Of a stretch of 39,888 nt of DNA, positions 1-39,888 are shown piece after piece. Within the stretch, counting starts at the first letter, position 1. Each line of letters opens with the position of its first letter. Below the pieces are notes generated by a model that did no database searches, was not told where the DNA came from, and was given only the letters and a program-made list of their open reading frames with translations. A program made the translations under genes and the position numbers. Source of the DNA: a virus (Duplodnaviria; Caudoviricetes); the IMG/VR virus record IMGVR_UViG_3300008117_004550, positions 1 to 39,888 of that record, one strand, 5' to 3'.

Positions 1-669
1 CTTCATTTTTTTAACTTGTTCTTCCAATACATCAGAACTATTGCGAGTAAAATTTGTAAAGTAAAGAACTACATTATTTTCTAATTCGTCTTGAATACTA
101 TCTTTAACTCTTAATGGGTTGACAACTACATCATCACCTTTAAATTCCATATAGTTCCAACCACCAAATGCTGCTGCGTATTGGTCTTGCTTACCACCAT
201 TTTCTGCTAATTCAACCCTTTCAATTTGGATTGCCATTTCAGCTATATCATACTCACCTAATGGAAGATTAAACAATTCAGTATATACTCCTATAAGAGA
301 AACTATGAGTGTTGATGATGTACCCAATCCACTACCCGTTGGTACATCCTGCCACGTTACAATATCGTAACCAAATGGTTCTAACTTAAATCGTTTACAT
401 ATGTGATTGTGGGTTGCTTTAAAGAGCTTTAATCCATAAGAACAATCTAACTCATTACTGAAATCATGCTCCTCTCTTTCCTCTTTATTTACCCAATAAA
501 ACGACACTTTACCATCTTCTCTTAATTGTAAGGATGTGTGAGTAAATAAACGGATTGTAGTATTGATTACTGCACCTGTGTGATGTTTACAATAATCAGG
601 CATATCAGTGCCACCACCACCGAAACTAATCCTGAATGGAACTTTGCTTCTGTAAATTTTTTTCTTCAT
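1..669 (-). CDS. hddA: GHMP-family sugar kinase, D-glycero-D-manno-heptose-7-phosphate kinase-like (3' end runs off the window)
   Basis: Not in the ORF track; manual translation from ATG at 669 gives MKKKIYRSKVPFRISFGGGGTD...DVPTGSGLGTSS...IERVELAENGGKQDQYAAAFGG. PxRIxFxGGGTD, PxGSGLGxSS and GKQDQYAAAFGG are HddA/GHMP signatures. Confidence 0.9.
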   Translation of the reverse strand, partial: MKKKIYRSKVPFRISFGGGGTDMPDYCKHHTGAVINTTIRLFTHTSLQLREDGKVSFYWVNKEEREEHDFSNELDCSYGLKLFKATHNHICKRFKLEPFGYDIVTWQDVPTGSGLGTSSTLIVSLIGVYTELFNLPLGEYDIAEMAIQIERVELAENGGKQDQYAAAFGGWNYMEFKGDDVVVNPLRVKDSIQDELENNVVLYFTNFTRNSSDVLEEQVKKMK

Positions 670-1219
670 CTTCGGTTATTTGTCCACCATTCTCTGCATA
701 CCAATTTTTTACGTTTCTATCTCCTACTAAAAGAAAGAAACAATTGTAACAAAGTGGTCTGATGTTATCTAATTTTCTATTGTTTAAATTACCATCCAAA
801 AAATCTATGAGTAGTGGCATTTTGCCATCTGTGATTCTAGCTTCACTAAATCCACAACTACCACAAACCTTTGGAACATATCCACTATCAAATAATTTGT
901 TTTTAAATTTATGAAGTGGATAGTGAAGATGTTTACCATCTATCAATTCCTCTATGTGATACTTTTTATTTTTGATTGCTTTTGCTTTCTCAATACCAAT
1001 ACCATATGGATTTTTAAGGTCTTCAAAAATTCCATAAAGTTTTGCATACTTTTTGTAAGTATTGTAAGATACTCCCAATAATCTAGCTGCTTCAAACGCT
1101 GAACGAGATTTTTCTTGTGCTGCTTTTATCTGTGATTCAAGAAGTGGTTTTGCTCCCAATCCTCGTTTGCCCTTCGGTGTTTCATCTAAATTAGGGAAAA
1201 AATTATCCGTTTGTTCCAT
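626..1219 (-). CDS. HTH plus degenerate Zn-binding HNH-fold protein
   Basis: N-terminal SAFEAARLLGVSYNTYKKYAK is HTH-like. C-terminal CxxC...LIDFLDGNLNNRKLDNIRPLCYNCF follows the HNH pattern, but both His positions are Phe. Confidence 0.65.
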   Translation of the reverse strand: MEQTDNFFPNLDETPKGKRGLGAKPLLESQIKAAQEKSRSAFEAARLLGVSYNTYKKYAKLYGIFEDLKNPYGIGIEKAKAIKNKKYHIEELIDGKHLHYPLHKFKNKLFDSGYVPKVCGSCGFSEARITDGKMPLLIDFLDGNLNNRKLDNIRPLCYNCFFLLVGDRNVKNWYAENGGQITEDEEKNLQKQSSIQD

Positions 1220-1251
1220 ACTTATAACATTTAATTATAACTATAAGTATA

Positions 1252-2157
1252 TCAAACTATAAAATTATTTATATAAGATATAATTTGTTCCGATATTTTC
1301 TTTGAACCGAATATGGAATTATGTCCATCCAAACTAAATCCATCGGTTGCATCTTTGAATGTATATTTTTGTTCACGTATCCACCATACCAAATCGTATG
1401 AATAATAGTTTTCAACAGGATGATACCCCGTTATATTTTCATCTAAAAAAAACTTAACTGAATTTTCATCTATTACTTTTTGGATTTCGGAACACCTGTC
1501 GTAATTGATATATTTATTACTATTTTTTTGAATAGAATGTAATCTATTATTTGTTTGTATAAAAACAAATTTTATATCATGTAATTTAAAAAGTTCTAAT
1601 AAAATAAACAATTTAGAAAGTTCATCCTTTGCTGATATTTCCAAATCGAAACATTTCTCATAAAATTCACGTGTATATTTGAAGTTATTATCTTCTATAA
1701 AATCAAAATTATCATTATTTGATACAAAGTTACAATATCTTTCTTGATTTAAAAAATAAAACTCATCTCTTCCAATTGGTGGTATTTCCAATAAAAAAAG
1801 AGTATTTTTTAATTCATCTTTGTTTGAATTAATAATATAATTAATTGTTTTTCTAAAAAGTCTATTTAAAGAACCTCCAAAAATTGATTCATTTAAAAGT
1901 TCAGCTTGATAATTTTTTGCAATCAATGCTGCGTAATTAAAGTTTTCTCTAACCCAATCATATTCATTAAAAGGTTGAAAAACATTTGGATTTGTGTAGT
2001 GTGTATTTTCTTTTTGAATATTTGTTTTTCTACATTTTTCTTCAAAAATAGAAATATCTATATCCTTTGTTTCTTCAAAATATTTAAATAACCAAGGATT
2101 ATTGTGGTGATGTCCCCACATAAAACTACAACCGTTTGCATATATTTTAGTAAACAT
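1252..2157 (-). CDS. SGNH/GDSL-like hydrolase-fold protein
   Basis: IYANGCSF (block I), NESIFGGS (block II), C-terminal DGH. ATG at 2157 overlaps the cysC stop (TGATG). Confidence 0.6.
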   Translation of the reverse strand: MFTKIYANGCSFMWGHHHNNPWLFKYFEETKDIDISIFEEKCRKTNIQKENTHYTNPNVFQPFNEYDWVRENFNYAALIAKNYQAELLNESIFGGSLNRLFRKTINYIINSNKDELKNTLFLLEIPPIGRDEFYFLNQERYCNFVSNNDNFDFIEDNNFKYTREFYEKCFDLEISAKDELSKLFILLELFKLHDIKFVFIQTNNRLHSIQKNSNKYINYDRCSEIQKVIDENSVKFFLDENITGYHPVENYYSYDLVWWIREQKYTFKDATDGFSLDGHNSIFGSKKISEQIISYINNFIV

Positions 2158-2603
2158 CAAGTCAACATTTTAATCAATTTACTGAATGTTTCATCTACTG
2201 AATTTGATGTATCTAAATCTACAAAAAATTCAATAGGTGGTTCGTAATCCAATGCAAACTTATCTTCTCTACCTCTCATTTTTTTAGTGTGACAATATAT
2301 CTCTACAACTTTGCACTCTGACTTAAGTTGTTCTCTCAATTTTATATATGGTGATACCAATGATACAACTACATCAATTCCTTCGGAATCTAAATATTTT
2401 GCAATATCCATTGCTTTTTGAATATTCTTTTCTCTACCTTCTCTACTATAATCTGTATTTGGAAATAGTTCTCTTAATTTATCCCCATCAATATGTAATA
2501 CGGATTTTCTCCAATTACGCTTTTCCGTCTGTAACCACCATTGTAACTTTTTAGCCAATGTAGTTTTTCCACTACCAGGTTGGCCTGTAAACCAATATAT
2601 CAT
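2157..2603 (-). CDS. cysC: Adenylyl-sulfate (APS) kinase
   Basis: IYWFTGQPGSGKTT P-loop, IDGDKLR, YSREGREKNI, VVVSLVSPY, YEPP. Confidence 0.85.
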   Translation of the reverse strand: MIYWFTGQPGSGKTTLAKKLQWWLQTEKRNWRKSVLHIDGDKLRELFPNTDYSREGREKNIQKAMDIAKYLDSEGIDVVVSLVSPYIKLREQLKSECKVVEIYCHTKKMRGREDKFALDYEPPIEFFVDLDTSNSVDETFSKLIKMLT

Positions 2604-2606
2604 AAC

Positions 2607-3458
2607 TTATTTCCTTTTTAATGCAAATTCTGCTGCTTTATATGCTTTTGTATTTTTATCGTATGCCAATGCTGATTTAATTTTAATCATTTTACCGGTA
2701 TCAGGATTTTTTACTTTCTTGTCTAAATCTTTTGGTAATAGTGATTTTAAACTCATATCATTTCCTTTCGGTTGTTCTTTTTTAGTAGGCATTTCTTTTT
2801 GTTTTTCTGAATGATTAAATTTCTTTTCAGGTGCTTTTGGAACCTCATGCTTTACATGTTGAACCTTCATTTTTATATTAGGATATTTTTCTTTTAGTTT
2901 ACTTACTGCTGCTACATTTTTGTGAGAATCATCAATAAAGAAAACATCATTATATCCTTTCTTAATTTTATCCTCAATCCAATCTGCTTTCTTTTGTGGG
3001 TCAGAATCACCTAATGCAACTACATACATACCATCCAAACCAATATCTTTTAAATAATCTTTAACTGGTTTGTATGCACTTCTTGCTGTAAGAATAACAA
3101 CTTTTCTTTGTCCTTCTGATTTTGCAACGGTCTTTAATAACTTTGTAATCCCTTTTATTTCTTGTGGTTGTTGTACTTTTTCAAAATCAGAAAAATCAAA
3201 TTGGTCATCTGCTTTTGGTTCATATATTGCATATTCGCCTGGTGTAAGTTTTGATTCTTTACCACCACTATGCTTTACATATATAAATGAATTTGTCTTA
3301 ACCAATGTATCATCAAAATCAAATACTCTTAATTTTTTGCCAGAAGGCAATTCTTCTTCGTTGATTGTTTTGAAAGCATTGGCGAATGGATTGGAATATA
3401 CCTTTCCAAACTCAACCTTAAATCCATTCCACATATTTGATATGAAATTATTAACCAT
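2607..3458 (-). CDS. HAD-superfamily phosphatase (PNK-phosphatase-like) with Lys-rich C-terminal extension
   Basis: Motif I VFDFDDTL, motif II ILTAR, motif III K (QKKADW), motif IV FIDDSHKN. Confidence 0.75.
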   Translation of the reverse strand: MVNNFISNMWNGFKVEFGKVYSNPFANAFKTINEEELPSGKKLRVFDFDDTLVKTNSFIYVKHSGGKESKLTPGEYAIYEPKADDQFDFSDFEKVQQPQEIKGITKLLKTVAKSEGQRKVVILTARSAYKPVKDYLKDIGLDGMYVVALGDSDPQKKADWIEDKIKKGYNDVFFIDDSHKNVAAVSKLKEKYPNIKMKVQHVKHEVPKAPEKKFNHSEKQKEMPTKKEQPKGNDMSLKSLLPKDLDKKVKNPDTGKMIKIKSALAYDKNTKAYKAAEFALKRK

Positions 3459-3765
3459 TTAGAACTTGTCTTTTTGATTTGGTTTTTTTATTAAGTTCTT
3501 CGTTTTCTTTTGTAAGGAATTCCACCTTCACACTCAATGCTGCTACTTCCTTTGTAAGTGCTAATACCATACCACGCAATTCATCTTTTTCTTTTGAAGA
3601 TTGTGATAAGAGTATTTCTAACTTCGCAATACGGTCTTTGCAATCATGTCTGATAAATTCATCATCCTTTTCTTTTTTCATCGCTCTTTTTTCATAGAAA
3701 CGAAATGCGGTTGTTCCGCCTAATACTGTGATTGCTGTGATTAATACCGAATATATATTTTCCAT
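3451..3765 (-). CDS. Small protein with N-terminal hydrophobic helix and coiled coil
   Basis: Hydrophobic segment IYSVLITAITVLGGTTAF followed by a heptad-like charged helix; tight overlaps with both neighbours. Confidence 0.55.
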   Translation of the reverse strand: MENIYSVLITAITVLGGTTAFRFYEKRAMKKEKDDEFIRHDCKDRIAKLEILLSQSSKEKDELRGMVLALTKEVAALSVKVEFLTKENEELNKKTKSKRQVLNG

Positions 3766-4148
3766 TATTCTTCTCCCTTATCACCAAGCTCATGATAGCC
3801 GGTGTTAGCTTGGTTAATAAATTGCATTGCTTGTGAAATGTGGTCTGTAATCCAACCTGGAAGGTTTTTTTCTTGCGTTCCTATTTTACCTTTAAGTTCG
3901 GTAGCATTCTTCATTATATCTTCTAACTGACCCATAGCCATACCAACTTCGTGGTCACCGCCTGAATCTGCTTCTTGCACTTTGTGCTTTAGTAATTCTG
4001 TCATTTTATTGAACACTTGCTCACCACCATCTTCACCTAATCGGTATGCTCCACCCATTTTTTCGTAAATCTTAATCCTATTTTTCATAGGCATTGATTT
4101 TTCTGCAAGTTTATTCCAAATTTTTGGATGCGTTACTTCAAATTTCAT
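3765..4148 (-). CDS. Hypothetical phage protein
   Basis: 127-aa ORF abutting its neighbours; helical DHEVGMAMGQL...LPGWITDHISQA segment. Confidence 0.55.
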   Translation of the reverse strand: MKFEVTHPKIWNKLAEKSMPMKNRIKIYEKMGGAYRLGEDGGEQVFNKMTELLKHKVQEADSGGDHEVGMAMGQLEDIMKNATELKGKIGTQEKNLPGWITDHISQAMQFINQANTGYHELGDKGEE

Positions 4149-4150
4149 AG

Positions 4151-4795
4151 TTATATTTGTTGTATATACCCATATAAATATTGAAAAAATTCAGAATGTC
4201 CATTTTTTCCAAAATGTCTATCATCATTTGATTGCCACCACTCTGGTTTGCTGTTACAATAATCAATCCAACACTTTTTTCCAAATGGATTTACATAGTT
4301 TTTAGGATACTTTTCTACCAATTTATCAAATAAAGATAATCCACATTTATCCATATTCCAAAATAAAAATTTTATTCCCTTACTTCTCAACGAATCTATA
4401 ATAAAATTGTATTGAAGTAATGTAGTATGTGTGTATTGTAGCATTGAATTTTCACTAACCCACTTTTTTTGATAAAATTCTATTTCATAATCTTCATACC
4501 CATCTGTGTTGTTATTTCTTAAATCTATACCTCTATCTTTATAAAAATCATATATCCTATCATAAAAAGTCAATCCAATTATTACAATATCCGAATAATC
4601 AATTTTTTTAATATCTAAATTTTTGTAAATAGAATTTAATATGCCGAAATTTGATATTCCAGCGGATGCATGGTTTTTCAATTCGTAACCTAATTTTTCC
4701 GATAATAATACTGGCCAACTATCTTTTTCTTCTATTTCATTGATTGTAGAAAAATTAGTTGAAAATGAATCTCCAAAAACAATTAAACTTTTCAT
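4151..4795 (-). CDS. SGNH/GDSL-like hydrolase-fold protein
   Basis: IVFGDSFS, SWP, NHASAGISN, C-terminal DDRHFGKNGH. Confidence 0.7.
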   Translation of the reverse strand: MKSLIVFGDSFSTNFSTINEIEEKDSWPVLLSEKLGYELKNHASAGISNFGILNSIYKNLDIKKIDYSDIVIIGLTFYDRIYDFYKDRGIDLRNNNTDGYEDYEIEFYQKKWVSENSMLQYTHTTLLQYNFIIDSLRSKGIKFLFWNMDKCGLSLFDKLVEKYPKNYVNPFGKKCWIDYCNSKPEWWQSNDDRHFGKNGHSEFFQYLYGYIQQI

Positions 4796-5517
4796 TATAA
4801 AACTTTTTTTTCTCTTTTTGTTTTTGAAGTTGCAAATGATAATATTGTGAATCTATTATGTTCACCAATTACTTTTTCAACTGCGTGGGATGTATCAAAA
4901 GTTTCTAAATCAATTATTGCAACCGTTCCAAATTTTGGTATTACTTTATGAGCAACTTCTTTATCCATAGTGTTTTTTGTATTTCTTAAAATTAAGTTAC
5001 CACCCCATTCCTCTTGCCATTCTTCATTTAAGTAAATTAGTATAGCACAAGTATTCTGATATTCCTCTCCTTGTCCATCGTTATGGTCTTTTAAAAAACA
5101 TCCTTCATTATATAATGTCCATTGTGTACCCATATTTACATCAATATCTGTTTTGCCATAAAAATATTCTAAAATACTATAAAAAATTTTAGTAATATCT
5201 TTTGAAAAACTATCATCAGGAAAATTTGCATCACATTGTAACCATATTTGGTCTATACCACTTTCATCATATTTTTTTAGTAAATCAATTTTTTTAATAT
5301 TAGATAAATCATGTGTATCATATTCTTCGGAACTTTGTACAATTTCTTCACCATGATAATCAAATCTTAATCTTTTAAATTTTTTAGGATATTCTAAATC
5401 CGTTACTTTATATTTTATTTTTTCTAAAACTGATATTGATTTATCATCAAAATCTTGCAAATTAAACTCACAATATCCTATTTTATGTAATTTATTTTTT
5501 GCTTCTGTTAGTTTCAT
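4795..5517 (-). CDS. 2-oxoglutarate/Fe(II) dioxygenase (prolyl-4-hydroxylase-like)
   Basis: YxxGxFLKDHND (HxD), LIYLNEEWQEEWGGNL, SHAV (distal His), RFTI (2OG-binding Arg). Confidence 0.85.
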   Translation of the reverse strand: MKLTEAKNKLHKIGYCEFNLQDFDDKSISVLEKIKYKVTDLEYPKKFKRLRFDYHGEEIVQSSEEYDTHDLSNIKKIDLLKKYDESGIDQIWLQCDANFPDDSFSKDITKIFYSILEYFYGKTDIDVNMGTQWTLYNEGCFLKDHNDGQGEEYQNTCAILIYLNEEWQEEWGGNLILRNTKNTMDKEVAHKVIPKFGTVAIIDLETFDTSHAVEKVIGEHNRFTILSFATSKTKREKKVL

Positions 5518-6400
5518 TTTCTAAAAATTTATTTACTTCAATTTCCCAATTAGAATGAGCGATTTGTTTAAATTCTTCTTTTCTGTCTTTTATAGATAAA
5601 TATTTCCTTATACTTTGATTAGGTCGGTTTTTGTGGTTTTCACCGATTATTAAATTTTCTAAAACAAATTGGCCTACCAATTCTTCTTTTTGTGATAGTA
5701 AAGAACCACATACCATAACAAAAGTATCTTCCAATCCATAATGTCCAAATGATTCGGGTATTCCAATCCTATCTAATAATGGTTTTGAAATAAGAGTAAA
5801 CCAACCACCTGCAAATTTTAATGCGTTTATTTGTGCAACATTTACCTCTTCCAATTGTGGTAATCCATCTGCGTAAATATTAGAATTTAAATGATAATTA
5901 ATTGATTTATTCCAATAGTTTTTATTTACTATAATATCCCATGTATTATCCCATTGCTTTACAAATTGTGGAGTAACTACAAACATATCCATACCAGCTG
6001 CTTTTATCATTTGATATGCCGATGTTGCGTAATATAGTGTAGTATCTTTAAATACCATATCAGTATCTAACCAAATAAAAAAATCTGCATCTTGGTTGTT
6101 TCTTAAACTATATCTTCTCTGTGATACACATCCTAAAACTTCATTTGTATCATGTACAATTTCCCACTTACACCAATCTAAATATTTTTGGCATAACTCA
6201 ATAGAACGTTCTCTAATGTATTCTTTTGGTATTTTACTATTTTCCCAATCCGTTAATTCATCGGATAGACACATAGTAATTTCAATACCATACTCAACTG
6301 ATGGGTCTATGAATACCGAATTTCTTTTTAATCTTTCCAACGTTAATGCCAAATCTTCTAATTCTTGTGGCATTGCAAATATACTAATTATACCTTTCAT
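5492..6400 (-). CDS. Putative GT-A fold glycosyltransferase
   Basis: FFIWLDTD (DxD), FAGGWFTLISK, FGHYGLED (GT2/GT7-like GxED). Confidence 0.6.
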   Translation of the reverse strand: MKGIISIFAMPQELEDLALTLERLKRNSVFIDPSVEYGIEITMCLSDELTDWENSKIPKEYIRERSIELCQKYLDWCKWEIVHDTNEVLGCVSQRRYSLRNNQDADFFIWLDTDMVFKDTTLYYATSAYQMIKAAGMDMFVVTPQFVKQWDNTWDIIVNKNYWNKSINYHLNSNIYADGLPQLEEVNVAQINALKFAGGWFTLISKPLLDRIGIPESFGHYGLEDTFVMVCGSLLSQKEELVGQFVLENLIIGENHKNRPNQSIRKYLSIKDRKEEFKQIAHSNWEIEVNKFLENETNRSKK

Positions 6401-7178
6401 AAATCTCTCTTTTTATTTGTTCAATTCTATCGTATTGATGAACTATGTAAAATTTATCTCCATTTTGATTATAGAATTTTCCATCTTTATATATAGGGGT
6501 TGGTTCGGTTATTGGAAATTTATCTTTATTTACCCAAACGGTTCCTAATTGTGTTATAAATCCTCTTTCTTGTTCTACAAATTCTACACTATGTTTGTAA
6601 TGGTCTAATCTTAATAAAATATTATATGCCGCCTGGTCGGATAGCTGTTGTGGGTTTGCCGTTGTTTTGCTCCATCTGTAAATATCAATAAATAGGTCTC
6701 TTATTGCTTCCTTTTTACCAACAATAGTTCCTGCACAATAACTGATTTGTTCTTTCATTCCAAACTCCCATTCCATAGGAAATGTTGTTCCACTATTTAC
6801 ACATGCCCAAGGGTCATCTTTCAAATGAACACATTCACTAAATGCAAGTATATTTTTGTTCATATGTTTATCTAACCATTCTATTGGGTCTTTTTGAAAT
6901 ATAACATCCTTTACATCGGTCCAAATTATTACATCAGTTTCGTATTGATGTAGTAATGCGTACATATCTCTAAACCTCTGAAGAATGATGTGTTCCTGTA
7001 GTTCTGATTGTACTATTAACCATTCTTTTTTAGTTAAATAGTCAACCACTTCTTTAGATACATCATAGACCAACATTAACTTTTCACCCTTAAATCCACT
7101 CTGTTCAATTGATTCAACATATGGTTTAATATCGGTTACATTATATTTGGTTATACATCCTACTATTGTGTATTTCAT
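6384..7178 (-). CDS. Putative GT-A glycosyltransferase (nucleotide-diphospho-sugar transferase/PLOD-GT-like)
   Basis: IWTDVKDVIFQKDP, CAGTIVG, SDQAAYN, HQYDR. Confidence 0.65.
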   Translation of the reverse strand: MKYTIVGCITKYNVTDIKPYVESIEQSGFKGEKLMLVYDVSKEVVDYLTKKEWLIVQSELQEHIILQRFRDMYALLHQYETDVIIWTDVKDVIFQKDPIEWLDKHMNKNILAFSECVHLKDDPWACVNSGTTFPMEWEFGMKEQISYCAGTIVGKKEAIRDLFIDIYRWSKTTANPQQLSDQAAYNILLRLDHYKHSVEFVEQERGFITQLGTVWVNKDKFPITEPTPIYKDGKFYNQNGDKFYIVHQYDRIEQIKREIYERYN

Positions 7179-7963
7179 TATAACGATTTAATTATTTCAA
7201 TATCTTTTATATAATCAGCAATCTCATAATCTCTCCAATTTGTATAATTTGGATATAAATCGGGTCTTTCTCCATACCAAGTTTGTACGTGATTTGGATT
7301 TTGTAATACTTCAAACCCGCCGGCCATAATAACTAACTGCGCCAAACAATCCGACCATCCGATTAATTTACTTTGTTTTGCAATCATATCATAGTTTAAT
7401 TCCAATATTGGTCTAAATTTTTCCCAACTATTAATCCACTTTTGACAATCAATTATAAATCCTCCGCCTGCACCATATCCTTTATTACCGAATATGTTTA
7501 AAGGTATATTGGTGTTTCCTCCAACCTCTTTAATTACATATAATAAAAATTCAGGCATTGTATTTGTATTATATTCAAACCCTGCAATTCCAAATTCTTT
7601 ATCTAAAATAGAAATTGGTTTTAAAATAAAACTATCTTCTTCCAAAATAATCATAAATTTAGAATCAGATTGTTTACATGCCCAATATATGTTATCGCAC
7701 CAAAGTATTGAATTATCTTTTGGCCAACATTCTCTTCCAACATTGTGTTGTTGGTGATTTCCTGGATAACCTATTTGAAATGGATTTTTTTTAATGTTTG
7801 CATTCCATTTATCTGCAATTTTTTTGTAATTATCATAATCACCATCACAATCTACCGTTATAAAAATATCAGCATCTCCATAAAATTCTCTAAATTTTCT
7901 GAAACAATGGTCTGCCGCCTCCCATTTTTTATAACCCCATAAATATGCATTTAATAATTTCAT
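7178..7963 (-). CDS. Putative glycosyltransferase
   Basis: FITVDCDG, MIILEEDSFI, GYGAGGGFI, GWSD; located inside the GT cluster. Confidence 0.5.
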   Translation of the reverse strand: MKLLNAYLWGYKKWEAADHCFRKFREFYGDADIFITVDCDGDYDNYKKIADKWNANIKKNPFQIGYPGNHQQHNVGRECWPKDNSILWCDNIYWACKQSDSKFMIILEEDSFILKPISILDKEFGIAGFEYNTNTMPEFLLYVIKEVGGNTNIPLNIFGNKGYGAGGGFIIDCQKWINSWEKFRPILELNYDMIAKQSKLIGWSDCLAQLVIMAGGFEVLQNPNHVQTWYGERPDLYPNYTNWRDYEIADYIKDIEIIKSL

Positions 7964-9199
7964 TTATTCAATTGTTATTGTTGGAAATAATATAATAAAT
8001 TTTCCATCATATCCATCATTTCTTAAACTATCAATAATAACATCTTTAAAGTTATGTGCTAATATCAATATATAATCCGGCTTATTATTTTTTAAATACT
8101 CTCTACTTTTAATTTGTATTCCTGTTCCTGGAATAAACTTTTCTTGTTTTAAATCGGTATCATCTATAACGACATCTAATATGTTATGGTCTATCTTCGC
8201 ACTATTTAAAAATATACATCCTTTAGCTGCTGCACCGAATCCAAATATTTTTTTATTATCCTTTTTTATTGATTTCAAAAACTCATTAGAATCTGAAATG
8301 TGTTTTTCGATTATACTTCCCCACTTTCTATAATATTCTTCGGTTATAGTTTGCTCACTTTCAATTGCCATATCTACTCCCCAACAAGGTTGCCAAGCTT
8401 CTCCCAAATCTCCTGTGTGGCTTATTAACAATCTTAAACTTCCTCCGTGTATTGATTGTGGAATTACTTTTATTATTCTCAAACCAAATTTTTCTACCAA
8501 TTGCTTTAGTGGTTCTAGTAAATAAAAATAAACATGTTCGTGATATATTTGGTCAAATTGTTTGGTTTCCATATTTGTTTTCCAATATGGAAATTCTAAA
8601 CACCATATTCCAAATTTATCAAGACTTATTGATATTGCTTCAACAAAATCTACGATTGGTGGTGTGTGCTGAAATACATTAGTTGATGTAATTAATCTAA
8701 ATTTTTTATTTAATTTTTTAGCAGTTTCAACACCCCAAAATGCATTATATGTAGGTACTCCTTTTGCCTCACTTAATTTTGTAAGATTTTTAGATGCATC
8801 AACATTTAGAACATCTAATTCTGAATTCTTTTTTAAGAACGTTTGTAATAACGTCCCGTCATTTCCACCGATATCCAATACTTTATCTCCAGCCTTTAAA
8901 GATAAATAAGTATTTACAAATCCATACATTTCTTCACAATGTTTTGCAAATGCTTTTACCACACCGGATTTATATGCATATTGCGAAAACATTAAATTTG
9001 GGTCTACATTTTCAGTAAGACATGATAATTTACTTTTTTTAAAATACTGAACCGTTAGTGGATATCTTTTACAATTGATGGATTCTTCTCTCGTAGTAGA
9101 CAGATTATTTACCAATGGCATCAATCCTAAATCAATGTATGTAAATCTATCCGAATCGCCTGTGATTGGACAGTTTGTAACCTCTGTAACTTCTTTCAT
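7964..9199 (-). CDS. NDP-sugar C-methyltransferase (N-terminal Zn-type domain, class I SAM domain, C-MTase C-terminal domain)
   Basis: DLGLMPLVN, VLDIGGNDGTLL, NVFQH, FDQIYHEHVFY, IHGGSLR, FGAAAKG, KQEKFIPG, ILAHNF. Confidence 0.9.
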   Translation of the reverse strand: MKEVTEVTNCPITGDSDRFTYIDLGLMPLVNNLSTTREESINCKRYPLTVQYFKKSKLSCLTENVDPNLMFSQYAYKSGVVKAFAKHCEEMYGFVNTYLSLKAGDKVLDIGGNDGTLLQTFLKKNSELDVLNVDASKNLTKLSEAKGVPTYNAFWGVETAKKLNKKFRLITSTNVFQHTPPIVDFVEAISISLDKFGIWCLEFPYWKTNMETKQFDQIYHEHVYFYLLEPLKQLVEKFGLRIIKVIPQSIHGGSLRLLISHTGDLGEAWQPCWGVDMAIESEQTITEEYYRKWGSIIEKHISDSNEFLKSIKKDNKKIFGFGAAAKGCIFLNSAKIDHNILDVVIDDTDLKQEKFIPGTGIQIKSREYLKNNKPDYILILAHNFKDVIIDSLRNDGYDGKFIILFPTITIE

Positions 9200-9814
9200 T
9201 TATACTTTTATATATTCATTAATTAAACATTCTACTCTGTAAGGTGCTTCATCTTTACATTCAAAAATTGATGTTAGATTTCCATTATGATTCGAACCTA
9301 TAAAAAATTCAACAGTCAATGGATTTGCATTACCTAATAGTTGAGTATCATACAAATACTTTTCATCTAACGTTTTTATATAATTAGATTTAGACCACCA
9401 ATATGTTCCGCTGAAATGTGGATAGTATCCAACGTGAGTATCTTTTCTTAAATTACAACCGACAGCATCACTACCACTATCCAATAATTGAACACATTCT
9501 TTCCATCTATATATTAAATTATAATCCATAGAATATCTCCACATAGTGTTATTTATACCCGTAGTTGAAACTGCTTTTGTATGAAAATACATTATGTAAC
9601 AATCATTTTCTTTTACATACTTTGATAGTAACCTCATAGTTGGTTTTTCTCCATCACTGTCGGTATGAATTATCGGAAAGAATTTTTTATAAGTTTTTAA
9701 TAGTTCTACAAACCAAATTATATCTGTTATAGATTTAGCAGAAATACCTGTAAATATATAATCTACCTCATTATATAGTCCTGATGTTATTAATTTATAA
9801 ATTGTTTTATTTTT
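9200..9814 (-). pseudogene. HTK-motif glycan-locus protein (paralog of 16854..17516), apparently missing its N-terminus and start codon; first ATG at 9637
   Basis: Frame stays open from 9814 (…IYKLITSGLYNEVDYIFTGIS…GEKPTM) with no ATG before 9637. Shares YxHTK, WR..M.Y.LI, HFSGxxWW and YxKTLD with the paralog. Confidence 0.5.
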
Positions 9815-10371
9815 TCATATGCATTTTGGGACTTTGTTAATACACCAAGTCCTGCGGAATTGGTTCTATTAAATTTAAACCCATCTAATTCATTAAAAAA
9901 TTTTCCAACGGTTTCTGGAAAAGATTCAGTATCATGAAATAATATTACAGCATCATCATTACAAAATCCTATCCAATTCTCATAATCTTTTTTTACAGCT
10001 TCATAAGAATGAAACCCATCGACATGAAGTATATCAATTTTTTTATCCCAACTTTTAGCCGCATCTGCAAAATCAGATTTTATAAATTCTATATTAGATA
10101 CTCCATACCATTTTATTAAGTCCTGATACAGATTATCTACATCATTTAATGTATCTCTATGCCCAGCGTGGTCATCACCTTGAAACCAATCAATTCCATA
10201 TATACTACCAATTTGTGGATATGCAAAACAAAATGTTGAAAACCCATAATCAACTCCCAAATCTACTACTACATTTGGATTAAATGTTTCTACTAATTTC
10301 ATTGCAAATAATCCATGCCCTTTCCAAGCAGAATCATATCTCAATAAAGTTTCTATATATCTATTTTTCAT
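9790..10371 (-). CDS. Class I SAM-dependent methyltransferase (Methyltransf_24-like)
   Basis: VVDLGVDYGFS, YGIDWFQGD, IDILHVDGFHSYEAV, ILFHD. Confidence 0.85.
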   Translation of the reverse strand: MKNRYIETLLRYDSAWKGHGLFAMKLVETFNPNVVVDLGVDYGFSTFCFAYPQIGSIYGIDWFQGDDHAGHRDTLNDVDNLYQDLIKWYGVSNIEFIKSDFADAAKSWDKKIDILHVDGFHSYEAVKKDYENWIGFCNDDAVILFHDTESFPETVGKFFNELDGFKFNRTNSAGLGVLTKSQNAYEKIKQFIN

Positions 10372-11062
10372 TTTGATTTAATATTATTTCGTTAAAAGGT
10401 AATGGTATTAGTTTAAAATTTACACTATCTATTTTAGTTATATTTTGTAATTCTCCTATGTGGTTAATATATCTAAAAACATTTTGTTCTCCACCAGGTA
10501 TAATTTTTGTGGTATTTATAAAATCAATTGTATATTTAAAATATCTATTTGACATGTTTGTTATTGATTCCGTAGTTCCAACCATTATATTATCATCAAA
10601 CATATCCGAACCAACCCAATGATTTGCTGCAACATATAATTTCTTTTCTTCAATTTTATTCTTTACAAATTCTATAAACATATCCACATCTAATAGTGTA
10701 ATATCAAATCTGGATTTAATAACAACATCATATTTTTTATTAAAATTATATGAATAACTTTCTAATAATTGAATGACTTTATTAATCGTATATGCCTGAT
10801 TCATTCCGTGATATGATTGATTTTCATAATTAGCATCTTTCGGTATTAAATCAATAAATCTATGTGGACTTGAAACTTCTATTTCTTTTGGGGAAAAATC
10901 ATTTATTAATTCATTAACATCTATATCCACTCTACCTCTATCTTGCCCATACCAAGTATGAATAAAAACATCAGCTCCTAATTCGGATATTACTTTATTC
11001 CATTGTTCTAATACTTGTTTGTATCTTCTTGGCTGTCCGTAAAAACAAATCGCTACTTTCAT
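10361..11062 (-). CDS. Glycan-locus protein, putative glycosyltransferase-like
   Basis: MKVAICFYGQPR, DVFIHTW, KYDVVIKSRFD; a motif set typical of polysaccharide-locus hypothetical proteins. Confidence 0.55.
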   Translation of the reverse strand: MKVAICFYGQPRRYKQVLEQWNKVISELGADVFIHTWYGQDRGRVDIDVNELINDFSPKEIEVSSPHRFIDLIPKDANYENQSYHGMNQAYTINKVIQLLESYSYNFNKKYDVVIKSRFDITLLDVDMFIEFVKNKIEEKKLYVAANHWVGSDMFDDNIMVGTTESITNMSNRYFKYTIDFINTTKIIPGGEQNVFRYINHIGELQNITKIDSVNFKLIPLPFNEIILNQNEK

Positions 11063-11499
11063 ATTAATTCTTTATACTTTAAAATCTCATCCGTACATAT
11101 TGCATGGCAGATTCCCAAATCACCACCATATCCCCATTCGGGCATACAACATATTGAATTTTTTAATAATTCTTTTCCAGGATATACCCAAATCATACCA
11201 TTTGATATTAAGGTGTAATCATCATTTGCATGCCAAAAGTATTTTAAGTTGTTCCATTTATTAAACCTTTCTAAAGCTGCTGCATTTTTACAATGAATCC
11301 ACAATTTAGGATTGAAAAAATAATCAGAATAAACTTTGTATTGTGGTTCATCATGTCCTAAATACCAACCATCCGATGTCCACCACACATCAATCTCAAC
11401 ATCATATCCTTCTTTCAAAGCTTCATTTATGTAATCAGGATGATTTTCACGGCTTGGTATTCTGCCATCTATATTTCCTCTGTGTGCTATTAATATCAT
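11059..11499 (-). CDS. Minimal GDPD/PI-PLC-like phosphodiesterase-fold protein
   Basis: LIAHRGN, EN.P, DVEIDVW, LGHD, WIHCKN. Confidence 0.75.
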   Translation of the reverse strand: MILIAHRGNIDGRIPSRENHPDYINEALKEGYDVEIDVWWTSDGWYLGHDEPQYKVYSDYFFNPKLWIHCKNAAALERFNKWNNLKYFWHANDDYTLISNGMIWVYPGKELLKNSICCMPEWGYGGDLGICHAICTDEILKYKELI

Positions 11500-12857
11500 T
11501 TGTGATGTTCTAAATAGTGAACTAAATCTTCAGGTGTTCCCAATCCCCACATTTTTTCAATATGAAATGGTTTAATTTTTTTACCTTCTTGAATTGCTTC
11601 GTTATATACAGGACTAACATAAAATTCATTATTTGTTCTGATATTCTTTTGAATCATTTGTTCTGCGTACTTAACATATTCCGAACCCTTTGCCCAATAA
11701 TAAATTCCAACTATTGCTATATCGGAAATTGGATTTTTTTCTGCTAATTCTGTAGCGTATCCATTCTCATCAATTTTTGTAAATGACCATTTAGGATGAG
11801 TTGCTTTGAATGTTAGGAATCCACCATCTAATTTTTGCTCAATCATTTTATACATAAACTCATTACTATCCCATTCAACGAATTGGTCGGAGTTTGCCAT
11901 CAAAAGCGGAGCATCGTTATCAATATGTTCTTTTGCTAATAGGGTTGTACAAGCCGCACCTTCGGTTAATCCATCTACCTCAACTATCTTACAACCAGGA
12001 GTTATAAGATTTAGAAGAGTATCTAAATTATATTTTGCTCTATGTTCTTTTTGAACTACATAAATATAATTTGCTTCAATGTTAAGATTATCTATTACAA
12101 CCTGAATCATTGGTTTTCCATTAACATCAATAAGGGGTTTTGGAAAAGTATATCCTGCTTTTTCAAATCTACTTCCAGCCCCTGCCATCGGTATTAATAT
12201 GTTCAAATTACCACCTTGCCATTTTGGAGTATTCATATTATCTGTTTTTTCTAATTTACTAAATATTTTTGATAACACCAAATCTTTTGGGTTATCAACT
12301 CTTAACACATTTGCTCTACTTCTACTTGCTGCTAAAAGACCTGGTGGTGAATCCTCTACAATAAGAGTTTCTTCAGGTAACACACCCATCATACTCATAG
12401 CCTTCCAATACATTTCAGGGTGTGGTTTAGAGTTCTTTACATCCTCATTAGAAAGAATTAAATCCATATACTCAATAAGACCTATCTTTGAAAGTATAAC
12501 CAATACAGAACGCCTAATTGAGTTTGAGCAACATGCTAACTTATAACCTTTATCACGCAACTCTTTGAATATTTCAATTAATCTTTCATCTAACTTTAAT
12601 TGAGATATTGCTTCAATAGTTAGGTGTTGCTTTCTATACCAAATACTATCATAAAATTCGGGATGCAATCCTTTGTTTTTTGTAAGTAATTCTAACTTTT
12701 GAGTTGTTTTTAATCCATCGTAAATTGAAAGATGTTCAGCTTCTGATATAACATACTTTGGGTCTATTTCTGCCAATGCTTCATTCAAAGTATCATAGTG
12801 TATTTGTTTAGCTTCAACCAAAACACCATCCATATCAAAAATTATTAACTTTATCAT
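11496..12857 (-). CDS. Bifunctional HAD phosphatase plus sugar-phosphate nucleotidyltransferase
   Basis: N-terminal IIFDMDGVL...SNS...KPHPE...VEDS. C-terminal LIPMAGAGSRF...PKPLI...TEGAACT...AEKNPIS...NNEFY...GLGTPEDL. Confidence 0.9.
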   Translation of the reverse strand: MIKLIIFDMDGVLVEAKQIHYDTLNEALAEIDPKYVISEAEHLSIYDGLKTTQKLELLTKNKGLHPEFYDSIWYRKQHLTIEAISQLKLDERLIEIFKELRDKGYKLACCSNSIRRSVLVILSKIGLIEYMDLILSNEDVKNSKPHPEMYWKAMSMMGVLPEETLIVEDSPPGLLAASRSRANVLRVDNPKDLVLSKIFSKLEKTDNMNTPKWQGGNLNILIPMAGAGSRFEKAGYTFPKPLIDVNGKPMIQVVIDNLNIEANYIYVVQKEHRAKYNLDTLLNLITPGCKIVEVDGLTEGAACTTLLAKEHIDNDAPLLMANSDQFVEWDSNEFMYKMIEQKLDGGFLTFKATHPKWSFTKIDENGYATELAEKNPISDIAIVGIYYWAKGSEYVKYAEQMIQKNIRTNNEFYVSPVYNEAIQEGKKIKPFHIEKMWGLGTPEDLVHYLEHHK

Positions 12858-14278
12858 AACCTATATTTTTCTGCTTCTATATTTTTTAAATATTCAATAT
12901 CTTCTTTTTTCAATTGTTGAATTGTACCCAAATTACTTCCTATGTAGTTTATATAATTATTTGCCGCAATGGTTTCATCATCACTTAATATAATAGAATC
13001 TGGCCAACTATAAGATTCAATACACTCTTTATCTTTCCAATCTAATGAAAATTCTTCAAAACTATTTATGTGTTCTTTTATATATTCTTTTGAAAGTTTA
13101 TTAATCTGTGAAACGTAATATATTCCATCATAACAATCATTGGATGAAATGATTAACCCGTGATTTTTTAAAAAAATAATATCTTTTAATTTTTCTTTTT
13201 TTAATATTTCTTTTGTTAATTGATATCCAGGATTAAAATAATTTATAAAACTATATTCAAATAAATTCGTAAATATTTTTTTAATAACTTCTTCTGCATT
13301 TTCCAAACAAAGAATACAATTCAAATAAATTGGATGCAAATGAAAAACATACTTTTTAAAACCGGTATGAAAACCCGTTTCCATAGATGGTTTTTTATAT
13401 ATTGAATTTTTTACAGAAGCCAATAAAAACTTATGCAATTCTTTATCAGAAGTTAAATTATCAATATTAAAATTTTTATAATCTAATATACTATAACCAG
13501 CTGAATAATTTACATTTTTAATTTTTCCACCACTTTCTTTTATTATAAGTTTGTTATCTATCTTTGCAGAAATGTTTCCACCTTTTGATTGTACAAGTGG
13601 TAAACTTTCACCAATTGTTTTATTTACCCACTCAAAAATATGTAATTCTTTATGTAATTTTTTTAGAAAATCTAATAATAAATAATCAACATCTTTTTTA
13701 CAATCTATTTGGATTTCGGAACCTCTTTTAATTTTTATAATAACATCTGCTTTTTGTAATTGCACCCTTTTTATTTTCTCTGAATCTGATTTTCTTTTTT
13801 CAATTAAATCTAAAACATCATCTCTCTTATATCCTCTTTCAATAGTATCTCTTTTTATTTTTAAATCGATTCTCAAGTCTTCATCTATATCAATATAAAT
13901 TTTTAAATCAGAAAGTGTTTCGGCCTCGATTGTATAAAACGCATGTAATCCTTCGTTTATAATATATTTGTTTGGATGTATTGTAATCATATCTCCAAAC
14001 TTACCAGTATGGTGGTCGTATTTTTTTCTTAAAACTTTTACACCTTCTTTTAAACTTAACAATTGTAAATCACCTAATTTAAGATTGTTGGCATTAGGAT
14101 TTAAGTGAGTAATTTTTTCCCAATTTGTATCACCTCTTTCCCATCTGTGCAAATCATCTCCAGATATCAAAGTTGTATTTTCGTATCCATAATATAATCG
14201 GATAAAATTTGATATTGTCGATTTACCGGAGCCGGAATCACCTGCTATACTGATTATATATGGTTTATGCTCTACCAT
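12854..14278 (-). CDS. Phosphoribulokinase/uridine-kinase-like domain fused to a class II aldolase/epimerase domain
   Basis: N-terminal IAGDSGSGKST, GDDLH, LNPNANN, YDHHTGKF, EGLH, KIKRDTIERGY. C-terminal GGNISAK, KPSMETGFH, HLHP, LKNHGL. Likely ATG at 14278. Confidence 0.8.
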   Translation of the reverse strand: MVEHKPYIISIAGDSGSGKSTISNFIRLYYGYENTTLISGDDLHRWERGDTNWEKITHLNPNANNLKLGDLQLLSLKEGVKVLRKKYDHHTGKFGDMITIHPNKYIINEGLHAFYTIEAETLSDLKIYIDIDEDLRIDLKIKRDTIERGYKRDDVLDLIEKRKSDSEKIKRVQLQKADVIIKIKRGSEIQIDCKKDVDYLLLDFLKKLHKELHIFEWVNKTIGESLPLVQSKGGNISAKIDNKLIIKESGGKIKNVNYSAGYSILDYKNFNIDNLTSDKELHKFLLASVKNSIYKKPSMETGFHTGFKKYVFHLHPIYLNCILCLENAEEVIKKIFTNLFEYSFINYFNPGYQLTKEILKKEKLKDIIFLKNHGLIISSNDCYDGIYYVSQINKLSKEYIKEHINSFEEFSLDWKDKECIESYSWPDSIILSDDETIAANNYINYIGSNLGTIQQLKKEDIEYLKNIEAEKYRL

Positions 14279-15008
14279 ATTTCTGCCAATCATTGTGCAT
14301 AAATAATCCTTCGTTGTGTCCGACTTTATAATTTTGTTGGGCCCACCACTTGCTGATGTTTCCTTCTAATCCTATACCTTCTCCTGCGAATGGTCTAACA
14401 ACATCTAAATAAAATTGTTTTTTATAAAGACATGGATTATTTGTCCAATTACCATATCGAGATGTAGTCCAAAACATATCTTCCGATTTTTCAATTAAAT
14501 CAGGAAACTTTTCAGCAGGGTCGCACCAATGTACCGAATCCAATAAGTGTGGAGATGTACATTCAATTTCTTTATCATAGTAATCTAATTCTCTTCCTTG
14601 ATATTGAAATGAGAAGTGTGGATGTCCGGGATTCTTTCTGTGTCTTAAACGAACTACATCCATTCCCATTTCAATTGCCGATACACTTCTCTTTAATGTG
14701 TTGTATGTGGTTTCCCTATCTTCAATTAAATTCCAATCATGTTCTAATACTAAAACATAATCTTGCTTTGCATTTTCTGTAAGTTTTATAAATGCCTGTC
14801 CGATTCCGATATTAGAATTCATTCCAATAATATTCAAACCAAAGTGTTTTGCTATTTGGTAATCTTGCTGATTAAATTCTTGAAACAAAATGGTCACATC
14901 ATCTACCATATCAAATAATCCATTATTGTAATAAGTTGTTAATGTATCTACTAAAACTTGGCCGCTATTCCAACTTAATATTCCTATGCTAATTGGTAAC
15001 TTTTTCAT
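14265..15008 (-). CDS. GT2-like glycosyltransferase
   Basis: ISIGILSWN, NIGIG, YVLVLEHDW, WTNNPCLYK. Confidence 0.6.
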   Translation of the reverse strand: MKKLPISIGILSWNSGQVLVDTLTTYYNNGLFDMVDDVTILFQEFNQQDYQIAKHFGLNIIGMNSNIGIGQAFIKLTENAKQDYVLVLEHDWNLIEDRETTYNTLKRSVSAIEMGMDVVRLRHRKNPGHPHFSFQYQGRELDYYDKEIECTSPHLLDSVHWCDPAEKFPDLIEKSEDMFWTTSRYGNWTNNPCLYKKQFYLDVVRPFAGEGIGLEGNISKWWAQQNYKVGHNEGLFMHNDWQKYGRA

Positions 15009-15012
15009 AATT

Positions 15013-16005
15013 TTATTTTTTCCAAAATGAATAAATTCCTTTTTCTAATTCATAATTTCCCCAATGAAATCTATCTCTATTAGGTTGTTGTTTTGCCCAC
15101 TCCCACATTTTAGTCAAACCTTCTTTTAATGTTGTTTTATGTTGAAATCCTAATATGTCTACTGATTTTTGATGGGTTGGTATTGAATGTTTTACTTCGT
15201 GTCTTGCTTCTTTATATACAACCTCACCATTACTAATTACTTCTAACAAAGTTTTATTTGCATTATTTATTGTCCATTCTTCAACTCCACCTAAATTAAT
15301 GATTTCGTTTGATGCTTCCGGTTTTACTGCAGCATTCCAAAGTGGTTCTAATATATCATCAATATAACTAAATGCTCTCTTTTGTTCACCATCACCAAAT
15401 ATGGTCATTGCTTCGTTATTCATGTACTGATACATCCAAATTCCTAAAACATTACGATACCTATCCCAAATGTTTTGCTTAATGCCATACACATTGTGTG
15501 GACGAATTATACACCAATCTAATCCATGTTGTTCGCCCGCAATTTGAATATCCATTTCACAAGCATACTTTGCTACCCCATAAGGGTCAATTGGTTTTGG
15601 AATTTGTGATTCATCAAATATCCCATAATTACCATGTCCATAAACTGCCAATGTAGATGTAAATACCAATCGCTTTACATTATGTTTTATACATTCATTG
15701 ATAACCTGTGCAGTAGCAAGTAAATTATTTTCATAATTATACTTTCTTATAAATGGTGATAATCCTTCTGCGGCATATGCTGCAAAATGAAATACATAAT
15801 CTATATTGTGAATTTCAAATATTTCTTTAAAAGCATCTTCATTTATGTTAATTTGATAAAATTCAACATTTGAATTTACATGCTCTTTATAACCACCACT
15901 CAAATCATCTACACCAATAATTTTTATTTCGGGTTTAGTTTCTGCAATCCAATCTGCTAATCTACTCCCCAACAGACCCGCTACCCCTGTTATTAAAACT
16001 TTCAT
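15013..16005 (-). CDS. NAD-dependent epimerase/dehydratase (extended SDR)
   Basis: ITGVAGLLG, HFAA, FTST.AVYG, PYGVAK (YxxxK), RPHNVYG, GDGEQKRAFSYI. Confidence 0.92.
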   Translation of the reverse strand: MKVLITGVAGLLGSRLADWIAETKPEIKIIGVDDLSGGYKEHVNSNVEFYQININEDAFKEIFEIHNIDYVFHFAAYAAEGLSPFIRKYNYENNLLATAQVINECIKHNVKRLVFTSTLAVYGHGNYGIFDESQIPKPIDPYGVAKYACEMDIQIAGEQHGLDWCIIRPHNVYGIKQNIWDRYRNVLGIWMYQYMNNEAMTIFGDGEQKRAFSYIDDILEPLWNAAVKPEASNEIINLGGVEEWTINNANKTLLEVISNGEVVYKEARHEVKHSIPTHQKSVDILGFQHKTTLKEGLTKMWEWAKQQPNRDRFHWGNYELEKGIYSFWKK

Positions 16006-16864
16006 ATTCTTTTATTAGTTTATCTACAACTTGAATTTGTGTATAATTGTTTAGAACTTTTTGCATACCATTGAATGCTATCCTTTCTCTTTCCTGTTCA
16101 TTTTCATTGTAATAGTTTATTTTTTCTATACAATCGAACATATCGTTGTATAAAACTATCTCTTCACCTTCTACAAATAACTCATTCAATTTTGCTTCTT
16201 CTGGTAAACGGTCTGTTATTACCATCTTACCACAAGCCATACCTTCGAACAATCTACGAGTCACTTCTTTCCAACGACTGTTTTGGATAACCATCAAACC
16301 ACTATTAATAAATTCAGTATGCTTATTTACATCCATACCATTTTGGTTTCCAATTACTCCTTCTGCCCAGTTTGTAAGGTAATCAAGAAATTGAGAACCA
16401 CCTGGTCCTCTAGTTGTAACTGCAACATATTTTGGTTCTACGTTCATTGGAAATTGAACTGCCGTATCTGCCCAATGTGTAATCCATCTTACATTTATGC
16501 CACGGGTTTTATATTCTTCATATGCATTTGCGGCTGGCGTTATTGTTAAATGAAAACGATTTGCTTTTGGATAGTTTCTATCAAAGTTTTGTGGGTCATC
16601 ACCACTTTCTTGTATCCAAAATGCATTTGGTTTTAAAGATTTATCCAACCATTTTGAATCAAATCTACCCCAATCCATAAATAAAACAATATCTGTGGGT
16701 GTATCTTGTTGAATCCATAATTGTAATTGAGAATCATCCCCATTTGGTATTGAAACTATTTCGGTTTCCCATCCTCTTTTCTTAAATTCATTAAGTAAAG
16801 ACATTGGTGTTGACCAAATTTCACCATCTTTATAATCGTATATGAATGTTATTTTATTTTGCAT
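15962..16864 (-). CDS. GT-B glycosyltransferase (Glyco_trans_1_2/CgeB-like)
   Basis: RRLFEGMACG.MVITD, IEKINYY...ERERIAFNG. Likely ATG at 16864. Confidence 0.8.
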   Translation of the reverse strand: MQNKITFIYDYKDGEIWSTPMSLLNEFKKRGWETEIVSIPNGDDSQLQLWIQQDTPTDIVLFMDWGRFDSKWLDKSLKPNAFWIQESGDDPQNFDRNYPKANRFHLTITPAANAYEEYKTRGINVRWITHWADTAVQFPMNVEPKYVAVTTRGPGGSQFLDYLTNWAEGVIGNQNGMDVNKHTEFINSGLMVIQNSRWKEVTRRLFEGMACGKMVITDRLPEEAKLNELFVEGEEIVLYNDMFDCIEKINYYNENEQERERIAFNGMQKVLNNYTQIQVVDKLIKEYESFNNRGSGSVGE

Positions 16865-17516
16865 ATTCTTCTCTTTTAAAATAGATTTCATAATTGTTTA
16901 TCACATCATTATTATATGGTGAGTATGGATTCCATTCTGTTCCATTTTGTATAAAGTTTACTTCTGCTGCAGACCTATTTGCTTTAATTCCTGTCAAATC
17001 TAAAGTTTTTGCATATTTAGGTTTCATCCACCAAAAATTTCCAGAATAATGTAACTTAAAATTTCCTATCTGACTTAATAAAACACCATATGTATTAAAA
17101 TCGGTATTATCAAAAATTCTAAATACACTTTTATGTTTTTCGATTAAAAAATATTGCATCATTCTTCTCCAAGATTTCACATTCTCATAAACTGCTTCTT
17201 TTTGTTTTGATGCACCTTTTGTATGAATATATAAAATATAATCTGTATCGGGAAGTTTATCTTTATCTTCCATTATTAAATCCAAAGTAACAAATTCATT
17301 TCCTTTACATCTAATATCTCTTATTATATAATTTGGTTTATTAAAATTATAAAATTTTTCTATAATAGTTTTAGATGATATGTTTTCATTGGCAATAGAA
17401 ATTCCAACATTTAATGTATAAGGAAAATCGAAGTGTTTTTGAATGAGATTTATTTGCTCATCAATTATAGATTCTACTCCCTCAACAGCATATATGTGAT
17501 AATAAACATGTACCAT
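16854..17516 (-). CDS. HTKG-motif glycan-locus protein
   Basis: YYHI, NEFVTL, ILYIHTKG, WRRMMQYF, HYSGNFWW. ATG at 17516 overlaps the upstream TAA. Confidence 0.6.
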   Translation of the reverse strand: MVHVYYHIYAVEGVESIIDEQINLIQKHFDFPYTLNVGISIANENISSKTIIEKFYNFNKPNYIIRDIRCKGNEFVTLDLIMEDKDKLPDTDYILYIHTKGASKQKEAVYENVKSWRRMMQYFLIEKHKSVFRIFDNTDFNTYGVLLSQIGNFKLHYSGNFWWMKPKYAKTLDLTGIKANRSAAEVNFIQNGTEWNPYSPYNNDVINNYEIYFKREEYAK

Positions 17517-18139
17517 TATAACGTTGAATAATAATCGTTTTGTTTTTCCTGTCTTTGAATTGTTTTTGGATGTATAATACAATACACTTCTTCAGGTGGA
17601 AATGCTGTATAATTTTGAAATCCCACAATTCTTTCGTGCACTTTACCACTCCAACCAATCTTATCCGAATTTTTATAGATACGTGTCTGAACATCGGGGA
17701 AATTAACCCACCCTTTCTCATTTACATTCCATCCCCACTTTTCAATATGTGCTTCAGTTAATCCTTCAACGGTATTTATACGTGGAACTACAATCAAATC
17801 CTTATCCACATTGTTTTCCAAAATATCTTCTAAATTAACAATAAGATTTGAGTCTAAATATTCATCTGCATCCAATTGGAATATCCACTCACCTTTACAT
17901 TGTGAGTTTAATAAGTTCTTCCATTGTGCGAAATCATTATCAAATTCCGATTCTATTAAGGTAATATGGTCTGCGTTTGCTTGTAATTCCAAATACTCAA
18001 CCATTTCAGCCGGTGCTTTTGGCATATCCAATAAAACAACTACTTCGGAATCTTTACCTTTGTAATTTAATAATTGTGTAACTAATCTAATAATTTCTTC
18101 GTGCTCATTACAAGCCGTAATTGCGTAACTTAATTTCAT
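17516..18139 (-). CDS. GT2 family glycosyltransferase
   Basis: SYAITACNE, DFAQWKN, WIFQLDADE, QTRIY, WSGKVHE. Likely ATG at 18139. Confidence 0.85.
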   Translation of the reverse strand: MKLSYAITACNEHEEIIRLVTQLLNYKGKDSEVVVLLDMPKAPAEMVEYLELQANADHITLIESEFDNDFAQWKNLLNSQCKGEWIFQLDADEYLDSNLIVNLEDILENNVDKDLIVVPRINTVEGLTEAHIEKWGWNVNEKGWVNFPDVQTRIYKNSDKIGWSGKVHERIVGFQNYTAFPPEEVYCIIHPKTIQRQEKQNDYYSTL

Positions 18140-18143
18140 AATA

Positions 18144-18359
18144 TTAACTATTTGTATAACTCCAACTACTACCACTTGGATAAGAGTATGTAGTTGATGT
18201 GTTTATAACTCCCGTTCCACCTACACCAATTGAAAATCCACCATCATTAACTTTTGCCAATTCTTCCTGTATTTCATCCCATTGCGCTGGTGTAATATTA
18301 TATGAGTTTGCTGCTTTTGAAAATCCCTTTAACCAAATAACAAATTCTTTTGATGTCAT
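18144..18359 (-). CDS. Small hypothetical protein
   Basis: 71-aa ORF overlapping the upstream stop (ATGA); EFVIWLKGF...QWDEIQEEL. Confidence 0.55.
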   Translation of the reverse strand: MTSKEFVIWLKGFSKAANSYNITPAQWDEIQEELAKVNDGGFSIGVGGTGVINTSTTYSYPSGSSWSYTNS

Positions 18360-18823
18360 AACAATTTATTTAAAAATTCAATAATTTCTTTTGCTAATTC
18401 TTTATGCCCAACTTCACCATAGTGTCCATCTTTTACGACATTATTAATATGCTGTGCAACTTCTTCTGTTATATAAGTTCCATCTACACATGCTTTTTCT
18501 ACACCGCCTTTGAAAGATGTTGCCCAAAATTGTTGCCACATTATTCCATATGGTTTTTGAGATGCTATTCTATATCGCATTATGGGCGACCAACCAAAAG
18601 TAACTATATCACCCGATTTTATATCTTTATGATTTAGCATAAAATCATCAAATATTTGATTGGGTGATGATCCAGAAACTCCTTTATTTATTGGTTCAAA
18701 TCCAAAATGTTCAGCAATAAATTGACAATGAGTGTTTGCTCTTCTTCCCAACCAATCTGTATATGGTCCATCACCACCTATCGGAGCAGTCATTGAATCT
18801 CCAAATGTCCAAACTGAATTCAT
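18356..18823 (-). CDS. Short SGNH-like protein
   Basis: VWTFGDSMT, NKGVSGSS, DGHYGEVGH. Confidence 0.6.
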   Translation of the reverse strand: MNSVWTFGDSMTAPIGGDGPYTDWLGRRANTHCQFIAEHFGFEPINKGVSGSSPNQIFDDFMLNHKDIKSGDIVTFGWSPIMRYRIASQKPYGIMWQQFWATSFKGGVEKACVDGTYITEEVAQHINNVVKDGHYGEVGHKELAKEIIEFLNKLL

Positions 18824-18829
18824 AACCTA

Positions 18830-19303
18830 TTATACATTTCTTTTTTGTGATTTAATATCTATTCCAACTACATTTTTATTTTTAGGTGTAATTTGATTTA
18901 CATCCATATTAAGTTCTACCACTTTTCTCAATCCACTTATTTTATAAGTTCTATAAGAATCACTGGTTATTGTAGGCATTTTACTTATAGTTTTTTCATA
19001 TATTTGTTTTGCATTACCCCTCATTTGTAACCTTTCTGTTTCCTCATTTACAAATTTACCAAAAAATCTTTTAATTGCATTTGGGTTTACATTTGAAACT
19101 TTTATACAATGTATAATATCTTTTGCTTTGGAAACAAACAATGTAAAAACAATAGGTCCTGTGGTTTCCGTAAATCTTCCTTTCTCACCATCAACATATT
19201 CATATTCTTTTATTAGGTAAAATTTACCTCTTGTCATTTTATTTGCAGATATTACATTTTTATCATCTACAAATTTACGATATATTGGGTTATAGTTTGA
19301 CAT
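18830..19303 (-). CDS. Hypothetical protein (weak resemblance to T4 gp2 DNA end protector)
   Basis: 157-aa basic ORF coupled to the upstream GT; GKFYL..Y, PIVF, YRTY pattern. The resemblance is weak. Confidence 0.45.
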   Translation of the reverse strand: MSNYNPIYRKFVDDKNVISANKMTRGKFYLIKEYEYVDGEKGRFTETTGPIVFTLFVSKAKDIIHCIKVSNVNPNAIKRFFGKFVNEETERLQMRGNAKQIYEKTISKMPTITSDSYRTYKISGLRKVVELNMDVNQITPKNKNVVGIDIKSQKRNV

Positions 19304-20571
19304 TATTTATTTAACATTTTTAATTTAGGTAGTTGCAATTGCTGAAACTTCGGTTGTACTTTAGTATAAATACCATACTGATTTAAAATTTCATCAAACA
19401 ATTTAGTCATTTTTCCTAAACTAAAATTTTGTTTGTTCTGCTTACCCAATTGAAATGCCGCAACTTTGTATTTATCATAATTTTTGTAAACATCTTTGAT
19501 TTTGGATAATGCTTTTGAAATATTTACATTAAACCATTGTGAATCTTTTAATAGAAATTGGTCTGCGGCCGATTCATGTACGTTTTTTAATTCACCATCT
19601 AACAATACCGCACCTTCTTTTAAGAAATCCAAATGCCCACTCCAATTACTTACTAATATGGGTTTGCCCGTTAAACTAAATTCTAAAAGAGGTCTACCAA
19701 ATCCTTCACCCTTTGTAAAGTTCAACATTGCTTTTACCTTTGGATGTTCATATAAACCATTTAATTCATATGGATTCATATCCCCATGTATTAAATAAAC
19801 AGGAACTTTTCCATAATCTTTTGCAAGTGCATGTCTGATTTTTGATACGATTCCCTCTCTATCCAAAACACTAAATGTTGCTGATGATGTTTTTAATACC
19901 AATGCTGGTTTTATTTTTTCATCTCTAAAAGCCATTGCAAAAGCTTTAATCATCATACCAATATTTTTTCTATCTTCTCCCTCATCTCCCTTTAACCAAT
20001 GTCCTACAAATAGAAAAGCAAAATCTTCTTTTACTTCATTCAATACATCAATTTGTGCAACTACATCTGTCCCAAAATCGTTTTCATTGAATCCTTCGAA
20101 AAGAATTTCAACTGGTTTTTCAATTTTATGCTGACGGATTAGTTGACCTGTTTGTTGATTTGCTTCGTTATAAACCGTTCCAATTAAACTTTTCTTTGCA
20201 TGTTCAGATGGAACAATAATCAAATCCATTCGGTTACAACCTTGAATCCAATCCAACGCACATACCGTTGTTTCGATGCCAGCTGTAATTCCGATATTAT
20301 AATGTCCTAATGGTTGAAATTCATTTGGTACTGTGACTTGTACATAAATGTCCGGCTTTTGTTGAATAGATGGTACGATATTATCTACAATCCATTTATG
20401 AAATTCATTATTATAATTAAGTGCATCCATTGGAGTATTACCCCAACGAGTACTAATTACTTTAATATCGAATTTATCTAATTTATAAAGTGATTGTAAT
20501 AAATCTCTCGCGTGGTCACCATATCCACTTCTCGTTGCTACCGGTGCTTGAAATATTAATGTTGGTTTCAT
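19303..20571 (-). CDS. GT4-like glycosyltransferase
   Basis: SGYGDHAR, VPSEH, FLFVG, DRKN, KGEGFGRPLLE, WSGHLDF. Confidence 0.88.
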   Translation of the reverse strand: MKPTLIFQAPVATRSGYGDHARDLLQSLYKLDKFDIKVISTRWGNTPMDALNYNNEFHKWIVDNIVPSIQQKPDIYVQVTVPNEFQPLGHYNIGITAGIETTVCALDWIQGCNRMDLIIVPSEHAKKSLIGTVYNEANQQTGQLIRQHKIEKPVEILFEGFNENDFGTDVVAQIDVLNEVKEDFAFLFVGHWLKGDEGEDRKNIGMMIKAFAMAFRDEKIKPALVLKTSSATFSVLDREGIVSKIRHALAKDYGKVPVYLIHGDMNPYELNGLYEHPKVKAMLNFTKGEGFGRPLLEFSLTGKPILVSNWSGHLDFLKEGAVLLDGELKNVHESAADQFLLKDSQWFNVNISKALSKIKDVYKNYDKYKVAAFQLGKQNKQNFSLGKMTKLFDEILNQYGIYTKVQPKFQQLQLPKLKMLNK

Positions 20572-21947
20572 ATTGTAACTAATTGATATTTTTTAATAGG
20601 TTTCCAATTTGCAAATGCTCCTTCCATACCATCCACTAAAGATTGGCACATATATTCTCTACTTAAATTCCCTTCTCCTAACATCCACTTTCTACCTTTG
20701 ATTCCGGCTTCTTTTCGGGCTTCTCTACCCATGTCATACCATTCTCTAATCAAAGGTGCTACATCCAAAAAGTCAACCCTATCATCAAAGATATATGGTG
20801 TAGGAACCGAACCCGTTGTTGAACGTACTGGCCAAATTGGTCTTACCCAATCTCCCCAAACATGTGTGTTCTTTTTATAACGGTCATGCAAAGAACCAAT
20901 TTCTACATAATCTTCTGCGGTTAATAACTTACCACTACCTTTTACTCTAAATCCACATTGGTCTTGCATACCACCTGTCACATTTACAATGATTGGAGTT
21001 CCAGCCATTACCGATTCTGCGGTTGCTAATCCAAATCCTTCATTAGATGCCAAATTGATTGTAACATCTGCCATATTATAAAGGTAGTTCAATTCTTGTT
21101 CTGTGTATCTATTTGGTGCAAAGATTATATTTACTTCCGGCATCAAATGTTCTGCGACTCTAGGTAAATCTGTACCATTCTCATCTACAGGTGTAGTATG
21201 CATTAACATACAAACTCTATCCTTCTGTTCGGGTCTTAAAGTTTCTACAAACTCTTTAAATGCTAACATCGCATCTATTGGTTGCTTTCTACGAATATTT
21301 CTGTTTGACCAGTAAAGAACGAAATCATATTCTTTATCACCGAAAATACTCTTTTTAAAATCTTCAGGTACTTCTACAGGTTTGTAATCTTCCGAATTAA
21401 TACCATGTGGTACATAACTTACTTGCCAATCTTCTGGCTTCTTCCAATGTTTTTCTTTATCCCAACCCCAAACTCTACGCGTAATACCGTAGGTTTGTTT
21501 TGAAATACATCCAATCCAATCACAACTTTCGTAGTAATCTCTATTATATTTTGGGTCTGGTAAATCATCCCAAATGTGGTAGAAGAAAAGGGGTACTGAT
21601 TGGCGAATTTCATGTGCCATCTCATATAACCAAATCCAATAACGAGGGTCGGTAAAGTGTAAGATAGCATCAGGCTTTTCAATCATCAATAATTGACGAA
21701 TAACATCCGGATTACCATATCCATCAAACGGGTATATTTTTACACTTGCATCTGCTACGCCTGTTCTTTTGCGTACATCTTCATTTAAGTCCATAACCTT
21801 ACCAGCTTCAGGATGCTTAATAGCAGCTCCTAATTGTACCCAATCATATTTGTCAACTGTACCTAATACTAATTGTTTTGAAACGTTTGCGATACCACTC
21901 GCCATTCGAAGGTCATCAGATAGTAACAGAATTTTCTTTTTTGCCAT
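20568..21947 (-). CDS. GT4-like glycosyltransferase
   Basis: SGIA, VPHGI, NRNIRRK, YNMADV, NEGFGLATAES, TGGMQDQ. Confidence 0.88.
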   Translation of the reverse strand: MAKKKILLLSDDLRMASGIANVSKQLVLGTVDKYDWVQLGAAIKHPEAGKVMDLNEDVRKRTGVADASVKIYPFDGYGNPDVIRQLLMIEKPDAILHFTDPRYWIWLYEMAHEIRQSVPLFFYHIWDDLPDPKYNRDYYESCDWIGCISKQTYGITRRVWGWDKEKHWKKPEDWQVSYVPHGINSEDYKPVEVPEDFKKSIFGDKEYDFVLYWSNRNIRRKQPIDAMLAFKEFVETLRPEQKDRVCMLMHTTPVDENGTDLPRVAEHLMPEVNIIFAPNRYTEQELNYLYNMADVTINLASNEGFGLATAESVMAGTPIIVNVTGGMQDQCGFRVKGSGKLLTAEDYVEIGSLHDRYKKNTHVWGDWVRPIWPVRSTTGSVPTPYIFDDRVDFLDVAPLIREWYDMGREARKEAGIKGRKWMLGEGNLSREYMCQSLVDGMEGAFANWKPIKKYQLVTI

Positions 21948-21976
21948 AACTAATTTTAAATATATATTGTTTTTAC

Positions 21977-22840
21977 TTAATTTTTTCCGTCGCAGTGTGT
22001 TCCGTAAAATTCACACCAACCACAAAGTTTGCTTGGTTTTTTGTGATAATTTACATTCAATCGGTAAGTACCGGTTTCATCAAACACACTTTCAACAAAT
22101 CCTTTGAATCCTGTCCATGCTTTGTTTATTGATGGTTTTCCGTTTGCAGGAATATGCTTACTCATTCGGTGAGTTGGAATATCTTCTCTAACTGCAACTT
22201 TTCTTTTTAAGATGATAAATTCAACATCAATCATATCTTCGGAAATACCAATCAATTCTGCATAAAACTTTTTGTAAAGAAGTATTTGAGAATTTTTAAC
22301 AGCATCTGCTTTTTGATATTTACTCCAACCTGCAGTTGATGTTTTAAAATCTATAATACGATATTTGCCTGTAAATGTATCTTTAACAATCAAATCAATA
22401 AATCCCATAAAGTTTACACCCTCTGCAATTTTTGTGTTTATTGGTTGTTCGATTGCTACTAATTCATCATGCTTTAGTGAAAAGAATTTATTAAAGTTTT
22501 TAGATTTTTGAAACCAATCCAAAAGAACGTTTCCATCTTCTAAAAACTCTACCATTTCTTCTTTTGTGCAAACATTAAGAGTTCCGCCGGCAGAATCTTT
22601 TATGTAGGTTTCTCTCATTCTTTCTTTGAGATATTCCTTCAAATCAATCATCTTATCTGCCTGTGATTTGGATATTCTTAAACACTTATCTAAATAGTGT
22701 TGTAGTGTTTCGTGCATTGCTGTTCCAAATACTGAATGTATATTGGATGTGGATTGTGATAATCCATCTATGTATGCTAATTTGTATTGTTGTGGACAAC
22801 TACTCCACATACTATATTGTGAAAATGATACTCTTGCCAT
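21977..22840 (-). CDS. PD-(D/E)xK nuclease (RecB/Cas4-like)
   Basis: SFSQ...CP, FGTAMHE, AIEQ, GFIDL, IIDFKT, QILLY, C-terminal CGWCEFYGTHC. Confidence 0.88.
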   Translation of the reverse strand: MARVSFSQYSMWSSCPQQYKLAYIDGLSQSTSNIHSVFGTAMHETLQHYLDKCLRISKSQADKMIDLKEYLKERMRETYIKDSAGGTLNVCTKEEMVEFLEDGNVLLDWFQKSKNFNKFFSLKHDELVAIEQPINTKIAEGVNFMGFIDLIVKDTFTGKYRIIDFKTSTAGWSKYQKADAVKNSQILLYKKFYAELIGISEDMIDVEFIILKRKVAVREDIPTHRMSKHIPANGKPSINKAWTGFKGFVESVFDETGTYRLNVNYHKKPSKLCGWCEFYGTHCDGKN

Positions 22841-22844
22841 AGAA

Positions 22845-22876
22845 CTAATATAACTAAATTTTTTGTATTTATCAAA
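22845..22876 (-). promoter_or_regulatory. Bacteroidota-type promoter TTTG-N20-TATATTAG upstream of the nuclease gene
   Basis: TTTG at 22876-22873, 20-nt spacer, TATATTAG at 22852-22845; one of four identically spaced copies. Confidence 0.7.
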
Positions 22877-23324
22877 TTTTTAATTTCAATTTAGTTATTT
22901 GTTTTTTATCAGTTCCATATTTTTCGCAAATGTATTTTATATTTTCTCTACCCTCTCTCGTTGAGTAAAGAACTTCAATATATTCTAATGCTTCTTTTTG
23001 TGAACATTGAAAGTCGATTTTAATTAAATCAATTAAAAACTGTTCATATTTTTCTTCACCTTTACCTTTTATATATTTCAAAAAGTATTTACCTTTTGGA
23101 ATTACACTTATATACAACTTATACATTTCTTTTGGTTGTAATGTTTGTGTCAAAGGTAAAAGAGTTGCAATCAATTCAACCCACTCTGGCTTCATAGAAA
23201 GAAAACGATTAATCATAAAATTACTCCATGATTTCAAATCCTCTTCTGAAAGTTTATCGAAGTACTTTGGGTCTTGTTCTGCGGTTATTGCGTTTAAATG
23301 GTCAAATAACTTTTTAACTGCCAT
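22872..23324 (-). CDS. Clamp loader accessory subunit (T4 gp62-like)
   Basis: LFDHLNAI, WSNFMINRFLSM, PKGKYFLKYIK; located next to the gp44-like gene. Confidence 0.65.
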   Translation of the reverse strand: MAVKKLFDHLNAITAEQDPKYFDKLSEEDLKSWSNFMINRFLSMKPEWVELIATLLPLTQTLQPKEMYKLYISVIPKGKYFLKYIKGKGEEKYEQFLIDLIKIDFQCSQKEALEYIEVLYSTREGRENIKYICEKYGTDKKQITKLKLKI

Positions 23325-23566
23325 TATTCTACAATTTTTTTATCTTTTAATTCATCTGGTAAAAGGTCTTGTAATGGTTTTCCACATTGTGTACAAAGGT
23401 ACATTTCAATTGGAAGTACACTATCTTTTGCACCACCTGTAATTAAACGTGATACTTTTCTAAATCTAAAACCCGGCATAAATGTATTATTACCACACTC
23501 ACAAAGCATTTCTCTTGCATCGTTTAAATTAAAATTCATTGGTAATTGTCCTTGTCCTTGTTCCAT
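23324..23566 (-). CDS. Small Zn-ribbon protein
   Basis: CECG...CTQCG; lies between the two clamp loader genes. Confidence 0.6.
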   Translation of the reverse strand: MEQGQGQLPMNFNLNDAREMLCECGNNTFMPGFRFRKVSRLITGGAKDSVLPIEMYLCTQCGKPLQDLLPDELKDKKIVE

Positions 23567-23571
23567 TTTGT

Positions 23572-24420
23572 TTATTTTATAATGTTTAATATTTGTATAA
23601 TTGTACTCATAAATACTATTTCTTTATCTACTACTAATGCATCTTTTGAAAGACCATCCGCAATAGTTAGAATTACGTTTGCAGTATTTCCTGCCGCATA
23701 TTCATCTACTTTATCGTATAACATTGAATACATTTCTGAATAATCGTTTAGAACCATCACTTTGTGGTCTACTTTCAATTCTCCCTTTGCTGATTGTAAT
23801 TGGCAAGTATTAAGTATTCTACGAATATCAGGATAATAAGAATTAATGATGTCTGCAACATTCTTAATATCATACTTAATCTTTTCCGAATCTAAAACCT
23901 TACTAACTTGTACTGCCACATCTTTTTTAGTCGGTGGAGTAATTGCGAATGATTGACAACGGCTTTGAATAGGGTCAATGATTTTCTCAATATAATTACA
24001 AGTCAAAATGAATCTACAATGTTTACTGAATGTTTCCATTAAGTTTCTCAAAATCGCTTGTGCTCCCGGTGTCATATAATCAAACTCATCTAATATGATT
24101 ACTTTGAAACCTGCAAATCCAACTGATGATGCGAAGTTCTTAACTTTTGTTCTTACTGTATCTACATTGTTTTCATCTGATGCGTTGATAATCATACTAT
24201 CACACTTAATTGTGTTTACGATTAGTTTAGCAAGTGTGGTCTTACCAGTACCTGCTTTTCCGTATAACAACAAATGTGGTATGTCGTTTGCATCTAAATA
24301 TTGCTGAATAGTTTCTTTGATGGTTTCATTACCAACATAGTCAGCAAGAGTTTGTGGGCGGTATTTTTCCACCCACAAAGTATGCTCTCTTTTACTTATA
24401 TCATTTGCGAAAAAACTCAT
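23572..24420 (-). CDS. Clamp loader AAA+ subunit (RFC small subunit/T4 gp44-like)
   Basis: LWVEKYRP, GKAGTGKTT, NASDE, ILDEFD, AQAILR, FILTCN, IQSRC. Likely ATG at 24420. Confidence 0.93.
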   Translation of the reverse strand: MSFFANDISKREHTLWVEKYRPQTLADYVGNETIKETIQQYLDANDIPHLLLYGKAGTGKTTLAKLIVNTIKCDSMIINASDENNVDTVRTKVKNFASSVGFAGFKVIILDEFDYMTPGAQAILRNLMETFSKHCRFILTCNYIEKIIDPIQSRCQSFAITPPTKKDVAVQVSKVLDSEKIKYDIKNVADIINSYYPDIRRILNTCQLQSAKGELKVDHKVMVLNDYSEMYSMLYDKVDEYAAGNTANVILTIADGLSKDALVVDKEIVFMSTIIQILNIIK

Positions 24421-24421
24421 A

Positions 24422-24862
24422 TTATTTTCCAGTTGAACCGAATCCGCCATCGCCTCTTTCGGTGTTAGATAATTCTTCTACTTCAGTAAATTCTATTTGT
24501 GGATATGGTAAGATAATAATTTGTGCAATTCTATCACCAACTTTGTAATCAGTTTCATCAATTCTTACATCATTTTTTCCATATACTTTTTTGAATGTAG
24601 CTTGTAATTCACCTCTATACCCACTATCAACTACTCCAACACAATTTGTCAAAGCCAAATCAGTTTTTCTAATTGATGAACGAGGAAATATCAATCCTAC
24701 AAATCCTTCCGGTATTTCCAATGCAATTCCCATCCCATATGTTACATCGAATGTCGTATTGGATAATATTGATGTTGCTACCAAATCCATCCCACCATCG
24801 CCAGATTTAGCGTATTGTGGTACTACTGCATTAGGATGCAGTTTCTTGATTTTTACTTTCAT
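24422..24862 (-). CDS. dut: Trimeric dUTPase
   Basis: GMDL, PRSS, GVVDSGYRGE, GDRIAQ, RGDGGFGSTG. Likely ATG at 24862. Confidence 0.95.
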   Translation of the reverse strand: MKVKIKKLHPNAVVPQYAKSGDGGMDLVATSILSNTTFDVTYGMGIALEIPEGFVGLIFPRSSIRKTDLALTNCVGVVDSGYRGELQATFKKVYGKNDVRIDETDYKVGDRIAQIIILPYPQIEFTEVEELSNTERGDGGFGSTGK

Positions 24863-25148
24863 CTTGCTCTTTTCTAATTTGTTTTGTATCTTCGGAAATA
24901 GGTCTTGCAAATATTTTAAACTCCATTCCATTCTGTTTAAATGTTAATACATCACCCTCCACTGGTTGTAATTGTAAAACTAAAGGAGATGGTTCCGTAT
25001 TTTCACCTTGCCAACCAAATACTACAGGTTCGTTATTAAAAAATTGAAAACACCACTCTGCATCTTTAATTGGTTCTTGTGCAGGAATTTCTACACTACT
25101 TTGTAATTGTGATTCCTCTACTGGGAATAATTCTAATTGTTCTGTCAT
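24831..25148 (-). CDS. Acidic hypothetical protein
   Basis: 105-aa ORF between the clamp and dut; begins MTEQLELF. Confidence 0.55.
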   Translation of the reverse strand: MTEQLELFPVEESQLQSSVEIPAQEPIKDAEWCFQFFNNEPVVFGWQGENTEPSPLVLQLQPVEGDVLTFKQNGMEFKIFARPISEDTKQIRKEQDESKNQETAS

Positions 25149-25153
25149 TTTTA

Positions 25154-25867
25154 TTAATTTGCTATTTCTACTAAATAATACTTACAAACGAAATCATCAA
25201 TTTGGAATTCAACGTGCGATAAACCATCGGTTGATACTTTCAATTTAGCATTAGTTGCTTCTTTATTTGCTGTAAGAATTTCTTTTAAATATTTTGCTGA
25301 AAAGGAAATTGGTTTTATTTCTACCAATACATTTTTTTGACAAGTTATCGTAACTCTGTTTGTGGAAATTGATGAATATCCAATTGCCATTTTCAAATCA
25401 CCACCTTCTGTGAAGATTGTGAATGTATCGATATCACTCAATGCACCCTTTGCTTTGATAAATTTATCTACCATTTGAGATGTCATATCAATTTCAATAG
25501 TAAATTCAGGCAATGTTTTCAAATCTGGCACAGGTGGAATAACACCTAAATCTGCTAACTGGTAAGATGTTTCGGTATCATCCGAATTCAACTTAAGAGT
25601 AACTGCTTTATCTCCCGATTTATCTACTTTTAATTTAATATCACTGTCTAATACACCAATCATATTTTTTAATAATGATGTTGTATAAATACCAACATTA
25701 AATGGATTAGAAGTAAATGCATTAAATTCAACCTCACCCAATAGGGTTTTATCATCCGAAATAAATCTTACGGATAATTTTGTTCCTTCCGCATTCCATG
25801 CTACGGATTCAATAAGTCCTCCTAATGAATACTTTTGAATAAATCTTAATAAATTGTTTTTGTTCAT
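25154..25867 (-). CDS. DNA sliding clamp (gp45/PCNA-like)
   Basis: 237 aa with a two-domain alpha/beta pattern (YTTSLLKNMI; FSAKYLKEIL; VSTDGL..VEF; YYLV), located between the polymerase and the clamp loader. Confidence 0.75.
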   Translation of the reverse strand: MNKNNLLRFIQKYSLGGLIESVAWNAEGTKLSVRFISDDKTLLGEVEFNAFTSNPFNVGIYTTSLLKNMIGVLDSDIKLKVDKSGDKAVTLKLNSDDTETSYQLADLGVIPPVPDLKTLPEFTIEIDMTSQMVDKFIKAKGALSDIDTFTIFTEGGDLKMAIGYSSISTNRVTITCQKNVLVEIKPISFSAKYLKEILTANKEATNAKLKVSTDGLSHVEFQIDDFVCKYYLVEIAN

Positions 25868-25893
25868 TTGTTTTAAATTTTATGTTTGTTTAT

Positions 25894-25925
25894 TAAATAT
25901 ACGGAAAATATTTCTAAATTTCAAA
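25894..25925 (-). promoter_or_regulatory. Bacteroidota-type promoter TTTG-N20-TATATTTA upstream of the clamp gene
   Basis: TTTG at 25925-25922, 20-nt spacer, TATATTTA at 25901-25894. Confidence 0.7.
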
Positions 25926-26663
25926 TTTTTCTGTAATATAATTGAATAAATTTTGAGCGTACTCCTCATTTACTCTTGGTGTAGCGTGTGTATTTTTATC
26001 TTCAAAATATGGATAATCCCCATCAAAACGATTTTCATCCGTATAATCTGTTTTTAAAAATGTTCCGTTCCAAATAAATGGTATTTTTTTAGATTTTAAA
26101 TAATAAGTTATCAATTGGTGATTTTTATACCAATTTATAAAATCTTCTTCAGCGTTGGTTGTTGACATTATATTTCCCCACTTTATTCTGCCTGATATTT
26201 CTTCATCAAAATATCCCCACGGATTTGGATGAAATGGTTCAATTCCACCAGTGTTGGTGTAGTATTCTCTTCTATTAGGATATGTGTACATTACTAAAAC
26301 CAATGATGGCTTTAAATAATCAGTCCAAGTTAAAATTGCTCTACTAATGTAATCATTACTTCTTCCGCTCATTCCTAAATTATAATCAATTCCCGATTTT
26401 ATCTTTCTTGATAAAAAATGTGGCCAAGTCTCTGTATCTTTTACATCTATACCTTCCGTATGCGCACATCCTACTGACATTAATTTAATGCCATTAAAAA
26501 TTGTATTATCACCTCTAAAACCTATTTCATTAAATCTATAATGGTTATTTCCTTTATCCGAGCCGTTTCCCAAAAATTGTTTTCCTGGTCTTTCTTTAAA
26601 TGACCATTTGTAACTTGAAATTTCAAAATCTTCTGTTGTCCAATATTTTAAACTCTGTTTCAT
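25914..26663 (-). CDS. SGNH-like protein (nucleophile position is Ala)
   Basis: YRFNEIGFRGD, VGCAHTEG, TWP, NLGMSGRSND, THA. Likely ATG at 26663. Confidence 0.6.
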   Translation of the reverse strand: MKQSLKYWTTEDFEISSYKWSFKERPGKQFLGNGSDKGNNHYRFNEIGFRGDNTIFNGIKLMSVGCAHTEGIDVKDTETWPHFLSRKIKSGIDYNLGMSGRSNDYISRAILTWTDYLKPSLVLVMYTYPNRREYYTNTGGIEPFHPNPWGYFDEEISGRIKWGNIMSTTNAEEDFINWYKNHQLITYYLKSKKIPFIWNGTFLKTDYTDENRFDGDYPYFEDKNTHATPRVNEEYAQNLFNYITEKFEI

Positions 26664-26664
26664 A

Positions 26665-29220
26665 TTAAAATGCAAAAAACTTTTTAGCTGTTTGTGTTTC
26701 TACCGATGCCTTTTCCCATTTAAGTGCTTTATAAAAATCATCAATTTTATTTTCCAATTCTGCTTTATATATTTCATCTCTATCAATATACGTTTCAATA
26801 AAATCTATAACCTCTTTTGGGTCATTATAATCTTTGAATGCCAACCCTTCCAATCCCAATGGATTTGTTTTAAGATATACCCACTTTACTTTATCACCAT
26901 CTCTGATAGGTTCGTGCTTATACGGGCAATTGAAGAATTTTAATAATCTGTTATATGCTATTCCGGCTTTAACGTGTGCAGGCGTTCCCTTTTCAAAGTC
27001 TGCTATTGATTTTCCCTTTACCCAACTTCCATCATCATATTTACTTAACTCTTTAATTGCTCCACCTTTAGCTATTTTATTTACAGGTAAATTAATCATA
27101 CTTTTTTTAAATTCTAAAAGAGAATGGTCAATTTGTTCATTTGATTTACCCATTAGAATATCTTTGAGAGTTTTAGCCATAAAGTCCTGAAATGCTTTTG
27201 GAAACGATGAACGAACCACATCCAATCCTTTTACATCTAATTTATCGCAAGGGATACCGTTTTTCAAAATCATCCATTGTGCGTATCGTTTTTTTGCTAC
27301 CCAAAATCCTGCTTTACTGATATACTCTTTTTTAATCTCAAAACGATGTTTATCTTTTGGAATGAAGAAAAACTTTTCTGCCAACAAGTCGTAAAATTTA
27401 TTAAGAAATGTTTGTGTTTCCTCTGCAATAGTATTTACTTCCTGTGCCATTCTCTTTTCATCAAATTCCTTATATTCTGGATATCTATATTTTACCAAAG
27501 GTTCTGCCATCATATAAATTGAGTCAGTATCAATATAAACATTGTAGTCCTCTTTTGTTCCTAACTCTTTCCAATATTTGATGTTTGCCATTTCAGCGGT
27601 TTTTTTAATAACAGTTTGACCCGTAATAGTAACTGCCTCTGCGTTATCAATATCATAGAATCTGAAAGCTGGTAATCCTAATACTCCATACATTGAGTTT
27701 AAAAGAATCTTTTGTACCAACTGACGTTTTGCATAAAACTCATATTTTTCCGTATCCCCTTCTTCACCATACTTTTTTTCTAATTTACGAAATTCAACAC
27801 GCTTATCAAACCAATCATTAAGAATATCTGCAATTAGACCTGGTGAGTCTTGGTTATATATTACTCCGTTTGCTGCTATTCCCAAATTAGAATCTTTAAT
27901 TAATTCGGTTAATTCTTGTCGATTGTATTCATATTCTTCACCATCTTTGCTTACCAAATGATGTTTAGTATCTTCACCTTTAATCCATGCTTCCGCGTCC
28001 CAATTTGTAATTTTACCAACTTTTGTTTCAGGTGAGATATTAAGTGTCATAATGATTGATGGATATAGAGATGTTAAGTCCAAATCATAAATCCAATCAT
28101 ACTTGCCAACAATGGGTTCTTTCACATAAGCTCCAATAAACTTCTCTTCGTTGTTATCACGAAGTGCTTGCATCCTTTCTTTTCTATCTTTTGGTTTGTT
28201 TGATGCTACTAATCCTTTCTTTTTAAGGTATGCCAAACAAGCTCCTTCTAACCATTTTGATGAAAATATATAATCTTCGTATGGTACATATCCTGCGTGG
28301 CAAACCGCTCTACATAATTCAATGAATTGAAGTTTTTCATCCAATGCTACAACCAAGTCCACATCGACAATGTTATACTCAATGAATTTTTCTAAATCAT
28401 TTTCGAAAAGGTCATCCAAACTTCCTTCATATTCAACCTTACCTCTACCTAATTCTTTGGTAGCAATGTGATTTAAAGTATAAGATGATTCCAGTGTGTA
28501 AGTATAAGTTTTATAAAGATTGATATAATCTAAAATACTAACACCACCAAATTGCCACTTATCTCTATAAGGTGAATAAAATGATTGTCCAATAGGTGAT
28601 AATCTTTTTGCATGTCCTTCACCGCAGACATTTTTAATACGATTGTAGAGGTATGGAATATCAAAAAAGTCTATGTTCCAACCTGTGAGAATAGTCGGAT
28701 TAATTTCTTCGTAATAATTAAGAAATGAATGTAAAAGATTTTTCTCGTTATTGAAAATGTGAACATTAACCTCTCTCCCATCTTTACTAAATGAGTTGGC
28801 ATTGTTTTTAATTTTATTTTGTTTATCTAATACGAAAACATCAAACATTTTTGTTGCACTATCATGTGCTGCGATTGCTGTAATTTCGTTTTGTGCCTCT
28901 TTTGTGTTTGGTAAACCTGTTATCATTTCCACCTCAATGTCAAATGTCATTGTTCTATGACCTTTTGATGGTAAATCTGATTCATAAATATCAACCAATA
29001 CTCGTGTCGTTTCAGGAACATCACTTTCAAATAAATCCTCAGCTTCATCTTTTTCCCATTTACCAATCTTGCTCAATTTATCACCATACATTGAACGATA
29101 TTGTCCGTATGGGTCTTTCTTATATGCATACTTACGATAAGGGAATGTTGTATATCCTCTTTCATCATCCCATAGATGCATTAAGTTTTTTCCTCTTTCG
29201 TAATAAATGTTTTGATACAT
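26665..29220 (-). CDS. Family B DNA polymerase with 3'-5' exonuclease (gp43-like)
   Basis: FDIE, GWNIDFFD, YNIVD, DLTSLYPS, KILLNSMYG, YIDTDS, KKRY, KGLDVVRS. Confidence 0.97.
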   Translation of the reverse strand: MYQNIYYERGKNLMHLWDDERGYTTFPYRKYAYKKDPYGQYRSMYGDKLSKIGKWEKDEAEDLFESDVPETTRVLVDIYESDLPSKGHRTMTFDIEVEMITGLPNTKEAQNEITAIAAHDSATKMFDVFVLDKQNKIKNNANSFSKDGREVNVHIFNNEKNLLHSFLNYYEEINPTILTGWNIDFFDIPYLYNRIKNVCGEGHAKRLSPIGQSFYSPYRDKWQFGGVSILDYINLYKTYTYTLESSYTLNHIATKELGRGKVEYEGSLDDLFENDLEKFIEYNIVDVDLVVALDEKLQFIELCRAVCHAGYVPYEDYIFSSKWLEGACLAYLKKKGLVASNKPKDRKERMQALRDNNEEKFIGAYVKEPIVGKYDWIYDLDLTSLYPSIIMTLNISPETKVGKITNWDAEAWIKGEDTKHHLVSKDGEEYEYNRQELTELIKDSNLGIAANGVIYNQDSPGLIADILNDWFDKRVEFRKLEKKYGEEGDTEKYEFYAKRQLVQKILLNSMYGVLGLPAFRFYDIDNAEAVTITGQTVIKKTAEMANIKYWKELGTKEDYNVYIDTDSIYMMAEPLVKYRYPEYKEFDEKRMAQEVNTIAEETQTFLNKFYDLLAEKFFFIPKDKHRFEIKKEYISKAGFWVAKKRYAQWMILKNGIPCDKLDVKGLDVVRSSFPKAFQDFMAKTLKDILMGKSNEQIDHSLLEFKKSMINLPVNKIAKGGAIKELSKYDDGSWVKGKSIADFEKGTPAHVKAGIAYNRLLKFFNCPYKHEPIRDGDKVKWVYLKTNPLGLEGLAFKDYNDPKEVIDFIETYIDRDEIYKAELENKIDDFYKALKWEKASVETQTAKKFFAF

Positions 29221-30332
29221 TAACTTATTAATTTTTCGTTTAAAACTTTAATCATTTTACTATCATTTAAAGATAGTTCTTTTGCTCTCTGAATTGCTTT
29301 ATTAGATAATTCAAATCTATAATTTTCGTTATCTAATATTTTATCTAACATATCAAACAAATCTTTTTTATATTTAAAAAATAAACCATTTGGGTCTATC
29401 TCTTTGTAACAATCTGATTCCTGAAATATCATAGGAGTTCCGTTCATCATACAATCGGTTGCTGCTACACTCCATCCATAATTTGTTTGTCTCATCTGAA
29501 TACCTACCATACATTCTTGCACTCGTTTATAGTAATCATGTTTAGCTACTTTGGTATTATCAATCCAACTAAATTCTGGCTTACCATCTAATTGTGGCAC
29601 CCATACTTTAAAATCTTGTCTGCGTTCTCTATACTCCTCCATCAATTTAATAAAAGATGGATATCCTTTATATGCAGCCGCTCGATGATTGAATACAATA
29701 ACTTTTTGTTTTTCTTTTGGTTCTTCTATAATTTTAGTATTATCTATGCCCAAATTCCAAACTACTAATATACTATTTAATTTTTGAATAAACAAATCAT
29801 TAAACCACAGTTTTGCTTCTTCTAAAACTCTATCTTTTTGTTCCTGTGTATTTAGAAAACAAGTATCCATTTGTGATACCCCTAATAGTTCTATTGGCAT
29901 CCATCTCCACTTATTTTTCCTATCTTCAGCATTGCAGGTTTTCATTTCCCACCAATGACAATATCCAATAATTTTTGTATTGAAATCATTTTTATATCTA
30001 CCAACTTGCGGCCAATCGGGCAAATGTGAATAAATAACATCGTACTCTAATGTTTCCAATAACCTATTAAAATCAGGTGGATAAGTACGCATCTTAATCA
30101 TATCACCTGAAAATGGTAGTATGTGTTGTTTTACATTAATTAGATTTAACTTCTTAACTGCCTGTGGTAATATGATATTCCAATAGAACTCACCATGTTC
30201 TTCTAATGCCTTTATGTGATTATAGATTACATCTACAAACGAATCTTTCTCAATATTTCCAGAATTGGTAATATTTGGAATAACTAAAACCTTCCTTGCT
30301 TTTTTATAATCTATTGAATCCCAAAATGTCAT
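29220..30332 (-). CDS. GT-B glycosyltransferase translationally coupled to the DNA polymerase
   Basis: IVFNHR...YKG, YGWSVAATDCMMNGTP (variant of the E-x7-E region); TAATG overlap with the polymerase start. Confidence 0.7.
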   Translation of the reverse strand: MTFWDSIDYKKARKVLVIPNITNSGNIEKDSFVDVIYNHIKALEEHGEFYWNIILPQAVKKLNLINVKQHILPFSGDMIKMRTYPPDFNRLLETLEYDVIYSHLPDWPQVGRYKNDFNTKIIGYCHWWEMKTCNAEDRKNKWRWMPIELLGVSQMDTCFLNTQEQKDRVLEEAKLWFNDLFIQKLNSILVVWNLGIDNTKIIEEPKEKQKVIVFNHRAAAYKGYPSFIKLMEEYRERRQDFKVWVPQLDGKPEFSWIDNTKVAKHDYYKRVQECMVGIQMRQTNYGWSVAATDCMMNGTPMIFQESDCYKEIDPNGLFFKYKKDLFDMLDKILDNENYRFELSNKAIQRAKELSLNDSKMIKVLNEKLIS

Positions 30333-30341
30333 ATTATCTTC

Positions 30342-31463
30342 CTACTTCTCATATCGCTTAATTGCTTTATCTTTCCACCATTTCATTGTGTATTCATTGC
30401 CTTGCTGAAATTTATCTTTTAACACTAAATCCTTTTCTTCTATTTTAGAACATAGGAACTCATTACCATTCTCATACATTTGTGCAAAGTATACACCTCT
30501 TTGAAATCCGTGGTCATATGCATCGCTTTTAATTCCCAATTCTTTATAAATAGCTTGAATGATTTTTTGTTTGATACCGCTCACAGGTCCATTTCTTTCG
30601 TACCCCATATTAGCACCATTTCTTTCTCTCTCTTGTGTAATATGAGTATTATACCAATCAGCTTTATTTTCTTTTAACCATTGATGCCAAGGGTCATAAA
30701 CTTTATCATCCGGCTTTGTTGAAATCTTACCTTTTGATTCACCCAATGTTTTGAAATGTGGAATACCATTATATTGCGAATGAATACCGTATAATGATGT
30801 TGTACCAACTCCAACTAATACGTTATCATATTTTTGTTTCCAATAATCTCTAATTTCAGGGGAAGTTGCCAATGCAGCGATTAATTTACCACCTAAAAAA
30901 TTATATCCAAAAGGTTGAGTAGATACAATGGTTGTAGCAATAGTAGTACAATTCAATTTTCCTTTGGAAAATTTGTCTTCTTTCTGCCAACCAATATAAG
31001 CATCTCTAACACCCAAAGATGTAATATCACTACCCAAACAAATTTGTCCTAATATCTTTCCGCTTGTTCTATCTTTAACATAACATTTTACATTACGACC
31101 AGGATTAGCTTGAAACTCCATAGTATGAATCAATCTGCGAATTTCAGTCCAGCGAGTAGCTTGTTTAGGGTCTTCATCTACAATTTCTACATATGGTTCT
31201 AACGATTGAATTTCAGAAATAGTTAATTCTTTATTCATAATATCACTAGGTTTCCATAAAGAATCATAGTGTTGTTGAAGAACGGGCAATTTTTTCATAT
31301 TTCCTACTAAATCACTATTCCACTCCATCCATTTTTTGTATAGAGTTTGTTCTTCTACTGACATTGTTTTAAGATAGTCCAAATTATCAATGAACTTCTT
31401 TTTCATAACTTCATAGTCAAAAACTTCAGTATTTGTTTCTTCGCCTGTATCCCAAAATTTCAT
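30342..31463 (-). CDS. DUF4338/Druantia DruA-like protein
   Basis: PGRN...VKDRTSGKILG.I.LGS...RDAYIGW, QPFGYNFLGGKLIAAL, TTSLYG..SQYNG, LGESKG. Confidence 0.75.
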   Translation of the reverse strand: MKFWDTGEETNTEVFDYEVMKKKFIDNLDYLKTMSVEEQTLYKKWMEWNSDLVGNMKKLPVLQQHYDSLWKPSDIMNKELTISEIQSLEPYVEIVDEDPKQATRWTEIRRLIHTMEFQANPGRNVKCYVKDRTSGKILGQICLGSDITSLGVRDAYIGWQKEDKFSKGKLNCTTIATTIVSTQPFGYNFLGGKLIAALATSPEIRDYWKQKYDNVLVGVGTTSLYGIHSQYNGIPHFKTLGESKGKISTKPDDKVYDPWHQWLKENKADWYNTHITQERERNGANMGYERNGPVSGIKQKIIQAIYKELGIKSDAYDHGFQRGVYFAQMYENGNEFLCSKIEEKDLVLKDKFQQGNEYTMKWWKDKAIKRYEK

Positions 31464-31467
31464 ATTT

Positions 31468-31499
31468 CTAATATACTATTTTTTTATTAAATTACCAAA
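31468..31499 (-). promoter_or_regulatory. Bacteroidota-type promoter TTTG-N20-TATATTAG upstream of DruA-like/GT/polymerase genes
   Basis: TTTG at 31499-31496, 20-nt spacer, TATATTAG at 31475-31468. Confidence 0.7.
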
Positions 31500-32295
31500 A
31501 CTTACTTGCTAATTCACTCTCCGGTGCTATCGTAGTATGGTGTTCTATATCCTTATTAAATTCTTTTGCATTCTTTGGGTAATCCCTAACTTCATGCTTT
31601 AAAGATTTTAAGATTGCTTTCTTTTCTTTTTTATCACCTGTAATCACTTGTACATATCTATGCTTTGGTGGTTCTTCTCTTCTCCAAAATTCTTTGTAAC
31701 CTTGCTTTCCGATTTCTCTACGAAGATGTTCTAAATTACCACTACCCCACATTGAGAATACTGTCCTACTATGAATCCAATCATATGGGTCTTTTGTTAG
31801 AGATATTCCGTAATTAGGCATTAAAGCAATTTCTGTGTTCATTCCCTGATATATCCAGTTAGTTGCTTGGTATATTCCACCCAAATGTTCTTGTCCGTTA
31901 TCTGCGTAGGAAATCAGTACCTTAATCGCTTTATCATTTTCCCTAAACCATTTGAATGATTGCCCGATTGCATAACTTTCTATGTTAGCACCATACCCAT
32001 CATCACAATAGAGACGGGTAAGTTCTAATACATTATCTTTTGTGAGTAATTCTGAAATTGAAAGTGCTGCTCTTGCACCTACTGGAAATCCATAAACCAA
32101 ACATCCGATAAGTTTTTCATTATCTCCTAATGCGTTTACTTCATCTGTTCTATAAAATATGCCCAGAGAATATCTACATGCAGTCCATGCGTGTGTATAG
32201 TGTTTTTTAACTATAATTTCTTTTGCAACCGATGGACTTATTTCTCTAATAGTAACTCTGGATACATCACAATATAACTTATTTTCTACTTTCAT
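31492..32295 (-). CDS. mom: Mom-family (GNAT-like) DNA base modification protein
   Basis: HY.H, LIGCLVYG.P, LELTRL, ES..I, ISYAD..Q.H.G.IYQATNWIY.G, KHRY. Confidence 0.85.
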   Translation of the reverse strand: MKVENKLYCDVSRVTIREISPSVAKEIIVKKHYTHAWTACRYSLGIFYRTDEVNALGDNEKLIGCLVYGFPVGARAALSISELLTKDNVLELTRLYCDDGYGANIESYAIGQSFKWFRENDKAIKVLISYADNGQEHLGGIYQATNWIYQGMNTEIALMPNYGISLTKDPYDWIHSRTVFSMWGSGNLEHLRREIGKQGYKEFWRREEPPKHRYVQVITGDKKEKKAILKSLKHEVRDYPKNAKEFNKDIEHHTTIAPESELASKFW

Positions 32296-32479
32296 ATGGC
32301 CATTTCAACATATGTGTCCATGTCTGGTTTGTAACTATTTTTTTAATATTTGCTGGCGAAACTTTGTGGTTTTGTGCTAATACTTTAACATTACGATGTC
32401 CAACTTTCCATAGTTCTCTAATCGTTTCAACTTGCTTTTCAGTAAGTTTGCTCATTGGATGCGCTTCGCCCTTTAACAT
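32279..32479 (-). CDS. Small HTH DNA-binding protein (resembles the C-terminal module of HNH homing endonucleases)
   Basis: GEAHPMSKLTEKQVETIR...LAQNHKVSPANIKKIV...TW. Likely ATG at 32479, just downstream of a promoter. Confidence 0.7.
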   Translation of the reverse strand: MLKGEAHPMSKLTEKQVETIRELWKVGHRNVKVLAQNHKVSPANIKKIVTNQTWTHMLKWPYESRK

Positions 32480-32483
32480 AACC

Positions 32484-32515
32484 CTAATATACGGAATTTT
32501 TTTCACTATAACAAA
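32484..32515 (-). promoter_or_regulatory. Bacteroidota-type promoter TTTG-N20-TATATTAG upstream of HTH-mom
   Basis: TTTG at 32515-32512, 20-nt spacer, TATATTAG at 32491-32484. Confidence 0.7.
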
Positions 32516-33070
32516 TTATTTTTGGAATATCAATAACACATCATTTTTTTGATTATGCTTACTTTTTGACCTTAAATCAATTATTTCATATGGTATATTT
32601 AATTTATCAAATTCTTCTTTATAAGAATCAATATCCCACACATCTTCTATTATTAATTTGCCGCCTGATTTTAATTTTGAAAACCACATATCTACACATT
32701 TTATTTGAGAGTTTAAAGTATGTGGTCCATCATCTATAATGTAATCGAAAAAATTATTTTGATATAAAGAAACTACTTCGTGTGTATATGCATCGGCATA
32801 TTGAATATTTACACCATCAATATTATTCACAATATTAAAATATTCATCAGTCATTTCATCTCCATTATCAATACCATATACATTTGAATTGATAAACCAA
32901 TCTCTCCAAAGAATTAAAGAATCTCCTTTATTAATTCCAATTTCCAATATGTTTATTTTTTCATATCTAATTGGTGTAAATTCCGAATTATACCATTCAT
33001 CAATATAGCAATGAACCGTACCTTTGTCGGATAATTCTCCTGTAACTTTATAAAATTCAGATAAATTCAT
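32516..33070 (-). CDS. Class I SAM methyltransferase (sugar O-methyltransferase-like)
   Basis: DKGTVH.Y, ILEIGI..GDSL..WRDWF, YGID, FDYIIDDGPH, LKSGGKLIIED. Confidence 0.82.
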   Translation of the reverse strand: MNLSEFYKVTGELSDKGTVHCYIDEWYNSEFTPIRYEKINILEIGINKGDSLILWRDWFINSNVYGIDNGDEMTDEYFNIVNNIDGVNIQYADAYTHEVVSLYQNNFFDYIIDDGPHTLNSQIKCVDMWFSKLKSGGKLIIEDVWDIDSYKEEFDKLNIPYEIIDLRSKSKHNQKNDVLLIFQK

Positions 33071-33333
33071 TAACCAATTGCTTCGTTGATTGAATTTTGA
33101 TATGCCATTTTAGATTGAAGACCTGTAAATCTTTCATGTAATTGGCCGTTCTTTTCAATGATTACTGTCGGAACTGATGTTACTCCGTATTTCATAACTT
33201 CATCTACTTCATTATCCACATCATATTCTTCAAACTTTACATTTGGATATTTACTTTTAATTTCATTCATTACAGGTGCCAACATTCTACAAGGTCCACA
33301 CCAAACTGCGCTAAACTTTTTTACCGTTACCAT
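33070..33333 (-). CDS. trxA: Thioredoxin
   Basis: FSAVWCGPCR, SVPT. Confidence 0.92.
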   Translation of the reverse strand: MVTVKKFSAVWCGPCRMLAPVMNEIKSKYPNVKFEEYDVDNEVDEVMKYGVTSVPTVIIEKNGQLHERFTGLQSKMAYQNSINEAIG

Positions 33334-34042
33334 TCGTTATTTGTTTTAGATATTCATATTCATCCAAAAGGGCATCGACTATCGGGTGTCTATGATTTGT
33401 TAATAGGGTTTGTGATGCCATATCTTTAACTTTACTTGCTACTGATATTAAAAATTTAAAACCACTTTCACCTCTGGTCTTCAAATCTACTTGCTGTGTA
33501 TCTCCACATATTACCATTTTGCTTCTTAATCCCAAACGAGAAACAATCATTTCCATTTGGTCAGTAGTACAATTCTGCGCCTCATCTACGATTACGAATG
33601 AATCCAAAAATGTTCTACCTCTCATAAACGCAACGGGTACAATTTCAATTACCCCACTTTCAAGTATTTCATCAATCTTTTCTTTGTTGTAAAGTTGATA
33701 AAAGTTTGCGTAGATTGGTTGCATCCAGGGTTCCATCTTTTCTCTTAAGTCTCCCGGAAGAAAACCTATTTCTTCTTTACTAACCGTTGGACGAGTAATC
33801 ACAATTTTTTGTATTACTTTTTTGAATAGTAGGTCCAATGCAATCTGACATGCTAAAAGTGTTTTACCACTTCCGGCTTTACCACTCAATACCGTTACTG
33901 CGTTATTGAGTATTTTTTCTTTTGCTACTTTCTGTTCTTCATTTAATTGAAGTTGAAATTTAATTGGCCCTTTTGGTTTCTGTTTTTCTTCTCTAATTTT
34001 GTCTGTCAACTCTTTGTGTTTTGATGATTGATTTTCTCCCAT
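33311..34042 (-). CDS. phoH: PhoH-family ATPase
   Basis: GKAGSGKT, ITRP, IGFLPG, FMRGRTF, DEAQN, SRLG, GDTQQVD, NHRHP. Confidence 0.95.
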   Translation of the reverse strand: MGENQSSKHKELTDKIREEKQKPKGPIKFQLQLNEEQKVAKEKILNNAVTVLSGKAGSGKTLLACQIALDLLFKKVIQKIVITRPTVSKEEIGFLPGDLREKMEPWMQPIYANFYQLYNKEKIDEILESGVIEIVPVAFMRGRTFLDSFVIVDEAQNCTTDQMEMIVSRLGLRSKMVICGDTQQVDLKTRGESGFKFLISVASKVKDMASQTLLTNHRHPIVDALLDEYEYLKQITNGNGKKV

Positions 34043-34206
34043 AACTCGTCTAATTTATTATTCCCCTTTAAATGTTTCGGGTCATATGGGCAATGACGAC
34101 AGCCACTGCCACAACAATACCCTCGTTCAATATGGTAGTTAGGGGTAAAAACCACCTTACCATTTTCCAAATAATATAGCGATTTGTCATCTTTATTTAA
34201 TTTCAC
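34006..34206 (-). CDS. Small Cys-rich protein (DUF5522-like)
   Basis: VFTPNYHIERGYCCGSGCRHCPY. Probable GTG start at 34206 overlapping the RNR end. Confidence 0.7.
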   Translation of the reverse strand: MKLNKDDKSLYYLENGKVVFTPNYHIERGYCCGSGCRHCPYDPKHLKGNNKLDELWEKINHQNTKS

Positions 34207-36049
34207 ACGCACCTCCTGCACAAGCTAATTCACCACTTAAATCTGTGTTATCATCTATTTCAATAACTTTACTTAAGTCAATCTCATGTAGGGTTTGCAT
34301 CAACTCTTCGTATTTTTCTTTTGTACAATCTTCGAAAGGTGCTTGAATATATGTTCCACCATCATAAGGTAATACCGATAATCCATTGTAGAATTCTTTA
34401 TTCTCCCACATCCACTCACCAACTGCTTTCCACTCATGCTCTCTAATTGAAACGGTTGCAGATACGTTATGTGTATTGTTACCACTTCTATGACCTGGCT
34501 TAATCCATTCACTATGTACTTTCTTAACTCTCTCCAATAATTGAATTGGGGATTCGGTACGGAAAATTGCATCTGCTGGTGCTTTTTGTGGAATACCAAT
34601 TACTGCAGTATCATGTGGACGGAAATATTCATCTTCTACTAATTCAGGATGATTTAACATTAGGTATTGGTAAATACTTTCATTCTTACCAACTCTTACT
34701 CTACGAATATAGTAATCATTGTGCCACGCGTGTATACCAGATGATGTTCCTAATGTTAGTGATGTTGTTCCTGCAGGTTTAACTGTCGTAGTTCTTGCTG
34801 AATGATTTACTCCAATAATATCTGCTACTCTTGCATTTTCAACTTTTACAACCTTTGATGCTTCTTTCATATTCAATTTCAATACTGCACCACTTCCGAT
34901 GCCGGTCATAGATACACCAATCAATGCATCCTTTTCAGTTGTTCTTTGCCAAATTGGTCTTAAATAATGGAAATCGGTATAGCCAGCTTGAAGTGTTCCA
35001 ATGAATGATGCTGCTTTTACTCTTGCATTCAAATCATCCTGGTCTACTACATCAGATACATTTACTTCACAAAGATTACAGAATTGGAAAGGTCTTAATG
35101 CAATCTCACAACAAGGATTAGTTCCCCAATCTTTATCGTTTGATAAGTAGATACCAGGCTCACCTGCTCCACTCGCTTCAATTCTTTTCCAAAGGTCTAA
35201 AAAGTATTCTTTTGTGATTTTGTGTCTCATTAGAACTGCAGAGTTATTTGCTCTACCTCTTTGTGGATTTTTTTCCCACCATGCACCACTCTTACAACTA
35301 ATCATTTCTTCATCGGTTGCAGAGAATAAACATATTAATGCTGCTCTACGAATACCACCTGCTAATACTGCATCTGCAATATGACAAACCATATCGTGTA
35401 CCTCAATTGCTGTTAATTTATCACCATCTTTGTGCGAATCTAAAATACCTTCCAACTTAATCAAACATTCTTTAAGTGGTTGAGGGCCAGGTGCTTTACC
35501 GCCTGATGTAACAAGTCTTGCACCCTTTGCACGAATATCTCTAAAATCGAATACTGGCTTACTACCACCAAAGAAATATGCTTTTATTAATACTGATATA
35601 GCATCTGCCCATCCTTCAATAGAATCACCAATAAGGAATCTTCTTGTTTTATCTGCATTTGGTTTTCTGATTTCAGGCAATTGGTCAACGTGATGCTTTT
35701 GTACAGAGTAACCTACACCCGTACCACCTAATAGAAGAAACATAATTTCTGCAAATACTCTGTAATCATCAACCGGTGCGAATGCACAATTGTAAATTCT
35801 ATTTGGACTTATTTCAATTGGTTTACCTGCGAATTGCATTGAACGCATTGAAGGTAAAACCTTTTTATCGTATACGAATTTATAGTTCTCTCTAATTTCT
35901 TCTTCTAATTTTGGATATTTTTTAATATGCATATCCATATTACGGGTAACCAATTCTTCCCATGTTTCTCTTCTATTTAATTCAGGTCTGTACTTTGCGT
36001 ACTTCATATAGACCGTAATGTCCGATAAAATTCTTTGTGAAATGTCCAT
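34193..36049 (-). CDS. nrdJ: Class II (adenosylcobalamin-dependent) ribonucleotide reductase, monomeric RTPR-type
   Basis: RETWEE, PSMR, YNCA, GTGVG, SGG.APGP.PL, GGIRRAA, QRGRANNS, TNPCCEI, CNL, VKPAGT, C-terminal CAGGAC. Confidence 0.92.
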   Translation of the reverse strand: MDISQRILSDITVYMKYAKYRPELNRRETWEELVTRNMDMHIKKYPKLEEEIRENYKFVYDKKVLPSMRSMQFAGKPIEISPNRIYNCAFAPVDDYRVFAEIMFLLLGGTGVGYSVQKHHVDQLPEIRKPNADKTRRFLIGDSIEGWADAISVLIKAYFFGGSKPVFDFRDIRAKGARLVTSGGKAPGPQPLKECLIKLEGILDSHKDGDKLTAIEVHDMVCHIADAVLAGGIRRAALICLFSATDEEMISCKSGAWWEKNPQRGRANNSAVLMRHKITKEYFLDLWKRIEASGAGEPGIYLSNDKDWGTNPCCEIALRPFQFCNLCEVNVSDVVDQDDLNARVKAASFIGTLQAGYTDFHYLRPIWQRTTEKDALIGVSMTGIGSGAVLKLNMKEASKVVKVENARVADIIGVNHSARTTTVKPAGTTSLTLGTSSGIHAWHNDYYIRRVRVGKNESIYQYLMLNHPELVEDEYFRPHDTAVIGIPQKAPADAIFRTESPIQLLERVKKVHSEWIKPGHRSGNNTHNVSATVSIREHEWKAVGEWMWENKEFYNGLSVLPYDGGTYIQAPFEDCTKEKYEELMQTLHEIDLSKVIEIDDNTDLSGELACAGGACEIK

Positions 36050-36119
36050 CTTTTTGTAATTTTTTTATTTTTGTAAGTGAATAATTTTTCCGAAAAAACC
36101 AGAAAATGTAAAGATATAT

Positions 36120-36146
36120 ATAGGGTGTAGTGGACTAGAACCCTAT
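36120..36146. other. Inverted repeat/hairpin in the helicase-nrdJ intergenic region
   Basis: ATAGGGT (36120-36126) pairs with ACCCTAT (36140-36146), with an inner TAG-TGGA-CTA; followed on the + strand by TTTCTTT. Confidence 0.45.
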
Positions 36147-36215
36147 TTTCTTTAGTAAATTTTAGAGTTTTTTGAAAAATATTTTTCTCCTGTTTTTTTA
36201 CTTTTTATATACTTA

Positions 36216-37574
36216 TCAACCCATATTTTCTACATACTTTTTATGTAGAAGTTTCTTTTCTAAACTCTCACCATTCTTACTCTCTTTTGTCGCCGCCATT
36301 CCATCTACTGATGTTGCTGCGAACACATCCATAACTCCGTGGAAAGTATCAATTTTCGCAGGGAATGTCATACCGTCTGGCCCAAAACGATTCTTTACAA
36401 TGTGAATTCGACCTGTGTTAGATAATTTATCTTTGGTCTTTCTACTCACACTCATAATAAAATCTGCTGTCTGAACTTTCTTATATGAATCACCAACCGA
36501 GTCCGCTTGGATAACTTCGTGGTCTATTGCTGCTCTGTTAGTTTGTGTTGCTGTCCAAATCGGAATACCTGTCTCACCACTCAATCCTCTTAATTCCTCA
36601 TAGATACCACCCAACTCCGCATACAATCCATCATTACCTCTATTTGCTGACTTAAGAAGGTCAGCGTAATCTATAATAATCAATTGTGGATTAAACCCAC
36701 TTGCTCTTACTTTATCAATATGTGCTGATAGGGTTTTTGCTGATGCGAATTGTGGTGGATAGTATTTAATCTTCACTCTACCCGGTGTTTGTTTTACTTT
36801 ACGGACAATATCATCTTTCCTCAACTTTTGGTCTGCTGTGGCGATATTAGTTAGAATTGTAATGTATCTTTGACCTACATAATTTTCGGATAATTCCAAA
36901 GTGTAGTGTAGTACATTAACACCTCTTTGCAATGCCGCACATGCAATCTTTGATAAGAACCAACTTTTACCGATACCAGATGGAGCCATAACTACACCTA
37001 ATTCGCCAGGTCCTAAACCACCATCCATTAGTTCATCTATTACATCCCAACCGGTAGAAACGGAATCTCTTTTTACATCATCCAATATATTTTCAAAATC
37101 CTCAACAAAGTCCAAACCCAAATCATTTTCAACACCCACTTTGGATGCGGCAGTCATTGTATCAATAATCTTATCGTATTGACCGGATTTGAGAAGGTCT
37201 ACCGATTTTAGTAGAGCCTCTTTTACTTTTTGGTTCTTTGCAAAGGTAAGATATTCGTTCTTTACATAGGGTAAATCATCTGCACCTATTTGTAGATATA
37301 CGCCTTTAAGTTGTTCTACTACGGTTTGCTTTAAAACCTTATCTTCAATCTCTCCAACTTTGATTTTAAAAACCTCCATTGTAGGAGTACCACGATACTT
37401 ATCGAAATAAGTTTGTGCTTCCTTTACAATCCATTGGTTTGCTTGAGATTCAAAAAAGTTAGGTTTTGTAATTTCGTTTACCTGTTCTAAAAACTTAACA
37501 TCTGTGATAAGTGAAGCAACTACTTTAGATTGATACGATTGACCATATTTTACCAATGTATCTACTGCTTCCAT
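36216..37574 (-). CDS. DnaB-family replicative helicase (T4 gp41-like)
   Basis: STGW..ID..MDGGL.PGEL, APSGIGKS, YTLEL, IIDYADL, WTATQTNR, VKNRFG. Confidence 0.93.
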   Translation of the reverse strand: MEAVDTLVKYGQSYQSKVVASLITDVKFLEQVNEITKPNFFESQANQWIVKEAQTYFDKYRGTPTMEVFKIKVGEIEDKVLKQTVVEQLKGVYLQIGADDLPYVKNEYLTFAKNQKVKEALLKSVDLLKSGQYDKIIDTMTAASKVGVENDLGLDFVEDFENILDDVKRDSVSTGWDVIDELMDGGLGPGELGVVMAPSGIGKSWFLSKIACAALQRGVNVLHYTLELSENYVGQRYITILTNIATADQKLRKDDIVRKVKQTPGRVKIKYYPPQFASAKTLSAHIDKVRASGFNPQLIIIDYADLLKSANRGNDGLYAELGGIYEELRGLSGETGIPIWTATQTNRAAIDHEVIQADSVGDSYKKVQTADFIMSVSRKTKDKLSNTGRIHIVKNRFGPDGMTFPAKIDTFHGVMDVFAATSVDGMAATKESKNGESLEKKLLHKKYVENMG

Positions 37575-37786
37575 TATGCTTTAACTTTTTCTTTTCTTAA
37601 TTGTTTTTTCGATTTAACCTTTTCAGTTGAAACTTCTTCAGTAGTTTCTTCTACTTTTGGTTTTCTTGTAACCATTTTCCATTCAGATTTAGATACATAA
37701 CTCCATGTGTTACCTACCATATTGTAAGCTTCTCTATCCGTTACTCTTTGGATATCGCCTGTTTTGTTGTTTTTAATACACTTCAT
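37574..37786 (-). CDS. Small basic hypothetical protein
   Basis: 70-aa ORF with TAATG coupling to the helicase. Confidence 0.55.
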   Translation of the reverse strand: MKCIKNNKTGDIQRVTDREAYNMVGNTWSYVSKSEWKMVTRKPKVEETTEEVSTEKVKSKKQLRKEKVKA

Positions 37787-37797
37787 AGTTTTGATTT

Positions 37798-38103
37798 TTA
37801 TCTAATTACCATTAAAATTTCTGATTCTCTGATTAGGATATATTTTGTTCCCCCAATCTTAACTTCTTGTCCCTGATGATATCCTGGAAGGATTACTTCA
37901 TCACCGACCTTTAAACTCATAGGGATTGCTACACCATTTTGTGTAAATAACCCATCTCCAACTGCTTCTACTCTCGCTCTTTTTACATCTTCCTGCCTTA
38001 CGCTATCAGGTATGATAATACCTCCAACTGTTTTTTCTGCTTCTTTGTCTAATTCCGTTAAGAGAACTCTATCTCCCAATGGTTTTGCTAATTTGTCTGC
38101 CAT
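37798..38103 (-). CDS. groES: Co-chaperonin GroES (Cpn10)
   Basis: KPLGDRVL, KTVGGIIIPD, VEAVGDG, LKVGDEV, IRESEIL. Confidence 0.93.
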   Translation of the reverse strand: MADKLAKPLGDRVLLTELDKEAEKTVGGIIIPDSVRQEDVKRARVEAVGDGLFTQNGVAIPMSLKVGDEVILPGYHQGQEVKIGGTKYILIRESEILMVIR

Positions 38104-38111
38104 AACTTATT

Positions 38112-39167
38112 TTAAAATTTTGAAATATGTCCAAATGTGGATTGTAACCAATCGTTAATATCTTTGAATGAATCAATAACTCCGTGTCTTAATCCTGTCT
38201 TTAAAAATCCTTGCTTATCAAATTTAGGTGTAGGTTCATCATATCTATCCATAATTTTCATACGAAGATTACCACTAAATTCTGGTTCGGATAACTGCAT
38301 CAATCTACGATTTCTTTCGCAAATTGCCAAATTACTTTGGAATAATTCGTGTGCTTTTGTTTTTTTATCAACCGTTTTAATATATTCAACCATAGATTCG
38401 GTTGTATGTGTTGTTTCTTCCGTAAGAATTGGAAATGCTTTGATTATAGATTTAATACCTAAACCATTTACACCTTCAATACTATCGGATTTATCACCAT
38501 CAATCATTCTGAAATTAATAAAGTTGTGAGGATGAATTCCATATTCTTCTAATACTTCATCTATGTTATAAATTTTCTTTTTAGAAGGTGAATACACCGA
38601 TACATCTTTGTTTACTAATTGTAAAAAATCTTTATCAGATGACATCAATACAACTTTCTCACCGTCTTGTCGAAGTTGAGTTGCAATATAGCCCATCACA
38701 TCATCTGCCTCAATACCATCATATAACATAATGGTTACGGGTAGATACGTTAATAAGTCTGCTAATGCTACCATCTGCCTCCTCATAGAGATTTGTTCAT
38801 CCTCTGGATTCATATCTCCGCCGGTGATAGCGCGATTAAGGCGGATTTTGTTTTTAGCTCTATCCGCCTTATATCCTGCGTAAATGTTTTGTCTGCTTTT
38901 TGCACCACCTTTACCATCAAAAGTTAAGATAACTCTTGTAGGATTTATAGTACGGATAGCGTAGCCGATACTTTTAAGTGTACCGACTATGCCTCCAATG
39001 TGGTCACCATTATCTGAAAGATTTGGTGCTGTTGACCAAGAACGAATGAAGGTATTAAGACCATCAATAACTAAAGTTTTGGAATTTCTATGTAAAGAAC
39101 CAAAACTTTTATGTTCTTCATCTATTTGTTTTAGTATATCTAAATACTTTTTATTAATCTGACTCAT
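38112..39167 (-). CDS. 5'-3' exonuclease/flap endonuclease (T4 RNase H-like)
   Basis: LVIDGLN, TFDG, YKADR, EADD, SSDKDFLQL, GDKSDSI.GV.GLG.K. Confidence 0.92.
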   Translation of the reverse strand: MSQINKKYLDILKQIDEEHKSFGSLHRNSKTLVIDGLNTFIRSWSTAPNLSDNGDHIGGIVGTLKSIGYAIRTINPTRVILTFDGKGGAKSRQNIYAGYKADRAKNKIRLNRAITGGDMNPEDEQISMRRQMVALADLLTYLPVTIMLYDGIEADDVMGYIATQLRQDGEKVVLMSSDKDFLQLVNKDVSVYSPSKKKIYNIDEVLEEYGIHPHNFINFRMIDGDKSDSIEGVNGLGIKSIIKAFPILTEETTHTTESMVEYIKTVDKKTKAHELFQSNLAICERNRRLMQLSEPEFSGNLRMKIMDRYDEPTPKFDKQGFLKTGLRHGVIDSFKDINDWLQSTFGHISKF

Positions 39168-39888
39168 TTGCTACATCCGTTGTTATATCAACTTCCTCTG
39201 AAGCGGAACTTTTATATTGTAAAATTGTAACCTCACATATCTTACGATAAATTTGGTCTTTTAAATCTTCGTTTTTAAGAATTTCTGCGAAATCTTTTGA
39301 TTGGAATTTGATAACTTCACCGGTATCAGTATCAATATACTCATACCATGCACCTGCTTGCTTTACAAGCTTATTATCTTTCATTACACCCAACCAACTT
39401 CCGTAGTTATCAATACCTCTATCGAAGAAAATAGAGAAATCTGCGTGTCTCAATGGTGGTCCTAAACGATTTTTGATAACCTGTGCTCTTACTTTGATAC
39501 CAACAATCTTATCACCCACTTTAAGTTGTCCCATAGATTTCAAACGGAATCTAACAGAAGCATGGAACGCTAATGCTTTACCACCTGATGTTGTCCAAGG
39601 GTCACTAAATGCCATTGCGTTCATCTTTTGACGAAGTTGGTTAGTAAACACTAAACAAATGTTTTGTCTACCAATCATATTCGTAATCTTTCTCATCGCT
39701 TTGGAGATGATGATTGCTTTATCAGTTGCGTAACCATCTTTATCGTAATCAGCCTCTAATTCTTTCTTTGTAGATGCTGCTGCTACTGAATCTACTACGA
39801 TAGTTACCAATCGGTTTTTATCACCTGTTCTAACTTTCTCAATGATTGTTTCACAAGCTTCAAAAATACCTTCAACCGTATCTACTGA
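39154..39888 (-). CDS. recA: RecA/UvsX-like recombinase (5' end outside the window)
   Basis: Frame open to the window edge (SVDTVEGIFE...); IVVDSVAA, ISKAMRK, FTNQLR, TTSGGKALAFHASVR, KNRLGPP, GAWY. Confidence 0.93.
   Translation of the reverse strand, partial: SVDTVEGIFEACETIIEKVRTGDKNRLVTIVVDSVAAASTKKELEADYDKDGYATDKAIIISKAMRKITNMIGRQNICLVFTNQLRQKMNAMAFSDPWTTSGGKALAFHASVRFRLKSMGQLKVGDKIVGIKVRAQVIKNRLGPPLRHADFSIFFDRGIDNYGSWLGVMKDNKLVKQAGAWYEYIDTDTGEVIKFQSKDFAEILKNEDLKDQIYRKICEVTILQYKSSASEEVDITTDVANESD

Follow-up and report, generated by a model that had tools for sequence, protein, structure and literature searches.

Phe-Trp-tagged Mom, DruA-like and glycosyltransferase proteins as candidate DNA-modifying enzymes in the replication module of a freshwater T4-like phage

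The gene block and its promoters

The window analysed here is a stretch of 39,888 nucleotides (IMG/VR record IMGVR_UViG_3300008117_004550) from an uncultured freshwater phage of the lytic, T4-like type. Five ORFs, all on the minus strand and at the coordinates of the first-pass annotation, make up the block: a small helix-turn-helix (HTH) protein, a Mom-family GNAT, a DruA/DUF4338-like protein of GNAT fold, a GT-B glycosyltransferase (GT) and a T4-type family B DNA polymerase (PolB; 26665..29220), which ends in KKFFAF and matches PF00136, PF03104 and phrog_262 (E 9e-184). The tight packing described earlier was confirmed: the HTH ORF (32279-32506) overlaps the Mom gene (31492..32295, 267 aa) by 17 nt, 28 nt separate Mom from the DruA-like gene (30342..31463), 9 nt lie between the latter and the GT gene (29220..30332, 370 aa) in the window as assembled, and a TAATG overlap at 29220 couples GT to PolB. 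The putative sliding clamp (25154..25867, minus strand; weak PCNA_C match), the predicted partner of the tagged enzymes in a complex model, lies among clamp-loader genes. The same window holds a large glycan locus, whose nearest GT ends at 21947, 7.3 kb from the cassette GT, in agreement with the earlier figure of more than 7 kb.

The HTH protein has weak PHROG matches to HTH and endonuclease C-termini, and its gene mostly precedes Mom in relatives. The ATG at 32479 (32279..32479, 66 aa), just downstream of the first promoter, is more likely to be the start than the GTG at 32506 (75 aa). Each of 17 runs contains at least half of the block's sampled words, and RNA runs contain 5-6% of them.

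The window is nearly identical to contig L001 except for 97 nt that are missing from the window at 30346..30349, a gap that clips the DruA C-terminus. The L001 form spans this stretch in contigs of three of four runs, and the contig of the fourth extends 10 nt beyond. The gapped joint was seen in none of these contigs, which drop rare variants, and a natural truncation to 373 aa was rejected on the same grounds; the gap is probably an assembly error. Because the 97 nt are missing relative to both L001 and the runs, the DruA-like protein should be taken as 408 aa rather than the 373 aa assembled, with a true DruA-GT gap of 1 nt.

Promoter-like sites of the Bacteroidota type stand on the minus strand before HTH (32484..32515, TTTG-N18-GTATATTAG) and between Mom and DruA-GT-PolB (31468..31499, TTTGG-N18-GTATATTAG). 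Both fit a TTGG-N18-GTATATTTG motif, and their -7 box agrees with the flavobacterial sigma-A consensus TAnnTTTG (PMC9723704). A sigma-70 identity was dropped for both, since a scan found 57 sites against 65.6 expected. An exact TTTG...CGTATATT pattern gave no matches. In the complete relative G001, whose genome is 5% intergenic, 12 of 35 coding-strand matches to GTATATTW are intergenic; the promoter motif lies upstream of DruA in 17 of 53 distinct windows. The two sites had been read as dedicated promoters. They stand as sites of the TAnnTTTG type, but this type is genome-wide rather than dedicated to the block, and the second site separates Mom from DruA-GT-PolB.

Enzyme families and linkage among relatives

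Profile matches bear out the earlier family calls for Mom, the DruA-like protein and PolB, whereas GT-B is weak by sequence and falls under the cut-off. Mom matches PF25680 (E 2e-41; 142 bits against a cut-off of 27.1) and can be aligned to Mu Mom (8bv8), keeping six of eight key residues (H58, Y59, R111, S124, D149 and Y159), with Gly134 in place of R151 and Ser22 in place of W48. In Mu Mom, R151 is essential and W48 is a dimer residue, both being important (PMC13219725), so the same chemistry becomes less likely. The two proteins belong to a common GNAT fold family and likely share post-replicative modification of adenine N6 from a charged tRNA; the product that would mark the family is 6-NcmdA, formed in a Gly-tRNA-dependent manner. 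Unlike Mu Mom, the window protein has a C-terminal FW tail and belongs to a lytic T4-like phage, whose replication operon encodes it, often with a second paralogue.

The DruA-like protein matches PF14236 (E 1e-19; 70.9 bits against a cut-off of 27) and PADLOC DruA1 (PDLC00002, E 7e-22); PMC10853773 terms DUF4338 a GNAT domain. Structure prediction, proposed earlier as a check, gave a model of only pLDDT 61, for which GNAT-fold proteins fill the top of the fold list: on this weak model AAC(6')-Ib scores Z 8.3, level with Mom at Z 7.7 (161 aligned, rmsd 3.9), and Foldseek matches have E above 0.001. Likeness to Mom was not recovered by sequence profiles (probability 1.7%), and by eye the large DruA lacks R111, S124 and D149 of Mom. 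DruA matches 31 of 50,697 phage records and is patchy among cultured phages; in the four tested (Synechococcus phages S-SM2 and S-SCSM2R, Pelagibacter phage HTVC008M, and Mosig) neither GT nor Mom was found, the GT search being one without a positive control.

DruA of Druantia type I belongs to the same family (match over cut-off). According to bioRxiv 2024.04.14.589459, that system has no methylase domain, yet marks adenine with an unexplained SMRT signal, whose sequence site for rechecking is CAGCTGNC. In contrast, the phage protein is encoded in a replication operon, is paired with a GT and carries an N-terminal FW tag. The genes around it are those of Mom, the GT and the replisome; DruB-E, including the large DruE helicase, are not among them.

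The GT has weak matches to PF00534/PF13439 (E 1e-4) and belongs to a small, mostly viral family; no solved relative was found by sequence under E 0.02, and no match among the 50,697 phage records. Its model (pLDDT 84) supports a GT-B, GT4-like fold. This fold appears generic, with BshA (Z 25.8) and PimB' (Z 25.6) placed ahead of the phage DNA GTs, namely that of HY126 (Z 20.4; 327 aligned, rmsd 4.0) and T4 AGT (Z 19.3; 316 aligned, rmsd 4.5). The T-even enzymes (T4 AGT, 1y6f; HY126 GT, 9iqz) share the GT-B fold with the window GT and show no sequence match to it. In T4, too, a swappable DNA GT gene lies near the polymerase. GmrSD_N/HNH genes stand immediately upstream of many GTs. Forms of 450 aa have a basic tail that by eye resembles a winged helix, an assignment not adopted because its matches are weak (Atlas 0.77-0.79; Pfam E above 0.2). 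RB69/DLP3 arabinosylation (PMC13326640) and the TET/TAGT pathways offer further comparison; a TAGT family match follows the GT in a few distant loci (the gene downstream of GT in L221, and two clustered homologues in L210 and L227).

Known phage DNA glycosylation begins with a hydroxylated pyrimidine, as outlined in PMC13326640. PF12851 and PF00145 were found in none of five relatives, three of them at least 90% complete, and PF00303 in two (G002 and G003), both canonical ThyA with the PFNIASY motif. The complete relative G001 encodes ThyX and a GT 84% identical, and PF00303, PF12851 and PF00145 find no match in it. A search for C5 methylases, TET/JBP enzymes and a ThyA-type hydroxy(methyl)cytosine synthase was likewise negative in a complete relative. 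Because the T-even and TET-type sources of a hydroxylated base were not found in this genome, the acceptor must differ from that of those systems, and DruA likely makes it. A missing family match leaves room for a handle enzyme of an unrecognised family.

Linkage was assessed in 80 close GT-seeded loci and 80 distant ones, the latter Kyanoviridae-like contigs ranked against one seed; since the loci are related, the counts are not independent. DruA is present in 64 close loci, the other 16 being short-flanked, and in the locus for 8 of 10 GT clusters (70% identity). The distant loci, with GT 32-39% and DruA 26-39% identical to the window's, have DruA in 76 cases and directly upstream of GT in 71, mostly between clamp-loader genes. 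A DruA-domain gene also accompanies three of six GT loci from bacterial genome bins, directly upstream in one. Adjacency is not fixed, since in 24 of the 80 close loci DruA follows PolB and the clamp and is separated from the GT, and the GT comes ahead of DruA in others. Eight loci have the order Mom-DruA-PolB without GT, and DruA was not seen on one GT contig, the 11%-complete L234. DruA often occurs without GT and GT rarely without DruA, and the conserved unit is the DruA-like GNAT plus the GT-B. Neither a phage DruA-GT pair nor a clamp-bound DNA GT turned up in full-text literature searches, in which DUF4338 was named by 4 papers; Iyer et al. 2013 (NAR) and one supplement of PMC13219725 may cover the families.

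Phe-Trp tags and the sliding clamp

Each of the three enzymes bears Phe-Trp near one terminus: Mom ends in KFW-stop (Phe-Trp-stop, 31492..31500), DruA starts with MKFWD (tag at 31452..31457) and GT with MTFWD (tag at 30321..30326), all on the minus strand. F3 and W4 of DruA are invariant in 20 of 20 aligned relatives, and the GT tag in 39 of 39. Mom, DruA and GT are the only proteins with terminal FW among the 293 of G002, and are joined by one doubtful antisense ORF among the 205 of G001. The distant lineage has LxxF[FLY] tags on its GT and Mom, which resemble the tail of its own polymerase (LESFF), and no aromatic tag on DruA. In the window's subclade the Mom FW-stop codons coincide in part with the second promoter's -33 box, apparently in dual use. 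A mere promoter box was rejected, because FW-stop is kept by relatives that use TTC codons there (4 of 50 windows) or that lack a box at this distance, L013, L028, L048, L073 and L172 being examples.

Clients of sliding clamps, such as the T4/RB69 gp43 tail and the PCNA PIP box, carry a short di-aromatic tag at a free end, as here; the window's tags differ in being Phe-Trp, at either terminus, and on modification enzymes. A model of the clamp trimer with GT residues 1-195 reached a score of 0.72, whereas the best of three controls reached 0.00; this pass could reflect likeness to solved clamp-peptide complexes, in a job unlike the calibration. Of 157 solved pairs, 116 attain the pass mark, as do 2 of 215 mismatched ones. 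Contact agreement between runs is at least 94% and partner pLDDT at least 74, with GT F3 and W4 contacting clamp I36, L43, L216, Y231 and V233 in a pocket beside the interdomain connector. The GT tag is thus predicted to dock on the clamp, and we infer that tagged Mom and DruA would ride it as well.

Candidate modification modules and rival readings

Our preferred reading, to which we assign a probability of about 0.5, is that the three FW-tagged enzymes, predicted to ride the clamp, likely act on freshly replicated DNA in two separate modules. In the first, Mom would likely move an amino acid from a charged tRNA to adenine N6, like Mu Mom, as its family and residues suggest. In the second, the DruA-like GNAT would likely acylate a base, most plausibly adenine, creating a sugar acceptor to which the GT would then likely add a sugar. 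This second step would be optional, its gene being swapped among relatives; target base, donors and step order are those we infer. The purpose would be protection of the DNA from host restriction. The replication link looks like clamp docking plus shared transcription; no modified-nucleotide synthase was found, which leaves the earlier idea of a cassette feeding into the polymerase without a basis. The replication-linked modification pathway of the first-pass annotation survives in part: the locus is conserved in relatives and acylation followed by glycosylation is likeliest, but Mom separates from any single trio pathway.

A wider proposal is tentative: DUF4338/DruA may be a second family of DNA base acyltransferases, whose acylated adenine would be passed to a clamp-tethered GT-B, yielding a glycosylated purine without a hydroxylated pyrimidine. 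Sugars would be swapped between relatives, GmrSD-like nucleases would accompany each GT, and the family would account for the adenine mark that Druantia type I makes without a methylase.

It is somewhat unlikely that the enzymes are three independent clamp-riding modifiers, clustered for replisome co-expression, with the GT acting directly at a base nitrogen or using an acceptor from an unrecognised enzyme. The separate tags, the variable gene order and spacing, and the several GT clades (29-56% identity) swapped beside one orthologous DruA would all fit; yet the GT is almost never seen without DruA, whereas DruA is patchy in cultured phages, the two are neighbours in two distant lineages and a bacterial bin, and they are kept together behind the clamp in the complete relative G010.

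We consider it unlikely that DruA, the GT or both act on a small molecule, or on proteins at the fork, whether of the replisome or of the host, instead of on DNA. Most GNATs modify proteins or metabolites, the nearest solved GT folds work on small molecules and lipids, PMC10853773 views a DndF-fused DUF4338 as a possible protein-targeting effector, and the glycan locus lies in the window. Against these stand the clamp tag and clamp-GT model, the nuclease and TAGT neighbours, the basic winged-helix-looking tail (by eye, with weak profile matches) and the Druantia adenine signal (bioRxiv 2024.04.14.589459).

Distinctly improbable is a single pathway of Mom, DruA and GT in which, for example, the GT glycosylates adenine acylated by Mom. 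Its appeal lies in the common tag and in the presence of Mom in 50 of the 80 close GT loci and in all complete or near-complete genomes of the lineage tested (G001-G003 and G010). However, a promoter separates Mom from DruA, Mom was not found in the partial genomes G013 and G014, and Mom homologues occur in 281 phage records, the GT in none. Mom occurs in 12 of the 80 distant DruA-GT loci, is absent from 17 with adequate flanks (51 are short-flanked), and lies about 19 kb from DruA-GT in G010. The proposed synteny of the trio is supported for DruA-GT but not for Mom, which on gene distribution appears to be a separate module. Chance clustering of accessory genes with no common function is very improbable: the replication module acquires many swappable genes, but the tags are restricted to these proteins and the DruA-GT linkage is deep.

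If the preferred reading is true, the GNAT-then-GT route would bring a new kind of nucleoside chemistry to T4-like phages that abound in fresh and marine waters, an acyl-then-sugar decoration of DNA that would be undescribed. Its first step is testable through the cultured DruA-only phages S-SM2, S-SCSM2R, HTVC008M and Mosig. DUF4338 would gain a function, and Druantia type I a candidate enzyme for its self-mark. Modification enzymes tethered to the clamp would also reveal the way in which these phages protect their DNA during synthesis.

Layout, promoters and assembly of the block

The fragment holding the block (26665..32515, minus strand) comes from a large phage, has a GC content of 30% and carries nearly all its genes on that strand. 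The block runs HTH, Mom (31492..32295), DruA-like protein (PF14236/DUF4338; hereafter DruA; 30342..31463 as assembled), a GT-B enzyme (GT; 29220..30332) and PolB (26665..29220), then a variable ORF, the predicted sliding clamp (25154..25867), dUTPase and clamp loader; the gene spacings of the first-pass annotation were borne out. Complete relatives measure 195–245 kb, with a T4-like portal, sheath and tail tube and 23–25 tRNAs. The optional 248-aa ORF between PolB and clamp (25914-26660) has no family match and, at its end, overlaps the promoter-like site of the clamp. Nucleotide-metabolism genes interchange among the window (24422-24931, 34193-36049) and relative genomes G001–G003, that is, dUTPase with a MazG-looking 99-aa gene, one-subunit with class Ia reductase, and ThyX with ThyA. 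G001 (L082, L084, L090, L091) also encodes an outer-membrane beta-barrel protein, GroEL, a carbamoyltransferase, two SET-domain proteins, an intein-bearing 755-aa protein, DUF1599 and 23 tRNAs, including two tRNA-Gly.

Two sites previously taken as promoters dedicated to the block are indeed promoter-like, but both match a genome-wide motif, TTGG-N18-GTATATTTG, whose core has 35 coding-strand matches in G001, 12 of them intergenic in a genome that is 5% intergenic. Because the -7 box matches the sigma-A consensus of flavobacteria (excerpts of PMC9723704), we infer a Bacteroidota host.

Two stretches of the near-identical contig L001 are missing from the window: 97 nt at 30346-30349 and 99 nt at 23751/2. 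Elsewhere the two sequences are 99.96–100% identical. Neither gapped joint was seen in four runs from four studies, of which X1 and X2 may be the window's source samples. Single contigs crossed the 97-nt stretch in three of the four runs, the fourth reaching 10 nt beyond it, and the 99-nt stretch in all four. The corrected DruA has 408 aa (373 as assembled), with a terminal Arg kept in both phage lineages and a stop 1 nt before the GT. The gap at 23751-23752 is in frame and shortens a clamp-loader subunit relative to L001; since it is absent from the four runs, it is probably an assembly error.

DruA and the GT as a pair

We favor, with a probability of about 0.5, two modules riding the clamp: Mom would act alone in one, and DruA first and the GT second in the other. 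Among 80 close GT-seeded loci (kin, like all our loci, so that locus counts overstate independence), DruA lies directly upstream of the GT in 30, elsewhere in 34, and is unseen in 16, which are short. The 80 distant loci look Kyanoviridae-like because of their gene order; DruA is directly upstream of the GT in 71 and within the locus in 76, the pair mostly lying between two clamp-loader genes. Eight of ten GT clusters (70% identity) accompany DruA, a count that pools contigs fetched twice. Three independent DNA modifiers, a less likely second reading, would sit uneasily with this adjacency and more easily with the way several GT clades (29–56% identity) substitute for one another in 80 DruA-seeded loci. 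The GT slot of these loci is variable: 47 hold a GT and 33 none, many of the latter ending short and eight running Mom-DruA-PolB unbroken.

Cultured phage records gave 31 DruA matches and no GT match. DruA sits between gp44 and gp62 in S-SM2 and S-SCSM2R, and neither GT nor Mom was found in four cultured phage genomes tested. The pair also occurs in a Rhodospirillaceae bin, with cellular-looking neighbors (L270:3760-5708); in an Acidiferrobacteraceae bin, a GT faces a 621-aa DruA-domain protein (L267:4980-8362).

The GT belongs to a small family (264 representatives at E <= 0.001 among 1.84 billion), in which viral clusters rank first in Atlas and six matches fall in bacterial genome bins. The GT model (pLDDT 84) has a GT4-like GT-B fold, and phage DNA GTs are among its fold matches, not at the top, a ranking that leaves some room for proteins or small molecules as DruA and GT targets; with clamp-binding tags predicted (below), we think such targets unlikely. 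Distant 450-aa forms have a basic tail and, by eye, a winged-helix look, which follow-up searches did not confirm.

A highly variable gene of 390–680 aa often directly precedes the GT (L020, L042, L065, L066, L073, L044, L056, L007). GmrSD_N and HNH were found in several such genes, and weak matches to GIY-YIG and ParB in one each; these genes may cut DNA bearing another sugar, or spread GT alleles. A TAGT gene (PF20691) after the GT at L221:5508-6329, with homologues in L210 and L227, suggests a second sugar. The large glycan locus at 626-21947 (several GTs, epimerase, HAD/nucleotidyltransferase, kinase-aldolase fusion) could supply NDP-sugar.

Mom, end tags and the clamp

As PMC13219725 shows, Mu Mom transfers glycine from Gly-tRNA onto adenine N6. 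Aligned to Mu Mom (8bv8), the window's Mom keeps six key residues named there (H58, Y59, R111, S124, D149, Y159) but lacks R151 and W48. A second paralogue (~45% identical), without the FW (Phe-Trp) tail, precedes Mom in L005, L009, L013 and many others; the window has one Mom, and G004 a third elsewhere in its genome. Jumbo phages with several Mom enzymes are noted in a passage of PMC7824862.

Mom occurs in 50 of the 80 close GT-seeded loci. It is in 12 of the 80 distant loci and absent from 17 with adequate flanks, the flanks of 51 being inadequate; in the complete genome G010, DruA-GT lies behind the clamp and the Moms ~19 kb off. Of the trio first proposed, DruA and the GT stay linked and Mom separates from them; one pathway including Mom is improbable. 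No evidence suggests that PolB receives modified nucleotides.

Mom ends KFW*, DruA and GT start MxFW[DE], and PolB ends KKFFAF*. In aligned relatives the tag's F and W are invariant and neighboring residues vary. Terminal FW marks Mom, DruA and GT only in G002, and these plus one doubtful ORF in G001, against about one match expected by chance in each genome; we regard chance clustering of the genes as very improbable. The tag is kept in a GT clade at 29% identity, and the tags that GT and Mom carry in the distant lineage resemble its polymerase tail LESFF, with no tag found on DruA there. The Mom tag overlaps a promoter here, yet survives without one in relatives, so it is no mere promoter by-product. 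A di-aromatic end tag also occurs on the clamp-loader small subunit (23572-24450; also G001, G002), whose N-terminus reads MSFF.

We modeled the clamp trimer together with GT residues 1-195. This complex scored 0.72 and the best of three controls 0.00, on a measure whose mark 116 of 157 solved pairs and 2 of 215 mismatched pairs reach; contact agreement was at least 94% and partner pLDDT at least 74. The GT tag is predicted to dock through F3 and W4 on clamp I36, L43, L216, Y231 and V233, residues that mostly show little or no variation, although the score may owe something to likeness to solved clamp-peptide complexes.

Candidate chemistry and acceptor

The DruA model is weak (pLDDT 61); its fold matches are GNATs, among which AAC(6')-Ib (Z 8.3) ties with Mom (Z 7.7). 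Because profile comparison gave no DruA-Mom link and Mom's catalytic residues are missing from DruA in a by-eye alignment, its chemistry probably differs from Mom's. Some relatives have a second, short DruA-family gene (197–242 aa; L024:6441-7169, L058:4913-5536) with more Mom-like motifs.

Phage DNA hypermodification is an already known kind of system. Our literature search, outside which lay Iyer et al. 2013 and one PMC13219725 supplement that may bear, found no paper on a DUF4338-GT-B pair or on clamp-tagged modifiers. Known DNA glycosylation routes, as set out in excerpts of PMC13326640, start at 5hmC, 5hmU or 5hoC, whereas G001 (CheckV 100%; GT 84% identical to the window's) has no recognized source of such bases: it has ThyX, and whole-genome searches did not find PF00303, PF12851 or PF00145, a Pfam scan covering 133 of 217 called ORFs (95–1100 aa, those without a window homologue). 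G002 and G003 have canonical ThyA. Since these hydroxyl-base enzymes were not found in G001 and ThyA is canonical in G002 and G003, the GT's acceptor would be new if the GT acts on DNA, and DruA is the best candidate for its maker, perhaps as a bulkier N6 adduct.
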